DNA of 64,000 bases, from the NCBI GenBank assembly GCA_963695555.1, contig CAVOGR010000007.1, positions 256,001 through 320,000 on the forward strand, given 5' to 3'. Every line of letters starts with the position of its first letter. Within the stretch, counting starts at the first letter, position 1. Below, one piece after another: positions 1 to 64,000 of this stretch. The position numbers were made by a program, and so were the translations under genes. The stretch is from an uncultured Gemmatimonadales bacterium. Lineage in GTDB: Bacteria > Gemmatimonadota > Gemmatimonadetes > Gemmatimonadales > GWC2-71-9. The notes under the pieces were generated by a model, which did no database searches, had not been told where the DNA came from, and saw only the letters and a list, made by a program, of their open reading frames with translations.

Positions 1-838
1 ACACCACGTCATATCCGAGGCTGATGAGGCCTCCGCCGCCATCCTGGTCGTACCAACCCGACCCGCCAAGAAACAGTGCTGCGGCTCTTACTGGCACCGA
101 TTTCCGCGGCAGCGTCAGCACGCCGTCAACTTCGCGTTTCCCTGCGGTGAACTTCAATGCGATTTCACGCCCCTTCGGTCGAGCACCCCTAGGGGAGCCT
201 TGCGTCGGGGCTGGGAACAGACTCTGGCGCCAGCGCGGCCAGGGAATACGACGTCGCCGAATGCGGATACCGTGGTCTGGGAGCACCATCTTGAAGAGCC
301 ACCCCTCCCTGTCGAGGTGCATCGTCTCTCCAAGACTACTCACAACAGTGTTGTCTCGGCGGTCGAGCGAATAAGGGACAACTTGCAGCGACTCGGGGGA
401 GAAAAAGGACACATCGAGTGGACCACTCCATGGAAAGTGCAGGCGGAGTGCCACGGACAAGAGGGGGAGCGAGTTGGCTGGCAGCAGAATCCGCATCCCC
501 GTTGTGCGGCCGGCCCGGGACGCTACCTGAGGAAGTGTCAGGGAATAGCGATCGCGATTGGTGAAGACGAACCGGATGGGACCCGAAGGAGATTCGACCT
601 GGTACTGAAGAGGTCGAAACCCCGCGTCAGTAACGAGGCGGGCTTGTGCACGAGTCGCTTTGGGATTCCCCGCCGCGGGCCAGGCGGGCGAGAATTGTCG
701 GAGTGTAAACCGGTGCTCGTCACTCGCGTCGACACACTTCTCGTATCGCGCCCACGTTCGAAGGATGAGCCGACCTTGCATACGCGTCTCGAAGGCGGCG
801 TGCCACCCTGGGTGCAGCACCTGATCAAGAGATATCAT
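1..838 (-). CDS. Probable alpha/beta-hydrolase with an N-terminal extension, 3' end runs off the window
   Basis: Not in the ORF track because there is no stop inside the window. Hand translation from ATG at 838 is open to position 1: MISLDQVLHPGW...REVDGVLTLPRKSVPVRAAALFLGGSGWYDQDG, resembling the GxLTLP...GSGxxDxDG start of alpha/beta-hydrolase domains. Confidence 0.6.
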   Translation of the reverse strand, partial: MISLDQVLHPGWHAAFETRMQGRLILRTWARYEKCVDASDEHRFTLRQFSPAWPAAGNPKATRAQARLVTDAGFRPLQYQVESPSGPIRFVFTNRDRYSLTLPQVASRAGRTTGMRILLPANSLPLLSVALRLHFPWSGPLDVSFFSPESLQVVPYSLDRRDNTVVSSLGETMHLDREGWLFKMVLPDHGIRIRRRRIPWPRWRQSLFPAPTQGSPRGARPKGREIALKFTAGKREVDGVLTLPRKSVPVRAAALFLGGSGWYDQDGGGGLISLGYDVV

Positions 839-891
839 CAGGATCGTTGCATGAGGACCTGGGATACTCCTACCAGGACGGGAAGCTCTTC

Positions 892-1779
892 ATGAACAGC
901 GCCCGTCCCCGGCTTCCGCAGTTTTCCGATCGCCTGCCGCTGGGCGCCACGGGGCTGTCCGTGAGCCCCCTATGCCTTGGAATCACCGGTGATGAGCGCA
1001 CTGTCTTGGCCGCGTATGAGATGGGTGTCAACTTCTTCTTCTTGAGCGCCGATCTGCACTGGCCACTGTACGAATATACTCGCCGTGGTCTCTCGCGGCT
1101 ATTCATGGAGAACCGAGCAGCGAGAGAACAGGTCGTCGTCGGTGTGGTCTCCTATCTTTCGCAACCGCTCTTCGAGGCGCTTCAGTTCCACGAAGTAGTT
1201 GACGCGGTGGCGGGACTTCGGTGGGTAGACCTGTTGCTGGCTGGCGCGGTGTCAGGAAACCACGACTGCGCACCGCGCCTGGTATCACTTGCCACTGCCC
1301 GCGCGCGAGGACACGTGGGGGCGAGGACGATTGGAGCTACGTTCCACAGCCGCCGACATGCGCTGCTCAGTCTCAACTCTGGTAGTATTGATCTGGGTTA
1401 CCTTCGCTACAATCCGCGCCACCCCGGGGCGCTCATGGATGTGTTTCCATATCTACAACGCCCTCCCAGGTCGCTTGCGTTCGGCTTTAAGAGCACGATG
1501 TTCCACGTACAAGGCGCTCTGATTCCTCGGCTGGGGCTCAACGCTTACCAATGGCGGCCGACAATTACAGATCATTACAGGTTTGCGCTTTCGTCGCGTC
1601 ACTTACAGGGTGTCCTGGCCTCGCCAATGCGACCCACCGAATTAGTCGAAATACACGATGCCCTCGCCTCTGGCGCGCTATGGCCTGAGGAGCAGCAATA
1701 CATGATTCAGCTTTCTGGTACCGTGTATCCCAAGATGCCCGCTCTGGCCCATGCACCATACAGTGCGAGATCACCGTAG
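892..1779 (+). CDS. Aldo/keto reductase-like protein (divergent)
   Basis: RLPLGATGLSVSPLCLG N-terminal motif and AYEMGVNFF are typical of the AKR fold; ATG at 892 preferred over the TTG at 847. Confidence 0.65.
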   Translation: MNSARPRLPQFSDRLPLGATGLSVSPLCLGITGDERTVLAAYEMGVNFFFLSADLHWPLYEYTRRGLSRLFMENRAAREQVVVGVVSYLSQPLFEALQFHEVVDAVAGLRWVDLLLAGAVSGNHDCAPRLVSLATARARGHVGARTIGATFHSRRHALLSLNSGSIDLGYLRYNPRHPGALMDVFPYLQRPPRSLAFGFKSTMFHVQGALIPRLGLNAYQWRPTITDHYRFALSSRHLQGVLASPMRPTELVEIHDALASGALWPEEQQYMIQLSGTVYPKMPALAHAPYSARSP

Positions 1780-2060
1780 ATTCCCCCTCCGACAGCCCCA
1801 GGTAGACGACGGATCATGTCTTGCCAACCGAGCCTGGTACGAAAAGAGTGCGTAACTGCGGTGGCCAGGGAGTACAGGAGTAAGGAGTACAGGAATAAGG
1901 AGGAGGCGGGCGGGAGAAACGGGGGGTGGTGATGCGGGATGGGTAGCTGATAGCGGGGTTTGGGTGCGGAGCGGCCAAGCCCTCCTCGCTTTTAGCGACA
2001 GCCGCCGAGTCTCGGCCATAGCCGAGGACGGGTGAGGAGTGAGGAGTAAGGAGTGGGAAG

Positions 2061-2245
2061 GACGGCTCGCAAGCGTCGCGCAGCGACGCCGTGCCGAGCA
2101 GCGGCTTCAGCCGCGACGGGGAGGCGAGAAGAGTGAGGAGTGAGGAGTAAGGAGTAAGGAGTAAGGAGTGAGGAGTGAGGAGGCGGAATGACGGCTCGCA
2201 AGCGTCGCGCAGCGACGCCGTGCCGAGCAGCGGCTTCAGCCGCGA
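2061..2245. repeat. Two identical 56-bp double-hairpin units (2061-2116, 2190-2245)
   Basis: GACGGCTCGCAAGCGTCGCGCAGCGACGCCGTGCCGAGCAGCGGCTTCAGCCGCGA occurs twice; internal stems GCGTCGC/GCGACGC and GCGGC/GCCGC. Confidence 0.9.
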
Positions 2246-2282
2246 TGGAGGGGACGAAAAGTCGGAAAGACGAAATGTCGGA

Positions 2283-2385
2283 AAGGCGGAAAGAACTGAC
2301 GGCCGGTTGGGCGGGTGGGCGGCTCGGGGTCTTCTGCTGGGACCATCGAACCGCCGAACCGCCGATCCGCCGCTTGTCAGGAGTG
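2283..2385. repeat. Dispersed ~100-115 bp repeat, copy 1
   Basis: Near-identical to 6365-6479; core CTCGGGGTCTTCTGCTG(G/T)GACCATCGAACCGCCGA. Confidence 0.9.
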
Positions 2386-2527
2386 AGGAGTGAGGAGTGA
2401 GGGGTGGGGAGTGAATAGGGAGTGGGGAGGTGGGCAGCTGCCAAACCAAGGACTGCGGTTATAGGATGGATCACCACGACATGAGCTGATTCAGCTCGCT
2501 AGCTAGGTCGGCGACGCTTAGCGACGC

Positions 2528-3223
2528 ATGAGACTGACAATGTGCGGATACTATGTCGACAAACTATCGGGCCCGCGCCTCCGTCAATGCTACCAGATAG
2601 CACCGCCGCGCGTACAGCAGTACCTGGAAGCCGAGATTCAGTTTGTACTCGAACACCTCGAACCCCAAGACACTGTGCTGGAACTCGGGTGTGGATATGG
2701 TCGGGTAGCGGCGCGGCTCACGGAACCGGCTCGTCGTGTGGTTGGAATCGACACGTCTACCGAGAGCATAGCGCTAGCCCGCCAACTCTCGGGTGCCAAC
2801 CCGCGATGCGCGTTTCTGGTAATGGACGCGCTGACATTGGGATTCGACGAATCAATGTTTGACAAGGTCGTCTGCGTCCAGAACGGAATCTCTGCCTTCG
2901 GCGTGGACCAGGAGGCGCTATTGCTGGAAGCACTGCGGGTTGCCCGGCCGGGCGGCCAGGTCTTGTTCTCGACTTATTCAGAACGTTTCTGGGCGCATCG
3001 CCTCCAGTGGTTCGAGGCCCAGGCGGCCGTCGGCCTGATCGGAGCGATCGACTATAACAAGACGGGGAATGGGACAATCCTGTGTAAGGACGGCTTTCGC
3101 GCCGGCATCATGTCACCAGAAGCCTGGCACTCGCTCACGGCTGCTTTGGGGGTAGATGCCACCATCACCGAGATAGATGAATCGAGCGTCTGGTGTCAGA
3201 TTGCAGTGGGGAGTAGGGAGTAG
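2528..3223 (+). CDS. Class I SAM-dependent methyltransferase
   Basis: VLELGCGYG motif I, VGIDTS, FDKVVC, RVARPGG. Confidence 0.9.
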   Translation: MRLTMCGYYVDKLSGPRLRQCYQIAPPRVQQYLEAEIQFVLEHLEPQDTVLELGCGYGRVAARLTEPARRVVGIDTSTESIALARQLSGANPRCAFLVMDALTLGFDESMFDKVVCVQNGISAFGVDQEALLLEALRVARPGGQVLFSTYSERFWAHRLQWFEAQAAVGLIGAIDYNKTGNGTILCKDGFRAGIMSPEAWHSLTAALGVDATITEIDESSVWCQIAVGSRE

Positions 3224-3298
3224 GGAGTAGGGAGTGGGGAGGCGGAAAGGCAGAAAGTCTGAGAAGTCGGGAAGCGCTCGCAATGGAGGCATGCAGAC

Positions 3299-4816
3299 AT
3301 GAACCGACACGCGGCCGGTCTGGCCGGGCTCCTTGTGAGTCTATTCCTGTGCGCAACCCCCGCCCGCGCGCAGGCCACCATCGGCGGCGAGTGGCGGGAT
3401 GACGTGGCGGCGTTCGCGCGGCGGATCGTGGAGGCAGGCCTCACCCCAGGGATGGGAGTCGCAGTCTCCCAAGGGGACTGGGTCCTCTACTCGCAGGGCT
3501 TCGGCGTGGCCGACGCCTCCACGAGCAGGCCGGTCGATGAGGCAACAGGATTCTACATTGCCTCGACCACGAAGGCCCTGACCGCAACGGCAGTGGTGGT
3601 CGAGGCTACCAAGGGCACGATCGACCTGGACGCCCCGATCGACCGGTACGTTCCGGGCCTCACCTTCCGCGCCCCGATGGATGCGCACCGGGTGACCGTG
3701 AAGCAGTTCCTCACCATGACGGACGGGCTCGAAGACGGCGGACCGGTCGTGGTTCGGACCGCCTACACCGGCGACTTCACGATCCCGCTCCTCATTCGCC
3801 TCCTCGCCGGTTACGGGCCGGACCCGAACGGCACCGCGTTCTCCTACGACAACCTGCCCTACAACATCCTCGGCCTGGCCCTCGACCCGACTTCCGAGGA
3901 GGGTTGGAAGGACGCCGTGCGGCGGGACGTGCTCGATCCGCTCGGCATGCGGGAAACAAGCGCGCGTATCTCGTCGATGGACCCGGAGCGGATCGCGCTG
4001 CCCCACACGCTCGTTCCCGGCACGGGGTGGCGCCGAGCGCCGCTCGCCAAGGAGGACGCCAACCAACACGCGGCCGGAGGACACTTCGCCACCGCCCGGG
4101 ATCTAGCTCGCTTCGTCGCCGCCCACGCGAGCGGCGGCCTGCTCGAAGGACGGCGGGTGTTCCCGCGTGCCGCGATCGAGTCGACCCATGCCCAGCACGC
4201 CGTGCAGGACCGCGAGTTCGGCCCATACCACCGCTTCGGCTGGGGCTACGGCTGGGATCTTGGATCGTACGAGGGGAAGACCATCGTACACCGCTTCGGT
4301 GGGTTCACCGGCTATCGCAGCCACGTCTCGTTCGAGCCCGAGTCGGCGGTCGGCGTTGTCGTGCTGGTGAACGGCAGCGGCCCCGCCTCCGCGGCCGCGG
4401 ACCTGATGGCGACGTACATCTACGACCGGTTGCTCGGCCGCGTCGACTTGGCCCCAGAGTATGATCGGCGCCTCGCCGACCTCGACACGCGAACGGCGGA
4501 GCGCACCAAGGCGGCGGCCGACCACCTGGCCGAACGCGCCGCACGGATGGCACCCCTGCCCCACGCACTCGACGGCTACGCCGGCAGCTACCAGAACCCG
4601 AAATTCGGCGAGATGACGTGGCGGGTGGTGGCGGACGGGCTCGAGGTCAAGATGGGGGTGGCCGCAAGCCGTGCCGAAGTGTTCGACGCGGCGAAGGACC
4701 AGCTCCGGGTCGAGCTGTTCGGCGGAGGCAGTGTGGCGTCGTTCGAGTTCCCCGCGGGCGGTGGTCCGGCCACTGCGGTCACGATCCACGGGGAGCGATT
4801 CGAGCGGACATATTAG
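3299..4816 (+). CDS. Secreted serine hydrolase (class C beta-lactamase/S12 family) with C-terminal extension
   Basis: Signal peptide ending ARA; SxxK (ASTTK), FSYDN, AAGG, YGWD. Confidence 0.9.
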   Translation: MNRHAAGLAGLLVSLFLCATPARAQATIGGEWRDDVAAFARRIVEAGLTPGMGVAVSQGDWVLYSQGFGVADASTSRPVDEATGFYIASTTKALTATAVVVEATKGTIDLDAPIDRYVPGLTFRAPMDAHRVTVKQFLTMTDGLEDGGPVVVRTAYTGDFTIPLLIRLLAGYGPDPNGTAFSYDNLPYNILGLALDPTSEEGWKDAVRRDVLDPLGMRETSARISSMDPERIALPHTLVPGTGWRRAPLAKEDANQHAAGGHFATARDLARFVAAHASGGLLEGRRVFPRAAIESTHAQHAVQDREFGPYHRFGWGYGWDLGSYEGKTIVHRFGGFTGYRSHVSFEPESAVGVVVLVNGSGPASAAADLMATYIYDRLLGRVDLAPEYDRRLADLDTRTAERTKAAADHLAERAARMAPLPHALDGYAGSYQNPKFGEMTWRVVADGLEVKMGVAASRAEVFDAAKDQLRVELFGGGSVASFEFPAGGGPATAVTIHGERFERTY

Positions 4817-5089
4817 GCCAGCGCCGGTTTCATTAGCGATTCACCGTCTGCCACCAAGACTGCATCGAGGACTAGGGAATACCCTAGTGGACGTCCTCGT
4901 GCTGTTGACAGCGAATACCTCGCGCCGCAGTGTATGAACGAAGCGTCGCACGAGGGTACGACGATGAGAATGCGAGGGACCGAGTGGCGACCTGGTGACC
5001 AGTGCTCCGAGTCTGGCCGGGTTGCCGCTCGGTTTTTCCATTGTCTCGCCGCCTCATGAACACGTCACCATTTCGTAGGAGATACCACA

Positions 5090-6046
5090 ATGCCAAAGGC
5101 ACCAGAGGCCGAGTTTCTGACAATTGCCGCCATCCGGAAGCCGAAGGGCAGGCGTGAAACAGAATATCTATTCAACGAAAAGCAACGAATCTTCACCTTC
5201 CGGTCGAAATCGAAGACAGCGGCGGCAGCAGCGGAGCGGCTGAAGGAAGCCTTCGAGAAGAAGCGGCCGGTCAAGGCCCGGCTCGATTTGCGGAAGGGCT
5301 TCATTCGACGCATCTCCAAGCCGACGGCCAAGGAGCTGGGCCAGTTCGAGCGCAAGCGCACCTTCTTGGCGGACGCCGCGCGGCCGCGCCGGATCGAGGT
5401 CGCCAAGATCGATCCGACGACCTTCAACATCGTCGACCACTACCTCAAGCACCCGGTGTTTCGGCTCTGCCGCCGCGTGGTGCCGAGTTACAAGAGCGCC
5501 AAGAACATCTTCGACTTCTGCGCCAAACAATCGTGTCACTTGCCGGGACCGTACGACATCTCGCCGTGCATCCCGTTTCAGTACGTCCCGGACGGCTGTT
5601 ATGCACGGGCCCACAAGATGCGGTGGATCATCACCACCCGGTATCGCTACTGCTGCGACAAGGTGTTCAGCTTCGCCAACCAGGACGACGACTCCCTGGC
5701 GGTCCAGGCCAACAAGTGGGGCGGATGCTGTATCACCTGGTGGTATCACGTGGCGCCGCTGATCCGGGTGCGCATTCGGTTCTCCCGGCTGCGCAACCTG
5801 AGCGTGGTCCTCGCCATGGTGATCGACCCCAGCATGTTCGACAAGCCGGTGCTGCTCAGCACCTGGCTGTCGGCCCAGGAGAATACGGCCTGCCATCCCA
5901 ACGCCCACGTGTCGATGTACTCGATCCAGCCAGGATCGGCCTATTGGCCTGCCAGCTATGACGGCACCACGTTCGGCACCGATCCGACCTACACGTTGAC
6001 CGATGGGACACTCACCTCGTACCGGAACCTGGTGTCTTGTCCGTGA
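5090..6046 (+). CDS. Protein-glutamine glutaminase-like enzyme with N-terminal pro-domain
   Basis: CIPFQYVPDGCYARAHKMR (catalytic Cys), WWYHVA (His) and IDPS (Asp) match the Chryseobacterium protein glutaminase motifs as I recall them; RBS AGGAG upstream. Confidence 0.88.
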   Translation: MPKAPEAEFLTIAAIRKPKGRRETEYLFNEKQRIFTFRSKSKTAAAAAERLKEAFEKKRPVKARLDLRKGFIRRISKPTAKELGQFERKRTFLADAARPRRIEVAKIDPTTFNIVDHYLKHPVFRLCRRVVPSYKSAKNIFDFCAKQSCHLPGPYDISPCIPFQYVPDGCYARAHKMRWIITTRYRYCCDKVFSFANQDDDSLAVQANKWGGCCITWWYHVAPLIRVRIRFSRLRNLSVVLAMVIDPSMFDKPVLLSTWLSAQENTACHPNAHVSMYSIQPGSAYWPASYDGTTFGTDPTYTLTDGTLTSYRNLVSCP

Positions 6047-6074
6047 GGCGGAAAGGAAAGGAAGTGGGGTTGCC

Positions 6075-6350
6075 GTGAACGGGTCGAATAGGGCTGGCCG
6101 AGAACAGCCCCATTACCGGATCATGCAGGTTGCACAGGTCCGCGAGCCGGAGGGGGCGGACCACGTAGACGTCGTTTTCCTCGAGTCCGCCCGTTTCTAT
6201 CGCCTCATGAAGACCAATGCGACGTTTGCCGAGTCGTACGCGCTGCTGAGGGAGGCGCTGGCCAAGGGTGAGTTGCTCACGATCCGGTTGGCGTCGTTGG
6301 AAAGCGACGTGATCGAGGGGGTGGCGGCGGCAGGGGGTGAGGAGTCATAA
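6075..6350 (+). CDS. Small protein homologous to the protein-glutaminase pro-domain
   Basis: Gapless alignment with residues 12-65 of the upstream ORF (15/54 identical by hand count); GTG start at 6075 after a purine-rich RBS, alternative ATG at 6123. Confidence 0.75.
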   Translation: MNGSNRAGREQPHYRIMQVAQVREPEGADHVDVVFLESARFYRLMKTNATFAESYALLREALAKGELLTIRLASLESDVIEGVAAAGGEES

Positions 6351-6364
6351 AGGCGGGAAGGCGG

Positions 6365-6479
6365 AAGGCGGAAAGGACTGACGGCGGTTGGGCGGGTGGG
6401 CGGGTGGGCGGGTGGGCGGCTCGGGGTCTTCTGCTGTGACCATCGAACCGCCGAGCCGATCCGCCGCTTGTGAGGAGTG
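6365..6479. repeat. Dispersed repeat, copy 2, with expanded GGGCGGGT octamer
   Basis: Matches 2283-2385; seven G3 runs at 6390-6416. Confidence 0.9.
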
Positions 6480-7418
6480 CATAATGTGACCGACGATGAG
6501 CTCGCGCTTGGTCTCGAGGCCCTCACCGGGCTGCTCGACGAGTTCCGGCAGGGACACATCGTCGACCTGCGCGCCGAGCGGGCGGGCATGGAGCGACACG
6601 CCGGGCGGCTGACGGCCCGATGGAATGCCAGGTTTCCCGGCTTTCCGAGCGAGCACTTCCCATACACGTCGTTTTGGGGCGAGCACTACCGCGGGCGGCG
6701 CGACGCCTTCCTGAAGCGCATCATCGTCCAGCTGTTGGCTCACAACCGTGCGGCCGAGACCACCATCGTCAACCCCGCATGCGTCTTCGGGCGACACGCG
6801 CGCGACCTTGCCTCGCGGCTGCCGCATGCCAGGGTCATCGCGACCGATATCGACCCGACTTGGGCACGGATATACCGGCTCCTGAGAGTCGGTCGCATGC
6901 CGGCCAACTACTCGTTCGTCCAGGACAACATCTTCACGCCGCACTACGATATCCGGCCGACAGCCGTGGTCTTCTTTGGGGCGTGTGGTGCCGTCTCGGA
7001 TGCGGCCCTGGACTATGCCATCGACTCCGGTGCCTCCTACGTGGTGTGCCGTACCTGTTGCCATGACAACATCGGCGGCAACGTGGCGGTGACCAAGCGC
7101 GCGAACAACCTGAACCGCTTCTTCAGACTCAAGAACTGGGCCTATGGGAGGATGAAGTGGAAGGCCAGGTACGCGGGCTACTACTTCTCCGACAAGTACC
7201 CGCGGAACCTCTACCCGAGAAGCGAGGCCGCTCGGCGGGTGAGCAACGCGGATGAGTTCCAAGCCGTTGCCAGGGATTCTCCCGAGAGCGATATCTGCCG
7301 GGCAATCATCGACCTGGACAGATACTTGGTCCTGGTGGAGAGAGGATACAGCGTCCACTATCAGGGCGAGTCATTCGTGGCGGAACGACGGGCCCGCCAC
7401 TGCGAGGGTACTCGTTAA
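6477..7418 (+). CDS. Putative atypical SAM-dependent methyltransferase-fold protein
   Basis: IVNPACVFG, VIATDID, FFGACG and CRTCC pattern; coding-like codon usage. Confidence 0.55.
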   Translation: MHNVTDDELALGLEALTGLLDEFRQGHIVDLRAERAGMERHAGRLTARWNARFPGFPSEHFPYTSFWGEHYRGRRDAFLKRIIVQLLAHNRAAETTIVNPACVFGRHARDLASRLPHARVIATDIDPTWARIYRLLRVGRMPANYSFVQDNIFTPHYDIRPTAVVFFGACGAVSDAALDYAIDSGASYVVCRTCCHDNIGGNVAVTKRANNLNRFFRLKNWAYGRMKWKARYAGYYFSDKYPRNLYPRSEAARRVSNADEFQAVARDSPESDICRAIIDLDRYLVLVERGYSVHYQGESFVAERRARHCEGTR

Positions 7419-7433
7419 GGAAGAGGTGAACAG

Positions 7434-8375
7434 ATGGCTATCGGACACCGCAGGGTTCGAGGCCTCGGCCGCGCTGTCGTGCTGGTCATGTCCTGCCTGA
7501 TCTCGTTCTCCCACTTGGAGGCGCAAAAAGAATACGGGGTGAGACAGCTCACCGATGATCCGGCCCAGGACGGATACCCCTCATGGTCCCCGGACGGGCG
7601 CTCGATTCTCTTCTCCCGCTATGGAGGAGACGACGCGCCGGAGAAGACCGGTCTCTGGTTGGTGTCGCCGGACGGAGGTGAGCCGCACCGCTTGACGACC
7701 GTCATCGGTGAGCATCCCGATTGGTCGCCCGATGGCCGCTATATCGCATTTGACGGGGACTTCGGCAACAGTATCCAGCTGGTGTCGGCGTCCGGCGGTA
7801 CTCCCATACGCATCGTTCCGGCGTCGATTCCGGTGCTGCGCGGCGGGCAACCGAAATGGTCGCCGGACGGCACGCGCATCGCCTTCAAGGAGGGATCGAA
7901 CCTCTGGGTGCTCGAGCTATCGACCGGTCGGCTCGAGACGATCTTCAGCGAGGCGGGCAAGGTCCCCATCCCGACCGGCTGGGCGACCGATGGCACGGAG
8001 ATCTACGTCTCGCTCCGGGAAGGGCCCGAGAACCCGAATTCGGCCCTCTGGGCGATCTCCGTGGATGGGCACGGCAAACGGAAGCTGACGCTCGAGCAGA
8101 AATCGCGTTACCCGTACGCCGACCTGTCACCGGACGGGTCTCTCATGGCCGTGGTGTGGTGTGAAGGCCGCAACTGTGACCTGTGGGTCATGCCGTCCAC
8201 CGGCGGGAAGCGGGTACAGATCACCTCGCACCCCAGCTACGATGACGGACCATCCTGGTCCCCCGACGGGATGAGGATCGCGTTCGTCAGCCGACGATCC
8301 GGCAACTTTGACATCTGGATGGTGGACGTCGATGTCGAACGGGTGCGTCGCGAGCTGAAGCAGCTGGAACCGTGA
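7434..8375 (+). CDS. TolB-like PD40/beta-propeller secreted protein
   Basis: Repeated PxWSPDG motifs; N-terminal signal-like segment. Confidence 0.9.
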   Translation: MAIGHRRVRGLGRAVVLVMSCLISFSHLEAQKEYGVRQLTDDPAQDGYPSWSPDGRSILFSRYGGDDAPEKTGLWLVSPDGGEPHRLTTVIGEHPDWSPDGRYIAFDGDFGNSIQLVSASGGTPIRIVPASIPVLRGGQPKWSPDGTRIAFKEGSNLWVLELSTGRLETIFSEAGKVPIPTGWATDGTEIYVSLREGPENPNSALWAISVDGHGKRKLTLEQKSRYPYADLSPDGSLMAVVWCEGRNCDLWVMPSTGGKRVQITSHPSYDDGPSWSPDGMRIAFVSRRSGNFDIWMVDVDVERVRRELKQLEP

Positions 8376-8481
8376 TCTGCCCGGATGTCCACTGGGGCCC
8401 ACCAAGCGCATGCACCCGCCGCGCGCGAGCCCGCTCAACTGAGTCCAATCGCTAGCCGGCGGAGCGCCTGTGGCTGGTAGC

Positions 8482-8955
8482 ATGCATACCAAAGAGCCGC
8501 TCACTTGCACCGAAGGCGCGCGGCGTGAGTTCGCGCGTCTCGTCCGCCAAGGCTTCGAGACCTCGAATGACGGCTTGGATAGCCGTCTTCGGAATGCGAA
8601 GTGGCTTGCGTTCTACTACGCGCCGGGTGATACGCTCGAAGCGGTCGCCGCCCTCAAGGCGCCAACCGAACGGTATCGGGAGGAGGTTTTCAGCAAGGCA
8701 GGCGCAGCTGTCAATCCTGCGGATTACCCACTCGAGCTTGGCTGGGTCTTCGTCGTTCCGGCCCACCGCGGGAACCGGATCGCCGAGAGCCTTTGCCCAC
8801 AACTCGTGGAGCGTGTGCCGACGCCCGCTGTTTTCGCGACGACCCGCACAGACAACGCTTCCATGAGGAGGATTCTCACCACGCTCGGCTTTACCCGAGT
8901 CGGTACGCCCTATCCATGGCGCAACGAAGAGCTTGTACTATTCCTTTGGTCCTGA
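8482..8955 (+). CDS. GNAT family N-acetyltransferase
   Basis: VFVVPAHRGNRIA acetyl-CoA motif; NASMRRILTTLGF. Confidence 0.8.
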   Translation: MHTKEPLTCTEGARREFARLVRQGFETSNDGLDSRLRNAKWLAFYYAPGDTLEAVAALKAPTERYREEVFSKAGAAVNPADYPLELGWVFVVPAHRGNRIAESLCPQLVERVPTPAVFATTRTDNASMRRILTTLGFTRVGTPYPWRNEELVLFLWS

Positions 8956-9066
8956 CTGCTGGCAAATGGCGCCCGTGTCTGTTGGTATAGAGAACTTGCC
9001 GTCCCTTCTGCTGAAGAGCCTGCCAGTCGCCGGGGCGCGCCAAGACGACTGGCAGTCGATCGAAGT

Positions 9067-10272
9067 TCAGGGCTTCACTTCGTACGCCGTGGGAAACGGG
9101 GTCGCCGGATAGGGACCGATCTTCTCGACGGTGTACTCGCCGGCCCACCGGTCTGGTGGGGCGTCGGACGCCTCGACTCCGTTCGTGGCCGGCCGGAGGC
9201 CGTGCTCGATATAGGCGACGAGTGCCCACAAGTCCTCGTCCGCCATGTGGCGGAGGGCGACCCATGGCATGATGGGGCCCAGGTAGTCCGGCTCAGCCGG
9301 GAAGTTGCTCCGGTCTGCGGCAATCTCCCGGTCCGTAGCGTCGCTCGGCCGGAGTCCGTACCGCAGTGCGTTGAAGATCTGCCGAGCGCTGAAGCGGCCC
9401 AAACCCGTGGCACCGTCCGGCGTCAGGTTTCGCGGGCGTAGGATGAAGCAGGGCCCAGCCTCCGCCTCCCCACACACGCCGATCAGGAAGGCATCACTCG
9501 GGTCTGTGATGCCGGCGAGCCAGCCGTCCGCCGCCGGGCTCGAGCCCCCTCCGTGACAGCCGCCGCAGTCGTGCTGGATGGCTACTTGCCTGCCCCGAAG
9601 TACCTGCGCCCGATCGACCCCCGCGGGCGGTTCGGTCTCGTGTGCCGTCGGGAACGCGGCGGCTGGCAACGTGCCGATCTCCTCGGGGGTGTACGCCCCC
9701 GCCCAGAAATCGGGTGGCCCCTCGCTGTCCTCCACTTTGTGGCTGACCGGCGCCACACCGTGCTTCAGGTACGCGGCGATGGCCCACAAGTCCTCGTCGG
9801 GCATGTGTCGCCAGGCCGGCCACGGCATCGGCGGCGCCAGGTATTTTGGGTTGATCGGGAAGTTGCCTTCGCCCGGGGTGGTCGAGGTGATCTCCACGTC
9901 CGCCGTCTCGCCGGGACGCAGCCCATAGCGGAGCGAGTTGAAGATCTGGCGTTCGCTGAACCGGCCCATCCCCGTGACGTTGTCCGGCGTCAGGTTCCGC
10001 GGCCGGGTCCGGAAGGGACCGATCAGGAACTCCTGATCCGGCCGCATCATGCCGGCTACCCAGCCCTCCTGCCCCGGATCGAAGCTCCCATGGCACAGGC
10101 TGCACGCGTGCTCCAGCACGAGCTGGCGACCGCGGAGCACCTGCGACGGGTCTGCCGGGCCGTCCGCCATGATCACGGGCCCGCCGGTGAACGCGGCGAC
10201 CACCGCCACCGCCGCCACGATCACGGGCACCGCCACCAATGGACGGATCCACCAAACGCTGCGCCTCATCAT
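9067..10272 (-). CDS. Diheme cytochrome c built from two tandem homologous domains
   Basis: CSLCH and CGGCH; duplicated RPRNLTPD...GRFS.RQIFN.LRYGLRP and MPW...RHM.DEDLWA; N-terminal hydrophobic helix. Confidence 0.9.
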   Translation of the reverse strand: MMRRSVWWIRPLVAVPVIVAAVAVVAAFTGGPVIMADGPADPSQVLRGRQLVLEHACSLCHGSFDPGQEGWVAGMMRPDQEFLIGPFRTRPRNLTPDNVTGMGRFSERQIFNSLRYGLRPGETADVEITSTTPGEGNFPINPKYLAPPMPWPAWRHMPDEDLWAIAAYLKHGVAPVSHKVEDSEGPPDFWAGAYTPEEIGTLPAAAFPTAHETEPPAGVDRAQVLRGRQVAIQHDCGGCHGGGSSPAADGWLAGITDPSDAFLIGVCGEAEAGPCFILRPRNLTPDGATGLGRFSARQIFNALRYGLRPSDATDREIAADRSNFPAEPDYLGPIMPWVALRHMADEDLWALVAYIEHGLRPATNGVEASDAPPDRWAGEYTVEKIGPYPATPFPTAYEVKP

Positions 10273-10282
10273 TGCGTCCCTT

Positions 10283-11812
10283 TCATTTGACTTCGAGAAC
10301 TCCCATCATCCCGTTGACCTCATGGTCCAGGATGTGGCAGTGGAACATCCATTTCCCGGGGTAATCGTCGAACCGCACGATGATGCGCACCGTCTCGTGC
10401 TTCGGCACGTTCACCGTGTCCTCCCAGCGCCGGTACACGACGGGCACTCCGTTCACGTCAATGACCTGAAACCGGTAGCCGTGCAGGTGGAACGGGTGGT
10501 CCATGCCCACCAGGTTCTCGATCGCCCAGATCTCGGTCGCGCCGAGGGCCGCGGTCTGGTCCACCCGGGCCAGGTCCATCGTCTTGCCGTTGATGAAGCC
10601 CTGCGTGAGCGACATGACCCGTGTGACCGTCGCCGCCGCCGTGTCCAGCGGCACGACCGGCCGCATGGTGGCGGGCAGCGTCATGGGCTCGACGGGAGGA
10701 TCGTCGGTATATGCGAGGGTGAGGAGGTCTCGGGTCTGGTCCCAGTCGGCCGGCCGGGTCTGGGGGATGTAGCGGTCGTACGGCAGGGCCTGCAGCAGGG
10801 CGGTGCTGCCCGGCGCACCCGTGCCGCGTACCAACAGTTCCACCCGCTCGGAGTTGGATAGGATCACCTCGGTGGTGTCGACGGGCCGCTCGAACAGGCC
10901 GCCGTCGCTCCCAACCATCAAGAGGCGCTGGCCCGGAATCGCCAGCCGGTAGACCCTCGAAGCAGACGCGTTGACCACCCGCCAGCGCTGTACCTCGCCG
11001 CTTCGGATGGCGATCGTCGGCGCGAGCTGCCCGTTCACGAACAAGAGGTCTCCCTCCCATCCGTTCTCGAAATCCACCCGGCCTTCGGGTGAGGTGAGTG
11101 GCGGCAGATCGACGGATCCGTCCGCCAGGAACCGGGCGTCCGTGAGGATGAGCAGCTTCTCGGCAAGCGGGGGGAGCGGATCGTCCGCGGCCCGCACGAT
11201 GATCGCCCCGAAGAGCCCTTTCGTTACCTGATCGCGTGTCAGATGATGCGGATGCGGGTGATACCAATAAGTACCCGCGGTGCCCGGCGGAATGGTGAAG
11301 TCGAAATCGGCTTGCCCACCCGGCGGAATAGGATGGAACGGACTCCCATCGGCGTACCACGGGATGTGAAGCCCATGCCAGTGTACGGTGGTCGGCTCGG
11401 GAAGTTCGTTCCGGAGATGTACGATCAGCCGGTCGCCCTCGCGTACTTCGAGCGTGGGCCCCGGAATTGTCCCATTGTACGCGTACGCGTCGGTCTCGAT
11501 ACCCGGCACCAGCGAGAGCCGGGTCGGGCCTGCGGTGAGCGTCACCTCGACCGTGCGAGGACCGCTGGAGCGGTCCGCCATGCTGGGAGGAGCCGTGAGA
11601 ACTCGAGTGGCCGACACGGCGGCCACCGGTTGTTGTGAGTGGAGCGGCGTGTACGCCAGGAGCGGGACCGACCCGAGAAGGGCGGTCAGCAGCAGGGGGA
11701 AACGAATTGGGGTACTCCTCAGTTCAGGGAAAGGTGTTCGGCCCAAACCCTGTCGGGACGGAATATTCCTCTTGGCAGAGGGGATCGCAAGCACACCCAA
11801 GGCCTCGCCCAC
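10283..11812 (-). CDS. Multicopper oxidase (laccase/CueO-like), start uncertain
   Basis: HWHG, YWYHPHPH, HPFHLHG and HCHILDHE...MM copper motifs. Confidence 0.93.
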   Translation of the reverse strand: MGEALGVLAIPSAKRNIPSRQGLGRTPFPELRSTPIRFPLLLTALLGSVPLLAYTPLHSQQPVAAVSATRVLTAPPSMADRSSGPRTVEVTLTAGPTRLSLVPGIETDAYAYNGTIPGPTLEVREGDRLIVHLRNELPEPTTVHWHGLHIPWYADGSPFHPIPPGGQADFDFTIPPGTAGTYWYHPHPHHLTRDQVTKGLFGAIIVRAADDPLPPLAEKLLILTDARFLADGSVDLPPLTSPEGRVDFENGWEGDLLFVNGQLAPTIAIRSGEVQRWRVVNASASRVYRLAIPGQRLLMVGSDGGLFERPVDTTEVILSNSERVELLVRGTGAPGSTALLQALPYDRYIPQTRPADWDQTRDLLTLAYTDDPPVEPMTLPATMRPVVPLDTAAATVTRVMSLTQGFINGKTMDLARVDQTAALGATEIWAIENLVGMDHPFHLHGYRFQVIDVNGVPVVYRRWEDTVNVPKHETVRIIVRFDDYPGKWMFHCHILDHEVNGMMGVLEVK

Positions 11813-11982
11813 TCCAGAGGGCTCAGCGCCATGACCGACGGGTTGGCGCCCTACCCTCTTGGGTTCCGCGGGAAGCAGATCTCCCGATGTCCTTGCGCCC
11901 GCGGCGATGGATATTTACTTGGTAAGACAAAGTACTTGACAAATGGATAACCCTGCAATCGAATCGTCGGGAGGCCCCGGGT

Positions 11983-12270
11983 ATGAGTCGATCCCTGATC
12001 AAGCAGCCGAGCGCCGTGGTTCCACTGGTCATGTCGAGCGTGGCCCTGGCCCTGGTCCTCGGTCACGCCGCCCTGTTCGGGGTGGTCCATGAGGCGGACG
12101 AGGGAACCGCCGCCCATATCTTCCAGCTCCTCATGGCTGTCCAGGTTCCAGTCGTGGCCTTCTTCGCCATCAAGTGGCTGCCGCGGGCTCCGCGGCAGGC
12201 ATTCCAGGTGCTGGCGCTACAGGCCGGTGCCGCGCTTGCGGCAATCACCGCCGTCTTCTTCCTCACGTAA
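11983..12270 (+). CDS. Small membrane protein (about 3 TM)
   Basis: Three hydrophobic segments; GGAGG RBS. Confidence 0.7.
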   Translation: MSRSLIKQPSAVVPLVMSSVALALVLGHAALFGVVHEADEGTAAHIFQLLMAVQVPVVAFFAIKWLPRAPRQAFQVLALQAGAALAAITAVFFLT

Positions 12271-12520
12271 CGTAACGTCCTGTTCCGCTAGTGAGCGGCG
12301 GGGTCCACGCGGCTGCCGATCAACACTCGGCCCTTCCCCTCCTCGACTCTGTCGCGAGCCTTGCCCGGTGCGCCGCGAAGTCGGCGGCCCCTCGGGGCAG
12401 CCGTTGAGCCTTGCTCTGGTCAATAGAAGTCGTTAATTGCCGGAGAGACGGGCAGAACCGGACCGCCGCTGACCCGGAGTACATTCGTCAGGCGACTTGA
12501 ATTAGGGTCATGGCAACATC

Positions 12521-13428
12521 ATGACGAACGCACAACAAGATTTCATACGAGCGCGGCAGCGCATGCTCGACCGGTATGGGGTCGAGGCTGAATCGCGCTT
12601 CGTGGACGTCCCGTCCGTCGGAGGGCGGGCTCACGCGCTGATCGCTGGCCAAGGACGGCCGGTGGTGATGGTCAGCGGGATTGGGACCCCAGGCGCCATG
12701 TGGGCTCCCTTGATGCCGGAACTCGATGGGCTCCGCTTGATCGCGGTTGACCTGCCCGCATATGGCCTGACCGACACCACCCCGCGGCTCGCCGACGACA
12801 TCCGGCAGAGCGCGGTCCGCTTCCTCACAGGCGTACTCGACGGGCTGGAATTGGATCGGGCGGCATTCGTAGGCAATTCGCTTGGTTCGCTTTGGTGCAG
12901 TTGGCTGGCACTCGATCGGCCGAAGCGAGTACGGGCGCTGGTGCATGTCGGATGCCCCGCCCTGCTCTTCGATACGTCCGCTCCGCTTCCGATGCGACTC
13001 CTATCGGTCCCGCCGCTGGGGCGGCTGTTGACCCGGCTCCAGCCGCCATCGCCGTCACAGGTCGCGCAGCTGAGCAAGATGGTCAAGGAACACCCGCTGG
13101 TCCCGGAGCTGGTTGACCTGTTGGTGGCAACCGAACGCCTGCCTGGCTATCGCGAAACATTCCTCTCCACACTCCATAAGCTGTTACGACTGCGCGGCAG
13201 TGGGCCGAAATGAGGCTGACGACCGAGCAGCTCGCGAGGATCGACCAGCCAACACTCGTGTTTTGGGGAGAGAACGACCCATTTGGATCCCGAACAGTGG
13301 GGGAACGCATGGTGGCCGCGATGCCGGCCGCAGAGTTCCATGTCGTCGGAGGAGGCCACGCTCCATGGTTGACCCAGGCGAGGGCCATTGGGCCGGTAGC
13401 ACGGCGGTTCTTGGAGCGTGAAGAGTGA
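12521..13428 (+). CDS. Alpha/beta-fold hydrolase, split by one frameshift near 13205
   Basis: GNSLG nucleophile elbow in 12521-13213; PTLVFWGENDP and GGHAPW in 13210-13428. Confidence 0.8.
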
Positions 13429-13551
13429 GGAGTAAGGAGTGGAAAGGGGGGAGTGGGAAGCGGGGAGTGGGTGGCGGTGGGTAGGTTTGCTGGTCGGTAA
13501 CTGCCTCAAACCGCTGGGAACGCACAATCCATCTCACACTGATGCTCGCAC

Positions 13552-13959
13552 ATGAACCAATCGATCATTCATGTGGCGCTGGTTGTTCGCGACTACGACG
13601 AAGCCATCGACTTCTTCTGCCACAAATTGCATTTCACGTTGGTCGAAGACACCTACCAGCCCGAACAGGACAAACGCTGGGTCGTCGTCGCTCCACCCGG
13701 CTCCCGCGGCACCAACCTGCTGTTGGCTCGAGCCTCGACCCCGGAGCAGGCTGCGTTCATTGGCCGCCAGACCGGTGGCCGGGTGTTCTTGTTCCTCAGG
13801 ACCGACGACTTTAGGCGTGACTACGATGCGATGCGCTCTGCCGGCATTCGCTTCGTCAGGAAGCCGATCAAAGAACCGTACGGCACGGTAGCGGTGTTCG
13901 AGGATCTGTACGGGAACCTGTGGGACCTGCTCGAGCCGACGAAGCAGGAGGCCACCTAG
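13552..13959 (+). CDS. VOC/glyoxalase family protein
   Basis: HVALVVRDYDEAIDFF; EPYGTVAVFEDLYGNLWDLLE. Confidence 0.92.
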   Translation: MNQSIIHVALVVRDYDEAIDFFCHKLHFTLVEDTYQPEQDKRWVVVAPPGSRGTNLLLARASTPEQAAFIGRQTGGRVFLFLRTDDFRRDYDAMRSAGIRFVRKPIKEPYGTVAVFEDLYGNLWDLLEPTKQEAT

Positions 13960-14092
13960 ACGTTTTGGTGCCGCACAATTCTCTTCCGGATCGGACGCAG
14001 CCCCCCCGTGGTGAAGCCAAACAGAGGACAATTGCGATGACAGGTGATGCGAACTTGATAAGCGGTGCCTTCAAACGTCCTCGGAGGAAGAG

Positions 14093-15421
14093 ATGATGCG
14101 GAGAGGGCTCGTTGTTCTATCGGTCATGATGCTCCCTGGGATCCTGCTCCCTCCCCAGGCGTTTCCAGCTTCCCAATCACCAACCCGACAGCCAGCTGCA
14201 TCGGCCGCGACCCAGCGGCCACGCGCGGCAGCAGGGGGTCTTTCGGCGGAGCGTCTCGCTCGGATCGACCGCGTGCTGCAGCACTATGTGGACGAGGAGC
14301 GCATCGCCGGCGCCGTGGCCCTCGTGCTTCGAGACGGGCAACCGGTCTATGAGCGAGCGTTTGGATGGAGCGACAAAGAGGCCGGGCGACGCATGGCCAC
14401 CACCACGATCTTCCGCATCGCCTCCCAGACCAAGGCGATTACCAGCGTGGCAGCCCTGTCGCTCGTGGAAGAGGGGACAATTGGCCTCAACGATCCGGTG
14501 AGTCGCTATATCCCTTCCTTTGCTAACACGATGGTGGCAGTGCGCCACGATACCGGCGTCGCGTTCGTCGCGGCCACGCGTCCAATCACCATTCGGGATC
14601 TGCTCACGCATACGGCTGGCATCTCCTACGGAACGGAGAGTGACGTCGCCCAGTTGTACCAAGCGAAGGGGCTGGGGCCCGCAGCGGGCTTCGGGTGGTA
14701 CACGGCGGACAAAGATGAACCGATCTGCGAGACCATGGAACGACTGGCGTCGCTCCCGTTCGTCGCCCAACCCGGCGAGGAGTGGGTGTACGGCTACAAT
14801 ACCGACGTCCTCGGCTGTGTCGTCGAACGCGCTTCCGGAGTACGGTTGGATGAGTTCGTTCGGACTCGCATCACCGAGCCACTCGACATGAGGGATACAT
14901 ATTTCTTTCTGCCAGCCGACCACAGGAATCGGCTTGCCGCGGTGTACGCCAGCACGAGCGATGGCCGCTTCGCGCGGGCTCCTGAAGGTCCGAGAGGCCA
15001 GGGCCGGTATGTTGACGGTCCGCGCCGCAGCTTTGCGGGCGGAGCCGGGCTCCTCTCGACCGCGCACGACTACGCCCGATTCCTCGAAATGATTCGCAAC
15101 GCCGGAGCCCTGGACGGCGTTCGCATCCTGGCGCCACGGACCGTGAGACTCATGACAACGAACCAAGTCGGGACCCTGTATTCTTCGACGGGCCTCGGAT
15201 TCGGACTGGGTTTCGAGACCACGGATCGGTTTGGTGCCAATGGAATGGACTCCGAGGGCGCGTTTGGGTGGGGAGGGGCGTACGGCACGTCGTATCGAGT
15301 CGATCCCGAGGCTCGGCTCGTCATCGTCTTGATGATCCAGCTTCTGCCCAACGCGACGGACATCAGAGAGAAGTTCCGGACCCTGGTGTATCAGGCGCTG
15401 GTTGAGCCACCGAACAAATGA
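14093..15421 (+). CDS. Secreted serine hydrolase (beta-lactamase-related)
   Basis: FRIASQTK, LLTHTAG, WVYG, FGWGGAYGT. Confidence 0.92.
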   Translation: MMRRGLVVLSVMMLPGILLPPQAFPASQSPTRQPAASAATQRPRAAAGGLSAERLARIDRVLQHYVDEERIAGAVALVLRDGQPVYERAFGWSDKEAGRRMATTTIFRIASQTKAITSVAALSLVEEGTIGLNDPVSRYIPSFANTMVAVRHDTGVAFVAATRPITIRDLLTHTAGISYGTESDVAQLYQAKGLGPAAGFGWYTADKDEPICETMERLASLPFVAQPGEEWVYGYNTDVLGCVVERASGVRLDEFVRTRITEPLDMRDTYFFLPADHRNRLAAVYASTSDGRFARAPEGPRGQGRYVDGPRRSFAGGAGLLSTAHDYARFLEMIRNAGALDGVRILAPRTVRLMTTNQVGTLYSSTGLGFGLGFETTDRFGANGMDSEGAFGWGGAYGTSYRVDPEARLVIVLMIQLLPNATDIREKFRTLVYQALVEPPNK

Positions 15422-15573
15422 GGGGAGCCGACGCGCGGCCTGCCGCTGGATGCAAATGTCGAGCGCTTGTGTTCTGGAGGAAGTCGTGAAATCGTTACGG
15501 ACCCAAGCGAATGAACCGCAGCCGCGCTAGGTAGCCTACATAGATCGACGGGCATCCCGAGCGAGTTCCAATC

Positions 15574-15967
15574 ATGAAGACACTCAATCCCTACCTCATG
15601 TTCTCCGGCAATTGCCGCGAAGCCCTGACATTCTATCAGGAGTGCCTTGGCGGTGAGATTACTTCGATCCAGACCTATGCAGAATCGCCGCTCGGTGTGC
15701 CCGACGAACATGGCCACCGGATCTTCAACGCCGTTTTTCGCGCCGACGAGCTGCTCCTCAGGGCGTCCGACGATATGCCGAACCATCCGGTGACCAGAGG
15801 AAGCAACTTCGCCCTCTTCGTTGCGTTCTCGGACAAGGAAGAGCAGGAACGGAGCTTTGCCACGCTCTCCGACGGGCGGGAAGATCTCCTTCCCGTTGGC
15901 GAACGGATTCGGCATGCTCACCGACAAGTTCGGTATCCAGTGGATGCTGGCGCTCGAGGACAGCTAG
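15574..15967 (+). CDS. VOC family PhnB-like protein, frameshift near 15875
   Basis: LNPYLMFSGNCREALTFY; FGMLTDKFGIQWM continues in another frame to TAG at 15967. Confidence 0.85.
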
Positions 15968-15991
15968 CCTAGCGTTCATCCGCTAAAGGTC

Positions 15992-16225
15992 GTGGCCAGC
16001 CTCCACGGAGAAACATGGGCGAACCGGTTGTCGTTGGATTCGGCGGTCTTGGCCGTCGCCGGCCTCGCCCTCGTCCTGCTGGGCGCCGTTCGGCGTGCCG
16101 TCAATCTCATGGTGACCGGGTCGGCCGTCCTGCTCGCGATTACCGGAGCGTGGATACTCGGCCCGGCCGGCGCCATGGTCGGACTGCTTGCCCTCGGATT
16201 CCTGAGACGCGGCCGCCGCTCGTGA
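15992..16225 (+). CDS. Small hydrophobic hypothetical protein or gene remnant
   Basis: Hydrophobic ORF that fits between neighbouring genes. Confidence 0.4.
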   Translation: MASLHGETWANRLSLDSAVLAVAGLALVLLGAVRRAVNLMVTGSAVLLAITGAWILGPAGAMVGLLALGFLRRGRRS

Positions 16226-16282
16226 GCTTCGCTGCTAGGCGAAGTGAGAAGGGGCCGGCGGTTGTGTCAGACTGGACCCGCG

Positions 16283-16666
16283 CTACTGCATGTTGGACAT
16301 CACCCGCATCCAGGCCTCGCTCAGCGCGGGATACTCCGCCAGCTTCATCATCTGGGCCGCCGCTTTGCTCTGGAATTCTCGTCCGTCCGCGCCGTACTTC
16401 TCGGCGATCTCCTGCATTTGCTCCCTGCTCGGCGGGGGCAGCGTCTTGACCTGCGCAATCACGTCTGCCATACGAGTCCCCAACGCCTCGATCTCCGACG
16501 CCGCCTTCTCGGCCGATGCCTGATCCTTGACGGCCTCGAGCACGTCGACCATCTCCTCCATGATCTCGGCCTGCGCCTCCATCCCGTCCTCATAGGAATC
16601 AATCCCGTCGCCGCCGCACGCAATACACAAGAAGCCCACGACCACTGCCGTCAACATTCGCCGCAT
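16283..16666 (-). CDS. Helical lipoprotein of unknown function
   Basis: Signal with lipobox-like CIAC; GGAGG RBS. Confidence 0.75.
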   Translation of the reverse strand: MRRMLTAVVVGFLCIACGGDGIDSYEDGMEAQAEIMEEMVDVLEAVKDQASAEKAASEIEALGTRMADVIAQVKTLPPPSREQMQEIAEKYGADGREFQSKAAAQMMKLAEYPALSEAWMRVMSNMQ

Positions 16667-16923
16667 TTTCGATCCTCCATATAAGTTCTTCGCAGTCTAC
16701 CGTCACTGGATCGAGAGGGCAACCAATTCGAGCAGATGGGTTGATACGTAGGTGGGTAGGGAGCGGCAGGGCTACCCCGGGAAATTCTGGGCCTCGGTCG
16801 AGGCCGGCCAGGTTGGACGATAGGACGATGGGCGGGTAGGTTGACGGGAGGGCGCCGTGGCACATCCCCTGCATTGCTTAGGCCCCCTCACTCCCTGAAT
16901 CAACCCCGGATAACAGGGTGCCG

Positions 16924-19806
16924 ATGTTGAAACTGCGAGTCCTCGGGACTCTCGACTTGTCGAGCGACGCCGAACACCCGACGGCATCGGAGCTTCTCGC
17001 CAAGCCCAAACCGACGGCCCTGCTGGTGTACCTGCTCCTCGCACGCCCGGGAGACTGGTGCCGCCGGGATGAGTTGGCGCACCTGTTTTGGCCCGAATCG
17101 GACCAGCAGCATGCACGCCGGGCGCTGAGCCAGGCAATTTACCAAATCCGTCAGCACCTTGGCGCCGATGCAGTCGATGCGCGCGGAACCGAGGACGTCC
17201 GGGTCGCCGCCGATGTCATTGGGTGCGACGCGCTCGACGTAAAGCGGGACCTCGCAGCGGGCACGCCCGAACAGGCGCTCACCCACTACACGGGTGACTT
17301 GCTCCCGGCATTCCACCTGCCGGACGCCGGCCCCTTCTCCGACTGGCTCGACCGCGAACGCTCGCATCTCCGCCGAACGGTCGTGGGTGCGGCGCTGACC
17401 CTCGCGAAAGAGACCGATGACCCGGCGGAAACGCGACAGTGGTTCGGCTGGGCGGTCGACCACGATCCACTGGATGATGGGACCGTGGCCGCCGCCATGA
17501 CGGGCCTGGTTCAGGCGAGGAGCAGGATCAAGCGCTCCGGCTCTTCAGAATCCATCGCGACGCCATGCGCCGCGAACTCGACCTCGAACCCAGCCCGACC
17601 GTCGCTGCGCTCGCGGACCGGGTTCAGGCGATGCCACGCCCAACACCCGTGCCGGGCCGCGTCCGGCCGCCGACTTCGGAACGCAGACCACGCCCTACCT
17701 TCGGTCACGGGCACCGCCGAAGCGCCTGCGCAGGCCCCACACCGGTTTCGCAAACTCACCGCAATCCTCGCCACCGCCGCTGCCGTGGTTGTCGGCGTGC
17801 AGATCTTGGCGCCCCACGCCGGGGCACGGCGCGCGCTCGATCCCGGCTTGGTGGCGGTGCTGCCGTTCAGGTATGAAGGATCGGACGACCGCGACCGTTG
17901 GCTGGCGAGTGCGCTTCCGGTAAGCCTCGTCCCGCTCCTCGACGGCACTGGGGGCCTGCGCGCGGTGGCGGAGCAACGCATGAACCTGACGCTGGCCGCG
18001 CACGGGCAGTCGTGGGAGAGTGATTTCGACGCCGATGCGGCGATGGCGGTGGCAGAAGCGGTGGGAGCTGGAATGTATCTCACGGCGGTGGTGGCAAGCG
18101 ACGGCGACCACCGCCGTGTGTCCGCTACGTTGACGCGTACCGAATCGGGCGAGCAAGTCGAGCATGTCGAGTTCGCAATCGACACGCTCGACGTGAACGC
18201 GGCCATCGACCGGCTCCAAGCGGAACTCCTCATTCGGGTGGCAGGCCAACAGCGGCGAGCGGCCCAGCTTCTCACCCACTCGACACCCGCGCTGCGGCAC
18301 TATGTCGACGGCATGGTAGCCCGGCGGGAACAGCGGTACCTCGACGCGATTCGGCACCTCCACCAGGCGATGGACCTCGATTCCACGTTCGCCCTAGCGG
18401 CCCTCGCCTACCGGGAGGCCTCCATCTGGCTGCCCGATGGGACTCCGCACCGGCTCGCGCTCGAGCGGGCCGACAGTCTGGTCCGCTGGTTCCCCGATCG
18501 GCTGAGCAACGCCGATCGCGCCGTGTCGGACGCAATCTTTCACACCCATCGCCTCGACGAAAATGGTCAGGAGGCTCTCCAGGGTATTCGCCGTGCAACG
18601 CTGGTGGCCCCCGACCGGCCGCTGGCCTGGATGCTCCTGGGCGATTTTCTGCTGCACGACGGCCGGATGCTGGGGCTACCCGATCACCTGGCACTGGCCA
18701 CGGCGGCATTCGACAGCGTCCGCGCGCTCGGCGACCCGATCCCGGAAGCCGAACGACACCTGATCGAGATCCGGTTCGCCGAGCGCGACACCGCCTTCGC
18801 CCGGTCGTTCCTCGCGAGGCACCTGAGGGATCCGGACAACTTCAGCCATCTCTGGTGGGTTGCGGCCTCCTTGGTCAGGGATAGCTCGGCGCTCGCCGAA
18901 TTTGGCCGCACGCTGGATCGCGAGCCGCCGTCGACCTGGCGCTGGATGGTGCTCTGGTCCCAGCGCGCGGAAGTCGGGCTTCGTGCAGGCCGACCGGGCA
19001 GCCGCCTTCCTCGGCTCCTCGCTGGCGCTCGATAGCATAGTCCGGAGAGCCCACGCCTACGCCCTCGCGGTCTATGCCCTGAATCGCGGCCGCCTGGAAG
19101 CGGCGCTTGCCCCTTCGGCGCGGCGATTGGGAAGCGACATTCCTGACGCCGTTTGGCGGCTCGAGGTGGCGCTGGCCTCACCCCTGGGCTGGGTGGATCG
19201 CGACAGCGCCGCGGCGACGGTTGCGGCGGAGTTCAACCGGTATGACGGTGATGATCGCCTGGTGGCGGCATGCAATCTCGGGCTCTGGCATGCGGCCTGG
19301 GCAATCCAGCCGAGGCATCGCGACTGGCCGACGCCACGGCTCGGTGGCTGGATCACCCGAACGTGCGCCTTCGCTCCTACGCCGTGGCCTGTCCCAAGGT
19401 GATCAGCGCGGCGCTCGACAGCGCGACGGACCTGGCCGGGCTGCGAAACGTCGCGACCTACCTGGGCGACGAACCGGCCGGTGTGCTCCGTCATGACATC
19501 ACCCGCTGGAACCTCTATGTGGCCGACCTACTTGCTGAGCGGGGGAAGCCCGCCCTCGCGCTGCCCCTAACCACCCGGCTCGGGTTTGTGGTCGAGGAAT
19601 CCGCGTGGCTAACACCCGCGCTGCTTCGCGAGGCCGAGTTGAGCCTCGCGGTGGGCGACACCACCCGCGCGGCCCTAGCCTACCAGCGTGCCGCGCGGAT
19701 GCTGTCGGACCCCGAGCCGGCCCTGCAGAGTGTGGCCGAGCGGGTACGGCGCGCCGCCCAAACGCTTGGCCAAGCGACGCGCCGCTCCACTGCTCCCGGC
19801 AACTAA
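16924..19806 (+). CDS. BTAD/SARP-type transmembrane transcriptional regulator with TPR-like C-terminal region, several frameshifts
   Basis: LRVLG...LLVYLLL...RDELAHLFWPESD...ARRALSQAIYQIR; ELDLEPSP appears in an alternate frame (17565+); TM segment followed by VAVLPF; continues in ORFs 18860-19402 and 19270-19806. Confidence 0.8.
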
Positions 19807-20391
19807 CGGCTGGCCGGCACCAACAGGTAGCCGGTGAAGCAGCCGCGGTCTCCCTGCGAGTCTGCGCACTCGAAGGCCGAGCCTTGCAGTTTCATCCCCT
19901 CGAAGTCGCCGCCCCCAAACGCCACCGAGTTGTGGAACTCCACGCCGCGCGGCTGCGGGTACACCTTGCCGGCGTTCGTGGTTCCACTGAAGCTGCCGCA
20001 CCATCCCGTGGCCGGCATACAGACGTCGTACTCGCTGTAATCCGGGCTGGTCGTGGTGAACCAGCCGTCAGGGCCCTGGCTCGCCGTCTGGTCACTGGCA
20101 TCGTTGGTGGCGAAACAGGTCTCCAAGGTGCCTTCGAGATCGCCTTCCTGCACGGTGAACGCAAGGCAGAGGTGATTCCGAGATCGCCCGCTGTTGCCGT
20201 TGGCCCTGGTCTCGCCGCCCAGGAACTGCGCTGAACTGGGTCACGAACGAGATGGGAATCTGCTGACTGCCTGCGGCCGCGAAGAGCGGCTGCTCGCCTG
20301 CGGTGACCTCCGCCGACGGCGCGGCGGAATCAGCGCAGGCTGTGACGATGAAGGCCGCTGAGAGAGCAGTGATCATTTGACGGTACCGCAT
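19803..20391 (-). CDS. Secreted lipoprotein of unknown function, frameshift near 20220
   Basis: MRYRQMITALSAAFIVTAC lipobox, joined to ORF 19803-20153. Confidence 0.6.
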
Positions 20392-20659
20392 AATCGGACT
20401 CCTTGGTGTAGGATGCCCGACGATACGGCGGCCTCGTCACGCCGCCCTCAGCTACTTCTCATCGGCCCGTCATCCGGCATTGCCAAGACGGGGTCAGGCC
20501 TCGAGCAGAAGTCGTTGCCACAAAAGGGGATGATGTCCGGCTGAGAGCCGAGTGGTCCCGGCCTGAGACCCATGGCGTACCATGGCTGGCGGTATCGACC
20601 GCCCCGGCACCCCTGCCCGGGCCGGCTCTGGTCCGTCACTTCATCCCCCGGAGGTACCA

Positions 20660-21298
20660 ATGAGAGTTTCCACCTTCTTGCCCGTCGCGCTGGTCGGCGC
20701 GTTTCTCGTCGGCTGCGAGACCAATGGCCCAGTCACCGAGCCCACCAGCGCCGCCGCGGGCATCTCGACCTCCGTGACGACCGGTCCCGGAATGCCCGGC
20801 CACTCCCACCTCATTAGGATCGGCATCGCGGAGTGGACCATCTCGACGGCCGACCCTGACGCCGAAATGTTCACGATCTACGGGAATCCCACCGAGATCT
20901 TCGACTGCGGCGGGCCGGGCGGGGCGGAATACAGCGTACAGTTCAACGAACTCGAACTGGCGATGGGCCGCCTGCGCAACCTCCTCGCCCAGGGCTCCGA
21001 GATCGAGTTGTACGTGTACGATTTCTTCACCCCGGACGACTTGGGTGGACGGACGTTCTGCGAGTACTTCGCGCAGGAGTGGAAGTACCGCGGCACGGTC
21101 AATTACACCGAGATGTTCCACCGGAACTTGGTACAGAACAACACCGCGTGGCATTGGAACACGAACGGCACCGTCGAAGACATGGACGGGAACCCATACT
21201 CGTACCACGAAAGCCAGGTGTTCGTCCGCGCGGCCAATGGCAACGGGTCCGCATGGATCAAGGAGAGCATCATGGTCACGCCGAGGGGCAATAGCTGA
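20660..21298 (+). CDS. Lipoprotein of unknown function
   Basis: MRVSTFLPVALVGAFLVGC lipobox; GGAGG RBS. Confidence 0.75.
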   Translation: MRVSTFLPVALVGAFLVGCETNGPVTEPTSAAAGISTSVTTGPGMPGHSHLIRIGIAEWTISTADPDAEMFTIYGNPTEIFDCGGPGGAEYSVQFNELELAMGRLRNLLAQGSEIELYVYDFFTPDDLGGRTFCEYFAQEWKYRGTVNYTEMFHRNLVQNNTAWHWNTNGTVEDMDGNPYSYHESQVFVRAANGNGSAWIKESIMVTPRGNS

Positions 21299-21544
21299 GC
21301 TCGTCACAACCTGCGAATGCGTGCCCCGCGTCGGGAGGCCGGGGCGCAGCGGGCGCTCCTTCCACGCCAACCGTGGCCGACAGACACTTTGCCCCTGGCG
21401 CCAGTGGCTTGACGTACGGAGCGAGTACCTGATACAGTCCAACACGCGAGAGGCACCTCGTACCAAGACGGCAGGCCCCCGGGACCAAGTGCCACGGCAC
21501 CGGGAGGCGCCCGCCAAGGAGATTCCTTTCTCTTTGGAGGTACG

Positions 21545-22445
21545 ATGCGACACCAGCCCGCCCCCGCCCCTGCTCCCGCGACACCCCGTCCGTTCGGACG
21601 TATGCTGTTCTCGTTGGTCACGCTGGGCAGCCTGTCGATCATCCAACCGATCCACAGGCCTTCCGATTCCATTATTCGCCGCCACGACGTGCCCGATAGT
21701 CTTTACCTCCAGCTGGGAAGCCGGTACTCGAGCATCGTGCACATCAACCTCCCGGTACCGGGAGGCGCGGCCGATTGCGAGGGCACCCTGATCGCACCCC
21801 GTTGGGTTCTCACCGCGGCTCACGTCGCTGCGGAAATCACCCCCGGCCACCTACTCACCGTCGCGGACGAGCCCTACCAGGTGGACTCCGTGATCCGCCA
21901 TCCCGATTGGGATGACGGGCCCAACGATCTCGCTCTTCTGCGCCTGGAACGCTCCGTCATTGGTGTCCGGCCCGCTCACCTGTATCGTGGATCGGAGGAG
22001 GTTGATCGAGTCCTCGTCCTCGTAGGATACGGGGACCTCGGAACCGGCCTCAGCGGACCGACCGGCAGTGATCGACAGGTCCGTGGAGCGACCAACCGGG
22101 TCGACATGGCGTCCGACTTTTGGCTCAAGATGGTCTTCGACTCCCCCGGAGAGCCCGCGAGCAACACCACTGGAGGGTGTGAGTGGACCGGGAGACAGCG
22201 GCGGACCGGCGTAGTGGGAGGGTGGCGAGGAGGAAGTCGTAGTCGGCGTGTCATCCGGGCAGAGCACCAGGGCTACCGGGGGCAAGTTGGGCCGGTATGG
22301 CGTGACCGAGTTCTATACCCGAGTCTCGCGATACGTCTCCTGGATCGAGAGCGTCACCGGGCCGCTCCCGTCCTCGCCAGCCGGGCAACCAGTCCACGGC
22401 CTGCTGGAACCCGCAGCGCCCCAAGGAGGATTAGCAGATGCGTAG
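21545..22445 (+). pseudogene. Trypsin-like S1 serine protease, disrupted by a frameshift near 22155 and an in-frame TAG at 22212
   Basis: WVLTAAH and NDLALL, then GDSGGPA* and YTRVSRYVSWI in the shifted frame. Confidence 0.75.
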
Positions 22446-22923
22446 AGGCGGATGGATCGTACTGATACTGTGTCAGCTGGTCGCCTGTGATAGCACGGCG
22501 ACTGATTCCCTTGCGCGCCGCAAGGCTCTCGCGGAGCAGTTTGTCCGCGGCGTCTACGGCTGCGAGCCCTCGGTCGTGGCGGAGCTCGGCGCAGAGAACG
22601 TCTTCATTAGCTACCCGATTTTCGAGGAATTGTTCGGCACTCCTGCCATTCGCGGCCGCGACAAGGTCGAAGAGTTCGCCACGGGGTTCTGTAGCCGATG
22701 GAAAGACGGTGAGTTCATCATTCACGAAGCGGTTGCCGAGGGCGACCGGGTGGTGCTGGTGTGGGAGTTCGCGGCGCGGAACGTCGCATCTGGCGAACGT
22801 CGGAGCTGGGGTGGCATCAGCCTGTTCCGGTTCGACAGTGCGGGAAGGATCGTTGCGGAGATCGGCGAAGAGAGCGAGCCTGGTCCGGTGGGTCGCTTGG
22901 CAGGCTCGGCAGCTGCAGATTGA
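22438..22923 (+). CDS. SnoaL/NTF2-like lipoprotein
   Basis: LVAC lipobox; IRGRD, VAEGDRVV, FRFDSAGRI. Confidence 0.8.
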   Translation: MRRGGWIVLILCQLVACDSTATDSLARRKALAEQFVRGVYGCEPSVVAELGAENVFISYPIFEELFGTPAIRGRDKVEEFATGFCSRWKDGEFIIHEAVAEGDRVVLVWEFAARNVASGERRSWGGISLFRFDSAGRIVAEIGEESEPGPVGRLAGSAAAD

Positions 22924-23287
22924 CGTCGCGAAAGACCAGGGAGGATGATACGCGATGGGAGCCTCACGGCTCAGATGTGGTCGAACTCATCATCATCGTT
23001 CATCTGCTCAGCTCGATACTCTGGTTCTTCGGGCGAAGTGTCGCGGCATTGCCTGCGAGAGGGAGGCCCGATGGGATCTCTCGAGCCCTTGTGCCACCAC
23101 CAACCCCGACCATGACGTTCGGAAATCGGGCCGCTTCGCGAAACGATACACCACACGCTGACGTACGGGCACAAGGCGGACTGCCTTGCTTCATGACCGG
23201 CCGTCATGGCCAGACGTACCGCACTAGTCGCGTCCCACCGGGTGCGAGTCGCGCGCGCTTGGTTCCACCTCCGTCATGGAGGCTCCG

Positions 23288-24853
23288 ATGGCTTCCTCTC
23301 TTCACCTCTTAGTTGGGCTCGGCATCGCCGCGGTCACGACCTCACTACCCGCACACGCCCAGAATCCCGGCAAGGGACAGACGGTACCCGCTTCGTCAGT
23401 CCAGCAAGCCGTTACGACCATCACCGCATCCGACTTCCGCGCGAAGTTGGGCGCCCTGGCCCACGACTCGACACGCGGACGGGAGACTCCAAGCCCCGAA
23501 CTCGAGCGCGCCACCGAGTGGGTTGCCGAGCAATTCCGAAATGCCGGACTCGACCCAGGTGGAGATGCCGGCGGATACCTCCAGCGATTCGAGATACAAC
23601 ACACACGGCTCGATTCCCTCACGGCTTTCGTTGCCACCGAGGGTGGCCAGCGAACCGCCTGGACATTTGGCACCGACCTCATCTTCGTGGGTGGGAGTCG
23701 CCCAGTCGAGCTCAGTGACGCACCGGTAGTGCTGCTCGTGGGCATCCCGAGTGACACCGCACACCCGTTCGGCGACGTGGCCGTGCGCGGCGCCGTGTTA
23801 TTGCACGTCGTTGCCCCCGACCAGCTGAACGGCCGCGTCCTCAACCCGGTGCACCAGCGGGCCGACGCGGAAGGAGTGGTGGCCCACATTGTCGCCTCGC
23901 AGATACCGGCTGATCGATGGTCCCGGTTTGCCCGCAACTCGTTCCCCGAGCGATGGGAAGTGAGCGGCGCCGGGTCTCGAGACGGCCTGCGCGTGTTCGG
24001 CCTTCAACTCGAAGCCGTGTCTGAGCTACTGCGCGGCGCCGGCGAGGATCCCGCGTTGCTCACGACTGCCGGATGGCGGGTCCGTCCGTTGCCCAACATC
24101 ACAGTCTCCATGGTGCCGTACTCCACCACCACTGAGCGGGCAACGGTGGCAAACGTCGTAGGAGTACTCGAAGGCAGCGACGCTGCCTTACGCCATGAAG
24201 CCGTCGTATTCACCAGTCACATGGATCACGTCGGCGTCATCCCGGGGCGGTGCAACCCATCCGAGGCGATGCCCAGCGATTCCATCTGCAATGGGGCCGA
24301 CGACAACGCGTCCGGAACGGTTGGGGTGATCGAGCTTGCCAGAGCCTTCACAACGCTGCATCCGCGTCCGGCCCGCACCTTCATCTTCGCCGCCATGACC
24401 GCCGAGGAACGGGGCCTCTTTGGTTCGCGTTTCTATGTCGAGCATCCGCTGGTACCGCTGGCACAAACCGCTGCCGTACTGAACCTGGACATGATCGCGC
24501 GCAACCCACCCGACACGGTCGGGTTCCTGGGCAGGGACTACACGTCACTCGGCCAGGTCGTCGACCGTGTGGCGGACGAGCATGCCGAGCTGGGCCTCAT
24601 GCCTGTGGAGCACAAGGGGCGCTTCACGGCCTCGGATCACTTCCCGTTCGCGGAGCGGGGTGTCCCAGCGTTGTTCTTCTTCAGCGGTGAGCATGAAGAC
24701 CTGCACACCGCGGCCGACAACCCGGACCGCGCGAATCCCGACCAAGCAGCTCGGATCGTCCGGCTCGCTTTCTTCGTTGGCCTCGCGGTAGCGAACGCTC
24801 CGGAGCGGCCGACGTGGGACCCGGAGGCACGGGCGCGTTACGTGGGCCCGTAG
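23288..24853 (+). CDS. M28 family metallopeptidase
   Basis: SHMDH, NGADDNASG, AEERGL, NLDM, SDHFPF. Confidence 0.92.
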   Translation: MASSLHLLVGLGIAAVTTSLPAHAQNPGKGQTVPASSVQQAVTTITASDFRAKLGALAHDSTRGRETPSPELERATEWVAEQFRNAGLDPGGDAGGYLQRFEIQHTRLDSLTAFVATEGGQRTAWTFGTDLIFVGGSRPVELSDAPVVLLVGIPSDTAHPFGDVAVRGAVLLHVVAPDQLNGRVLNPVHQRADAEGVVAHIVASQIPADRWSRFARNSFPERWEVSGAGSRDGLRVFGLQLEAVSELLRGAGEDPALLTTAGWRVRPLPNITVSMVPYSTTTERATVANVVGVLEGSDAALRHEAVVFTSHMDHVGVIPGRCNPSEAMPSDSICNGADDNASGTVGVIELARAFTTLHPRPARTFIFAAMTAEERGLFGSRFYVEHPLVPLAQTAAVLNLDMIARNPPDTVGFLGRDYTSLGQVVDRVADEHAELGLMPVEHKGRFTASDHFPFAERGVPALFFFSGEHEDLHTAADNPDRANPDQAARIVRLAFFVGLAVANAPERPTWDPEARARYVGP

Positions 24854-24902
24854 AGACGGCCCGCCATTCGATGCGGGAATAGGTTGGATCGGAGTTCCGA
24901 AC

Positions 24903-25517
24903 ATGAGGATGACGCGCATTCGGCGCATCGTGGTCTGGGGAACGACGTTTCTCGTCGCCTTCTTTATCTTCTTTTACGCAGCATATCGCCCGTGGCAATT
25001 GACCTGGGGTGCGACCCCAGACGAAGTCACCCGTCCGATGGCGGGAGATGAGCTCGTCACGAGTCCGACCTTCAATGCGACGCGCGCGGTGACAGTCAAC
25101 GCGCCGGCGGAGCGCATTTGGCCTTGGATAGTCCAGATGGGGTACAAGAGGGCGGGATTCTACAGCTGGGACGTCCTGGACAACGATGGCATCCCGAGCG
25201 CCAAGCAGATTCTACCTGGGTACCAGAGTCTCGAAGTCGGTGACGTGGTGCCCCTCAGCGAACATACCGATGCCTCGGTGGTCGATGTGGAGCCGAACAG
25301 ACGGCTCTTGCTGGTCTTTCCATCAGACGGCACTGTGACGTGGGCATGGGGTCTTTACCCGATCGACGCGGAGCGAACCCGACTGGTGACCCGCCTCCGA
25401 TGGCGAACGACGAGCATATCTTCTCAGTTCATATTGGACGCCTTCGAAATCATCATGATGCGGAAGTGTTTGTTGGGTATCAAGCGGCGCGCAGAGACGC
25501 TTATGGCACCAGCATGA
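24903..25517 (+). CDS. SRPBCC-like family protein
   Basis: WGAT, TRAVTVNAPAERIWPWIVQMG.RAGFYS, MMRKCLLGIKRRAE. Confidence 0.8.
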   Translation: MRMTRIRRIVVWGTTFLVAFFIFFYAAYRPWQLTWGATPDEVTRPMAGDELVTSPTFNATRAVTVNAPAERIWPWIVQMGYKRAGFYSWDVLDNDGIPSAKQILPGYQSLEVGDVVPLSEHTDASVVDVEPNRRLLLVFPSDGTVTWAWGLYPIDAERTRLVTRLRWRTTSISSQFILDAFEIIMMRKCLLGIKRRAETLMAPA

Positions 25518-25560
25518 TGCAACTGCTGGGAGTGGCTCATTCCGGAGATCACGGGCAAAC

Positions 25561-26004
25561 ATGACATCCAAGATCAGTCCACTCCGCGCCCTCGTCGTCA
25601 CCCTAGGCCTCGCCGGCGCCGGCGCGCTGGTCGGGGCAGTATGCGGTGTCGTTGCCCTCGCCATCGTCCTCGGCCTCGCTGGGGAGCGGCGCCTGCTCGA
25701 CCCAGATCTCCTCACTATCGGCGGAGCCTTCGGCGCGGTTACCGGGGCCATCTTCGCCCCGGTCATGAGCTGGCTCCTCCTCCGTCATGTGCCGTTGGGC
25801 CGCGCCATCCTGCACACAGCCATCGGCGCAATCGTCGGGGGCGCGATCGGCTTCTTTCTGCCAGTCTGGCGCCTCGGCTTTGGAATCGTGCCAGGGTTTC
25901 TGTGGGGTGGCCTGCTTGGAGGCACGGGGGCGGCGATCCGCCTCAGGCTGGCCATTTCTCGACAGGCTGCCAGCCGCCTCGGCCCGGGTGACGCATCCGC
26001 CTGA
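25561..26004 (+). CDS. Gly-rich membrane protein (about 4 TM)
   Basis: Four hydrophobic GxxxG-rich helices. Confidence 0.7.
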   Translation: MTSKISPLRALVVTLGLAGAGALVGAVCGVVALAIVLGLAGERRLLDPDLLTIGGAFGAVTGAIFAPVMSWLLLRHVPLGRAILHTAIGAIVGGAIGFFLPVWRLGFGIVPGFLWGGLLGGTGAAIRLRLAISRQAASRLGPGDASA

Positions 26005-26089
26005 AGTATGGGCGCGGCCGAGCGGAATGCAGAGTTGGGCCGGTGCCTGCCTGACACCGTCGACTTCTCCGACCTCACCAGAGCGGGCG

Positions 26090-26557
26090 TCAGACTCGGG
26101 CGGCACCCAGCTGCACTTCGGTATGCTGCAGGCGGATAAGGGCCGCCTTGGCCACTTGGGTCATGAGGACGGCGGTGATCCGTGGATCGACCTCGCAGAG
26201 CGCCCGAAGCCCGGCAGCCTCGACCCTGAGCACGTGGGTCGTCTTGGTGGCCCGGACGGTCTTCCCGTACACGAACGGCTCAATCAGGGCAGAGATACCG
26301 AAGGGCTCGCCCGGGTTGATCTCGCTGATGAACAGCTCTTTCCTGAGCTTGGGATTGATCTCGTCTTCCCCGATATAGAGCAGATCCGCACTGCCCTCCA
26401 TCATGAGGTACAGCGCATCGGCCGGGTGGTCGGCCTCGATGATGTTGGCCCCGGGCTCGAATGACCGCTCTTCGCTCAACATGGCGATGGCGTTCACATG
26501 TTCGGGCTCGAGCACACCGAACAGCTCGTATTTCCGGAGTAATTCAGGGGACACCAT
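26090..26557 (-). CDS. Stand-alone cyclic nucleotide-binding domain protein
   Basis: LYLMMEGSAD, INPGEPFGISAL; no HTH; last gene of the hdr-mvh operon. Confidence 0.85.
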   Translation of the reverse strand: MVSPELLRKYELFGVLEPEHVNAIAMLSEERSFEPGANIIEADHPADALYLMMEGSADLLYIGEDEINPKLRKELFISEINPGEPFGISALIEPFVYGKTVRATKTTHVLRVEAAGLRALCEVDPRITAVLMTQVAKAALIRLQHTEVQLGAARV

Positions 26558-26573
26558 GGTGTGCCTCCTCCCG

Positions 26574-27065
26574 CTAAGGGTCTGTTCCGTTGAGGGTGGC
26601 GAGCGCCAGCGCGGCCGCCTGCGGCACTGCCGCCGCCACTGGCGGCGACAGATGCTCCGAAAAGGCGTAGTTGCGCGCCGTCTCGACCGCCACGATGGTT
26701 ACCCGATCAGGCAGGTGCGCCCCCAGCGCGCGACCGACTTCGAGCGCCGTCCTCAACGAGGTATCGTGAGACGCATTGCAGTACCCGGCCACCGGGGCCG
26801 CCAGCTCGTCGAGCGACAGCCGCGTCACGGTTCCCAACGGGTTCTTTCCGGTGTGGATCGCGTCGACGATGATGACACGATCGTACCCGATCAGCCGCTC
26901 CATCAGGCGGAGGCCACCCAGCGCCACCCGCTCGACCTCTACATCCGACTCCGCTCGTGTCCGGCACCGCTCGACCTCGTCCGCGACGCGCCAGCCGACC
27001 CCGTCGTCACCCAGGATGGGATTGCCGAGTCCGATAACCAGGCACCGTTCCGGCATGCGCATCAT
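26574..27065 (-). CDS. Hydrogenase maturation protease
   Basis: VIGLGNPILGDDGVG, IIVDA, ASH. Confidence 0.93.
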   Translation of the reverse strand: MMRMPERCLVIGLGNPILGDDGVGWRVADEVERCRTRAESDVEVERVALGGLRLMERLIGYDRVIIVDAIHTGKNPLGTVTRLSLDELAAPVAGYCNASHDTSLRTALEVGRALGAHLPDRVTIVAVETARNYAFSEHLSPPVAAAVPQAAALALATLNGTDP

Positions 27066-27066
27066 C

Positions 27067-28557
27067 CTAGCAGAACTGCTTCAGCACTCGGATCGGCTCG
27101 CCGCGCGCGTCCCGGATCGTTACCTGGAGCGGCATCCGTCCGGGCAACGAGTGGGTGGCGCAGCCGAAGCAGGGATCGTACGCCCGGAACGCCATCTCGA
27201 TCTTGTTCAACATGCCCTCGGTCACCACCTCGCCCTTCGTAATCAACCGCTCGGCGGCCTTCTTGATGGACATGCTGATCGGCGCGTAGTTGTTGGTGGT
27301 CCCGACGATCAGGTTCACTTTCGTCAGCACACCACGCTCATCGGTCCAGTAATGATGCGTGAGCGTCCCACGGGGAGCCTCGACGATCCCCACCCCCTCG
27401 GTGGGCGTTTCGTGCGGCACCGCGTGCACGTTGTCGGACGTGATCTCGGGGTCATTCGCCAGCTCCACGATGCGCTCCGCTGCATAGAGCAGCTCGATCA
27501 GCCGGGCCCAGTGGGTCGCCAGGCGATGGTGCACGACAGGCGTGCGACCGGGCTCGAGAGGTTCGGGTGCGAGCGTCGAGTAGAACTTCTCGTACTCCGC
27601 CTGGGCAAGTGGTGTCGCCATGCCGTCGGACGCATTCAACCGCGACAGCGGAGTGGCGCAGTACACGCCCGAGTCCGGGCCGTCCACGAAGCCCTTCCAG
27701 CCGATCTTCTTCAGGTACGGGAACTTGAGATAGGTCCACGGCTCGACTCGCTCCGCGATCCACTCCGGATACTCGGCCGGCGCGTATTTGCCTATCCGCT
27801 CGCCGTCCGGCGAGACCACGCTGATCTTCCCGTCGTAGAAATTGACCTTGTTGCTGTCGTCCACCATCCCGATGTAGTAGGTGCGGTGATGGTAGATGTC
27901 ACCGAGGATGAGGTCGGCGTATTCCTTGTTGCCGAGGACGATGTCGTTGAACAGCTGGAGCGAGAACTGGGCGAAATCGATGGCCCACGTGCCGATCGCG
28001 GCAATCTGGGCCCGTTGCTCGTGGGTGATCCCCTTGGTCAAACCGCCCGGGATGGACGTGCAGGGATGGACCTTTCGCCCACCGATCATCTCGATGATCT
28101 CGTGGCCGTGCTTTCGAGCCTGGATGACCTTGCCACCGATTTCGAGCCCGACCTTGTGAATGACGCCGAGAATGTTACGCTCGGCCACTGGCGCCTCGGG
28201 CCCCATCACGAAGTCCGGACCCGCGAGCGCGTAGAAGTGCGTGGTGTGATCGGTGAAGTAGAACCCGCTGTAGAGGAGTTCACGTAACAGCTTGGCCGGC
28301 CGTGGCGGATCGACATGATAGACCGCATCGGCCGCCTTGGCCGCCGCCATGTGGTGGGCCTCGGGACAAACCCCGCAGATCCGATTGGTCAGGAGCGGCA
28401 TTTCTTCGACCGGACGGCCGACGCAAAATCGCTCGAAGCCGCGCAACTCAGGCACCTGGAAGTAGGTGTTGGCGACATCTCCCTCTTCGTTCAGGAAGAT
28501 CTCGATCTTGCCATGACCTTCGAGGCGGGTAATCGGATCGATAGTGATGCGTTTCAT
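27067..28557 (-). CDS. mvhA: [NiFe]-hydrogenase large subunit (MvhA-like, group 3c)
   Basis: TRLEGH, RICGVC (L1), [14 protein letters not shown] (L2) plus a cleavable C-terminal extension. Confidence 0.95.
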
Positions 28558-29558
28558 GCTGGCTCCTCCTGCCCCGTCTGCCAGGCGGATTTGGCGGCGC
28601 CGAGCAACGACCCGGCAAGGCTGAACCGATAGAATTGGCCGGCTGGATCGACCAGCCCGTCGAGGATGCGGTCGATCTCGTCCTGGTCGTCGCTGTCGAT
28701 GACGGACGCGAAGGCCGTCATGAGGCGGGCCCCGAAGTCGAGCACACCCTCCGCCGCCCCATAGCACCCGATGCACTGGGCTCCGGCCTGGGGGCAGAGC
28801 GCCCCGCAGCCGTCTCGCGTCGCGGGTCCGTTACACGGAATGCCCTGTTCGAGCAGGCAGAGTTCCGGATCGACGTGCTCGAGATCCTGAATGCGAACGA
28901 ACGCCTTGATCGTCTTGATGTTGCGCTTCCGTGCGCACTCGTCACACACCGTCGTGCCCCCGGCACCGATGGTGCTGCCGGCCGGCGGGAGCTCGGCCTC
29001 CCCCTTCAGGGCCTTGATCACAAGGTCGATGACCGCCCCGATTTGGTGGGACTCCGGCGGGCAGCCCGGCATGTAGTAGTCGACCGGCACGACCTGATCC
29101 AGGGTCTTGAGGACGGGATAGAATGTGGGAATCTCAATCTCACCCTCGGGCACGGTCCACGTGCTCTTGGGTCGGATGCCGTCCGGGTTCTCGGTCGAGA
29201 CTCCGGTGTACACCGCATCGAATATCTGGGCCGGGCTGCTGAAGTTGGCGAGCCCCGGAATGCAGCCTTCGCAGGCGCACGAGCCGAACGCCACCAGGAT
29301 CTTCGACTTGCGTCGTAGCAGCTTGGCCAGCGCCTCGTTCTCGCTGTTCCGGATGCCGCCGTTGAAGAGCGTGAGGGTGATCGCGCCGTCGGCGAATGCC
29401 TCGACGTCCTTGTACTTGGCATCCATGGCCACCGGCCAGAAGGCCACGTCGAAATTCGCATCGACGTCGAGGATCTTCTCGTGGATGTTGAGCACCGCGA
29501 TCTCGCATCCGCCGCAGGATGCAGCCCAGTACATCGCGAATTTCGGTTTGTCGCTCAT
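28554..29558 (-). CDS. mvhG: [NiFe]-hydrogenase small subunit (MvhG-like)
   Basis: SCGGC, FGSCA, PGCPP, VCDEC, CIGCYG. Confidence 0.93.
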   Translation of the reverse strand: MSDKPKFAMYWAASCGGCEIAVLNIHEKILDVDANFDVAFWPVAMDAKYKDVEAFADGAITLTLFNGGIRNSENEALAKLLRRKSKILVAFGSCACEGCIPGLANFSSPAQIFDAVYTGVSTENPDGIRPKSTWTVPEGEIEIPTFYPVLKTLDQVVPVDYYMPGCPPESHQIGAVIDLVIKALKGEAELPPAGSTIGAGGTTVCDECARKRNIKTIKAFVRIQDLEHVDPELCLLEQGIPCNGPATRDGCGALCPQAGAQCIGCYGAAEGVLDFGARLMTAFASVIDSDDQDEIDRILDGLVDPAGQFYRFSLAGSLLGAAKSAWQTGQEEPA

Positions 29559-30052
29559 CCCCCCACCTCCACAGCGGCCCCTGCATCCGCCGCCGGTTGG
29601 GCTACGGTAATTTCCGGGCGGCCAGGCACCCGTCCCATCCAATGGAGCGGGCCCATGGCCCTAATGTCTTCGACGACGTTCCCGATGGCCTTGGCCAGCT
29701 GGGCTCCCTCGGCGGCGCTGGCCCAGACCAGGCGCACCCGCTCGGGCTCGATGCCAAGCCCGGCAAGGGTCCGCTGCAGCAGCCGGAACCGCCGGAGCGC
29801 CTTGTAGTTCTGCTCGAGGTAGTGGCACTCGCCGGGGTGACAGCCGGTGATGAGCACGCCATCCGCGCCGCTGGCAAACGCGCGGAGCACGAAGGTCGGA
29901 TCCAAGCGGCCGGAACACATGAGCCGTATGAGGCGCACGTTCGGCGGGTACTTGATCCGGGCCGTGCCGGCCAAGTCGGCGGCGCGGTAGCTGCACCAGT
30001 TGCAGGTGAAGCCCACGATGACGGGTTCGAACGGCAGACGTTGGTCGCCCAT
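29555..30052 (-). CDS. mvhD: MvhD [2Fe-2S] subunit
   Basis: FTCNWCSYRAADLAG, MCSGR, GCHPGECHY. Confidence 0.95.
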   Translation of the reverse strand: MGDQRLPFEPVIVGFTCNWCSYRAADLAGTARIKYPPNVRLIRLMCSGRLDPTFVLRAFASGADGVLITGCHPGECHYLEQNYKALRRFRLLQRTLAGLGIEPERVRLVWASAAEGAQLAKAIGNVVEDIRAMGPLHWMGRVPGRPEITVAQPAADAGAAVEVGG

Positions 30053-30081
30053 GATGGTTCCTCGTACCGGGTCGGCAGCGG

Positions 30082-32130
30082 TCACACAGCTGCGAGCTCC
30101 AGTGGTTCCACATTGCGCAGCAGCAGTCCGTCGATTTGCGACAGGATCTGTTCGTTGCTGAATCCCGTGCCGGAAATGGCCCCCGCCGGGCAGGCGGCGA
30201 CGCACGTACCGCATCCCTGACAGAGGGCGGCGTTGATCTCGGTCACTTCGCGCTCTGCCACGAAGCTGATGGCATTGAACGGGCAGAGGTCGTTGCAGAT
30301 GCGGCAGCCCGAGCACCTGGCCTCGTCCACCGTGGCCCGGATCGGCTCGAGTTCCATCTCGCCTTGCTGGATGCGGCCGAGGACGCGGGCGGCGGCGGCC
30401 GCGCCTTGGACGACGCTGGCCGGGATGTCCTTCGGGCCCGAGACGCACCCGGCGATGAACACGCCCTCGGTCATGGTCGCCACGGGGTCGAGTTTGGGGT
30501 GTTTCTCGATGAACCAGCCGTTGGCGCTGCAGGAGATACCGAACTTCTTGGCGACATCCCCGGCGTCCCGCCGCGGCTCCAATGCGGCCGACAGAATGAC
30601 CATGTCGACGGGAATGCGACGCTGGTAGCCGGCCAGGGTGTCCTCCACCTGAATGATCAATTGGCCTTCTTCGCCAAACATGCGCGCTGCGTCCGTCACT
30701 TCGGCCACTTTCCCGCGGACGAAGAGAGTGCCCTCCTCCAGGACCCGCTGATAGAACTCGTCGTAGTCTTTGGCCGTGGTTCGCATGTCGATGTAGAAGT
30801 TGTAGACCGTGGCCCCGGTGCGCTCCTTGACCAGGTGAGCAAACTTGAGGCTCTGCATGCAGCAGATCGCCGAGCAGTAGGTGTTGTAGTTGCAGTCACG
30901 GCTTCCGACGCAGTGGATGATGCCCACCGTGCGCGGGGTGCGCTTCCCGTCACGCAAGACGATGGCGCCATTGGTCGGACCGGACGCGTTGGTCATGCGT
31001 TCGAATTCCAGGCTGGTGAACACGTTGGCCAGCCGGCCGTAGCCGTATTGTGAAATCCGGCGCGCGTCGAACAAGTCGAAGCCTGTCGCCAAGATGATGT
31101 TGCCGACCTCAACGGTGATCACCTCATCCTGCTGATCGAAGTCGATCGCTTCCGTCGGGCAGAATTTCTGGCACGCCTTGCACTTCCCCTTGAGGAAGTA
31201 GGTGCAGTTCGGCATGTCGACCACCGGATACTTGGGCACGGCCTGCGGAAACGGGGTGTACACCGCTTTCCGATGTGCCATCCCCGCCTCATACACCGTG
31301 TCGATGACGACCTTGGGGCACTTCTCCTGGCAGATCCCGCATCCGGTGCATAGATCGATATCTACATAGCGCGCCTTCTTCCGGATCGTCGCCGTGAAAT
31401 TCCCGACGTACCCGTCCACCTTTTCGACCTCACTCCAGGTGAGCAAGGTGATGTTGGGGTGCGACCCGACCGATACCATGCGCGGCGTGAGGATGCACGC
31501 TGCGCAGTCGAGGGTCGGGAAGGTCTTATCGTATTGGGCCATGTGCCCGCCGATCGACGGCTCCCGCTCGACCAGGTACACCCGGTGCCCGGCATCGGCC
31601 AATTCGAGCGCGGCTTGAATACCGGCAATACCGCCGCCTACCACCAACGTGGCCGGGTGAATGGGGACCCTGAGCGGCTCGAGCGGCTCGTTCTCCAGCA
31701 CCCGCTGGACGGCCCCGGACACGACGGCCTTGGACTTGGCGGTGGCAGCGGCCTTGTCGGTATGCACCCAGGAAACCTGCTCCCGAATGGAAGCCAGCTC
31801 GCAGAGGTAGGGGTTGAGCCCGGCCCGTTTGCAGGCGGTGCGGAAGGTCCCCTCGTGCAGGTGCGGCGAGCACGCGGCCACCACCACCCGGGTGAGCCCG
31901 AGCTCCTGGATGTCCTTTTCAATCAACTCCTGCCCTAGACTGGAGCACATGAACTTGTAGTCCCGCGCGATGACGACCCCGCTGCCGTGGAGCTTCGCTT
32001 TGGCCCAAGCCCGCACGTCCGCCACGTCCACCGTGCCGGCGATGTTGGTGCCGCAATGGCAAACGTAGACGCCGACCCGCTCACCACCGTTCGGGTGGGG
32101 TTCCGGGTGGATCGATTGCTCGGTCGTCAT
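30082..32130 (-). CDS. hdrA: Heterodisulfide reductase subunit A (FAD/FeS, electron bifurcating)
   Basis: GVYVCHCGTNIAG, GGGIAG, DKTFPTLDCAACI, HCVGSRD, YCSAICCM, ferredoxin motifs. Confidence 0.96.
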   Translation of the reverse strand: MTTEQSIHPEPHPNGGERVGVYVCHCGTNIAGTVDVADVRAWAKAKLHGSGVVIARDYKFMCSSLGQELIEKDIQELGLTRVVVAACSPHLHEGTFRTACKRAGLNPYLCELASIREQVSWVHTDKAAATAKSKAVVSGAVQRVLENEPLEPLRVPIHPATLVVGGGIAGIQAALELADAGHRVYLVEREPSIGGHMAQYDKTFPTLDCAACILTPRMVSVGSHPNITLLTWSEVEKVDGYVGNFTATIRKKARYVDIDLCTGCGICQEKCPKVVIDTVYEAGMAHRKAVYTPFPQAVPKYPVVDMPNCTYFLKGKCKACQKFCPTEAIDFDQQDEVITVEVGNIILATGFDLFDARRISQYGYGRLANVFTSLEFERMTNASGPTNGAIVLRDGKRTPRTVGIIHCVGSRDCNYNTYCSAICCMQSLKFAHLVKERTGATVYNFYIDMRTTAKDYDEFYQRVLEEGTLFVRGKVAEVTDAARMFGEEGQLIIQVEDTLAGYQRRIPVDMVILSAALEPRRDAGDVAKKFGISCSANGWFIEKHPKLDPVATMTEGVFIAGCVSGPKDIPASVVQGAAAAARVLGRIQQGEMELEPIRATVDEARCSGCRICNDLCPFNAISFVAEREVTEINAALCQGCGTCVAACPAGAISGTGFSNEQILSQIDGLLLRNVEPLELAAV

Positions 32131-33116
32131 GGCTCGACCTCCTCGTCCCCCGGCATGACCGGCATGGGGAGTCCTTCCTTCTTCTTGCGGCGCTTGGGCT
32201 TGGTGTCGGCGTCGACGGGCGGTGGTTCCACCCCGACCCGGCCCAGGGCATCCCGGGCACTCACCATCTCCCGCCCGAAGCCCAGCGCCTTGGCCTCGAA
32301 CCCGAGGGCCAGGCCGACGAGCTGGGTGAAGAACACGATCGGAATCTGGTACCGGGTTCCGAAGTGTTTGTTGGTCGCCTGTTGGTACGCGTCGAGGTTG
32401 AGCTGGCACATCGGGCACACGGTGGCGATCACGTCCGCCTTGAACTGATCGGCGGCGTGGAGCAGCCGTCGGATGAGCTCGTACGCCGTCTCGGGGCCGA
32501 TCTGGGTCATGTGCCCGCCGCAACAATGCGTCTTGAGCGGGAAGTCGATGACCTCCGCGCCGAGGGCCGTGAGCAACGCGTCCAGCTCCGTGGGATACTC
32601 GTGGTCCGACATCCGGTCGTCGTAGTCCGGTCGGGCCAGCATGCACCCGATGTACGGAGCGACCCGGAGCCCCCGGAGCGGCCTGGTGATCTTGGCTTTC
32701 ACCGCGTCGAGACCGACATCGTGCACGATCACGTCGAGGAGGTGGCGAACGGCAAGAGACCCGGGCTCGTAACTCAGACCCCCGGCGCCGAGCGCCTCGT
32801 TCACCTTCGCGTCCATGGCCGGGTCGGTCCGGAGCACGTGATCGGCCTTGGCCAGATTGAGGTAGCAGGCGCTGCAGGGCGCCACGACCGTCCGCGAGCC
32901 GTTTGCCTGCGCGGCGGCCAGGGCCAGGTTCCGGCCAATCAGTGCGTACGCCGGGGTCCGGGAGATGCTCAGGTATTCGGTGGCGCCGCAACAGTTCCAA
33001 TCGTCGATTTCCTTGAACTCCAGGCCGAGGGCGTTCGTGATGGCGGAGAGCGATTCGGCATAGGCACTGGCGCTCGCCTCCATCGAACAGCCGGGATAGA
33101 GGAGGTACGCCGTCAT
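32127..33116 (-). CDS. hdrB: Heterodisulfide reductase subunit B
   Basis: YPGCS, WNCCG, CSAC, CCGG and CPMC CCG-domain motifs. Confidence 0.95.
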   Translation of the reverse strand: MTAYLLYPGCSMEASASAYAESLSAITNALGLEFKEIDDWNCCGATEYLSISRTPAYALIGRNLALAAAQANGSRTVVAPCSACYLNLAKADHVLRTDPAMDAKVNEALGAGGLSYEPGSLAVRHLLDVIVHDVGLDAVKAKITRPLRGLRVAPYIGCMLARPDYDDRMSDHEYPTELDALLTALGAEVIDFPLKTHCCGGHMTQIGPETAYELIRRLLHAADQFKADVIATVCPMCQLNLDAYQQATNKHFGTRYQIPIVFFTQLVGLALGFEAKALGFGREMVSARDALGRVGVEPPPVDADTKPKRRKKKEGLPMPVMPGDEEVEP

Positions 33117-33700
33117 GGTGTCGCCTCCAATTCCTTGGCGCGGTCGAGGATCCGCGTCAGCTGCGCGACCCCGGCAATGCGTTTCGGCTTCATCTTCAGC
33201 CGCTTCTTGGTGAGCATGCCGAGCCCCATCGTAGCCATGCCCGGCATTCTGAGCGGGAAGTGCTTGAGGTAGTGCCGCGTCGCGAGTCCGAATTCATGAC
33301 TGCGGCCGTAGCTCTCGACCATGTCGACGAACGTCTGTGAGAAGTCGGGCGCCGTCGAGTCCTGGAACTGCTCCGCCTGGATGGCCATGCGCTTCAAGGC
33401 GTACATGATGTCGGTGATGTGAATGTCTTGCGGGCAGCGCACGACGCACATGTAACAGGACACGCAGATCCACGGCGTGTTGCTCTGCAAGACCCGGTCG
33501 CGCATCCCCGCGCGGATCATGGCGAACAGCGCTCGCGGACTGTGGTCCATGTCCGCGGCCGAAGGGCAGGAGCCGCCGCAGGTGCCGCATTGGATGCACA
33601 TCTCCAGGTTGGACTCGCCGGGAGCGGCTCGGCTCACCTCCGTCAGAAATCCGAGGTGCTGCGTCCCGGCCTCGGGCGCGGGTACGATCTGAATGGTCAC
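33113..33700 (-). CDS. hdrC: Heterodisulfide reductase subunit C
   Basis: CIQCGTCGGSCP and WICVSCYMCVVRCP; GTG start after GGAGG. Confidence 0.93.
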   Translation of the reverse strand: MTIQIVPAPEAGTQHLGFLTEVSRAAPGESNLEMCIQCGTCGGSCPSAADMDHSPRALFAMIRAGMRDRVLQSNTPWICVSCYMCVVRCPQDIHITDIMYALKRMAIQAEQFQDSTAPDFSQTFVDMVESYGRSHEFGLATRHYLKHFPLRMPGMATMGLGMLTKKRLKMKPKRIAGVAQLTRILDRAKELEATP

Positions 33701-34032
33701 CGGATGCCCTCCAAGGCGAGCCTCGCGCAGGGACCAGGGTGGGGTCCCGGCACGCGGCACCGCGGCTCAAGGTGTCGGCGGATGGGCGGTTTGGCGCGAG
33801 GGACTCGAGGCCCCTCGACCCCCGGATTCGCCAACGGTCGCCGAAAGCGACAGTTGCGGGACGGACGACGGCCGAGGACGGGTCCGGGTAGGACCCGGCG
33901 ACCGGCGAAGCCCCGTGGGGCGACTGCCCCCCGGGAACCTGCTGAAAGGGCCATACGGCCCGGTCGGAATCACCTGCACTCCCCCACTGGCGGGGGCCTG
34001 ATACGGGGTGTGCGGGCAACCTAATCCCCCGA

Positions 34033-34050
34033 TTGTGAAATCATTCACAA
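34033..34050. promoter_or_regulatory. Rex-type operator TTGTGAA-ATCA-TTCACAA
   Basis: Exact match to the established Rex consensus TTGTGAANNNNTTCACAA, inside a longer palindrome (34027-34056) upstream of hdrC. Confidence 0.85.
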
Positions 34051-34294
34051 TCGGGGCGTAAAGTTTCCCAAGCGAGAAATCGGACCATGAAAGTAGGAAT
34101 TCGGCGAGCGCTGGCGAGGCGAAATGCGACAGTTCGATTGGTCGAGCGGCCGCTCGAATCCCGGGCACCGGATCCGATACCCAGGACTTCCCACACGAGG
34201 GCGAAATCAGGGGTCTCCGGCCCCGATGTTGCTGAATGTCGCCATGATGCGGGGAGCCCAGGCTCCCTCGACCGCAAACGGCGCCCCGCGGGGG

Positions 34295-36025
34295 ATGAGG
34301 AGACCAGTATTGAGCGCCTGGGAACAGAACATCGCCCGAGTCCTGCGTGGGGTCCGGCTGGTCAACATCCGGCAGAAGATCCTGGTCTTCGCCCTGTTTG
34401 CCACCTTGGTCCCATCGCTCGCGACCACGTGGGTCTCGTATCTCCAGAACAAGCGGTCACTCACCCAGAAGGTCCGCGAAGAGCTGCAACATGCCAGCGA
34501 GCGGGCGGCGCGCGAGATCGACCTGTGGCTCAAGGAACGGTTCCTCGACGTCCGGGTGTTCTCGAGCTCGTATGTGGTATCGGAAAGCCTGGAACGGCTT
34601 CGGGTAGTGCCGCGGGAGTCGCTGGACGGTCAACGCGCCCTCAGCTCCCTCAACGATTATCTCAATTCCGTCCAGCAACCCTTTCTGGACTATCAGAAGC
34701 TCGTCGTGCTGGATCCCTCGGGTGGCATCATCACCACCAGCGGGACGGGTGGCGCCCTGGACCTCCCGGAAGCGTTTGCCGCGGACGTGCTCACCAACTC
34801 CACCACCCAGAGCGAGGTCTACTGGGACCAAACTTTGGAAGCCCGGGTCATGTGGATCGCCGTGCCGATCAAGTCGGCGGACGACCGCACGCTCGGCACC
34901 TTGACCGCCAAGCTCACCTTCGAGGCCATCGATCAGGTCCTCAGTCGCTTTGCCCGGGGAGAGGCAAGCGAGGTCCTCGTCATTACCGAGCGTGGCAACC
35001 CCATCCTCAGTTCAAACGCGCATTCATCCGAACTCAGGGAGACCCGGCTGGCTGCGGGAACGATCCGGGCGCTGTTCGACACCGCCACCGTCACCGTGAC
35101 CTACACCGACCCGGCAGGCGAAAGAGTCGTGGGCGCGGGTACCGTGGTGCCGAGCCTCAAGTGGGTGGTGGCGGCCCAGATCCCGACGAACGTGGCCTTC
35201 GCCCAGGTGGCCAGGCTCCGGAATGTCGCCGCCCTGCTGCTCCTGGCCCTGCTGCTCGGGGTCGGCCTCTTGGCCTATACCCTCGGACTGATCATCGTGC
35301 GGCCGTTGAGTCGCCTGACCCAAGGCGCCTCCCGCGTCGCGGCGGGCGATCTGGACGTCGACGTGCCCGTGGTCGGCGGGGGCGAGGTGGCCTACTTGAC
35401 CGAGGTCTTTAACGACATGGTGGCGCGGCTCAAGCAGAGCCGCGAAGACCTGGCGGCCAGCAACACCACCCTGGCCCTCCAGAATGAGAAGCTGGAGCGG
35501 CTATCGATCACCGATGGCCTGACCATGTTGTACAACCGGCGTCACATCATGGAGATCCTCACTCAAGAGGCCCGGCGCAGCCTGCGGCAAGGGTATCCGC
35601 TGTCCGTCCTGATGATCGACGTGGACCACTTCAAGACGTTCAACGACACGTACGGCCACCTCGCCGGCGACGAAGCCCTGAAGCAAGTAGCATCGAAGCT
35701 GATCGCCTCGACGCGGGACATCGATTTCGTGGCGCGCTATGGCGGGGAGGAATTCCTGGTCGTGCTTCGTGACACGGAACTGGATGGCGCGGCCGACGTC
35801 GCCGAGCGCATCCGAAGTCGCATCGAGGCGGAACCGATCACAGTCGGCGACGCCATCGCCACGGTGACGGTCAGCATCGGTGCGGCCGCGCTACCCGAGA
35901 AATGCGACGACCCGGAGCGGGTCATCGAGAACGCCGACGCGGCGCTGTATCAAGCCAAGCGCGCGGGGCGGAACAAGATCGTGCAGGCAGGGCAACTCGG
36001 GCCGGAGTTACGCAAGGAAGCCTGA
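34295..36025 (+). CDS. Membrane diguanylate cyclase (Cache-like sensor, HAMP, GGEEF)
   Basis: Two TM segments, HAMP, IDVDHFK.FNDTYGH..GD, RDID I-site, RYGGEEF. Confidence 0.93.
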   Translation: MRRPVLSAWEQNIARVLRGVRLVNIRQKILVFALFATLVPSLATTWVSYLQNKRSLTQKVREELQHASERAAREIDLWLKERFLDVRVFSSSYVVSESLERLRVVPRESLDGQRALSSLNDYLNSVQQPFLDYQKLVVLDPSGGIITTSGTGGALDLPEAFAADVLTNSTTQSEVYWDQTLEARVMWIAVPIKSADDRTLGTLTAKLTFEAIDQVLSRFARGEASEVLVITERGNPILSSNAHSSELRETRLAAGTIRALFDTATVTVTYTDPAGERVVGAGTVVPSLKWVVAAQIPTNVAFAQVARLRNVAALLLLALLLGVGLLAYTLGLIIVRPLSRLTQGASRVAAGDLDVDVPVVGGGEVAYLTEVFNDMVARLKQSREDLAASNTTLALQNEKLERLSITDGLTMLYNRRHIMEILTQEARRSLRQGYPLSVLMIDVDHFKTFNDTYGHLAGDEALKQVASKLIASTRDIDFVARYGGEEFLVVLRDTELDGAADVAERIRSRIEAEPITVGDAIATVTVSIGAAALPEKCDDPERVIENADAALYQAKRAGRNKIVQAGQLGPELRKEA

Positions 36026-36038
36026 ACCGCGATTTCGC

Positions 36039-36812
36039 CTAGGGAGAGGATTCCTGGCGGCTGGCCACTAAGGTGTGGAAGATCCACCCACGCCGCCCCC
36101 CGTCATCGCTCACCTTGATCCACTCACCGGCGTGCGAGTATCCCACCAGCCGGGCCCCTTCATCCAGCGTAAAGAGTACCTTCGATCCCAGATCGGGGCC
36201 TTCGCGCACGTTGCTGCGGCGCACTGCCTCGAGTGGCAGCGGCAGGGCGAAGCGGATTTCTCCGGCGGCAGCAAGCGCATCTTCAGCACCCGAGACGCCG
36301 TCGCCTTGGCGGGCGACAATGCGAGCCTGGCTCGCGAGATAGAGTGAGCCACTGTAGTTCTGCCGGTCGAACTCGAGCGTGCTCATGGCAAGGAAATTCT
36401 CGGTCTGAGAAACGGCAGCAGAACCTGGATTGCTGGCCTTGAGGCCCTGGAGGGCGATCTCCGCCTCGGCTCTCGCCGAGGCCGCCTCGGCGCGGCTGGC
36501 TGCACTCTGGGATTTGGCCATGGACCGCACCACTTCGCGGGTCGCCCGCTCGTACTTGTCGCGGAGATCCAGGATCTGGGCATCCTTCTCCAACAGCTGG
36601 AGTTGGAGCGCGGTGACCTGCTTCTCGGCCTCGGGATCCGTGACGGTCACGGTGTGGATCACGGTGTCCGGCGGTGCGGCCACCACGACGGGCTCCGGGG
36701 TGGTGGGCGGTGGGGCGCTCTTCGCGCATCCAGCAATGATAGATGCAACCATGGTCACGATCGCAATGCCAGGGATTCGTCTCGAGGCTGACCGAAGCTC
36801 GTGAAGTGCCAT
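36039..36812 (-). CDS. Lipoprotein with coiled coil and C-terminal bacterial SH3 domain
   Basis: IAGC lipobox; NVREGP...WIKV...GWI. Confidence 0.8.
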   Translation of the reverse strand: MALHELRSASRRIPGIAIVTMVASIIAGCAKSAPPPTTPEPVVVAAPPDTVIHTVTVTDPEAEKQVTALQLQLLEKDAQILDLRDKYERATREVVRSMAKSQSAASRAEAASARAEAEIALQGLKASNPGSAAVSQTENFLAMSTLEFDRQNYSGSLYLASQARIVARQGDGVSGAEDALAAAGEIRFALPLPLEAVRRSNVREGPDLGSKVLFTLDEGARLVGYSHAGEWIKVSDDGGRRGWIFHTLVASRQESSP

Positions 36813-37067
36813 GATCCTCTCTCTAGTGTAGCCACCCGGGATGACAGCCGTCGTCGGAATCGCCTGCAGTGGTGAAAATCAAGCAAGGGCACACGTCTGG
36901 TGCAAGATCAATGCTCACCAAGCCCGGGACGCTCCTTGCTTTCATCAATAGAGGGCTCGAGTAGGAAGGACCCGTCGCGCGGGGTGGAACCGCTCGGCCG
37001 GACTCTGCATACTGTAAGGATATTGCACCGGCAACCACCCTGCCCCCAACCCTCTAGAGGCACCTCG

Positions 37068-38066
37068 ATGTGGCGCAGACTCCTTCTCTCATTCGTTCTC
37101 GGCGTGGTCTTCGCACTGATGGGATCACCCGGCACGGCCCGGGCACAGTCGGGCACGTTGGTGGTCGTCAACAAGGCTGCGAGCACCGCATCGATCATCG
37201 ACGTAGCGTCGGGCCAAACCCGGGCCATCCTGCCGACCGGACGCGGCCCGCACGAAGTCGCCATCACGCGGGACGGCGGGACGGCGGTCGTCACCGACTA
37301 CGGCGATCGGGAGGGCAACAACACCCTCACGGTCATCGACGTGCCGGGGCTCCTGGTCGAGCGTACCATCGACCTGGGGGCGTACCGGCGCCCGCATGGT
37401 ATCGCCTTCTTGCCGGGTGACAGCCTCGTCGCCGTGACCTCGGAGACGGCACAGACCGTGGTCCTGGTGCGGGTGGCCGACGGGTCCATCGTGAAGACGC
37501 TCTCCACCGGCCAGGGCGGCTCGCACATGCTGGCGGTCACCGGCGACGGGCGCACGATCTTCACCGGCAACATCCGCGACGGGACCGTCTCCCAGTTGGA
37601 TGTCGCGAGCGGCAAGCGCACCCGCCTGTTCCAGACACCGCCCGAGCCCGAGGCGATTACCGTCACCGCAGACGGACGCGAGGTGTGGGTGGGGAGCAAC
37701 TCGGAAGGCACCGTCAGCGTGGTGGACGTCGCGACCGGGAGGGTGGATACGCCACTGGATGGCTTCCAGTGGCCCTATCGCATTCTGATCACGCCGGATG
37801 ACCGTCACGTATTGATTCCCGACCTCCGGGCTCATGAGCTCCGCATCGTCGATCGGGCCAGCCGAGCGGTGGTGGACGTGATGCAGCTTGACGGCGCGGG
37901 GCCGCAGGGCATCACGCTGAGCCATGACGGGAGGACCATCTACCATGCGATGAGTCTCGAGGACCGGATCGCCGTGATCGATCTCGCCACTCGGAAAGTG
38001 CTTCGCACGATCGACACTGGTCGGGGGCCCGATGGCGTGGCGTACACCGATCAAGTGATCTGGTAG
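37068..38066 (+). CDS. YncE/YVTN beta-propeller secreted protein
   Basis: Repeated GxxPHxVA/TPDG-type blades; signal ending ARA. Confidence 0.88.
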   Translation: MWRRLLLSFVLGVVFALMGSPGTARAQSGTLVVVNKAASTASIIDVASGQTRAILPTGRGPHEVAITRDGGTAVVTDYGDREGNNTLTVIDVPGLLVERTIDLGAYRRPHGIAFLPGDSLVAVTSETAQTVVLVRVADGSIVKTLSTGQGGSHMLAVTGDGRTIFTGNIRDGTVSQLDVASGKRTRLFQTPPEPEAITVTADGREVWVGSNSEGTVSVVDVATGRVDTPLDGFQWPYRILITPDDRHVLIPDLRAHELRIVDRASRAVVDVMQLDGAGPQGITLSHDGRTIYHAMSLEDRIAVIDLATRKVLRTIDTGRGPDGVAYTDQVIW

Positions 38067-38137
38067 TTTTCGCGGCTAGTGCCATCGGCCGGGCCGAGCT
38101 TGCGTCGCCCGATCAATTCCGACAAGGTTCCCTGCCT

Positions 38138-38521
38138 ATGGATCAGTCACCTGCCCGGACCGAGAGCCGCCGCATCCGCCGCGAGAAGAGGACCATTTCG
38201 ATCATGATCGGGATGTACTGCCGCGAGCACCACGACGCGGCCGGCGGCGGCCTCTGCGCCCAGTGCGATGCGCTCCACGCCTACGCCATGCAGCGCATCG
38301 ATAAGTGCCCCTACTGCCTGGCCAAGCCGACCTGCGCCAACTGCCCCATCCACTGCTACAAGCCCGATATGCGGGAGGACGTCCGGCGGGTCATGCGCTA
38401 CGCCGGGCCGCGGATGCTGAAGCGGCATCCGGTGTTGGCGGTGCTTCACATCCTCGACGGTTTCCGCAGAGTCGAGGCACCGACTCGCCCGCCGCGAGCC
38501 CGCCCAAGGGCCACCGCCTGA
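38138..38521 (+). CDS. YgbA-like (nitrous oxide-stimulated promoter family) Cys-rich protein
   Basis: REKRTI..MI.MYC, KPTCANCPIHCY, MRYAGPRML..HP. Confidence 0.88.
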   Translation: MDQSPARTESRRIRREKRTISIMIGMYCREHHDAAGGGLCAQCDALHAYAMQRIDKCPYCLAKPTCANCPIHCYKPDMREDVRRVMRYAGPRMLKRHPVLAVLHILDGFRRVEAPTRPPRARPRATA

Positions 38522-38669
38522 ACGCCGGTTGGACCCGGGACCTTCCCTTCCCCCGGCCCGATCGGTAGCTTCTTCCCCCGCACACCCCCTATCGGGCTCG
38601 GCATCCGATGACGCGAGTCCACCGAATCCGGCAGATGGCCGATCTGCCTAACCCCCCAGGAGGATCTAC

Positions 38670-39128
38670 ATGCGTTTGAAAGTACCCTTCACCGGCGTCG
38701 CGCTCGCCGCCGCGCTGCTCGTTCTCCCAGCAGCCGTACACGCCCAAGCCGCCGCGGCCCCCCAGCCGCACTACGTCACGGTGACGACCTTCAGCGCCCC
38801 ATTTAATGCCGAGGGCCAGAAGGTGTGGTGGTGGATCGACTCCGTGATGGTTCCTAGCTCAAAGATGGACCCGAACGTGGTCCGCTACTCTGTGGGCGGC
38901 CACAACTACGGCAGCAGCGCGGGCGACATCGTCATGATCGCCGAGTACGCCAACTGGAACGCGATCAATGCGGACTGTGCGGCATGCACCGCGTGGTTCG
39001 AGAAGCGCCAGCCAGCCGAGGGCACGCCGGAGCGGACGGCCTGGAATGAGGCTCAGGCCGCGTTCTTCAAGCATTACCACGGCCACTCGGACGAGATCTA
39101 CGCCGTGCAACCCGGCCGCTCCAAGTAA
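38670..39128 (+). CDS. Secreted hypothetical protein
   Basis: Signal ending VHA; AGGAGG RBS. Confidence 0.75.
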   Translation: MRLKVPFTGVALAAALLVLPAAVHAQAAAAPQPHYVTVTTFSAPFNAEGQKVWWWIDSVMVPSSKMDPNVVRYSVGGHNYGSSAGDIVMIAEYANWNAINADCAACTAWFEKRQPAEGTPERTAWNEAQAAFFKHYHGHSDEIYAVQPGRSK

Positions 39129-39167
39129 CGGGCTGCGTTAGCCCTTCAGACCGATACACCGCGAGTA

Positions 39168-39205
39168 GATCAGGGGGCGTTCCCAACACGGGACGCCCCC
39201 TGATC
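39168..39205. terminator. Hairpin between convergent genes
   Basis: GATCAGGGGGCGT/ACGCCCCCTGATC inverted repeat. Confidence 0.7.
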
Positions 39206-39246
39206 CATTCTCTCCATTATCCGGTCCGTGCCAGACTGCCCTCCTG

Positions 39247-40857
39247 CTAGCGGAATCGTTCCATCGTCTGCCGCGCCCCGTCCTCGCAGGCGGGCCAGGT
39301 GCGCTGCTCGCCGGTTCGGGGATTCACCCCGAGCACGCGCCGGTTTCGTGGAATCCGGCTGTCTTCCGCGGCCTGATAGACCAAGAGGGCCGTGATCGTC
39401 GCGTTGTTCTTCAGGTCGTCCCAGGCAATCTTGTCGATGGTGTCGCGGTTGGTATGCCAGGTGGCGGAGCCATAGTCGTAGTTGGTGGCCGACAGGTTGA
39501 AGGCCGGCGCACCGGAACAGATGAACGCCGCGTAGTCGCTGCCGCCTCCGCCGGGATTGCCGGGCATGCTGAGATCGATATTCCCTACCATCGATTGGGG
39601 TAGACGGGAGAGCCACCGGGCGAAGAACTCGCCGGCACCCGTCAAACCTTGCATGGCGATGGCCCTGACCCTGCCGGTGCCGTTGTCCTGGTTGAGCGCG
39701 AGTTGGAGCCCGTCGACCACCTCCGGATGATCGTGGGCGAACGCGCGGGACCCGTTCAGGCCCTGCTCCTCGCTGCTCCAGAGCCCCATGATGATGGTGC
39801 GCTTGGGATTGGGATACGCGGCCTGGAGAATCCGCATCGCTTCCATCATGACGACACTGCCGGTGCCGTTATCGGTGGTGCCGGACGCGCCGTCCCAGGA
39901 ATCGTAATGCGCCGAGAGCAGCACATACTCGTCGGGCAGGGCCGCGCCGGGGATGGTCCCGATGACATTGAAGACGGGCAGCTCACCCAGGTCCTCCGCA
40001 TCGGCACGGGCCCGGAGGCGGGGGCCCTGGTTGTTCTCGGTGAGCCGATACACCAGGCCGTAGTCCTCGCAGCTCAGGTCGAAGGCCGCCGCGCGGTGGC
40101 TCATCGCCCCCCCTCCCTGGAAGGCGTGGGCAAGCGAGAAGATCCGGTCGATGCCCCAGGCACCGGTCCAATAGTTGGTGAGGAGGCCAGTCGCGCCGGC
40201 TTCCTCGAGCGCGTTGACGATCGCTTGCCTGTCGAGCCCGATGGCCTCGATGCGGGCATTCCACGCATCCCGGGCCGCCCGCCGGGCCTGGTTGAAGACC
40301 GAGTCCGCTCCCGGAACACCGTGTTCCTTCCACGACGAGGCGGGCCGGCAGCTGGCCTCGGCGGGCGAGAGCAGCACGAACTTACCGCGCGCGGTTGGAA
40401 GCCACGCCCGGAACGCGTCGGCCCCATCCACCTGAGGTAGCATCACCACTCCACCCGTCTTTTCACCTTTGGTGGCCGGGCTCCACGCCAGCATCATGCC
40501 TTCGAGCGAGCGCACCCGCGGGGCGATGAGATCCACGTGCGACACGCCGCGGCGCCAGCCGCGCCAAGTGCCGTACTGTTCTTTTCTGGCCTCAATGCCC
40601 CAGCCCCGAAGCGTTGCCACCGCCCAATCGACCGCCGCCTGCTGCTCCGGCGTGCCCGTGAGCCGCGGCCCGATCGAATCGAACAGCGTCTGTGCCAGGT
40701 CGTAGAGCTCGGAGTGCTCCATGCCCTGGTTCCAGATGGCCTTGATGACTGGATCGTCAGTCGGAAAATCCTGCGCCATGACAGGCGGGCCGGCCGAGAT
40801 TCCCGAGACGACGAAGATTGCCAAACCCAACAGCAGGCGGACGAGCTTGGGATGCAT
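39247..40857 (-). CDS. M28 family peptidase (carboxypeptidase Q-like)
   Basis: IGPRLTG, SAHYDSWD, TDNGTG, EEQGL, GSD, WHTNRDT. Confidence 0.92.
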   Translation of the reverse strand: MHPKLVRLLLGLAIFVVSGISAGPPVMAQDFPTDDPVIKAIWNQGMEHSELYDLAQTLFDSIGPRLTGTPEQQAAVDWAVATLRGWGIEARKEQYGTWRGWRRGVSHVDLIAPRVRSLEGMMLAWSPATKGEKTGGVVMLPQVDGADAFRAWLPTARGKFVLLSPAEASCRPASSWKEHGVPGADSVFNQARRAARDAWNARIEAIGLDRQAIVNALEEAGATGLLTNYWTGAWGIDRIFSLAHAFQGGGAMSHRAAAFDLSCEDYGLVYRLTENNQGPRLRARADAEDLGELPVFNVIGTIPGAALPDEYVLLSAHYDSWDGASGTTDNGTGSVVMMEAMRILQAAYPNPKRTIIMGLWSSEEQGLNGSRAFAHDHPEVVDGLQLALNQDNGTGRVRAIAMQGLTGAGEFFARWLSRLPQSMVGNIDLSMPGNPGGGGSDYAAFICSGAPAFNLSATNYDYGSATWHTNRDTIDKIAWDDLKNNATITALLVYQAAEDSRIPRNRRVLGVNPRTGEQRTWPACEDGARQTMERFR

Positions 40858-41038
40858 CGTATCCTCCTAAGCGCACCGTGTAGAAAACATCATCGACCAC
40901 CGGAAGGCGTGCCAACGCCCGGCTCAAGCGGAGAATAGGCCACGGCGGGCTGAACGTCCAGATGTTTTGGCCAATCACCTGGGTCAGCCCTTGCGGGCGG
41001 TCCCGGAGAACATGCATTCTACGGAGGAAAGGCAACCC

Positions 41039-41266
41039 ATGACCGACGATCGCGTAATCCGATTGCTCGAGGAAGTCCGCGACCTCCAGCGCGAGCACCT
41101 CGAACACTATAAGGAAGCGCTCCGGAACCAGACGGAATCGATCCGGATGCAGCGCGAGCTGAGCCATGTGGCGAGAAACCGGCTCCGGTTCGTCTCCGTG
41201 CTCATTGCGATCGTCCTGGTGATCCTCATCGTGTCAGCGTGGGGCGTGGTGCGGACACTCTTCTAA
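41039..41266 (+). CDS. Small coiled-coil protein with C-terminal TM helix
   Basis: GGAGG RBS; hydrophobic C-terminus. Confidence 0.7.
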   Translation: MTDDRVIRLLEEVRDLQREHLEHYKEALRNQTESIRMQRELSHVARNRLRFVSVLIAIVLVILIVSAWGVVRTLF

Positions 41267-41279
41267 TGAAGGGCAGACG

Positions 41280-41696
41280 GTGACGAGACCCGGACCCAGT
41301 GACGATTCCAAGAAGTTGAACATCCAGCTCGATCCCGGAAGTGCGCTGCCGCTCTACCGACAGATTGTCGATCAAATCTGGATCGAGGTGGTTGACGGGA
41401 GCCTCGCGGCCGGGGAGCGGATGCCAACGCTCCGGCAATTGGCCATCGCTCTGGGCGTGCATCCCGATACTGTCGCCCGGGCGTATCACGAGCTTGCGCT
41501 CTTGGGTGTGCTGCACGAGCGCCGGGGCGAGGGTACTTTCGTGGGCCTCCAGCCGGCCAAGCGCTCGGAGTTGGAACGACGTCGCCAGCTCGAGGACATC
41601 TGCGTCACCGCAGTGGCCGACGCCAAGCTCTGCGGGTTCTCCGCGGATGACATGATCGAAATCATCAAAGAGCTGCGCGATCACCGCGGCAGCTGA
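41280..41696 (+). CDS. GntR family regulator (YtrA-like)
   Basis: PLYRQI, MPTLRQLA, TVARAY, RGEGTFV. Confidence 0.9.
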   Translation: MTRPGPSDDSKKLNIQLDPGSALPLYRQIVDQIWIEVVDGSLAAGERMPTLRQLAIALGVHPDTVARAYHELALLGVLHERRGEGTFVGLQPAKRSELERRRQLEDICVTAVADAKLCGFSADDMIEIIKELRDHRGS

Positions 41697-41707
41697 AAGG
41701 GACGGCC

Positions 41708-42727
41708 ATGGGAACCAACATCATCCTGAGCAAGAAGGGGCCGGTGTCCCCGCCTGCGAGCTCGCCCAATGACACCCGGTATCCCGTTCCGGCCGTGGTG
41801 GCCGGCACGATCACCGGCCTGGGCGCAGCGGGCCTGGTACTTCTGACCCCCCTCGCGGCCGCCGCCGCGTGGCTGGCGCCGACGGTGGGCGTGCTCTTCG
41901 CCGCGCTGGTCGGCTCCTCCATCAAGTATGCCGACCAATGGGAAAAGGCGGTCGTCCTTCGACTCGGGAAATACCAAGGCCTTCGGGGTCCCGGCCTATT
42001 CACGGTCATCCCGATCATCGATCGGGTGACCTACCACATCGACCAACGGATTCGTACCACCGATTTCGGCGCCGAGTCGTGCCTGACCAAGGATACGGTT
42101 CCGGTAAACGTCGACGCGATCGCGTTCTGGGTGGTGTACGACGCGGAGCGGGCGGCCCTCGAAGTGCAGCAATACGAGCAAGCCGTGGTGCTTGCCGCGC
42201 AGACCGCACTGCGAGATGCCATCGGCAAACACGACCTGGCCGAGTTGATTCAGTCGCGGAAGGAACTGGGACGCGTGCTTCAGGAGACGCTCGACAAGAA
42301 GATGCACGACTGGGGAATCCAGGTGCAGTCGGTCGAAATCCGCGACGTGATCATCCCCAAGGCGCTCGAGGAAGCGATGTCGCGCCAGGCGCAGGCGGAG
42401 CGGGAGCGTCAGGCACGCATCATCCTCGGCACTGCCGAAACCGAGATCGCGTCGAAGTTCGTGGCCGCCGCGGAGACGTACAGTGAAAACCCGGTCGCCA
42501 TGAATCTCCGGGCCATGAACATGCTGTACGAGAGCATCGTGAAGCGCGGCTCGCTCATGGTGGTGCCCTCGGGCCTGGCCGACTCGCTGAACATGCCCGG
42601 CATCATGGGCTTGACGGGGGCGGCTTCGGCCCACGGCCTCATGCCGCGACCCGAGGCGGATGATGAGAAGGAAGGCTCGAGCCAAACAATTCGAGACTTC
42701 CCGCCCGGCAACACGTCATCGGAGTAG
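41708..42727 (+). CDS. SPFH/band 7 stomatin-like protein
   Basis: VVLRLG, TKDTVPVNVDA, WGIQVQSVEIRDV, QAQAERERQA. Confidence 0.93.
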   Translation: MGTNIILSKKGPVSPPASSPNDTRYPVPAVVAGTITGLGAAGLVLLTPLAAAAAWLAPTVGVLFAALVGSSIKYADQWEKAVVLRLGKYQGLRGPGLFTVIPIIDRVTYHIDQRIRTTDFGAESCLTKDTVPVNVDAIAFWVVYDAERAALEVQQYEQAVVLAAQTALRDAIGKHDLAELIQSRKELGRVLQETLDKKMHDWGIQVQSVEIRDVIIPKALEEAMSRQAQAERERQARIILGTAETEIASKFVAAAETYSENPVAMNLRAMNMLYESIVKRGSLMVVPSGLADSLNMPGIMGLTGAASAHGLMPRPEADDEKEGSSQTIRDFPPGNTSSE

Positions 42728-43120
42728 CTCCGGGCGTACCAATCATGGCGGCACGGCGCCGGCTCGTGAAGGGACGCCGGACCGCCTACCACACCCGAGC
42801 ATGGGATCCTGCACTCGGGAGGCCCTGCCCACCGCCTCTCGTCTGTTGCGCCGCTTCCCGGCGCATGTTGCGCGCTCGCACACCTGAGGCGTCCCTCCGC
42901 TTCACCAAGCCCGCATGAGTACACCATCATGCCCCGCTCCAGCCCTAAATCCTACGTCGAACCTCTGGATTCCGATGGAACCAGCCGCTGGCATCCTTTT
43001 GGCTCCGTCAACCTGCCTAATCGATAGTCACTAAGACCTACGTGACCGCCAGGCAGGAGACCATTCGTGGTTGAGCCTGGCGCGCAGCACGCGTTTGTCC
43101 CGGCAACAGGAACGGAAACC

Positions 43121-44728
43121 ATGCCTGCGAACAAGACGGACTCGAGAACCCGCACGCTCGAAGTTCTGCCCGCGCTCGCCCCCGAGTACCAAGGGATCCT
43201 GACTCCCGAGGCTCTTCGATTCGTGGAGCGGTTGATGCGCAGGTTCGGTCCCACGCGGGATGAGCTCTTGCTGGCCCGGATCCGACGCCAGCATGAGATC
43301 GACGCCGGCGGTGTGCTCGACTTCCTCGCCGAGACGGCCCAAGTCCGGAGCGCCGAGTGGACGGTCGCGGACGTGCCGGCGGATCTGACCGACCGTCGAG
43401 TGGAGATCACGGGCCCGGTCGACCGCAAGATGATCATCAACGCGCTGAATTCCGGCGCGAATGTGTTCATGGCGGATTTCGAGGATTCCAACGCGCCGAC
43501 CTGGGACAACGTCATCCAGGGCCAGATCAACCTGCGCGATGCGGTCCGCCGGACCATCACGTTTACCAGCACCGAGGGCAAGCAGTACGCGCTCGCACCG
43601 AAGACCGCGACCCTGATGGTCCGGCCGCGAGGCTGGCACCTGATCGAAAAGCATGTGCGCCTCGACGGCGTTCCGGTTTCCGCCAGCTTGTTCGACTTCG
43701 GGCTCTACTTCTTCCACAACGCGCAGGCACTTCTCGAACGCGGAAGTGGCCCGTATTTCTACCTGCCCAAACTCCAAAGTCACCTGGAGGCTCGACTGTG
43801 GAACGAGGTCTTCGTGATGGCGCAGAACGAACTCGGGATCCCGCTGGGGTCGATCCGCGCGACCGTCCTCATCGAGACGCTGCCCGCGGCCTTCGAGATG
43901 GACGAGATCTTGTACGAACTGCGGGACCACTCCGCCGGGCTCAACTGCGGTCGCTGGGACTACATCTTCAGCCTCATCAAGACGTTCTGGAAGAACCCCG
44001 GATTCATACTGCCGGATCGGGCGCTCGTCAGCATGACGACCCACTGCATGCACTCATACTCTCGTCTCGCAATCCAGACCTGTCACCGCCGCGGCATCCA
44101 CGCCATCGGAGGCATGGCGGCCCAGATCCCCATCAAGCACGATACCGAGGCCAACGAGCGGGCCCTGACCAAGGTGCGGGAGGACAAACTCCGTGAGGTC
44201 GGAGACGGGCACGACGGAACCTGGGTGGCGCATCCGGGGCTGGTCGAGCTCGCGAAGACCATCTTCGACGAGGGAATGCCCGGACCGGACCAGATCCATC
44301 GCAAGCGCGAGGATGTGCGGATCACCGCCAAGGATCTCTTGACCGTGCCCCAGGGACCGATCACCGAGCGTGGCGTGAGGCACAACATCGATGTCGGTCT
44401 CCAGTACATGGCGGCCTGGCTCAGCGGCAACGGCTGCGTCCCCATCTACAACCTGATGGAAGATGCCGCCACGGCCGAAATCTCCCGGTCCCAGCTGTGG
44501 CAATGGCTCCACCACGCCGGCGTCACGCTGGAGGACGGGCGACCCATGACGTCGACTTTGATGCACGCCCTGTTCGACGAGGAGAGCCAGCGGCTGCGTG
44601 AAACCGTCGGAGACGTCCGCTTCGAAGCGGAACGGTATGGCCTGGCGCGGAAACTCATCGAAAACATCGTGAGGAAGGACTCGTTCACCGCATTCATGAC
44701 GACCGTGGGATACGAACACCTGGATTGA
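43121..44728 (+). CDS. aceB: Malate synthase A
   Basis: [39 protein letters not shown]. Confidence 0.97.
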
Positions 44729-44753
44729 TCGACTTCCAGCAAAGGAGCACCCG

Positions 44754-46088
44754 ATGGGCGACAAGCAGAATGGTATTCTCGAGCTCGAGCAGAGCTGGAA
44801 GACCGACCAACGATGGCAGGGAATCAGCCGGCCCTACTCCGCCGCGGATGTGTTCAGGCTCCGGGGCTCCGTGCAGATTCAGCACACCTTGGCCACCCTG
44901 GGCGCCCGGCGGCTCTGGGACCTGTTGCACACGACACCCTACGTGAACGCGCTCGGCGCCTTGACCGGGTCGCAGGCCGTCCAGATGGTCCAGGCCGGCC
45001 TTCCGTCGATCTACTGCAGCGGCTGGCAGGTGGCGGGGGACATGAACAGTGCCGGTCAGACGTATCCCGATCAGAGCATCTACCCGGTCGACAGTGTGCC
45101 CACCCTAGTGCGCCGGATCAACAACGCGCTCCAGCGCTCCGATCAGATCACCCACGAGACTGGCAACGACGACAGCCGGCCCTGCTGGTTCGCGCCCATC
45201 GTAGCCGACGCCGAGGCTGGGTTCGGTGGCGTGCTGAACGCGTTCGAGTTGATGAAGGCGATGATTGCCGCGGGTGCGGCCGGCGTCCATTTCGAGGACC
45301 AGTTGTCGTCATTCAAGAAGTGCGGCCACATGGGCGGCAAGGTGCTGGCCCCGACCGGCGAGGCCATCAACAAGCTGGTGGCCGCCCGGTTGGCGGCGGA
45401 CGTCGAGGGCGTCCCCACCGTGCTCATCGCACGCACCGACGCCAACTCCGCGACCCTGTTGGCCAACGACGTCGACGAGCGGGATCACGTGTTCCTGACG
45501 GGTGAGCGAACCCCGGAAGGCTTCTTCCACGTGCGCACCGGGTTGGATCAGGCGATCGCTCGCGGGCTCGCCTACGCGCCCTACGCCGATCTGCTCTGGT
45601 GCGAAACCGCCCACCCGGATCTGGAGGAAGCGCGTCGGTTTGCGGAGGCCATCCGGGCCCGGTACCCGGGCAAGATGCTGGCCTATAACTGTTCCCCGTC
45701 CTTCAACTGGCGGCGGCATCTGGATGAGGCCACCATTGCCAAGTTCCAGCGGGAGCTGGGGGCCATGGGGTACACATACCAGTTCGTGACCCTGGCCGGC
45801 TTTCATTCGGTCAACGCCGCCATGTTCGAGTTGGCCCAGGGCTACCGTGAGAGCGGCATGGTGGCCTACGCCGGGCTCCAGGACCACGAGTTCGCGCTCG
45901 AGGAGCGCTATGGGTATCGCGCCGTCAAGCACCAGTCGTTCGTGGGCGCCGGGTACTTCGACGACCTGACCCAAGTGATCACGGGCGGCCGGACCGCAAC
46001 CACAGCGATGGCAGGCTCCACGGAGGAAGAACAGTTCGAGGAAGGGACGGCCGGGGTCGAGGAGGAGCACCACCGCCGGGCCGGCTAA
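44754..46088 (+). CDS. aceA: Isocitrate lyase
   Basis: KKCGHM signature, [16 protein letters not shown]. Confidence 0.97.
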
Positions 46089-46112
46089 CGACGCACTGGC
46101 CGAGTCGGACGC

Positions 46113-46158
46113 AACGGCACCAGGGGGGGCTTCCCGTGAGGCTCCCCCTGGTGCCGTT
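46113..46158 (+). terminator. Intrinsic terminator-like hairpin after aceA
   Basis: AACGGCACCAGGGGG/CCCCCTGGTGCCGTT inverted repeat. Confidence 0.75.
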
Positions 46159-46317
46159 TCCCTCGCGCCCATCCCGTGACTGGTGGGCCAAGCCAACGGC
46201 CCGCTTTCCTATCTAATGGAAGCGTTCCGGTTCGGCTATATTCTACCCCGCCAGCAGGTCATCACATCTTACCTTTCCGCCCGGCGCCATGTGGCGCCGG
46301 CTTGACTGAGTCCCCCC

Positions 46318-48588
46318 ATGGCCCACGTCTCACACCGCCTGTCCACCGCGTTTCAGGGTGCCCTTGCCGGAGGGGGCGATCCGGCCACCTCGCCGCTCTA
46401 CGTCTTCGGACCGTTCCTCAAGCTGATCGTGATCGCGGGCGTCGCCGAGGTGACGTTCGGCGCCAGCATCTGGCTCGTGGTCTTCACGGTGGTGATGGTG
46501 TCGGCCATGTACCGCCTGGTGATGCGGTGGGTGGTGGACGGGAGCGGCGGCAGCGGGCTGACCGAGGAGGAGTTCGGTTCGTGGGCGGTGAAGGTGAATG
46601 CGGGCATCACGTTTGTCGAATACACCTTGACCTTCCTGGTCAGCATCGCAGCCCTGGTGACCTTCATCGCCGACCGTTTTCCGGCGCTCAACACGGTCAT
46701 CGCGGGCGTCCAGTACCGGACGTTCCTTGCCGTGCTCATCAGCATCGGCATCGGCTGGCTGGTCAACCGTGGCCCGAAGACGGCCGCGCGCGCATTCGGC
46801 CCGGCCACCTTCGCGGTGCTGCTCCTCCTCTGGACCATGATCGCCGCGACAATATGGCAGCGGGGTCTCCACCTGCCGTCCTTCGACCTGCAGGCGTTCA
46901 CACCGAATTACCTCCACTTCACCCTGGCCGGCTATGCGCGGATCCTGGCGCTGATGACCGGCATCGAGATCTTCGCCAACCTCGTGGCCGCCTACGACGG
47001 CACCAATGCCGAGCGCAGCAAGAAGGCGTTCGGCAGCCTGATCATCATCATGGGTACCACCTGCCTGACGATGCTCATCGTGGGTCCCGCCATCCTCGCG
47101 GAGGCCGACCTGAGCGACACCCACGTGTCGGTCTTCACGCAGACGATGGACCACTTGTTGCCATCTCCCCTGCCGTTCGTGGGTACGCTGATCGGCGTGC
47201 TGGTGCTGGCATCAGCCGCCGCCGCGAGCGCGCAAGGCATCCAGAATCTGGCGCTCGGCCTCCGCTACCGGCGCTACATCCCGGCGTGGTTGGGTTCCCG
47301 CAATTTCTTCGACGTGGCTGACAAGCCGGTCTGGGTAGAAGTCGGCATCGTCGCCCTGTGCTACCTGGTCTTCGGCACCCACGAGGAGACGTATCTCGCC
47401 ATCTATGCCGCCGGGGTATTCATCCTGCTCAGCATGACTGGCTGGGCCGCGGCCAAGCGCCTGTTCCGGGAACTGCGCGTGACGTTCACGCCGGGCGGCG
47501 CCGCAACCCTGGTGGGCACCGTCCTCGCCGCGCTACTCACAACCGCGGCCACGGTCATCATCTTCGAGGAGCGGTTCTTCGAGGGGGCATGGACCTATCT
47601 GCTCTTCATTCCGGCCCTGTACGTTGTCTTCAGCCGGTTCCGCGAGCGTCTCGGCACCCCCAAGCCGCTCGACGAGCACCTCGGCCGCTTCTTCGTGGGA
47701 CAGTACCTCCTGCCCTTCCAGCGCGACGATCTGCCGCAGGGCGACTTCGGGATCGAGCGGATCATGGTGCCGCTCGACGGCTCCGCGCTGGCAGAGCATG
47801 CCCTACCGGTTGCGGAATTGCTGGCGCGGACCGTGGGCGGCCGGATCGACCTCATGTCCGTCCGTGACCCCCACGACGAAGGCACCGGCGAGCCGGGCGC
47901 GGCGGCGCGATCCGCCACCGAGGCGTATCTCAACCGGTTGGCCGAGACGCTTCGGCAGCGCGGATTGACGGCGGGTATCAGCATGCGGAGCGGAAACATT
48001 CCCGAGGAAATCGGCCGTCACGGCATCGAGAGTCACGCCGACGTGATCGTGATGGCCACCCGCGGACGGTCGCGGGTGGACCGGCTCCTCGGCCGGAACA
48101 TCGCCACCGCGGTGGTGCGGCAAACGGAGCTGCCGGTGCTCGTCATCCGCCCGACCGACGTGTGGACCAGCCGCCATACCGCGTTCAAGAAACTCCTGGT
48201 GTCCCTCGATGGGTCGGTCGACTCGGAAGAGGTGCTTCCCCCGGCGCGGATCCTGGCGCGCTATTTCGGGAGCACGGTCGTGCTGCTCGCGGTGCCCGAA
48301 GCGGAGAGCGAGGTGCCTCGCCTGCAGCACTACCTCGAGTCGGTCGCAGCCGCGCTCCAGGCCATTGGGATCGCGGTGGAGACCCGCGTCACGGGCTCGG
48401 GCGCGAGCCGGACCATTACCAGTGTCGCCGCATCGGAGGAATGCGACCTGATCATGATGGCGACGCGCGGACGCGGAGCCCCGGAAGAGATCGGGGTCGA
48501 AGTCGGCAGCGTCACCGAAAGTGTCGTGCTCTCGGCCCATTGCCCGGTGTTCGCGGTGACGGTGGTTGGGTTCGGCCGAAAGAAATGA
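46318..48588 (+). CDS. APC-superfamily (KUP/KimA-like) transporter fused to two universal stress protein domains
   Basis: About 12 TM; GDPATSPLY and TGIE motifs; two USP starts (IMVPLDGS, LLVSLDGS), each with MATRGR. Confidence 0.8.
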   Translation: MAHVSHRLSTAFQGALAGGGDPATSPLYVFGPFLKLIVIAGVAEVTFGASIWLVVFTVVMVSAMYRLVMRWVVDGSGGSGLTEEEFGSWAVKVNAGITFVEYTLTFLVSIAALVTFIADRFPALNTVIAGVQYRTFLAVLISIGIGWLVNRGPKTAARAFGPATFAVLLLLWTMIAATIWQRGLHLPSFDLQAFTPNYLHFTLAGYARILALMTGIEIFANLVAAYDGTNAERSKKAFGSLIIIMGTTCLTMLIVGPAILAEADLSDTHVSVFTQTMDHLLPSPLPFVGTLIGVLVLASAAAASAQGIQNLALGLRYRRYIPAWLGSRNFFDVADKPVWVEVGIVALCYLVFGTHEETYLAIYAAGVFILLSMTGWAAAKRLFRELRVTFTPGGAATLVGTVLAALLTTAATVIIFEERFFEGAWTYLLFIPALYVVFSRFRERLGTPKPLDEHLGRFFVGQYLLPFQRDDLPQGDFGIERIMVPLDGSALAEHALPVAELLARTVGGRIDLMSVRDPHDEGTGEPGAAARSATEAYLNRLAETLRQRGLTAGISMRSGNIPEEIGRHGIESHADVIVMATRGRSRVDRLLGRNIATAVVRQTELPVLVIRPTDVWTSRHTAFKKLLVSLDGSVDSEEVLPPARILARYFGSTVVLLAVPEAESEVPRLQHYLESVAAALQAIGIAVETRVTGSGASRTITSVAASEECDLIMMATRGRGAPEEIGVEVGSVTESVVLSAHCPVFAVTVVGFGRKK

Positions 48589-48626
48589 TCGAGTCCGTCA
48601 ACCACGCGGGTCGGAACCACGCCAGA

Positions 48627-48652
48627 GGGGGAGCTTCCCATGAAGCTCCCCC
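48627..48652. terminator. Hairpin between convergent genes
   Basis: GGGGGAGCTTC-CCAT-GAAGCTCCCCC. Confidence 0.7.
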
Positions 48653-48685
48653 GTGCCGCCAAACGCTCGAGCCTGGCTGGTTACA

Positions 48686-49561
48686 TCACTCCAACCGCGT
48701 CCCGCGGGCGAACACCGTATCGTCTTCGTCTCGGAATTCGAATCCGGTGGCGTGCCCGGAATCGATGGTGAACTCGAGAACGGCCCTCCACACATCATAG
48801 AGCGCCCCGCCCTTCAGGAACCCGGCGTTGTACCATTCGTCCGTCAGGCGGATGAGCACCATCTCATCGGCCATGCGTTCGGCGAAACCCCACCGCACCT
48901 TCAACATGCCTCCCTCGTAGTACGTCTCGAAGCGTCCCGGCGGCGGCATATTCTCGTCAACGAAGGCGATCTGGTACGTGCCGATGTACGGTTCGACGAT
49001 GTCTTTAGCGACGGTGAGGACCTGCGACGGCTCGACATCGAACCGAAGCCTGACCTCGGTCGTGGCCCACCTCAGGCTCAGCACTGTTCCGGACGGCTCC
49101 ACTACGGGGAAGGAAAAGGTCAGGACGTCCATCTGCGGTGCCGCCGTCGGCGTGACCTTGAATCGCACCTGGTCGTCGCTCGGACCCGGGTGGGCAAGAT
49201 GAAAGAGCCGGTGCTTCGGGTGGAACACCACCTCCCACTGCTTGGGCTGGACTACCATCCAGAGCGAGTACTTGCCCTTTGGGAGCGCGTGTCCGTTGAC
49301 CGTGACGTCCTTGTCGACCTCGACCGTCGTGGCCCAGTTGGCCCCGGGGGTCCAGACCTCACCCCAGTAGACGAAGCCTCCGAACACCGGCTCGCGGCCG
49401 CGCGCCACCGGCCTCGAGGCCACCACCGTGATGGTGGTGCCGTCGACCGTTTGGACAACCGTGCCCAACTCGCTGGCGCGGACCTGGGCCGGGGCATTGC
49501 GGGGAGAGGCAACGAACAAGGCGACGACGAACGAGAATGATGCCAGCTGTCGAACGGTCAT
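48686..49561 (-). CDS. DUF2911-like secreted protein
   Basis: SRPVARGR...FGG.V.WGEVWTPGANWAT, LPKGKYSLW. Confidence 0.85.
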   Translation of the reverse strand: MTVRQLASFSFVVALFVASPRNAPAQVRASELGTVVQTVDGTTITVVASRPVARGREPVFGGFVYWGEVWTPGANWATTVEVDKDVTVNGHALPKGKYSLWMVVQPKQWEVVFHPKHRLFHLAHPGPSDDQVRFKVTPTAAPQMDVLTFSFPVVEPSGTVLSLRWATTEVRLRFDVEPSQVLTVAKDIVEPYIGTYQIAFVDENMPPPGRFETYYEGGMLKVRWGFAERMADEMVLIRLTDEWYNAGFLKGGALYDVWRAVLEFTIDSGHATGFEFRDEDDTVFARGTRLE

Positions 49562-49621
49562 GGAAAGCCTTTCGATGGTGAAGGAAACTGGGATGCCGGA
49601 GGCTGAAATTCGAATGAGGGC

Positions 49622-50059
49622 TCAGGCAAACCGCGCGTCGATCGCGTCTCGGATGCGGTCCAACGACCATCCGCGTCTGTACAGCCGGAAGGCGAGCCTG
49701 CCCTGGCCCTGGCAGATTTCACAGAACCGGGCCATGCCGCCCTCCTCGTAGCACGTGAGCAGCGAGTAATACTCCGGTAGCTCCGCGCAGCCGCAGTGAC
49801 AGCGGATGCCGTCCACAATGTGCGGGATCCGCCGCACGCCGTCATAGGCATCGATAACGTCGGGGAAATCCCTGAGCTCGTCCGCGGTGAGTACCTTGGA
49901 TGCGTCGATGCCGGGGCGGGGCTCCGGATGCGGATGCGGGCCTGGCTGCCGCAACGCGAAATGCGGGCAGCGCGGCCGTGGGATCGCTCCCCATGCGACC
50001 GTCAGGAACGCGGTCGGGATGAAGGCCAGGAATTGCCTGCGGGGTATCGGGCTCGCCAT
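49622..50059 (-). CDS. PCYCGC-motif-like metal-binding protein with possible Tat signal
   Basis: RRQFL; CHCGC, SLLTCY, CEIC. Confidence 0.75.
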   Translation of the reverse strand: MASPIPRRQFLAFIPTAFLTVAWGAIPRPRCPHFALRQPGPHPHPEPRPGIDASKVLTADELRDFPDVIDAYDGVRRIPHIVDGIRCHCGCAELPEYYSLLTCYEEGGMARFCEICQGQGRLAFRLYRRGWSLDRIRDAIDARFA

Positions 50060-50409
50060 GACTCTCCTGTGGATCCGGGCCGTGGCCCGCGAGGAACGCG
50101 ATAGGACCACATAAGCTAAAGGGACAGTTCCACCAGTAAAAACCCTCGAGGCAAGAGGCCAAACATCCAGTTGGGCAGGCCCAATGCGCGATAGCCACGA
50201 AAGACAACGAAAAATGGACTAAAATAGCCCGAAAACAACCCGAAAATACCGAATTTCCGACCTCTCTATCGTCGTGAATACGTTCGAGTGAATGGGCGGC
50301 AGGCTGGTTTCACAGCGAATTCAGGCCCCCTTCACCCCGGAACGGCCAACCTCAGGCGGAGCAGCAGGGCCCACCCACTGGGCTTGTAACGTTCACTCTC
50401 GGAGATGAT

Positions 50410-52110
50410 ATGACGAAGCCCCGCTCGGATTCGACTGGAGACCTGCGGCTGGTCGCCCTGCTGATTACCGTCGGACTCTGCTGCATCACCGTCCCTGCCC
50501 TCGGTCAGCAGCCGGCCGCGCCTCCGCCACCGGTACTCCATCCGCCCGACGTGTCCGGCGGGCCGTTGCTTCCGGAACAAGCCAGCTACGATGTGACCTT
50601 CTACGACTTGGCACTCCGAATCGACCCGGCCGACAGCACGATTCGCGGGTCGGTGACGGTGTATGCCGACGTGGTCCAGCCGATGAACCACTTGGTGCTC
50701 GATCTCGACACGGTATTCACGGTGACCACGATCGCTCGGGTCGGCGATGGTGCCGGTTCCCTGCCCTTCGAGCGGCGCGGCGGCAGGCTTTGGATCACGG
50801 TCCCAACCCTTCAGCCCGGACAACAGGTCGGAGCCCGGGTCGAGTATCACGGGCGGCCCCGGACCGCGGGGCGCGGACGGTTCATCTGGTCCACGACCGA
50901 GGCGGGGCAACCGTGGCTGGGTGTCTCCTGCGAAATGTTCGGCGCGGATCTCTGGTGGCCGGTCAAGGACCATCCGTCCGACGAGCCCGATTCGCTGGCA
51001 CTCAACTTCACCGTGCCGAGGCCGCTGGTCGCCGCCAGCAATGGACGCCTGCGCGGGGTGACGGACAACGCCGACGATACCCGGACCTATCGGTGGTTTT
51101 CATCGATGCCGGTCAACAACTACGGCGTGAGCGTCAACGTGGCCCCATACGTGACCGTCACCCGCCAGTATGAGAGCGTCGCCGGCGACACGTTTCCGGT
51201 CACCTTCTGGGTGCTGCCCGAGCACGAGGCCCAGGCGCGGGCGGCACTCCCGGAATTTCTGGACCATCTTCGCTTCTTCGAGGAGCTGCTGGGTCCCTAC
51301 CCGTTCCGGAGCGACAAGTACGGCATCGCAGAGGTGCCGTACCTCGGCATGGAGCACCAAACCATCATCGCCTACGGCGCCAACTTCCGGAACGACGCCA
51401 TGGCGCGGATCGACTGGGGCTTCGACGCGCTCCATCAGCACGAGCTGGCGCATGAGTGGTTCGGCAACATGCTCACTCCGCCGGACTTCAACGACATTTG
51501 GTTGCACGAGGGCTTTGCCCAGTACATGCAGCCGCTCTACGCGGAGAGCCGGCTCGGCCAGGACAAGGCACGCGAGCTGATGCGGCTGATGGAAGCTCGG
51601 ATCCGGAACCAACCGGCCATCGCCGCGCGCCGGTCCGAGACCACGGCCGAGGCATACAACTCCGAGATTTATTACAAAGGCGCCTGGATCCTTCACTCGC
51701 TGCGCTTCGTGATGGGGGACAGCGCATTCAGAACTCTCTTGCACCAGTGGACCTATCCCGACCCGCCGGTCCCTGTGACCAACCAAGCCTGTCGCTGCCG
51801 CTTCCTGACCACCGACGACTTCATACGCCTCGCCAGCCGGATGGCGGGTCAGGACCTCGGGTGGTTTTTCGACGTGTACGTGCGCCAGCCGGCGTTGCCG
51901 ACGCTGGTCATGACCCGGGATGGTGAGCAGGTCGAGTTGCGATGGGACGTGCCAGACGACATGCCGTTCCCCATGCCGGTAGATGTGGCGGTCAACGGCG
52001 AGCGTCGGCGGATCGCAATGCCGGACGGGAGGACGCGCATCACTGTTCCCTCCGGCAGCGACATCGAGGTCGACCCGGAGGAGTGGATTCTCCGGGCGCG
52101 TCCCGAGTGA
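50410..52110 (+). CDS. M1 family metallo-aminopeptidase
   Basis: GMEHQT, HELAHEWFGN, WLHEGFA, YYKGAW. Confidence 0.95.
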   Translation: MTKPRSDSTGDLRLVALLITVGLCCITVPALGQQPAAPPPPVLHPPDVSGGPLLPEQASYDVTFYDLALRIDPADSTIRGSVTVYADVVQPMNHLVLDLDTVFTVTTIARVGDGAGSLPFERRGGRLWITVPTLQPGQQVGARVEYHGRPRTAGRGRFIWSTTEAGQPWLGVSCEMFGADLWWPVKDHPSDEPDSLALNFTVPRPLVAASNGRLRGVTDNADDTRTYRWFSSMPVNNYGVSVNVAPYVTVTRQYESVAGDTFPVTFWVLPEHEAQARAALPEFLDHLRFFEELLGPYPFRSDKYGIAEVPYLGMEHQTIIAYGANFRNDAMARIDWGFDALHQHELAHEWFGNMLTPPDFNDIWLHEGFAQYMQPLYAESRLGQDKARELMRLMEARIRNQPAIAARRSETTAEAYNSEIYYKGAWILHSLRFVMGDSAFRTLLHQWTYPDPPVPVTNQACRCRFLTTDDFIRLASRMAGQDLGWFFDVYVRQPALPTLVMTRDGEQVELRWDVPDDMPFPMPVDVAVNGERRRIAMPDGRTRITVPSGSDIEVDPEEWILRARPE

Positions 52111-52453
52111 TACGGCTCCGCTAGCGAGGGGACCTCGGTGCCCGTCTTCGTGGCACCGTTTCCGTCGCAGTTAGAGTACTGCGTGTGGGAGCGTTCCGGG
52201 CATTTCTCCCTGGCTCGCACGCCAGGGACGAGACGAGTTCTTCGCCGTACTGCGTGCTTGGCTGGCACGGCACGACCGTCGCGACTGCCCGACACCACCC
52301 TACCGCCGCACTCTGAATCGATCACCCGCCTCCCTTATAGACGGCTTCATCCTTTTTTCAGCCCGGGTCCGAGATGTTGGGTCCATCGCCCCTGGCGCGG
52401 AGCATCAGCCATGCAGCTCCCCGCCCCGGGTTCCCACTCCACGAGGAAGGATC

Positions 52454-53502
52454 ATGGCAGGCATCGTCGGCTACGGGGCGTACATCCCGCGCAACCGCAT
52501 CACGACCGAAGAGATCGCCCGGCAGTGGGGCAAGGACCCGGACGCGATCCAGACGGGGCTGCTGCTCGAGGAGAAGTCGGTCCCCGGCCTCGACGAGGAC
52601 ACCATCACCATCTCGGTGGCCGCGGGACGCGCGGCACTCGAGCGGGCCGGCATCGACCCGCAGCGGATCGGCGCGGTCTACATCGGCTCGGAGTCCCACC
52701 CCTACGCCGTCAAGCCCAGCGGCACGGTCGTGATCGACGCGCTGGGCATCGGCCCCGACGTGCACGTCGCCGACTTCGAGTTCGCCTGCAAGGCCGGCAC
52801 CGAGGCGATGTTCGTCGCGCTGGGCCTGGTCGAGTCGGGCCGCGTCGAGTACGCCATGGGCGATCGGCGCCGACACCTCGCAGGGCGCGCCCAACGACGC
52901 GCTCGAGTTCTCCGCCTCGGCGGGCGGCGCGGCGTACATCTTCGGCAAGGACGAACTCCTGGTCGAGGTGCTCGAGACCTACAGCTTCACCACCGACACG
53001 CCGGACTTCTGGCGGCGCGAGGGCGAGTTCTACCCGCGCCACGGCGGCCGCTTCACCGGCGAGCCGGCCTACTTCAAGCACGTCCTGGCCGCGACGCGCG
53101 GGATCCTGGAGAAGACCGGGATGCAAGCCGGCGGACTTCCGCTACGCCGTCTTCCACATGCCCAACGGCAAGTTCCCGCTGCCGGCGGGCAAGACGCTGG
53201 GCTTCACGAGGAGCAGATCGAGACGGGCTGGGTCGTGCCCACGATGGGCAACACCTACTCCGGCTCGTCGCCGACCGGCCTCGCGGCCGTTCTGGACGTG
53301 GCCGATCCCGACGACCTGATCCTGATCACGTCGTTCGGCTCGGGCGCCGGGCAGCGACTCGTTCGTGCTCAAGGCGACCGACCTGCTGCCCGAGCGGCGC
53401 GACCTCGCGCCGACCGTGCGATCGATGCTCGACGGTCCGCGGCGCTACCTGACCTACGGCGAGTACGCCAAGTACCGCGAGAAGATCATCGTCATGAACT
53501 GA
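52454..53502 (+). CDS. Archaeal-type HMG-CoA synthase, several frameshifts
   Basis: [48 protein letters not shown] and GNTYSG distributed over shifting frames. Confidence 0.85.
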
Positions 53503-53526
53503 CGGCGTGCAGAGGGAGCGACGACC

Positions 53527-54689
53527 ATGCGCGAGGTGGCAATCGTCGCAGCCGGCATGACCCGCTTCGGCGAGCTCTGGCAGTCGAGCCTGCGCGACCT
53601 GTTCGTCGAGGCGGCCCTGGAGGCGCTTGACGCAGCGCGGGGGCCGACCACCTCGACGCGATCTACGTCGGCAACATGTCGGGCGGGCAGTTCGTGGGCC
53701 AGGAGCACCTCGGCCCGCTGATGGCCGACCACCTCGGCATGGCCGGCGTGCCCGCGACCCGGGTCGAGTCGGCCTGCGCGTCGGGCGGCGTCGCACTGCG
53801 GGCCGGCGTTCTTCGAGGTGGCCTCGGGCATGAGCGACCTGGTGCTGGCCGCCGGCGTCGAGAAGATGACCGACGGCGCCGACGTGACCGACGTGCTGGC
53901 CACCGCGGCCGACCAGGAGACCGAGGTCTACCACGGGATCACCTTCCCGGGGCTGTACGCGATGATCGCGCGGGCCCACATGGACGCCCAGTCGGGACCA
54001 CCGAGGAGGATCTGGCCTGGGTGTCGGTCAAGAACCACCGCCACGGCGCGCTGAACCCCAAGGCGCAGTTCCGGCGCGAGGTCACGCTGGAGCAGGTGCA
54101 TGAATTCGACGCATGGTCGCCGAGCCGCTGCGACTGCTGCACTGCTCGCCCGGTCAGCGACGGCGCCGCGGCGGTGCTGCTCTGCCCGCTCGACCAGGCG
54201 CAAGAAGTACACCGACCGCCGGTCAAGATCCTCGGCAGCGGGCTGGCCACGGCGCCGATGGCGCTGGCCGATCGCGAGAGGATCCCGCCTTCCTCGACGC
54301 CGTGGCCAGCTGTCGGCCGAGCGCGCCTACGAGATGGCCGGCGTCGGCCCGGACGACATCCAGCGTCGCCGAGGTGCACGACTGCTTCTCCATCGCCGAG
54401 ATCTGCTGCATCGAGGCGCTCGGCCTCGTCGAGCCGCGGCGAGGGCGGCCAGGCGGCCCGCGGCGGGCTGACCGCGCTCGGCGGACGCATCCCGGTCAAC
54501 ACCAGCGGCGGCCTGAAGTCCAAGGGGCACCCGGTGGGCGCCACCGGGATCGCCCAGGCGATCGAGATCTTCGAGCAGCTGCGCGGCGAGGCCGGCGAGC
54601 GGCAGGTGAAGGGCGCGCGACTCGGCCTGACCCAGAACATGGGCGGATCCGGGGCGAGCTCCGTCGTCCACATCTTCCAGGGGGTCTGA
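53527..54689 (+). CDS. Archaeal/SCP2-type acetyl-CoA acetyltransferase (thiolase), many frameshifts
   Basis: [18 protein letters not shown]...[34 protein letters not shown]. Confidence 0.85.
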
Positions 54690-54691
54690 TC

Positions 54692-55085
54692 ATGCCGAGC
54701 CCGAGATACTGGAGAGAGATCCCGAGCCGGTTCCGCCTCGAGGCGGCCCGCTGCAGCGGGTGCGGCAAGGTGATCTACCCCGCCCGGCGCGTCTGTCCCG
54801 AGTGCCGCGGGACGGACATCGGAGCCGATGACGCTGTCGCGGAAGGCGAAGGTCGTCACCTCGACCGTGGTCCACGTGCCGCCCGACGACCTTCTCATGG
54901 AAGCGCCGTACGCGATGGCGGTCGTCGAGACGCCCGAGGGCGCCCGGCTGATGGCCCAGGTGGTGGACTGCGACCCGGAGACCGTGCTGCCGGGCATGGA
55001 GGTGTCGCTCGAGTTCCGCCTGATCCGCAAGGAAGGCCACGGCGGCATCCTCTGCTACGGCCACAAGGGAGTTCCCATCGCGTAA
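54692..55085 (+). CDS. DUF35 family Zn-ribbon/OB-fold protein, one frameshift near 54822
   Basis: RYWREIPSRFRL, CSGC...YPARRVCPEC, FRLI...ILCYGHK. Confidence 0.88.
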
Positions 55086-55112
55086 GCGTCAGGGCTCCCG
55101 CTGGGAGGAGTC

Positions 55113-55283
55113 ATGCCGAAGGTGACAATCGAGGCCGAGGTGAGCGAGGCGTGCTACCACAGCTACGAGGTGGAAGCGAAGCGCCAGGGTGTGCCGATCG
55201 AGGCGTTGGTGGAGCGCACTGTAAACGTGCTGCTCAAAGAGAAAGAGTGCGAGGAGGATAGCGACCCCATCTATTTGCCGTGA
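55113..55283 (+). CDS. Small 56-aa protein, ribbon-helix-helix-like pattern
   Basis: Below the ORF-track size cutoff; GGAGG RBS; MPKVTIEAEVSEACYHSYEVEAKRQGVPIEALVERTVNVLL. Confidence 0.6.
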   Translation: MPKVTIEAEVSEACYHSYEVEAKRQGVPIEALVERTVNVLLKEKECEEDSDPIYLP

Positions 55284-55303
55284 GTCCGAAGTGCCGGTCT
55301 GTG

Positions 55304-55530
55304 GGCTAATGGCTATTGGCTACCGCACAGCTCCCCGCACCCCGCTAACAGCTATCAGCTAACTGCTATCGGCCAGCGACCGCCAGGATGACCATTTGCA
55401 GAGACCGATAGCCGATAGCGGAGTATCTTGGACTGGTCTCTCCCTCGCATCCCAGCCGTTTGCCATTAGCCATCTTCCCTGACCCGACTCCCTACCGCCT
55501 ACTTCCCGACCTCCCGACCTCCCGACTCCC
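55304..55530. repeat. Degenerate heptamer/octamer tandem tracts
   Basis: GGCTAAT GGCTATT GGCTA; GCTAACA GCTATCA GCTAACT GCTATC; CCGATAG x2; CCCGACCT x2. Confidence 0.7.
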
Positions 55531-56857
55531 TCCTCCGACACCACACCAGCGCAAACGGCAACCCCGTGGCGATGAACGCCAGATCCACCAGCGAAAGCAC
55601 CGGCTCGGAGATCAGGCGGAACAGGATGAGTGCCACGATTCCCGTCAGGTAAAGCAGCGGCACGACGGGATACCCGGGAACTTTGAACACGTCGGGACCC
55701 CCGACGCCTTCGCGTCTGAAGCGGAACAGCGCGAGCGTGGTGAAGGCGTAGAAGATGAGGATGGCGAACGTCATGCCCGCCACGATGGTCTCGAAGTTCT
55801 GCCGTACCAGGAGGATCACAGCCGCCCAGACGCAGTGCACCACGATGGCCCGTGACGGAGTGCGAAACCTGGGGTGCACGTAGTCAAGCCACTTGAAGAA
55901 CAGGCCGTCCCGCGCCATGGCGTAGTACACCCGCGGCGCCGCGGTGACCGTGCCGTTGATGCTGCCCGTGGTCGAGACGATCACCAGCACCGCCACGAGC
56001 CCGGCGCCGATCGGCCCGAGAACTCGAATCATGGCGTCCGAGGCGACGATGGTGCTGGCCCTGACACCCTCCATGCCCAGCACGTGATGGTACATCACGT
56101 TGGTCAGGAGGTAGAGAACCGCCACCGTCGCCATACTGACAACCAGGCTCGGGGGAAGCACCCGGCGCGGGTTCTTCATTTCGCCGGCCACATAGCCCAA
56201 CCGGTCCCAGCCGAGGTAGGAGAACACGATCAACAGGAACGCGGCACTGGCGTTGCCCAGCGGCCCCAAGGTCGCCGTCGCCGGCGCGGTGGTGGCCAGC
56301 AGGCTCGGCTCGCCGCGGCTCGCGGCGAGCCCGACGACCGCCAGGAGCAGGAGCCCGCACGCCTTGATGACCGATGAGGGCCGCTGGTAGAAGGCGGCCC
56401 ACTGGATGCCGATGTAGTTGAGCGTGCCCAGGGTGGCGATGGTGCCCAGCGCCACGAACGTCTTCCCCGTATCGGTCAGCGGCACGAAGAAGCCCAGGTA
56501 GTTGGCGGTGATGATGGCGAGACCGGCGCCCGGGCTGGTGCGGATGATGAACAGCTGGGCCCACCCGAAGATGAACCCCATGTAGGGCCCGAAGCAGCGG
56601 CTCAGGTAGACGTACTCGCCCCCGGTTTCCGGCAGCCGCGTGCCCAGTTCGGCGTAGATCAGGCCGCCGACGAGGGCGAGGAGGCCGCCCAGGATCCAGT
56701 AGAACGCGATCCAGGCGAAGGAGGAGTGGTAGCCGGCAATGATCTGCGGGGTGGAGAAGATGCCAGCGCCGATGGTGATGCCGACGACGATGCTCACGCC
56801 GTCGAACACACCGAGCGCTTTCCGGAGCGTTGGGGCGGAAGTGGCCGGTGCCGTCAG
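55499..56857 (-). CDS. APC family amino acid permease (start possibly CTG at 56857)
   Basis: IGAGIF, YAELG..LPETGGEY, GEMKNP, HPRFRTP; the frame extends upstream through LRKALG. Confidence 0.9.
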   Translation of the reverse strand: MTAPATSAPTLRKALGVFDGVSIVVGITIGAGIFSTPQIIAGYHSSFAWIAFYWILGGLLALVGGLIYAELGTRLPETGGEYVYLSRCFGPYMGFIFGWAQLFIIRTSPGAGLAIITANYLGFFVPLTDTGKTFVALGTIATLGTLNYIGIQWAAFYQRPSSVIKACGLLLLAVVGLAASRGEPSLLATTAPATATLGPLGNASAAFLLIVFSYLGWDRLGYVAGEMKNPRRVLPPSLVVSMATVAVLYLLTNVMYHHVLGMEGVRASTIVASDAMIRVLGPIGAGLVAVLVIVSTTGSINGTVTAAPRVYYAMARDGLFFKWLDYVHPRFRTPSRAIVVHCVWAAVILLVRQNFETIVAGMTFAILIFYAFTTLALFRFRREGVGGPDVFKVPGYPVVPLLYLTGIVALILFRLISEPVLSLVDLAFIATGLPFALVWCRRRESGGREVGK

Positions 56858-56900
56858 AGTGTCACCAAAGACGGGTCGGTTGAGTCATCGTTGCCTTTAC

Positions 56901-57929
56901 TCAAGTCACCTCGACAGTTCCGCCACAGGTTGACCCCGGAGCCAGAGCACTGATCTCACGGGTAAGGATTCGAAGATGTCGCCCCTCCCGGTTCGAACGC
57001 CAGGTCGACGCGCACCTGGAGGCTAGCGTGGATCCCGCGAAGAGGAGGATGGTCGCCACCTTGCCGAGCCCAGCGACGACCAACATCAGCGCGGCGACCT
57101 GCTCCACGGGAACCGCCATCCCAGCCGCCAAGGTAATACCAATGGAAGCGAACAGGAGGTCCCGGTTGGTCACGAGGGGAAGGCGCGAGATTACGAGCGA
57201 AAGCGCCGCGTAGGAGCACCACACACGGAGCGGCACCTCCGGAATGGCCACCGCCCACATGGCGATCTGCACCGCCTGCTCGAGTGCGAACCGCGCGGCA
57301 TGAACCCCAAAAATCACCAGCGCCGTACCCGGCGCCATCGCAAAGATATGCCGGCGGAACCGGATGCCGACGGCGACGAGCCCAAGCGTCACGACCGTGC
57401 CAGCAATCAGAAGGGGCATGCCCCGCGGGCCGATCCAAGCGGTAAGACTCGTCCTGCTGAGGGAGAGGAACGCAACGACTAGGACGAGGGCGACCAGGGT
57501 AGAGGCTGCCGAGGAGACGATGTTCTGATCGCGGATGTCCCTGGCGATATCGAGGCTCGGACGATCGACCTGGCGGCGTGCCCATGTGAAGAAGAAGACC
57601 TCGCCCGAGTACTGGAAGATCTCACGATTGTAGATGCGCTTCTTGATGAAAATTGGGAGACTCTTCCAGGCATGCAACGGCCAGATGACCCGGTACGCAA
57701 CCATCTCGCTCAGCGGCAGCCACACATAGAACATTGCAAACAGCAGGTAGAACAGCGGATTGACCGGTAACTCCGTTCGGAGCGTCGACCAGGCGACTCC
57801 CTTCAGTGAATAGGCCAACAGGCCGAGGATCCCAAGCGCGAGGAGCGCCTGCGTGGTTCTTAGCACCAGGCGGCTGTGCCGCCATGCGGCGAACGCTGTC
57901 CAGTGCCTACGAAGGGTGTTGCGCAACAT
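56901..57929 (-). CDS. Polytopic membrane protein (flippase/LPG-synthase-TM-like, tentative)
   Basis: About 8 hydrophobic segments; overlaps the NTP transferase gene, implying an operon. Confidence 0.6.
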   Translation of the reverse strand: MLRNTLRRHWTAFAAWRHSRLVLRTTQALLALGILGLLAYSLKGVAWSTLRTELPVNPLFYLLFAMFYVWLPLSEMVAYRVIWPLHAWKSLPIFIKKRIYNREIFQYSGEVFFFTWARRQVDRPSLDIARDIRDQNIVSSAASTLVALVLVVAFLSLSRTSLTAWIGPRGMPLLIAGTVVTLGLVAVGIRFRRHIFAMAPGTALVIFGVHAARFALEQAVQIAMWAVAIPEVPLRVWCSYAALSLVISRLPLVTNRDLLFASIGITLAAGMAVPVEQVAALMLVVAGLGKVATILLFAGSTLASRCASTWRSNREGRHLRILTREISALAPGSTCGGTVEVT

Positions 57930-58797
57930 GACGCAGCCGTGCGGGAGCGAATGGCGAGGCAGAACGCGGAACCTCGAGCGAGAGAATCTCCCGCACCAGG
58001 ATCAGGTCGCTCAAGCGGTCCACGTCCACGGCGGCTTCGGCGAAGGGCAGCGGAATGGCCTGGACCCGGGCGCCGATCACCCGGGAAGCGCGTCGCATGG
58101 CGGAGTCCAGATCCAACAAGCGGAGTATGAAGAGGAGCAAGGCAAACGGGCCGAAGGCTCGGGCCAGCCGCCATGGCTTCTTCCGCAATTCCTCGACTCG
58201 GGTCCAGAATTCCGCCCCGCGCTTCGCCTCGGGAGTACGGAATACGAAGAGATTCGCTCCCGAGTACCTCTCCCCACGGAAGGGAATGTAGGTCCGCTTC
58301 GATTCGGGGAAGCGAGCGCGGACCCGCGATGCCGCAACCAGCCCGAACGCAAGGTCGGGCTCGCCTTGTTCCGCTCCCGCCAGGAAGCACTCGACCATCT
58401 CCGGCGTTAACAGCGCGTGGTCCGCGGTCGTGACCAGGAGCGGGGTGTCGGCGGGCATCGCGTTCAGGACCTGTAACACTCTCCGACTTGCCGACTGCTC
58501 ACCGTGGATGAGCTCGATGCTGCCGTCTGTTTCGAGACGTGCCAGATTGGGGAACCGGCGTAGCACGTCGGGAGCATCGGTGCTGACCAAAATTCGCTCG
58601 ATGCTCGACACGGTCCCCAGGGTGTCAGCGACGCGTTCGAGCATCGGTGCGCCGTGCACGTCGAGCAGCGCGCGATGAGGGGCGCCGGCTTCCTCGGCCA
58701 GCACATCGACGCCGTGGCGGCGGCCGGCCAGGATGAGGGCGGTGTAGCGGGGCTTGGGCTCGACAGGTTCGAGCGGGCTGTGCTGTTGCATGGTCAC
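57907..58797 (-). CDS. MobA-like NTP transferase family protein
   Basis: ALILAG, LVTTADHALL, YSGANLF, DVDRLSD. Confidence 0.85.
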   Translation of the reverse strand: MTMQQHSPLEPVEPKPRYTALILAGRRHGVDVLAEEAGAPHRALLDVHGAPMLERVADTLGTVSSIERILVSTDAPDVLRRFPNLARLETDGSIELIHGEQSASRRVLQVLNAMPADTPLLVTTADHALLTPEMVECFLAGAEQGEPDLAFGLVAASRVRARFPESKRTYIPFRGERYSGANLFVFRTPEAKRGAEFWTRVEELRKKPWRLARAFGPFALLLFILRLLDLDSAMRRASRVIGARVQAIPLPFAEAAVDVDRLSDLILVREILSLEVPRSASPFAPARLRHVAQHPS

Positions 58798-58879
58798 CTC
58801 CAGGCTACGTGCTGACTGATAGCTACGTGCCCGGCGTGACCTGGCCGTGACCCCATGCCACTACTCTGGAGCAGAAAGA

Positions 58880-58908
58880 GCCCCGAGCACCTCTATAGTG
58901 CTCGGGGC
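58880..58908 (-). terminator. Hairpin terminator after the protease/pro-domain pair
   Basis: GCCCCGAGCAC/GTGCTCGGGGC, followed on the minus strand by TCTTTCT. Confidence 0.75.
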
Positions 58909-58947
58909 CTCGTGGGACACCTCAATCGAGGGAAGATACCGTCAGTC

Positions 58948-59313
58948 TTACGGCTCGTGCGGGCGAAGCTCGCCCGTCACTTCCACCTCGACAGGAAAGC
59001 CGCGGAAGGCTTCGGGTATGTGAGAACGAAGCTCTGCGTCGTCGCGAGCGAGGTAGACCTTGATGCACGGGGTCTCCCCGCAGAGGCCGATGCCCGTCCC
59101 CACCACACCCGGCAGGGACATGACGCGTTCGGTCAGGGCTTCTTGTGCGGCGACGATCGTGGTGTCGACCATGGCACTCTCCTCTTCGAGGCCTGGTATC
59201 GTGCCTCGGCCCCCTCCCCCTCCGCCGGCACAGGCGGCGGCAACGCCAAGCGACGCCACCATGCAGCCCATGGCGACCACCCACCTGGAGCGAATCATCC
59301 TGGCTCTCCGCAT
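58948..59313 (-). CDS. Small lipoprotein that is a stand-alone copy of the upstream protease N-terminal domain
   Basis: AAAC lipobox; MSLPGVVGTGIG and PVEVEVTGEL match MGLPGVVGTAVG and PVEVMVTGEL in 59321-60436. Confidence 0.85.
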   Translation of the reverse strand: MRRARMIRSRWVVAMGCMVASLGVAAACAGGGGGGRGTIPGLEEESAMVDTTIVAAQEALTERVMSLPGVVGTGIGLCGETPCIKVYLARDDAELRSHIPEAFRGFPVEVEVTGELRPHEP

Positions 59314-59320
59314 CGTTCAC

Positions 59321-60436
59321 TCAGTTCCCGTCGATCGTCACTCCGAACCGGGTCAGCACCGGGTCGATCGGGTTGGCGATCGTTACCGACGAAGATCCGG
59401 CGTAGAGCAGGCCGACCGGCTTCCGGTCGTCGTTCTTGGCCCTGCCCTTGCCGTCGACCACGATCAACGAGCCCGAGTCCCCGCCGGCGCTAATGTTGGT
59501 GATGACGATCTGACCGGTGAAGCAGGCCACGCCCCTGTCGTAGCCGACGTTCACCGTCGCATTGACTGCGGTGATGTTTCCTTTGGTGAATCCCGTGGTC
59601 CGTCCGACCTTCATGACCTTCATGTTGACGGCCGGCGCGATCGTGGTGGACCTCGGCGTGCCGTAGCCGACCCCGGCGGGAGTCGAGTTCCCGACGAGGG
59701 CCGTGGTCGTTGCCGCAATGGCAGCGTCGATCACGTTTACGCAGGCCCCACTGAATACGATCGGTTCGTAGTCGGCCAGAGTGCCGATGTTGTCCGCCGG
59801 GCTCGAGCCGCCGTCGAAGGTGCCAGGCTGAATCAGGGCGTCTCCGACACTGGCTCGATTCTCATCGGCGTACACGTGGTTGTTGCTCAGGGCCCAGACG
59901 CTCGAGCCGTTGGTGACCCGCGCGCCGAGCGTGCCGGCCGTGATGGCTGGGTGGCCGGTCGAGACGCCAATGGGCACGGGACGGGGGTGCCGCTCGTCGA
60001 GGCCAGGTGGGGTGGGACCGGGGGGCGGACAGGGTGGGAGGTTCGGCTTGCCACAGGTCGGCTTGGCCTGTGGCGTCACCCGCTGCTGAAGCGCGACGAG
60101 TTCGCCGGTCACCATCACCTCGACCGGGACGCCGTCCAGTACCGTGGGCACGTTGGACAGGGCTTCCTTGGCGAGGATCTTGACCACGGGGCGGCCATTG
60201 GCGTTGAGGCCCACGGCGGTGCCGACCACACCGGGAAGCCCCATGAGGGCCTTGGTATGCCGCATCTGGACCGTGACGACCTGCTGACCTTGCGGGCTGG
60301 CGACGGAGAACTCGGGAACCGCGGGCTCCTGATCGGGCGCGGTGAACTCGCTCCGGCGGTCGGTGCAGGCGGACCAGAAGAGTCCGGCGACCAGCACCAG
60401 GCCGATCGACCACTTCATCCGATGGGTTGGCCTCAT
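59321..60436 (-). CDS. Trypsin-like (PA clan, Nal1-like) serine protease lipoprotein with N-terminal pro-domain
   Basis: WSAC lipobox; triad LSNNHV, IDAA, GDSGS; KVGRTTG.T.G. Confidence 0.9.
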   Translation of the reverse strand: MRPTHRMKWSIGLVLVAGLFWSACTDRRSEFTAPDQEPAVPEFSVASPQGQQVVTVQMRHTKALMGLPGVVGTAVGLNANGRPVVKILAKEALSNVPTVLDGVPVEVMVTGELVALQQRVTPQAKPTCGKPNLPPCPPPGPTPPGLDERHPRPVPIGVSTGHPAITAGTLGARVTNGSSVWALSNNHVYADENRASVGDALIQPGTFDGGSSPADNIGTLADYEPIVFSGACVNVIDAAIAATTTALVGNSTPAGVGYGTPRSTTIAPAVNMKVMKVGRTTGFTKGNITAVNATVNVGYDRGVACFTGQIVITNISAGGDSGSLIVVDGKGRAKNDDRKPVGLLYAGSSSVTIANPIDPVLTRFGVTIDGN

Positions 60437-60585
60437 GGGGGAATCCTTTGAGGGAGGAGGCGTACAGGGCGGGGTCGTTTGGAGAGAGTGAGGAATCCGC
60501 CAGCCGATGTCAATACCTCGCGTGGCTTGACCTTCGCTTGATTCCCTCCCCCGAGCCTGGGGGTGCACTCAACCAGGAGAACACC

Positions 60586-60756
60586 GTGCGACGCCGCTGG
60601 ATGATCCTGACCGCCCTGCTGCTGGCTACGAGCCAGACCGCCTGCGAAATCGATCTGACCGGAGTCGGGGAGATCCTGTGCGGGGCGGTCGCCTCGGGCA
60701 CCCGACACTTCCCGAACGAGCAGCCCAAGGCCAACGAGTGTTCCGCGAAACGATGA
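60586..60756 (+). CDS. Small putative lipoprotein (56 aa)
   Basis: AGGAGA RBS, GTG start, hydrophobic signal ending QTAC. Confidence 0.55.
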   Translation: MRRRWMILTALLLATSQTACEIDLTGVGEILCGAVASGTRHFPNEQPKANECSAKR

Positions 60757-60770
60757 GTATCCCAAAAGCA

Positions 60771-60808
60771 AGCCCCGGGACGGTCCCGCAGGGGACCGTC
60801 CCGGGGCT
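60771..60808. terminator. Hairpin between convergent genes
   Basis: AGCCCCGGGACGGTCCC/GGGACCGTCCCGGGGCT. Confidence 0.8.
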
Positions 60809-60820
60809 CGTTGGAGAAAG

Positions 60821-61297
60821 CTACTTCTTGAGGACGGTCTGCGACGTTCCCGCACCGCCGGTCACCGCCGACCAGTGCGATGCCCGGACCTTCCACTTGC
60901 CGCCTTCCTTGACGAAGACCTGGGTGACGCGGGTGAGGTAATTGCCCACTCCTGCCGAACCCTTGGGCTGCATCATTCCTTCCGAATAGTAGAGCGCCAC
61001 CGCGGCCTGACCCTCGACCAGCGGGATCACCTTGATGTGTTTGGCCGTGATGTTGATGGCGTCCCACTCGTCAGGCCTTCCGCTGGCCGGTATCTCGTTC
61101 AGGAGACCGCCGCTCGACCAGAATTCGAGCGCGCCCTGACTCGAGTAGCCATCCGGCCGGCTCATCAAGTTGGTGTTGACGTAGGCGTTCGCGTCGAGAA
61201 TGGTCTGCGTGACTTCCTTTTCGGTTTGCGATTGGCCGTGGGCCAGACTCGGGACAACGGCCAGTCCTGCAATCACCAGCGCGGCGACTACTTTCAT
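60821..61297 (-). CDS. Secreted NTF2-like (DUF4440/SnoaL) protein
   Basis: Signal ending AHG; TRVTQVFVKEGGKWKVRASHWS. Confidence 0.8.
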   Translation of the reverse strand: MKVVAALVIAGLAVVPSLAHGQSQTEKEVTQTILDANAYVNTNLMSRPDGYSSQGALEFWSSGGLLNEIPASGRPDEWDAINITAKHIKVIPLVEGQAAVALYYSEGMMQPKGSAGVGNYLTRVTQVFVKEGGKWKVRASHWSAVTGGAGTSQTVLKK

Positions 61298-61530
61298 TTC
61301 TGCTACCTCCGGTGGGGGACAGCTACTCCATGGGCACTACCAATCAGAGCCTCGCGGGATCCGAGGGCAGACAACAATACCGTCCCGGCCCATAGATAGC
61401 GAACTGCAGGGCGGCTCGGCCTTGCCAAACGCGGTTCCGGCCATGCATTGTCCATGGTCCCAACGGATTACTTCGAGACGGAACAAACCATACACCGCGG
61501 CGGCCCGCATCGTCGAGGAGGGCTGAGTTC

Positions 61531-61743
61531 ATGACGCAAGGCAGGTCTCAGGTCGGGCCACTGTGGATCGTGAGATGGCGCGAATGGCTGGGACTTCCCG
61601 ACCTCGGAATTCCCAAGATCAAGGTGAAGATCGATACGGGTGCGCACTCGTCCGCCCTGCATGCGTTCGACGTCCAGCAGTTCCGCCGCCATGGAAAGTC
61701 GATGCTCCGATTTCGGGTCCATCCGCTCGCCGCCGTGCAGTAG
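61531..61743 (+). pseudogene. Truncated RimK-associated retropepsin-like protease
   Basis: WREWLGLPDLGI..IKVKIDTGAHSSALHA..VQQF, stops after 70 aa. Confidence 0.75.
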
Positions 61744-61854
61744 GCCTGGCCGAACCGCCCACAACGCAGTGAGCTGGGCTCCATGCGTTGCCCTCCGCTC
61801 CGCGTCACCTGCGCCAACATCATGACCGCCGTACCCATTCCTTGAGGTGACCCC

Positions 61855-62721
61855 ATGTTAGCCACCGAGATCCTCGACTTCACGCTCCTGACCCTGAGCG
61901 GGACCCCCGTAACCGTGGGGACCGTCATCACCGCCGTGGTGATCCTCATCGTCGCGTGGTGGGTGTCGCGCGGACTCCAGCGTGCCATCGGTCGTGCGCT
62001 CCAGCGGCGGACCGTGGCCGAGGGAAGCATCACGGTCATCACCCGCCTGGTTCACTATGCCGTCATCTTCGTCGGGATTGGGATTGCGCTCGACACCATC
62101 GGCTTCAGCCTCGGCGCCCTGTTCGCCGCGGGTGCCGTGTTCGCCGTGGGGATCGGCTTTGCCATGCAGAACATCGCCCAGAATTTCATGTCGGGCGTCA
62201 TCCTGCTGGTCGAGCGATCCATCAAGCCCGGTGACGTGCTGGAGGTCGAAGGGAAGGTGGTCCGTGTCGGACGCATGGGCATTCGCACGACGATCGCCCA
62301 AACCCGCGATGACGAGGAATTGATCGTTCCCAATTCGATTCTGGTCCAGGGAACCGTCAAGAACTATACCTTACAGGACTCCATCTACCGGCTACGAGCC
62401 CTGGTCGGCGTGGTCTACAGCTCGGATATGCGGCTGGTGTTGGAGCAATTGACCCGCGTTGCGAACGAGCAACCGTGGCGGAGCAGCCGGCGGGACCCGC
62501 GCGTTCTCATGACCAACTTCGGCGATTCCTCGGTGAACTTCGACGTGTCGGTGTGGATGGACAACCCATGGGAAGCGCCGATGGCGCTGTCACAACTCCA
62601 CCAGGCCATCTGGTGGGCCCTCAAGGAAAACGGGATCACCATCGCGTTCCCGCAGCTCGACGTGCACCTCGACCGAGACCTGACCGAGCCGATCGCCAGG
62701 CTGGCGACGAGGGCCGCGTAG
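61855..62721 (+). CDS. Small-conductance mechanosensitive channel (MscS family)
   Basis: GIGFAMQNIAQNFMSG, IKPGD, FGDSS, IAFPQ. Confidence 0.93.
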   Translation: MLATEILDFTLLTLSGTPVTVGTVITAVVILIVAWWVSRGLQRAIGRALQRRTVAEGSITVITRLVHYAVIFVGIGIALDTIGFSLGALFAAGAVFAVGIGFAMQNIAQNFMSGVILLVERSIKPGDVLEVEGKVVRVGRMGIRTTIAQTRDDEELIVPNSILVQGTVKNYTLQDSIYRLRALVGVVYSSDMRLVLEQLTRVANEQPWRSSRRDPRVLMTNFGDSSVNFDVSVWMDNPWEAPMALSQLHQAIWWALKENGITIAFPQLDVHLDRDLTEPIARLATRAA

Positions 62722-62784
62722 GGCAACGCGGCGCCCGTCACGTACCGGCGCACACAATTCACTCTTCGGGAGGTTCGATACCGG

Positions 62785-63892
62785 ATGCCGAAACATGCAC
62801 GCACAAAGAAGTTCTTTGAGAAGCGGCACCCACCGGTCGGCGCGCGCCCCGGCACCCTGGTAATCCCGGTCGGCGCCGCCCGCCCCCGGATCTCGGTGTT
62901 CGACTACACGCTCGAGGAGGTGGCCGAGGTCGAGATCGGGCAGGTCGGCGACTTGAAGCCGTACCTGGACCGCGATTCGGTCACCTGGGTCAACGTGGAG
63001 GGGCTCGGGGACGAGGCCGTGTTGCAGGAGATTGCCGAACTCTTTCAGCTCCACCCGTTGTTGATCGAGGACGTGGTCAATGCCCCGCAGCGGCCCAAAG
63101 TGGAGTCGTATGGTGACCTGCTTCTCTTGATCACCCGCATGATCATGGTTCAGAGCGACGACGGCGCCCAGGTCGACGCCGAGCAGGTGAGCATCATCCT
63201 GGGCAAGCGGTACGTGCTGACGTTTCAGGAAAAGCCGGGGGACGTGTTCGACCCGCTTCGGGCCCGCATCCACCGCGGGCTCGGCGCGATCCGGCGTTCC
63301 GGGACCGATTACCTGGCCTATGCGATCCTGGATACCGTCATCGACGCCTACTACCCCGCCCTGGAGCAAATCGGCGAATATGTGGAAGAGCTGGAAACAG
63401 AGGTCGTGGAGTCGCCTACCAAGGCCACCATCAGCCGGATCTACGACCTCAAGCGCCAGCTCCTGACCATTCGTCGCGCCGTGTGGCCGCAGCGGGACAT
63501 GCTCAACCGCATGATCCACGAAGAGGAGGCCTTCTCCGAACCCGTGCGGGTGTACCTACGCGATTGCTACGACCATTGCGTCCAGGCGGGCGATATCATC
63601 GAGTCGTACCGGGAAATGGCCGGCGGCCTGCTCGACGTCTATCTCTCGAGCGTGAGCAACCGCATGAACGAAGTCATGAAGGTCCTCACCATCATGGCGA
63701 GCATCTTCATCCCGCTGACGTTCATCGCGGGCGTCTACGGCATGAATTTCGAGTTCATGCCCGAACTGCATCACCGCCTGGCCTACCCGATTCTCCTCAC
63801 GATCATGATTTGTCACGGCGGGAGCCATGATCTGGTACTTCCAGCGCCGCGGCTGGATCAGCACCGGGAAGGAGCGGGACCCGGACCGGTAG
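62785..63892 (+). CDS. corA: Magnesium/cobalt transporter CorA, 1-nt insertion near 63809
   Basis: Absent from the ORF track because the frameshift removes the stop. Hand translation gives HPLLIEDVVNAPQRPK, NEVMKVLT, GVYGMNF.MPEL, then WYFQRRGW in the shifted frame ending at TAG 63892. Confidence 0.92.
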
Positions 63893-63902
63893 CGCTTTCC
63901 AC

Positions 63903-63929
63903 GGGGGGCGCGGCTCCGCCGCGCCCCCC
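63903..63929. terminator. Hairpin between convergent genes
   Basis: GGGGGGCGCGG/CCGCGCCCCCC. Confidence 0.7.
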
Positions 63930-63939
63930 GCTCTCCACC

Positions 63940-64000
63940 CTATTGCTTGACGATCTCGACTCGTCGGTTCTGCGCCCGTCCCTCGGGCGTCGCGTTGGGC
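63940..64000 (-). CDS. C-terminus of an OmpA-family protein (partial)
   Basis: Minus strand reads PNATPEGRAQNRRVEIVKQ*, the OmpA_C NRRVE motif. Confidence 0.85.
   Translation of the reverse strand, partial: PNATPEGRAQNRRVEIVKQ

Follow-up and report, generated by a model that had tools for sequence, protein, structure and literature searches.

Two adjacent genes on the forward strand make up the locus considered here, which lies within a 64,000-nt stretch of DNA (the window) from an uncultured Gemmatimonadales bacterium (Table 1). The first gene, ORF A, codes for a leaderless homolog of pro-protein-glutaminase (pro-PG), and the second, ORF B, codes for a small protein related to the pro-domain of that same enzyme.

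Table 1. Features of the two-gene locus (positions within the window)
Feature	Position	Strand	Remarks
Shine-Dalgarno-like motif AGGAG	5077..5081	+	8 nt before ATG of ORF A; read from the sequence
ORF A, leaderless pro-protein-glutaminase (PG) homolog, 318 aa	5090..6046	+	
Cis pro-domain, residues 8-80	5111..5329	+	OB-like fold (four strands, helix, two strands) from predicted secondary structure; homologous to pro-PG pro-region and small protein
Cis loop N29-E30-K31-Q32-R33	5174..5188	+	Between strands 25-28 and 34-36; from alignments; Q32 (5183-5185) opposite pro-PG Ala47
Ordered linker, residues 81-125	5330..5464	+	pLDDT at least 90; D108-P109 invariant in enzyme-family alignment
Catalytic PG domain, residues 126-318	5465..6043	+	Triad C170 (5597-5599), H220 (5747-5749), D246 (5825-5827)
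Purine-rich stretch, putatively Shine-Dalgarno-like	6054..6064	+	About 10 nt before GTG 6075; read from the sequence
ORF B, free-standing pro-domain paralog, 91 aa from GTG 6075	6075..6350	+	Alternative ATG 6123 (75 aa)
Trans loop E21-S22-A23-R24 (75-aa numbering)	6183..6194	+	A23 (6189-6191) opposite pro-PG Ala47

The enzyme and its tethered pro-domain

Residues 137 to 262 of ORF A scored 80 bits against the Pfam family PF18626 (Gln_deamidase_2), whose gathering cut-off is 25 bits (E = 1.7e-22), and residues 125 to 313 matched the Chryseobacterium protein-glutaminase chains 3a54, 3a56, and 2zk9 with E values of about 1e-21, bearing out the assignment to protein-glutamine deamidase homologs made in an earlier sequence-only reading of this DNA. 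The PG fold is present in the catalytic domain, and C170, H220, and D246 align with C156, H197, and D217 of the pro-PG chain, which we take to be its catalytic residues, and are invariant in all 73 enzymes compared. A cysteine, a histidine, and an aspartate are named as the PG catalytic residues in a passage of PMC9396377. Judged from its sequence, ORF A is a member of the PG family (EC 3.5.1.44) with an intact Cys-His-Asp triad and a putative protein-glutamine deamidase. Its score of 107 bits against NF040782, the NCBIfam equivalog model of the Chryseobacterium-type secreted PG, falls below the 250-bit cut-off, and it belongs to a subfamily distinct from that enzyme, being about 24 to 28% identical to the pro-PG of Chryseobacterium proteolyticum (3a56, 3a54, and 2zk9) and the Flavobacterium PG (8z3i). 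Among members of its own family, the catalytic domain shows a mean pairwise difference of 0.315 (about 68% average identity).

Unlike pro-PG, ORF A has no signal peptide. No hydrophobic stretch was seen at its N terminus by eye or with a crude hydrophobicity threshold, the means by which signal peptides were called throughout in place of a dedicated predictor, and none can be added 5' of the gene because position 5090 is the first start codon after an in-frame upstream stop. It further differs from pro-PG in its ordered and conserved linker, in having a glutamine where pro-PG has Ala47, and in belonging to a separate clade that extends over many phyla.

The enzyme-family profile matched residues 35 to 109 of the pro-PG pro-region (domain E = 4e-4), and the model of ORF A (residues 2 to 318) superposes on residues 19 to 287 of 3a56 as one rigid body (VIA). 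On this model, the cis pro-domain probably caps the active site of ORF A. It is retained in every enzyme aligned, and the conservation and order of the linker argue against its easy removal.

The wild-type and A47Q pro-PG entries differ at chain residue 47, which aligns with Q32 of ORF A and with A23 of the small protein. A role for Ala47 was reportedly described by Hashizume in 2011, as was a pro-region loop that mimics the substrate, with which published titles agree, and with the engineered A47Q change pro-PG was reportedly obtained as an enzyme-substrate or acyl-enzyme complex. At position 32, the 73 enzymes have glutamine (40), alanine (13), glutamate (12), proline (5), or histidine (3), and the glutamine is found in 40 of the 60 leaderless enzymes and 0 of the 13 that bear a signal. 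The glutamate encoded here in 12 of the 73 (7 leaderless and 5 signal bearing) is the deamidation product of glutamine.

The small protein and the age of the duplication

The reading frame of ORF B is open from 6003 to 6350, its homologs start at the position of the GTG at 6075, and an arginine two residues before the internal methionine is conserved. It has no signal peptide by the same approach. A word-based search with ORF B alone found only 7 relatives, Pfam has no family for the small protein, NCBIfam gave only a sub-threshold match (E = 0.11) to the part of NF040782 that covers the pro-region, and no further copy was found in the source genome. The PDB matches of ORF B alone were discarded as spurious, as they paired designed repeat proteins with the untranslated-looking residues 3 to 30 of the longest ORF.

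The resemblance of ORF B to the N terminus of ORF A, from which the sequence-only reading had set out, is real: BLASTP aligned residues 5 to 82 of ORF A with residues 36 to 114 of ORF B, with 19 of 79 positions identical (E = 9e-6 for this single comparison) and one gap near the end of an alignment previously described as gap free. An hhalign comparison of 74 small proteins with the first 95 residues of 78 enzymes gave a probability of 98.8% (E = 7.5e-17 over 71 columns), a family-level resemblance far greater than chance would produce. By these sequence comparisons, ORF B is a true paralog of the N-terminal domain of ORF A. When run against 177,635 PDB sequences, the small-family profile retrieved only 3a56_A (residues 34 to 91, E = 2.1e-5) and 3a54_A (E = 8e-4), and the three best Foldseek matches of the ORF B model (pLDDT, 88.7) were 3a56_A, 3a54_A, and 3a56_B (TMq of 0.79 to 0.80, rmsd of 1.9 to 2.1 Å, 71 to 72 columns). 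Both the cis domain and ORF B are therefore homologous, by sequence profile and by fold, to the pro-region of Chryseobacterium pro-PG, and the description of the small protein as a free-standing copy of the enzyme's pro-domain that shares its fold stands.

In a quick tree, 74 of the 75 cis rows group apart from the trans rows, with 2 label changes against 50 in shuffles; the canonical Chryseobacterium-type cis row sits on a long branch among the trans rows. Given this separation of cis and trans copies, we rejected a recent local duplication or gene conversion. The pair is built from a duplicated propeptide, as had been supposed, but the duplication is an ancient one shared across the family and did not arise locally. 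Likewise, the contrast between a basic cis copy and an acidic trans copy holds in the window (net charges of +14 and -4) but is only a tendency in the family, where the cis domain carries the more basic charge in 54 of 68 pairs and the mean charge of the small proteins is -0.1 (25 positive and 30 negative); charge complementarity is not general.

In the small-protein domain, 60% of the positions differ between pairs. F19 is the sole invariant column, V17, E21, S22, A23, Y26, L42, and I64 are nearly invariant, and the best-conserved stretch is the trans loop (E in 68, S in 70, A in 70, and R in 64 of 72 proteins). These columns bear on the idea that the small protein is a substrate, one of whose glutamines is deamidated by the enzyme. 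The pro-region loop reportedly mimics the substrate, which would favor such a role; however, the small family has no conserved glutamine, and the residue at the pocket position is alanine in 70 of 72 proteins, so we rejected this idea as highly improbable.

Conservation, spread, and localization of the gene pair

We examined the loci of 80 of the 500 genome matches. The small gene lies directly downstream of the enzyme gene in 77 of the 79 related loci with downstream DNA, from more than 10 phyla, and the same arrangement is seen at 22 of 26 canonical Chryseobacterium-type PG genes, confirming that the small gene is conserved beside glutaminase homologs. One related locus (L074) lacks it, and no partner was detected at 4 of the 26 canonical loci, suggesting that the partner is dispensable in some lineages. 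No other conserved neighbor family was found among ORFs of at least 90 aa in the 80 loci. Enzyme and partner distances correlate (r = 0.62, a value reached in 0 of 999 Mantel permutations). Contigs of two RNA libraries from relatives (X4, 5060 to 6248; X11, 5900 to 6178) bridge the junction of the two genes, such contigs being no proof of a single transcript; no promoter-like sites were seen, and the number of terminator-like sites, two, does not exceed that in shuffles. A search of sequencing runs returned no run with half the words of the stretch.

Homologs of the cassette occur in more than 10 phyla at 46 to 94% identity, and its distribution is very patchy: among 300 other genomes sampled from the same phylum, 1 carries it. 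The region in which the cassette lies varies between two genomes from a single genus. The two genes make up an old, self-contained cassette that has spread horizontally. Its patchy spread, variable site, want of other conserved neighbors, and downstream small gene, a position typical of immunity genes, would all suit a toxin-antitoxin, abortive-infection, or effector-immunity module, in which the deamidase would poison conserved proteins of the cell, with the small protein serving as its antitoxin or immunity protein; PG-like deamidase folds are described in bacterial effectors in parts of PMC3498931. Set against this are the lack of any PADLOC family match at E values up to 1, a partner without a Pfam or DNA-binding antitoxin domain, an N-terminal domain that is the pro-domain itself and no delivery domain, and the absence of a conserved secretion-system neighbor (ORFs of at least 90 aa, 80 loci). 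Moreover, the catalytic domain, at a mean pairwise difference of 0.315, is unusually conserved for a toxin, and the secreted, nontoxic industrial PG has the same pairing. We consider a module of this kind improbable, and the toxin-antitoxin and effector-immunity labels of the sequence-only reading are unsupported.

Export signals covary between the two proteins: neither has one in 63 loci, both have one by threshold in 10, and in one locus (L065) both have one by eye. Canonical PG and its partner both carry signal peptides, that of the partner being lipoprotein-like, with a Cys-containing, lipobox-like signal. Because the signals covary, both proteins of a pair are always in the same compartment, an arrangement that differs from that of a cytoplasmic guard against a secreted enzyme.

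A dedicated folding helper, that is, a steric chaperone acting in trans that would template or stabilize the catalytic domain and whose purpose is not inhibition, would also be expected in the compartment of the enzyme, and the lipoprotein-like canonical partner is what one would expect of a membrane-anchored foldase. Pro-domains often act as folding catalysts, the lipase-specific foldase Lif is a precedent for a steric chaperone, and the downstream position in one apparent operon fits as well. As with Lif, a separate polypeptide would here do the job of a pro-domain for the neighboring enzyme gene. The same is seen in the trans pro-peptide of Streptomyces transglutaminase, which yields active enzyme when separately expressed, as described in parts of PMC3286405. 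However, the enzymes in these steric-chaperone examples either have no cis copy or owe the split to engineering, whereas cis and trans copies coexist here, and the cis pro-domain of every aligned enzyme makes a second template redundant. Recombinant pro-PG has been made active in foreign hosts without the partner, according to passages of PMC13139226, and the strongest constraint falls on the substrate-mimic loop. On balance, we regard a role confined to folding as unlikely.

Proposed capping in trans

We favor, with a probability of roughly 0.55, the interpretation that the small protein works in trans as a pro-domain and covers the active site, providing a second, detachable off-switch in the manner of Spi with SpeB. 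Its observed basis comprises homology, fold, the domain arrangement of the model, adjacency, covarying localization signals, and loop conservation, from which we infer that the small protein binds and inhibits the enzyme and that the cis domain is released. The first gene would supply a cytoplasmic, leaderless PG-family deamidase with the pro-PG architecture of OB-like pro-domain, ordered linker, and catalytic domain, in which the cis loop N29 to R33 would be placed over the Cys170-His220-Asp246 pocket. The second would supply a free copy of the pro-domain, whose near-invariant E-S-A-R loop is predicted to put Ala23 at the position of pro-PG Ala47. This protein might bind in trans to the face of the catalytic domain that holds the active site and so block the site, might additionally stabilize that domain, and would take over once the tethered cis pro-domain had moved away or been removed. 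The producer would thereby gain a second, titratable off-switch in the enzyme's own compartment.

Studies of PG bear on the feasibility of such binding. Passages of PMC13139226 describe the pro-PG of C. proteolyticum as inactive, report 17-fold higher activity upon cleavage of the B. helcogenes PG, and state that the cleaved propeptide remains on the mature PG, with 4 M urea needed for its removal; therefore, a free pro-domain can bind in trans. The same source describes the B. helcogenes pro-PG as partly active with its propeptide attached, so that pro-domains are not absolute inhibitors.

The closest parallel is Spi of Streptococcus pyogenes, a propeptide analog and specific inhibitor whose gene lies beside speB and is cotranscribed with it (Kagawa et al. 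2005, as described in parts of PMC2873492). In both systems, a papain-fold cysteine enzyme with a propeptide is accompanied by an adjacent small gene for a propeptide analog. They differ in that Spi guards against a secreted protease, whereas the PG enzyme is a deamidase that shares its location with the partner, either in the cytoplasm or after export; further, SpeB-Spi is limited to one genus, whereas the PG pairing is family-wide across phyla and its inhibition putative. In the staphostatin-staphopain and Bacteroides Bfi-Bfp pairs, an inhibitor gene likewise lies directly beside the cysteine-enzyme gene in one operon, and the Bfi inhibitors are predicted to be exported like the Bfp proteases, according to passages of PMC2873492. 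The PG partner is a propeptide paralog, whereas the staphostatin and Bfi inhibitors resemble lipocalins and bear no relation to the propeptide.

The co-export of the partner with its enzyme, unlike Spi, counts against capping in trans, as do the model of ORF A, in which the cis pro-domain appears already to fill the active site, the ordered and conserved linker, the lack of a partner in some lineages, the residual activity of B. helcogenes pro-PG, and a charge contrast that is not general. The small protein might instead form a pseudo-dimer of two OB-like paralogs by binding the intact enzyme at its cis pro-domain or elsewhere on its surface, and act as a regulator or activator that pulls off the cis cap or as a substrate adaptor, which we think quite unlikely. 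An equally speculative and doubtful proposal is that in the cytoplasmic clade the cis cap is both built-in substrate and plug: after folding, the enzyme would deamidate or transiently thioester-link its own cap at Gln32, loosening it as a one-shot timer, the active site would pass to the partner with its nonreactive Ala loop, and activity would then be set by the partner level, amounting to a new posttranslational toxin-antitoxin-like switch derived from a single duplicated pro-domain.

The trans-cap pairing resembles known propeptide-inhibitor pairs, and the conserved PG partner gene itself appears to be new: our literature search found no report of a conserved pro-region paralog downstream of a PG gene, and the words downstream, upstream, adjacent, and inhibitor are absent from the C. 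proteolyticum genome paper. PG is an industrial food enzyme, and 22 of the 26 canonical loci carry this paralog. Should the partner prove to be a tight natural inhibitor or an aid to folding, this would have a direct bearing on production yields, activation protocols, and the physiological role of PG. In the leaderless clade, a cytoplasmic putative deamidase with both a cis and a trans cap has been horizontally transferred into more than 10 phyla. The family would also offer a natural case of one putative inhibitory domain kept both tethered and free, in which the tethered form has Gln or Glu where the free form has Ala, a simple chemical contrast.

The enzyme and its free-standing pro-domain paralogue

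The enzyme encoded by ORF A has a pro-protein-glutaminase-like architecture with an intact triad. On the Pfam model PF18626 (Gln_deamidase_2) it scores 80 bits (cut-off 25), and its residues 125-313 match the Chryseobacterium protein-glutaminase (PG) chains 3a54, 3a56, and 2zk9 among PDB sequences (E of about 1e-21). A profile of the enzyme also matched residues 35-109 of the pro-region of pro-PG, in addition to the catalytic domain (domain E 4e-4). C170, H220, and D246 align with C156, H197, and D217 of the PG chain, which, upon subtraction of the 114-residue pro-sequence, correspond to Cys42, His83, and Asp103 of mature PG, which we take to be the catalytic triad. All three are invariant in 73/73 aligned relatives, and a published account likewise gives the active site of PG as Cys, His, and Asp (PMC9396377). 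Eight further cysteines of the catalytic domain (C127, C149, C160, C188, C213, C214, C268, and C317) are invariant in the leaderless clade, whose members lack a signal peptide, and a majority of them are common to secreted PG; these residues may form disulfides, which would be odd in the cytoplasm, or may bind metal.

Features of the cassette (enzyme gene plus small gene) and its surroundings, in window coordinates
Feature	Position	Strand	Remarks
Dispersed short repeats	about 1975-2250, 3205-3275		30-130 nt; upstream of cassette
Beta-lactamase-family gene	3299-4816		signal-bearing; PF00144, E 4e-58
AGGAG motif	8 nt before ATG 5090		read from sequence
ORF A, enzyme gene	5090-6046	+	318 aa; ATG 5090 is the earliest start possible after the in-frame stop upstream
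Catalytic domain	5465-6043
Small gene, open frame	6003-6350	+	plausible starts GTG 6075 (91 aa), ATG 6123 (75 aa)
Metatranscriptome contigs across the junction	5060-6248, 5900-6178		two libraries
G-rich tandem motif GGGCGGGT	6383-6424		about four repeats; G-quadruplex-like; just past small gene's stop
ORF weakly methyltransferase-like and PD40 beta-propeller gene	6477-8375

For the small gene we retain the 91-aa form originally described, because four of the seven homologues found start at the equivalent position and an Arg two residues upstream of the internal Met is conserved family-wide. The similarity of its product to the N terminus of the enzyme, proposed in the sequence-only reading, was confirmed by BLASTP of the two ORFs (19/79 identical, E 9e-6) and extends to the whole family: in alignments built from 80 related loci, 74 small proteins matched residues 1-95 of 78 enzymes with a probability of 98.8% (hhalign; E 7.5e-17, 71 columns). 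Against 177,635 distinct PDB sequences, a profile of 72 small proteins retrieved two matches only, both pro-PG (3a56_A residues 34-91, E 2.1e-5, and the A47Q mutant 3a54_A, E 8e-4). The expected pro-domain fold was recovered in the predicted model of the small protein (pLDDT 88.7), whose three best PDB matches in Foldseek are pro-PG chains (TMq 0.79-0.80, rmsd 1.9-2.1 Å, 71-72 columns; the E of 1.2e-3 is borderline given so small a domain). This fold is OB-like, with AB5-toxin B subunits, CipA, and SilF as the next matches. By profile and model comparison, both the cis copy within the enzyme and the free trans copy qualify as pro-PG pro-domains.

A quick maximum-likelihood tree, computed on just 74 columns from 75 cis domains plus 74 small proteins, places 74 cis rows in one group, and in it the cis/trans label changes twice, versus about 50 times in shuffles; the canonical cis row lies on a long branch among the trans rows. 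This separation indicates an old cis/trans duplication, not one that arose locally. When the small-protein profile was run as a full HMM search over 1.84 billion representative proteins, 346 clusters had an E of 1e-3 or better. Of these, 150 were listed: 148 measure 54-128 aa, whereas P0236 (215 aa, with two matched stretches) and P0258 (235 aa) reach two- to threefold the usual length and could be fusions or tandem versions.

Conservation, localization, and mobility of the pair

The enzyme and its partner are co-inherited and co-localized. Scanning a single genome for each species gave 500 enzyme relatives, of which we used the best 80 (46-94% identical), with hosts in Gemmatimonadota, Acidobacteriota, Planctomycetota, Verrucomicrobiota, Alpha-, Beta-, Gamma-, and Deltaproteobacteria, Actinomycetota, Nitrospirota, Chlorobi, Cyanobacteria, Bacteroidota, and Chloroflexota, and one Bathyarchaeia MAG. 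A small-protein match lies directly 3' of the enzyme gene on the same strand in 77 of the 79 loci with downstream DNA, a count that leaves out L016, whose DNA ends at the enzyme gene. At locus L031 the partner match is 2.9 kb away, beyond three inserted genes (5940-8828) for a 784-aa Trp-rich, a 110-aa membrane-like, and a 92-aa protein; at L074 no partner match was found downstream of the signal-bearing enzyme, where tandem repeats of ~44 nt (5934-6200) occur instead. Pairwise distances of enzymes and partners are correlated (r 0.62, reached by 0/999 permutations). Clustering of all ORFs of at least 90 aa across the 80 loci revealed no further recurrent neighbor family, the only clusters in more than six loci besides the enzyme being shadow ORFs within the enzyme gene. 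In the closest relative among the 80 (L004, 5001-6291; 94% identity, same genus), the assembly as deposited shows the enzyme gene and the small gene each split between two frames, which may reflect assembly error or real decay.

Signal peptides were assigned at 76 loci by a crude rule (at least nine hydrophobic residues per 12-residue window of the N-terminal extension) plus inspection by eye. Neither protein bears a signal at 63 loci, the window pair being of this type, and both do at 10, in Chitinophagaceae and two deltaproteobacterial MAGs. At the remaining three, the partner of a signal-bearing enzyme is just below threshold and leader-like by eye (L065), the partner gene of a signal-bearing enzyme is absent (L074), or the enzyme N terminus is off the contig and the partner bears a signal (L069). 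This covariation indicates that the two work in one compartment, which supports a direct partnership.

The pairing also holds for canonical PG, the Chryseobacterium-type secreted industrial enzyme. In a 301-genome sample of the family holding a true NF040782 member, 26 genomes encode a PG above the curated cut-off of that NCBIfam equivalog, and at 22 of these 26 loci the PG gene is followed after 25-76 bp, on the same strand, by a partner-like gene for about 101-118 aa; the small-protein profile found no match at L122, L123, L125, and L126. These partners (E 1e-8 to 1e-4 against that profile) possess a hydrophobic leader with a lipobox-like, Cys-containing motif at its end, and the loop G-I-S-(A/P/Q)-Q-V-F-Y. 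We found no literature description of this gene downstream of canonical PG, although the PG literature is mostly in subscription journals, so an earlier report of it may exist. Among unusual loci, L095 (787-2280) encodes a 497-aa Bacteroidota protein with a C-terminal PG domain and an N-terminal HExxH zinc-protease-like motif, with no small partner detected, which could represent a fusion of PG with the protease that activates it. The open frame at L097 (961-3345) spans at least 795 aa, in which residues 95-152 resemble the pro-domain, residues 178-298 form a PG domain, and a long extension follows at the C terminus.

The enzyme occurs in one of 300 other genomes sampled from the phylum of the window, that one being of the same genus. 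The cassette DNA is 87% identical between the window and this same-genus genome (G425), whereas the surroundings differ. The cassette is therefore an accessory unit acquired horizontally. Neither the beta-lactamase-family gene nor the two genes past the cassette have a match in the collinear stretch of G425, placing the cassette in a hypervariable stretch. The short upstream repeats, with dozens of copies across G425, look like a REP- or MITE-like family flanking this variable region. In several metagenome runs, short contigs matched nothing but the GGGCGGGT stretch, which may thus be a dispersed repeat. The metatranscriptome contigs bridging the gene junction derive from relatives about 87-91% identical and are compatible with co-transcription, which they do not prove.

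The active-site loop and a possible trans-acting inhibitor

The pro-PG loop reportedly mimics a substrate and lies across the active site, with Ala47 just above the pocket, and A47Q mutants are said to have yielded an enzyme-substrate complex and an S-acyl intermediate (Hashizume et al. 2011); the titles of that paper and of the PDB entries agree with this role. Chain residue 47, which distinguishes the wild-type from the A47Q PDB sequence, corresponds in the alignments to A23 of the small protein (F-L-E-S-A-R-F-Y; 75-aa numbering) and to Q32 of the enzyme (L-F-N-E-K-Q-R-I-F). Across 72 small proteins, loop positions 21-24 are E in 68, S in 70, A in 70, and R in 64, making the loop the most constrained part of a domain whose pairwise differences amount to 60% of positions. 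The loop of the tethered copy is relaxed, position 32 being Q in 40, A in 13, E in 12, P in 5, and H in 3 of 73 enzymes. Such a contrast is expected if the free copy alone must bind an invariant active site and the tethered one is aided by linkage, and it would fit unaided binding by the free copy. Gln occupies the pocket position in 40/60 leaderless and 0/13 signal-bearing or probably signal-bearing enzymes (A in 8, E in 5), counts that are not independent, since the latter come from few clades.

On the basis of these observations, we suggest that the partner would dock in trans on the active-site face and keep the enzyme inactive whenever the cis cap has been shifted or taken off, a plausible inhibitor role to which we give slightly better than even odds (about 0.55). 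The partner is a free pro-domain whose substrate-mimic loop is conserved and non-reactive. According to one study, pro-PG of C. proteolyticum is inactive before propeptide cleavage, B. helcogenes PG gains 17-fold activity on cleavage, and the cleaved propeptide remains on mature PG until removed with 4 M urea (PMC13139226). The main weakness of the trans-inhibitor proposal is that the active site is already occupied by the cis cap, whose release in the leaderless clade is an assumption; the partner could instead be a folding helper, a regulator that associates with the cis domain, or a substrate. A toxin-antitoxin-like module is a further rival, and the toxin-antitoxin and effector-immunity labels first attached to the pair have found no support so far.

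The nearest precedent for trans inhibition is SpeB-Spi (PMC2873492), and propeptide-like inhibitor genes are already known. Spi guards against a secreted protease, whereas enzyme and partner share a compartment in the PG pair. What is new is the pairing across the whole PG family, industrial type included; the presence of cis and trans copies side by side in a clade that is cytoplasmic and has been widely transferred; and the contrast of Gln/Glu in cis versus Ala in trans at the pocket position.

Follow-up and report, generated by a model that had tools for sequence, protein, structure and literature searches.

A protein glutaminase (PG) encoded in the window, the whole 64,000-nucleotide stretch of DNA from an uncultured Gemmatimonadales bacterium that was analysed, carries glutamine (Gln32) in its own pro-domain where Chryseobacterium proteolyticum pro-PG has Ala47, and its gene is followed by a small gene for a stand-alone copy of the pro-domain that keeps alanine there. 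Gln32 is interpreted, from sequence comparison, as a natural counterpart of the engineered A47Q substitution that is probably deamidated once by the enzyme itself, after which the lid would be looser and not essential, and the Ala-bearing copy as a probable tight, lasting inhibitor; we regard this reading as evenly poised between right and wrong.

The enzyme (P0001) is classed as a protein-glutamine glutaminase on its Pfam PF18626 domain (80 bits against a curated cut-off of 25, E 1.7e-22), its triad, and a pro-domain of the 3A56 fold. A sequence search of the PDB returned the protein glutaminases 3A54, 3A56, 2KSV, 2ZK9 and 8Z3I, and the AlphaFold model (pLDDT 92.3) matched pro-PG over both domains (Foldseek E 5e-20; VIA Z 27.5, 263 residues, rmsd 3.5). 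C170, H220 and D246 aligned to the pro-PG triad, numbered Cys156/His197/Asp217 in PMC4214742. The triad was invariant in the 121 closest sequences and intact in 119 of the 120 loci collected (39 from genomes, 80 from metagenomes and the window), the sole exception being a frameshifted gene. The score against the NCBIfam equivalog NF040782 was 107 bits, below its cut-off of 250. P0001 is present as a single copy in its genome, and the nearest named locus, at 94% identity, belongs to an uncultured Gemmatimonadales genome; in a sample of 400 further genomes of the phylum, this clade occurred in one and distant relatives in two.

Since only 10 codons are open upstream of the ATG, no signal peptide is hidden there. 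By a simple hydropathy screen rather than a dedicated predictor, a hydrophobic N-terminal window (11 residues above 2.0) was found in none of the 121 closest proteins, the value for P0001 being 1.06. The eleven cysteines of P0001, at least ten of them nearly invariant, occur in a clade without signal peptides. Such cysteines form disulfides in secreted PG; their presence here may point to redox control, to export by an uncommon route or to an enzyme that works after lysis. The linker of residues 107-127 is strongly kept in this clade, unlike a disposable cleavage linker, and may serve to keep the pro-domain attached. No sigma-70-like promoter was found, and terminator-like matches were at chance level. 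Sequencing runs contained at most 0.14 of the words. An RNA-library contig from a relative of about 91% identity spans 5060-6248; as DNA carry-over is possible, it is no proof of transcription or of an operon.

Table 1. Positions in the window of the glutaminase gene, the small gene and their main features.
Feature	Position	Strand	Basis
Signal-less pro-protein-glutaminase P0001, 318 aa	5090..6046	+	Pfam PF18626; full-length fold match 3A54, 3A56, 8Z3I
RBS-like purine run TAGGAGA upstream of the glutaminase ATG	5075..5081	+	sequence
Cis pro-domain, about residues 8-89	5111..5356	+	profile match 3A54/3A56 residues 34-103; HHalign to small protein
Cis plug loop F28-N-E-K-Q32-R-I-F35 (= F43-Y50 of pro-PG)	5171..5194	+	profile alignment, HHalign
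Gln32 codon CAA, Ala47-equivalent	5183..5185	+	profile alignment; clade counts
Clade-specific conserved linker (residues 107-127, the last being the invariant Cys127)	5408..5470	+	column counts
Catalytic Cys170 (= Cys156 of pro-PG)	5597..5599	+	alignment; invariant 121/121
Catalytic His220	5747..5749	+	alignment, column counts
Catalytic Asp246	5825..5827	+	alignment, column counts
Gene for the stand-alone pro-domain (GTG start 6075, 91 aa; or ATG start 6123, 75 aa)	6075..6350	+	profile match 3A56 residues 34-91; fold match 3A56
Trans plug loop F-L-E-S-A-R-F-Y, Ala codon 6189-6191	6177..6200	+	profile of small proteins

The register of the plug loop was deduced from profiles, which were required because a single-sequence PDB search did not reach the pro-domain and left the small ORF unidentified. 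Positions 5168-5200 encode residues 27-37 of ORF 5090-6046, L-F-N-E-K-Q-R-I-F-T-F. In a profile of 120 homologues the stretch f-n-e-r-q-r aligned without gaps to F43-M-L-T-A47-Q48 of 3A56 and to F-M-L-T-Q47-Q of 3A54, an entry titled the A47Q1 mutant (domain i-E 0.014 and 0.0028, respectively), so that Gln32 falls on Ala47 in the one and on Gln47 in the other; the clade profile scored the 3A54 pro-domain higher (20.0 bits) than that of the wild type (17.6 bits). A profile of 35 small proteins placed F-l-e-S-A-R-f-Y on F-M-L-T-A47-Q-F-Y of pro-PG (3A56 residues 34-91, E 3.9e-5), with Ala on Ala47, and HHalign placed FLESARFY on FNEKQRIF without gaps (probability 96.6, E 5e-10). Both placements proposed in the preliminary description, Gln at the Ala47 position in cis and Ala in the stand-alone copy, were thus reproduced. 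Ala47 of pro-PG presumably lies over the active-site pocket, and pro-PG with A47Q reportedly gave substrate-like and acyl-intermediate complexes.

Gln32 is not an assembly error, since the 94%-identical P0003 and the same-genus G943 also have Gln, and across the 84 Gln loci the codon is CAG 70 times and CAA 14 times; nor is it a chance occurrence, since Gln was found in 97 of the 121 closest sequences, the others being E17, P3, A2, H1 and one gap. The cis plug of the 120 loci read Q84, E14, P8, A5, H3 and T1, with five unreadable, and both codons for Gln and both for Glu were in use. A set of signal-less relatives was prepared by removing 12 Bacteroidota loci whose N-termini look like signals, 5 loci that were broken or partial and a duplicate row of the window; the 223 rows then pooled were reduced at 97% identity. 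The 189 non-redundant sequences gave Q150, E22, P10, H4, A2 and one gap. On a tree built without the loop residues, parsimony assigned 24 changes to the plug site: 14 from Q to E, 1 from E to Q, 4 to P, 3 to H and 2 to A. At other Gln-rich columns, E accounted for 62 and K plus R for 92 of 246 changes (Fisher p 3e-4 and 3e-5 against the plug, tests that treat parsimony counts as independent, with ties given to the majority residue and the direction thereby biased toward Q-to-E). The exchange with Glu is not specific to the plug, as 26 of 29 Gln changes at column 25 of the same domain were also exchanges with Glu. An IQ-TREE quick tree of 104 loci gave 8 changes for Glu, at least 5 of them forced by strong branches.

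The triad is intact in all 22 Glu-bearing enzymes, as are the ten further cysteines that were checked, which indicates that the product state is viable. They form 18 Glu-only clades, each shallow and of 1-2 rows. The excess of Gln (150) over Glu (22), together with Glu clades of at most two sequences, implies an advantage of Gln that a wholly non-essential lid would not explain. Across the family the site is more varied: 113 aligned pro-domains, drawn from 150 representatives plus the query, gave A35, Q33, P12, E11, 18 others and 4 gaps, with many of the Q rows being fragments of this clade, and a 117-row FastTree of full-length enzymes gave P38, A35, Q20, E9, T4, N4, S3, H3 and C1. In that tree Gln was the main state of one 33-row clade, secreted Bacteroidota enzymes included, and appeared separately in L157, L162, L181 and P0388. 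From these counts the plug site is concluded to be under selection and to admit only Gln-sized or small residues, with Gln itself dispensable. The preliminary description had named variability among homologues as a finding that would refute its reading, and the result was divided: Gln is the main residue and exchanges almost exclusively with E, P, H or A and never (0 of 24 changes on the signal-less tree) with K or R, but 38 of the 189 relatives, besides the one gap, do without Gln, 16 of them carrying Pro, His or Ala, which cannot be deamidated.

The small ORF is a pro-domain homologue whose occluding loop is under selection, and is a candidate inhibitor. Its model (pLDDT 86) had 3A56 as best Foldseek match (TM 0.75, rmsd 1.7; VIA Z 11.8). 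No credible Pfam, NCBIfam or PADLOC family was found for the small protein, and it has no signal peptide. The likeness of the pro-domain to B subunits of AB5 toxins and to single-strand binding proteins was given no weight, the OB fold being a common one. The small gene lies downstream of the enzyme in 108 of the 120 loci; of the remaining 12, the downstream sequence is shorter than 230 bases in 7 and at least 2.4 kb long in 5. The trans plug was Ala in 102 of these 108 copies, with Ser, Gln, Thr, Val and Pro once each and one unreadable, and in 100 paired loci the trans loop read S in 99, A in 95 and R in 97. An earlier tally, in which 114 of 120 small homologues had Ala and 6 had Ser, was discounted, as the query alignment had been chosen by a motif that demanded Ala or Ser (plus one Gln case), and the counts used are those by locus; the profile used for detection was itself built mostly from Ala-bearing copies and may slightly inflate the Ala conservation given here.

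In 76 non-redundant signal-less loci, pairwise identity of the four loop residues was 93.5% in trans and 57.5% in cis, while outside the loop the domains have diverged equally (41.2% in trans, 40.6% in cis). The trans Ala was kept in 73 of the 76, whether the cis residue was Q, E, P or H. These values support the earlier proposal that the Ala copy is the real inhibitor, as a prediction that is likely to hold. A search for longer proteins with the profile of the small protein gave no match; since PG pro-domains do exist, no conclusion was drawn from it. By eye, enzymes with a signal-like N-terminus were accompanied by small proteins that also have one and enzymes of the signal-less clade by small proteins without one, which is what partners sharing a compartment should show. 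An element of about 115 bases at ~2283-2385 is repeated at ~6365-6479, directly behind the small gene; intergenic repeats occur at 2023-2433, 3197-3249, 6365-6479 and 13402-13482 and include 7-base purine-rich tandem units.

The preliminary description had further proposed a division of labour, in which the free Ala copy is the counterpart of a Gln-bearing enzyme. A strict form of this was ruled out by loci with cis Ala and a copy and by Gln loci without one. Four of four Chryseobacterium-like loci, a sample from one Bacteroidota family visibly close to 3A56, combined cis Ala with a free copy, the plugs of those copies being Ala, Pro, Ala and Ala. L144 has Pro in both plugs, and L035, a secreted Chitinophagaceae pair at 3594-4924, shows the reverse pattern of cis Ala and trans Gln. 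No adjacent free copy was found at the Gln-plugged L033, L038, L039, L092, L157 and L162 (flanks of about 1.5 kb for L157 and L162). Five loci were followed into their draft genomes, for which no completeness is given: no free copy was found in those of L038, L039 and the Ala-plugged L026, that of L033 has one beside another paralogue, and that of L035 has the known adjacent copy. The free copy is therefore a family-wide partner that also accompanies Ala- or Pro-cis enzymes and is not present because of Gln.

The two genes form a compact unit that is patchily distributed across many phyla, a trait shared with toxin-antitoxin and defence cassettes. No conserved third gene was found among the 120 loci, no neighbour family occurred in more than 7, and neither protein matched a PADLOC defence model at E 0.01. 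In 5-7 loci a pair of small proteins with an FSGR motif and without an NCBIfam or PADLOC match lies near the cassette (L044:2123-3455; related ORFs in L001, L031, L058, L080, L103, L106 and L117). Frameshifts in the enzyme or partner gene of L001 (G943), L039 and L082 may be assembly errors or decay. A Pro-plug cassette in a Bathyarchaeia genome bin (L019) falls within a Chlorobiaceae-like clade, by transfer or mis-binning. Two PG proteins of about 1,090 aa (L125:1-1956 on the minus strand and L127:940-3348) seem to begin with a tandem of two pro-like domains and end in a long uncharacterised C-terminal region. In L134:502-1998 an additional domain stands N-terminal to the pro-domain; it has an HExxH motif, is possibly a metalloprotease and could be a built-in maturation protease.

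In the proposed mechanism, the side chain of Gln32 would enter the enzyme's own pocket and reach Cys170. The pocket of PG is described as deep, negatively charged and fitted to the Gln side chain in PMC9396377. With an intact triad beneath it and a very high effective concentration, the Gln would most likely be turned over once to Glu, and the Glu product would bind the acidic pocket less well, giving a looser lid. Self-deamidation would then be an automatic maturation step with at most a short delay rather than a regulated switch, and genes that encode Glu would skip the conversion, which fits the repeated origin of Glu. Lasting control would be exerted by the free copy, whose Ala cannot react, binding at the active site. 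According to PMC13139226, the propeptide can remain bound to mature PG after cleavage, 4 M urea having been needed to remove it, and uncleaved Bacteroides helcogenes pro-PG (pro-PGB) was active at 1/17 of the mature activity. A possible second site of self-deamidation is indicated by the mature crystal chain 2ZK9, which has Glu where 2KSV and 3A56 show Gln135; this may reflect such a reaction in PG. The equivalent residue in P0001 is Gln147 (~5528-5530), kept in 113 of 121 relatives. Counting against the proposed mechanism are the five trans copies without Ala and the reversed pair L035, which a strict non-hydrolysable inhibitor does not predict.

Three other explanations were considered. The first, which we consider unlikely, is that Gln makes the lock better: it would occupy the pocket as a substrate that is slow or trapped, in a Michaelis-like or acyl-enzyme state, and would silence and shield Cys170 until the pro-domain is removed, with the Glu form also staying closed after any turnover. 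The preference for Gln over Glu and the exclusion of Lys and Arg would suit such a lock, as would the inactivity of pro-PGC and pro-PGF until cleavage, stated in PMC13465451; however, Glu alleles recur freely, and a cis loop less conserved than the trans loop is unexpected for an improved lock.

The second explanation, which takes up the idea of the preliminary description, is an activation switch or fuse, in which the Gln form is latent, self-deamidation takes the place of proteolysis in activating it, and the Ala copy re-locks the enzyme. It draws on the retention of Gln in most of the signal-less relatives, the shallowness of the Glu lineages, the separate appearance of Gln in Pro-plug and distant clades, and the lack of signal-like N-termini in the 121 closest proteins, so that these enzymes may never meet the extracellular proteases by which known PGs are matured. 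Against this, Glu is directly gene-encoded on about 14 occasions, and Pro, His or Ala on 9, in intact enzymes of the signal-less clade, Gln is common in secreted sister lineages too, and the free copy does not track Gln. An essential switch is not supported, given the relatives with Pro, His or Ala and the repeatedly gene-encoded Glu; the switch in general is judged decidedly improbable. No greater weight was given to its fuller version as a self-consuming fuse, in which deamidation in cis unlocks the enzyme without a protease, the Ala copy re-locks it like an antitoxin and the cassette spreads across phyla.

The third, that Gln is incidental at a site admitting small or Gln-sized residues and that the small protein helps in folding or export as a chaperone, or pairs with the cis domain, without inhibiting, would fit the varied family-wide site, the like toggling at column 25 and a hint of pairing in L125 and L127 (where the first pro-like domain is only a marginal match), but is held very improbable, as conservation in the free copy falls precisely on the occluding loop and hardly extends beyond it, and Gln at 79%, with both codons used, beside the freely varying positions 31 and 33 implies selection.

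The enzyme family and the A47Q mutant were already known; here a large natural clade carries that substrate-mimic plug. A literature search, with most subscription papers outside its reach, gave no account of a natural Gln plug, of a PG pro-domain being deamidated by its own enzyme or of a free pro-domain gene lying downstream. Protein glutaminase is sold for use in food, with one product marketed according to PMC13465451, and to produce it a tightly bound pro-domain has to be removed by proteolysis. The clade supplies natural Q, E, P, H and A variants with which to ask whether a pro-enzyme can free itself by deamidating its lid, and may be a source of enzymes that need no cleavage to work; as a candidate specific inhibitor, the free copy might be used to halt the PG reaction.

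Of known systems, Chryseobacterium proteolyticum pro-PG (EC 3.5.1.44; 3A56, 2ZK9, 2KSV) shares with P0001 the two-domain fold, the triad and the register of the plug loop, and its close relatives also carry a downstream free pro-domain. P0001 differs from it in having Gln for Ala47, no signal peptide, a longer conserved linker, an extra invariant Cys, a score below the NF040782 cut-off and a structural identity of about 28%. The engineered A47Q pro-PG (3A54, 3A55) has the same residue at the same position; here, unlike in the mutant, most members of a wide clade have Gln naturally, under selection and paired with an Ala copy. A free pro-domain copy acting in trans on its cognate enzyme, as predicted here, is found in the propeptide-like protease inhibitors, although these have another fold, act on another enzyme class and carry no substrate residue at the plug; for protein glutaminases the literature searched gave no such inhibitor. 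Such stand-alone inhibitors are of the MEROPS I9 type, and the propeptide-like inhibitor of Plasmodium SUB1 is said to be a free inhibitor of the pro-domain type. A precedent for activity with the pro-domain still attached is provided by pro-PGB (PMC13139226 and PMC13465451), which, unlike P0001, is secreted and is activated 17-fold further by cleavage.

Follow-up and report, generated by a model that had tools for sequence, protein, structure and literature searches.

The protease gene and the small gene directly downstream of it that we analyzed in the window (the whole 64,000-nucleotide stretch of DNA, from an uncultured Gemmatimonadales bacterium) belong to a pair that recurs across many bacterial phyla and in which the protease most likely comes together with a regulator of its own. 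Based on sequence comparison, the small protein consists of little more than the N-terminal domain of the protease (N-domain), copied in an ancient duplication and now free-standing. A sequence-only reading of the same DNA had proposed that the small protein is a membrane-tethered, trans-acting propeptide inhibitor or chaperone for a surface protease.

The Protease and Its Similarity to NAL1

The protease gene (P0001) lies at 59321..60436 on the minus strand and, based on its open reading frame and translation, encodes 371 amino acids plus a stop codon, starting MRPTHRMKW. The protein scored above the gathering score of the Pfam family Nal1_C (PF25819), with 39.2 bits compared to a cut-off of 26.1 and an E-value of 5.8e-10, and all 23 of the 23 aligned protease relatives had a match to the same family. 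The alignment of those 23 relatives revealed that the columns of the catalytic triad, His187, Asp237 and Ser321, are invariant, the serine being part of a GDSG motif (residues 319-322). The model of the protease has a two-barrel chymotrypsin fold, with streptogrisin and alpha-lytic protease as matches at Z 20-21 (rmsd 1.8-2.1, the catalytic domain of the model being superposed on residues 1-198 of alpha-lytic protease/SGPB). By its sequence and its modelled fold, the protein is a NAL1-like S1 serine protease. Searches of NCBIfam returned nothing for it, and no member of the protease group matched Pfam NAL1_N (PF25608) at E<=0.01; the name of the latter family had surfaced solely as a weak Atlas lead.

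Several regions could be distinguished in the protein, all on the minus strand. A signal peptide read by eye, with the lipobox-like end LFWSAC (residues 1-24; 60365..60436), is followed by an N-domain of alpha-beta-beta-alpha-beta arrangement (residues about 47-115; 60092..60298), a linker rich in Pro and Cys (residues 116-151; 59984..60091) and the catalytic domain (residues 152-371; 59324..59983). The AF2 pLDDT was 95-98 over residues 50-110 and <50 over linker residues 119-139, and the position of the linker is occupied by FN3 or other inserts in relatives of the protease. The N-terminus, MRPTHRMKWSIGLVLVAGLFWSAC, has basic residues and a hydrophobic stretch and then C24, a lipobox cysteine that is retained in the Gemmatimonadota orthologues L007, L008, L009 and L011 (4/4). 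Overall, sequence and model suggest that the protease is probably exported and lipid-anchored, with its N-domain joined by a flexible linker to an S1E-like catalytic domain.

The similarity to rice NARROW LEAF 1 (NAL1; PDB 8PMM, 8PN2 and 7Y77) includes both the Nal1_C score and the arrangement of domains. Residues 47-371 of the protease model superposed as one body on the “ATP-binding domain” (ABD) and protease domain of NAL1 (residues 91-446), with Z 26.2, rmsd 3.2 and 22% identity over 284 residues. In this predicted model the N-domain corresponds to the NAL1 ABD and is packed against the catalytic domain in the same way as in NAL1. The available text of PMC12012508 describes the NAL1 ABD as staying in the mature enzyme, where it builds the trimer and also contacts the protease domain of the neighbouring subunit, with 1,991 A2 buried. 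The shared domain superposes together with the catalytic domain on this part of NAL1 (Z 26), where the ABD stays, which lends no support to the earlier proposal that it is a propeptide. NAL1 differs in being a cytosolic/nuclear plant enzyme, described as having one more domain at its N-terminus, as binding ATP and as forming a hexameric cage (PMC12012508, available text), whereas the bacterial enzyme is, as read from its sequence, a putative exported lipoprotein with a long Pro-rich linker. A free-standing ABD partner of NAL1 is not mentioned in the available text of that paper.

The Small Gene and Its Product

The long form of the small gene (P0002; 58948..59313, minus strand) is an open reading frame for which homologues were found and which encodes 121 amino acids plus a stop codon. 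Both genes are on the minus strand and, as had been noted previously, are 7 nt apart (59314..59320), the gap extending from the protease stop codon at 59321-59323 to the ATG of the small gene at 59311-59313. A terminator-like hairpin follows the pair (58879..58909, minus strand), with a 13-bp stem containing 9 G-C pairs and a loop of 5, then CTTTCTGCTC; its stem (58909..58879) reappeared in a separate RNA fold of the region. The terminator scan found none on the minus strand between the protease and the small gene, which agrees with the earlier claim that one hairpin is common to both. A scan for sigma-70-like promoters, which is uninformative for this phylum, gave none in 58600-60900. To judge from the sequence, the protease and the small gene are best explained as a two-gene operon. 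One metatranscriptome run (X9) gave a single contig of 233 nt that is 99% alike to 59675-59902, a stretch within the protease gene, and three other runs represented DNA contigs; neither transcription of the pair nor its ends could be read from these runs.

Translation of the small gene revealed a signal peptide with a lipobox, GVAAAC (residues 1-28; 59230..59313, minus strand), and its N-terminus, MRRARMIRSRWVVAMGCMVASLGVAAAC, likewise has basic residues and a hydrophobic stretch and then C28. We take the N-termini of P0001 and P0002 to fit the pattern of lipoproteins that are processed by signal peptidase II, that is, a basic start, a hydrophobic core and a lipobox Cys within ~35 residues. 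The lipoboxes that had been claimed for both proteins were recovered at C24 of the protease and C28 of the small protein, as judged by eye against this pattern.

The folded domain of the small protein (residues 48-116; 58966..59172, minus strand) is, by model and alignment, a paralogue of the protease N-domain. Its AF2 fold is also alpha-beta-beta-alpha-beta, with a pLDDT of 95-98 over residues 50-115, and has as a feature of its own a beta1-beta2 hairpin stapled by Cys-x4-Cys. Cys83 (133/141), Pro82 (123/141) and Ile84 (133/141) are conserved in small proteins alone, and in 134 of the 142 aligned small-family proteins the C-terminus is located 0-6 residues past a conserved G-E-[IF]-R-A-L motif. 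The absence of a catalytic domain from the small protein, also claimed previously, was evident in that it had no Pfam match and aligned to the N-domain of the protease only; NCBIfam gave one chance-level match (0.2).

Origin and Distribution of the Pair

A single BLASTP comparison aligned residues 53-113 of the protease with residues 53-116 of the small protein, with 30 of 65 positions identical (46%) and E 2e-11, and the motifs that the sequence-only reading had quoted for a shared segment lie inside this alignment. Within the whole 3.57-Mb assembly, the domain was detected at convincing E-values in P0001 and P0002 only. A profile seeded from the small protein picked up small proteins and protease N-domains alike, and tree analysis placed 24 small proteins and 30 N-domains on opposite sides of one branch with support of 100/100. 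Based on these sequences, one old duplication split the small proteins from the N-domains. The dN/dS values were 0.04-0.37 for the small domain (computable for 17 of 25 pairs) and 0.12-0.26 for the protease. This purifying selection, together with the small proteins having their own branch, indicates that the small gene is no decaying duplicate; decay and a lack of conserved homologues had been named as observations that would count against the earlier proposal, and what was found instead was constraint and a large family. The small genes of L013, L015, L027 and L034, of a Planctomycetota group, have dS of 0.26-0.47, far below the 1.2-2.0 of their neighbouring proteases, and the two genes there did not simply diverge together.

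Of 30 related loci, which represent 8 phyla as labelled in the records, 25 have a small homologue next to the protease gene, and no third gene is common to the loci. The small gene is directly downstream and on the same strand in 24 of the 30, so that the synteny check that had been suggested pointed to a real, conserved partner; in L019 the small gene is upstream and on the opposite strand. Five loci are without it: L010, L012 and L014, which have 571-2683 nt of room downstream of the protease, and L035 and L036, which have none. When 201 Gemmatimonadota genomes were sampled, the domain was found in 51, with at least two matches in 49 of these, and a small-type and an N-domain-type match were within 4 kb on one strand in 41 of the 51 (as read from the table). 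Gene order is reversed in genus g65 with adjacency retained. The protease and small gene are unlinked in three genomes (G046, G149 and G112), and a 99% complete genome (G027) has a divergent small gene and no protease that could be found with the protease query used.

The family search returned 4,493 representative clusters at E<=0.001, the best 150 of which are almost all proteins of 73-160 aa, and 1,632 at E<=1e-10, N-domains counted in. The small family is large, has no model in Pfam and occurs in many phyla, most of which are uncultured. Variations on the domain include lipoproteins with 2-3 tandem copies (P0020-P0022) and an apparent fusion to a shortened protease (P0026); a word-indexed search with P0002 for longer or fused relatives gave none, which is weak evidence. 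Two loci, L021 and L029, were considered as examples of a protease without an N-domain served by the small protein in trans, and were rejected because their protease frames look truncated or decayed: there is no start codon ahead of the linker in L021, and Gly replaces the catalytic Asp in L029.

Small Proteins With and Without a Signal Peptide

Lipobox-type N-termini recur in most relatives of the small protein, and the signal is mostly of the lipoprotein type even where the protease signal peptide is an ordinary one. Only a signal-less short form was observed in L021, L023, L024, L025 and L040, and in several lineages a signal-less small protein adjoins an exported protease. The membrane tether that had been proposed is consistent with the lipoprotein-type signal in most lineages, but the lineages with only a signal-less protein beside an exported protease are a poor fit to a purely membrane-tethered, extracytoplasmic role.

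Unexpectedly, in the majority of the small family the domain begins at a conserved ATG or GTG that is in frame and is accompanied by a Shine-Dalgarno-like site. The corresponding codon in the window is that of Met48 (59170..59172, minus strand), a candidate second start that would give a signal-less form of 74 aa. A Shine-Dalgarno-like GAGGAG (59179..59184, minus strand) is located 6 nt upstream of this ATG, and the energy of the anti-SD duplex is -9.1 kcal/mol before Met48 compared to -4.3 before the start of the long form. Among 141 representatives, the Met48 column has M in 79 and V in 31, whereas the columns on either side of it vary, and all of the V codons checked (4/4) were GTG.

Comparison with Pro Regions and Inhibitor Pairs

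The best fold match of the small protein is the NAL1 ABD (residues 89-172), at Z 6.4 and rmsd 2.6 over 66 residues. The model also resembles the pro region of alpha-lytic protease (2pro_C and 4pro_D, each Z 5.8, and 3pro_C, Z 5.6), with rmsd 2.5-3.8 over 69-72 residues for 2PRO/3PRO/4PRO, in a match that does not extend beyond the first half of that pro region (166 residues in all), and 4hlb, a “prodomain-like protein”, at Z 4.4. On the structure tool's scale, Z <8 represents a common arrangement, and the pro-region matches are level with those to ribosomal protein S3 and ring-building motifs. The wide VIA search with the small-protein model gave only matches of Z<=6.0, many of them alpha/beta sandwiches, and Foldseek gave nothing at E<=0.001.

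Sequence comparisons did not link the small protein to pro regions. The Pfam pro-region family had no match in P0001 or P0002 (E<=1) or in 33 small proteins (E<=10), a small-family profile gave one chance-level match alone against PDB sequences, and no match of the small protein to any inhibitor or pro-region family was found in the Pfam, NCBIfam and PDB searches. Fold likeness to the pro region of only Z 5.6-5.8, with no sequence link to the Pfam family, likewise lends no support to the shared domain being a propeptide. PADLOC returned nothing for the protease or the small protein, and thus nothing points to a known defence system.

In alpha-lytic protease, as in the pair, an alpha/beta domain is encoded ahead of a catalytic domain of the S1E type. 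The pro region of alpha-lytic protease reportedly inhibits the mature enzyme, as the title of a 1992 paper by Baker et al. has it. According to the available text of PMC2289522, that pro region works in cis or in trans, and the title of PDB entry 1boq has its C-terminus contacting the active site. It is fused, cleaved and destroyed, whereas here a separate gene exists besides the fused copy.

Other comparisons are with inhibitors encoded beside their targets. The available text of PMC2873492 describes Spi, the gene of which neighbours that of SpeB, as an analogue of a propeptide, and Spi-SpeB, staphostatin-staphopain and Bfi-Bfp as pairs in which a gene for a small specific inhibitor adjoins, and is co-transcribed with, that of the protease; the Bfi are predicted lipoproteins or periplasmic proteins, and protection of the producer was proposed. 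The targets of these inhibitors are, however, cysteine proteases, and their folds are unrelated to the pair here; the small protein has no sequence relationship to Spi, the staphostatins or Bfi, and Spi and the staphostatins are cytoplasmic, unlike the lipobox-bearing small protein. The potempins of Tannerella forsythia are neighbour-specific lipoprotein inhibitors of 98-132 residues beside their target secreted peptidases (PMC9890683, available text). Potempin genes are upstream of those of the peptidases, whereas the small gene is downstream, and the same text does not describe them as copies of the peptidase's own domain. There are precedents for the earlier suggestion that a partner resembling a propeptide could act in trans (PMC2289522 and PMC2873492, available text), but the shared domain itself as a propeptide was not supported. 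Juxtaposition and co-orientation as in the Spi and potempin pairs were seen in 24/30 loci. Among cysteine proteases and subtilases, a few are known to have a neighbour-encoded inhibitor that was copied from their prodomain; a limited literature search found no such partner for NAL1/S1E-like serine proteases.

Possible Functions of the Small Protein

We hypothesize that the small protein docks on the protease domain and serves this protease as a dedicated safeguard inhibitor, and, judging from the models and from analogy, we consider the chances of this to be about even. The small protein would dock at the surface used by the N-domain, either that of the same protease or that of a neighbouring subunit as in the NAL1 trimer, and would then hold the protease in check. 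Such an inhibitor could guard the envelope of the producer until the protease is released or assembled, and signal-less small proteins could guard the cytoplasm likewise. This reading follows the logic of Spi-SpeB, staphostatin-staphopain, potempin-KLIKK and the trans-acting pro region of alpha-lytic protease.

Some observations run counter to an inhibitor. The fold matches to pro regions are within the Z range of common arrangements, the small protein has no sequence match to inhibitor or pro-region families, and the counterpart domain in NAL1 is a permanent assembly element and no inhibitor (PMC12012508, available text). The pair is also not obligatory, as three proteases with downstream room are without a small gene, and there are the unlinked genes of G046, G149 and G112, the orphan of G027 and the discordant dS in L013, L015, L027 and L034.

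A further reading, which we find possible but doubtful, joins the internal start to the origin of the ABD. One frame would give a lipoprotein from its first ATG and a 74-aa cytoplasmic form from the conserved internal ATG/GTG with its own Shine-Dalgarno site. The same mimic of the N-domain could then act as a guard of the protease both outside and inside the membrane, and lineages that lost the signal peptide would keep the cytoplasmic guard only. In addition, the NAL1 ABD would be a retained descendant of the S1E pro region, of which a detachable copy would have persisted in bacteria as a regulator.

Rather less probable, in our view, is that the small protein is a subunit for assembly or anchoring, an ABD-like module that replaces the N-domain of a neighbour on the protease domain and forms or caps a hetero-oligomer, its lipid anchor tethering soluble proteases. 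In the NAL1 trimer, the subunits contact each other through the homologous domain (PMC12012508, available text), the protease model retains the NAL1 domain arrangement, and the tandem versions with 2-3 copies could match an oligomer. The protease signal in Planctomycetota and other phyla is non-lipoprotein and the small protein has a lipobox, as a tethering role would have it. However, both proteins have lipoboxes in the window and in other Gemmatimonadota loci, so no extra anchor is needed there, and the signal-less proteins of L021, L023, L024, L025 and L040 cannot anchor anything outside the cytoplasm.

It is unlikely that the adjacency is a mere trace of the tandem duplication, with the small protein either unrelated to the protease in function or a substrate of it. 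The unlinked and orphan copies (G046, G149, G112 and G027) and the discordant divergence of small gene and protease in one Planctomycetota group speak for such a trace, but adjacency and orientation are retained in 24/30 loci across 8 phyla, and adjacency has outlived the reversal of gene order in g65. Both kinds of match are also present in 49 of the 51 domain-positive Gemmatimonadota genomes, and an intact small gene beside a decayed protease is rare (L021 and L029).

A role as a trans-acting foldase, needed after export by a kinetically trapped S1E-like catalytic domain, appears improbable. The catalytic domain has its closest likeness in the alpha-lytic protease/streptogrisin group (Z 20-21), a group that needs its pro region in cis or in trans (PMC2289522, available text), and the small protein both resembles that pro region in fold (Z 5.6-5.8) and ends 0-6 residues past GE[IF]RAL, which may be compared with the position of the pro-region C-terminus at the active site in the title of 1boq. 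The fold similarity is weak, however, and all of the proteases found retain a fused N-domain, save the truncated or decayed L021 and L029, which makes a second foldase look redundant. Small proteins without a signal also occur beside signal-bearing proteases and could not meet a protease that is exported. That the small gene is a pseudogene, a decaying partial duplicate of the 5' end of the protease gene, is a reading that its lack of family annotation and its coverage of no more than the N-terminal third of the protease might suggest, but it is refuted by the dN/dS of 0.04-0.37, the 4,493 clusters, the separate clan (100/100), the confident fold and the conservation of Cys83, Pro82 and Ile84 in small proteins alone.

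Returning to the safeguard inhibitor, should the small protein bind the protease domain tightly and specifically, it would represent a natural handle for controlling this enzyme class and a way to test the role of the ABD-like domain in NAL1, a rice yield gene. It would then also be a possible case of one gene giving a lipoprotein and a cytoplasmic isoform. The pair is present in a cultured strain, Photobacterium obscurum SDRW27 (L022), and is therefore directly testable.

The Gene Pair and Its Conservation

The protease P0001 (371 aa) is encoded at 59321-60436 on the minus strand, followed after 7 nt by the gene for the small protein P0002 (58948-59313, minus strand, 121 aa). A terminator-like hairpin of 13 pairs was found 3' of the small gene (58909..58879, minus strand), and a terminator scan revealed none on that strand between the two genes. 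Residues 53-116 of the small protein aligned to residues 53-113 of the protease (30/65 identical, BLASTP E 2e-11), and these two genes gave the only convincing matches to the shared domain in the 3.57-Mb assembly. The sequence-only reading had described a protease with a downstream copy of its own N-domain, and the coordinates, spacing, alignment and hairpin bear this out. Judged by eye, the N-termini of both proteins look like lipoprotein signals, with basic residues, a hydrophobic stretch and ..SAC (protease) or ..AAC (small protein).

Scanning a genome collection with the protease yielded 30 loci, in which small homologues were sought by tblastn and a jackhmmer profile. Such a homologue was present in 25, directly downstream on the same strand in 24 and upstream on the other strand in one (L019). 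Neither search found one in L010, L012 or L014, despite 571-2683 nt of downstream room, and in the other two loci without one, L035 and L036, the sequence stops with the protease. Judging from record titles, the pair occurs in Gemmatimonadota, Planctomycetota, Chloroflexota, Thermodesulfobacteriota, Pseudomonadota (Photobacterium obscurum), Fibrobacterota, Deferribacterota and Acidobacteriota, and one further record is labelled archaeon. Comparison of the neighbourhoods found no third gene common to the loci.

In a Gemmatimonadota sample, the domain was present in 51 of 201 genomes (22 of 98 genera), with at least two matches in 49 of the 51. By our reading of the match table, 41 of these 51 genomes combine a small-type with an N-domain-type match no more than 4 kb away on one strand. 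The order is reversed in genus g65, where the small gene comes first and is still adjacent. Three genomes (G046, G149 and G112) have a larger protease (571-1138-aa frame) at a place unlinked to the small gene; G027 has a divergent small gene, its protease not being found with the query used, and in G187 the small gene is at a contig start. Open-access papers and preprints on NAL1 (rice NARROW LEAF 1) structure and its bacterial relatives yielded no description of such a partner. Overall, our verdict is that the pair represents a real, widespread and unstudied protease-partner module.

The Protease

P0001 scored 39.2 bits against Pfam Nal1_C (cut-off 26.1), and among PDB sequences it hit rice NAL1 (E 7e-5), with weak matches to alpha-lytic protease and streptogrisins. 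An AF2 model based on an alignment of 23 relatives (pLDDT 84, pTM 0.81) has a disordered linker at residues 119-139. Model residues 47-371 superposed as a single body on NAL1 91-446 (Z 26.2, rmsd 3.2, 284 residues), and the N-domain is therefore the counterpart of the NAL1 "ATP-binding domain" (ABD, residues 89-172). Compared by itself, the modeled catalytic domain gave Z 20-21 and rmsd 1.8-2.1 with streptogrisin and alpha-lytic protease, and His187, Asp237 and Ser321 were invariant among the 23 relatives. The protease, which showed all three features tested, is a member of the NAL1-like family.

Additional variations were observed in the proteases of this family. The linker stretch K-P-T-C-G-K-x-x-L-P-P-C-P, with two Cys (60051-60071, residues about 122-136), is kept in the closer Gemmatimonadota orthologues (the window, L007, L008, L011), not in L009, and is absent from other phyla. 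Extra domains (fn3, Big_7, CarboxypepD_reg, CARDB, Big_13) separate the N-domain from the catalytic domain or extend the C-terminus in L018, L019, L020, L024-L027, L030, L032 and L034, and the frames of Gemmatimonadota genus g3 are 1130-1310 aa long. Planctomycetota proteases (L013:532-1599, L015:1539-2582, L017:3893-4912, L020:3890-5491, L025:3893-5206, L027:3893-5209, L030:1308-2906, L034:1842-3428) begin M-[ST]-R-R-x-[FL]-x-[KR], e.g., MTRRIFCK or MSRRIFLR, which resembles a twin-arginine (Tat) motif; if that motif is real, these proteases would be exported already folded. L031 has two protease paralogues in tandem (2385-3707 and 3929-4966), one with an FN3-like stretch inserted, and then one small gene (5010-5327). 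Two protease genes appear truncated or decayed, that at L021:3869-4663 having no N-domain or start and that at L029:3929-4663 a catalytic Asp changed to Gly; the small gene downstream of each is still intact.

Duplication and Selection

A maximum-likelihood tree, from which the partial small ORFs of L030 and L032 were left out and whose midpoint root is for drawing only, separated 24 small domains from 30 N-domains by a single branch, whose support was 100/100. This split indicates a single old duplication rather than repeated recent ones. By the Nei-Gojobori method, dN/dS was 0.04-0.37 for the small domain in 17 unsaturated pairs out of 25, and 0.12-0.26 for the protease in 21 of 25. At such values the small gene is not a decaying duplicate, a state that the sequence-only reading had named as speaking against its proposal of a trans-acting propeptide inhibitor or chaperone. 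The signal-plus-linker part of the small gene evolves nearly freely (dN/dS 0.29-1.43).

In one group of loci (L013, L015, L027, L034) the small genes are much closer to each other (dS 0.26-0.47, dN 0.04-0.08) than are the adjoining proteases (dS 1.2-2.0, dN 0.20-0.30). Judged by these distances, small gene and protease are there without one common history, and the discordance could stem from recombination or from several protease paralogues using a single type of partner.

The Small Protein

No described family includes the small protein, and searches of Pfam, NCBIfam and PADLOC found none for it. With a profile built from 33 small proteins, 4,493 representative clusters scored E<=0.001; 1,632 of them reached E<=1e-10, and 15 reached E<=1e-30. 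Protease N-domains are counted in these totals, and the best 150 clusters were almost all 73-160 aa. In the AF2 model, residues 50-115 have pLDDT 95-98, and the topology is helix 43-64, strands 70-78 and 81-88, a short helix 93-98 and strand 106-112. Neither Foldseek nor a wide VIA search found more than weak similarity to a large number of alpha/beta sandwiches. The top of the re-examined Foldseek list, with Z values within the tool's "common arrangement" range, consisted of the NAL1 ABD (8pmm_C, residues 89-172; Z 6.4, rmsd 2.6, 66 residues) and the alpha-lytic protease pro region (2pro_C, Z 5.8, rmsd 2.5, 72 residues; 4pro_D, Z 5.8; 3pro_C, Z 5.6). Both kinds are domains that precede S1E-type catalytic domains.

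Among 141 representatives on the profile (eight tandem or chimeric forms dropped), Cys83 and Ile84 are each kept in 133 and Pro82 in 123. Cys78 is kept in 95, forming a C-x4-C pair around the beta1-beta2 turn that protease N-domains do not have. In 134 of 142 proteins (the representatives and P0002) the end comes 0-6 residues past a G-E-[IF]-R-A-L motif, which also closes the fused N-domain ahead of the linker. P0020, P0021 and P0022 are tandem lipoproteins with two or three copies of the domain; together with P0069, P0085 and P0120 they carry 2-3 copies behind one signal peptide or lipobox, with the C-x4-C hairpin in every copy.

The majority of small proteins bear a lipoprotein-type signal, including ones whose neighbouring protease has an ordinary signal peptide. 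The small frames of L021, L023, L024, L025 and L040 leave room for no more than a signal-less product of about 75-80 aa, which starts at the domain's first residue; the intact proteases beside them (L023, L024, L025, L040) bear signal peptides, the L021 frame being truncated. At that same residue of the folded domain, an in-frame ATG/GTG with a Shine-Dalgarno (SD)-like site 4-9 nt upstream is conserved between the window (59170-59184, minus strand) and L007-L034 and L037-L041. At this position (Met48 in P0002), 79 of the 141 representatives have M and 31 have V, with L and I outside the seven commonest residues and variable flanking columns, and the V codon is GTG in 4/4 readable cases. In the 17 nt upstream, anti-SD pairing was stronger than the 10th percentile of same-gene positions in 9 of 17 long-form loci and stronger than at the site ahead of the long-form start in 16 of 17, a signal to be read with the caveat that a Glu/Gly-rich linker alone would yield purine-rich codons. 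In the window, the SD-like sequence GAGGAG stands 6 nt upstream of the internal ATG (-9.1 kcal/mol, compared to -4.3 ahead of the long-form start). From these sequence features we read the small gene as a real lipoprotein precursor with an additional conserved candidate start inside it, and two isoforms from the one gene are possible.

Proposed Role of the Small Protein

Our data show the homology, the age of the duplication, the conservation of the pairing and the action of purifying selection, together with a predicted fold and a protease built like NAL1. By analogy with known systems, we consider the chances about even that the small protein would dock onto the protease domain, at the surface used by the N-domain, and so restrain the enzyme as a safeguard inhibitor. 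This proposal rests in part on how such N-terminal domains are known to behave: the NAL1 ABD binds a protease domain in trans in the trimer, and the pro region of alpha-lytic protease is active in trans and, to go by the title of a reference cited there, inhibits the mature enzyme (PMC2289522). It also draws on the genetic logic of Spi-SpeB, staphostatins, Bfi (PMC2873492) and potempins (PMC9890683). On our reading the small protein's mode of action would be that of Spi or a potempin, and also that of an S1E pro region in trans. Safeguard inhibition is compatible with all three localisations found (lipoprotein, other signal, none).

In NAL1 the ABD stays in the enzyme, where its contact with the neighbouring subunit's protease domain buries 1,991 A2 and builds the trimer (PMC12012508). 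We argue that the fused N-domain need not be a disposable propeptide, given this precedent and the FN3 and other inserts that relatives carry between it and the catalytic domain. An assembly or anchoring subunit is an unlikely, if still appreciable, alternative for the small protein. A function unrelated to the protease is rather improbable. A trans foldase is marginally less probable still.

Surroundings of the Pair

The pair is flanked by unrelated genes, namely an NTP-transferase-like gene and genes for a permease, MscS and CorA. A 70-aa ORF at 61531-61743 (plus strand) has a match to Pfam Zn_protease (PF05618, E 1e-10) that covers only the first 53 of 138 positions, and is possibly a gene fragment or miscalled frame. 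An estuary metatranscriptome run (X9) contains a single contig of 233 nt that is 99% alike to 59675-59902, inside the protease gene, and other parts are covered by DNA contigs from estuary and sediment metagenomes.
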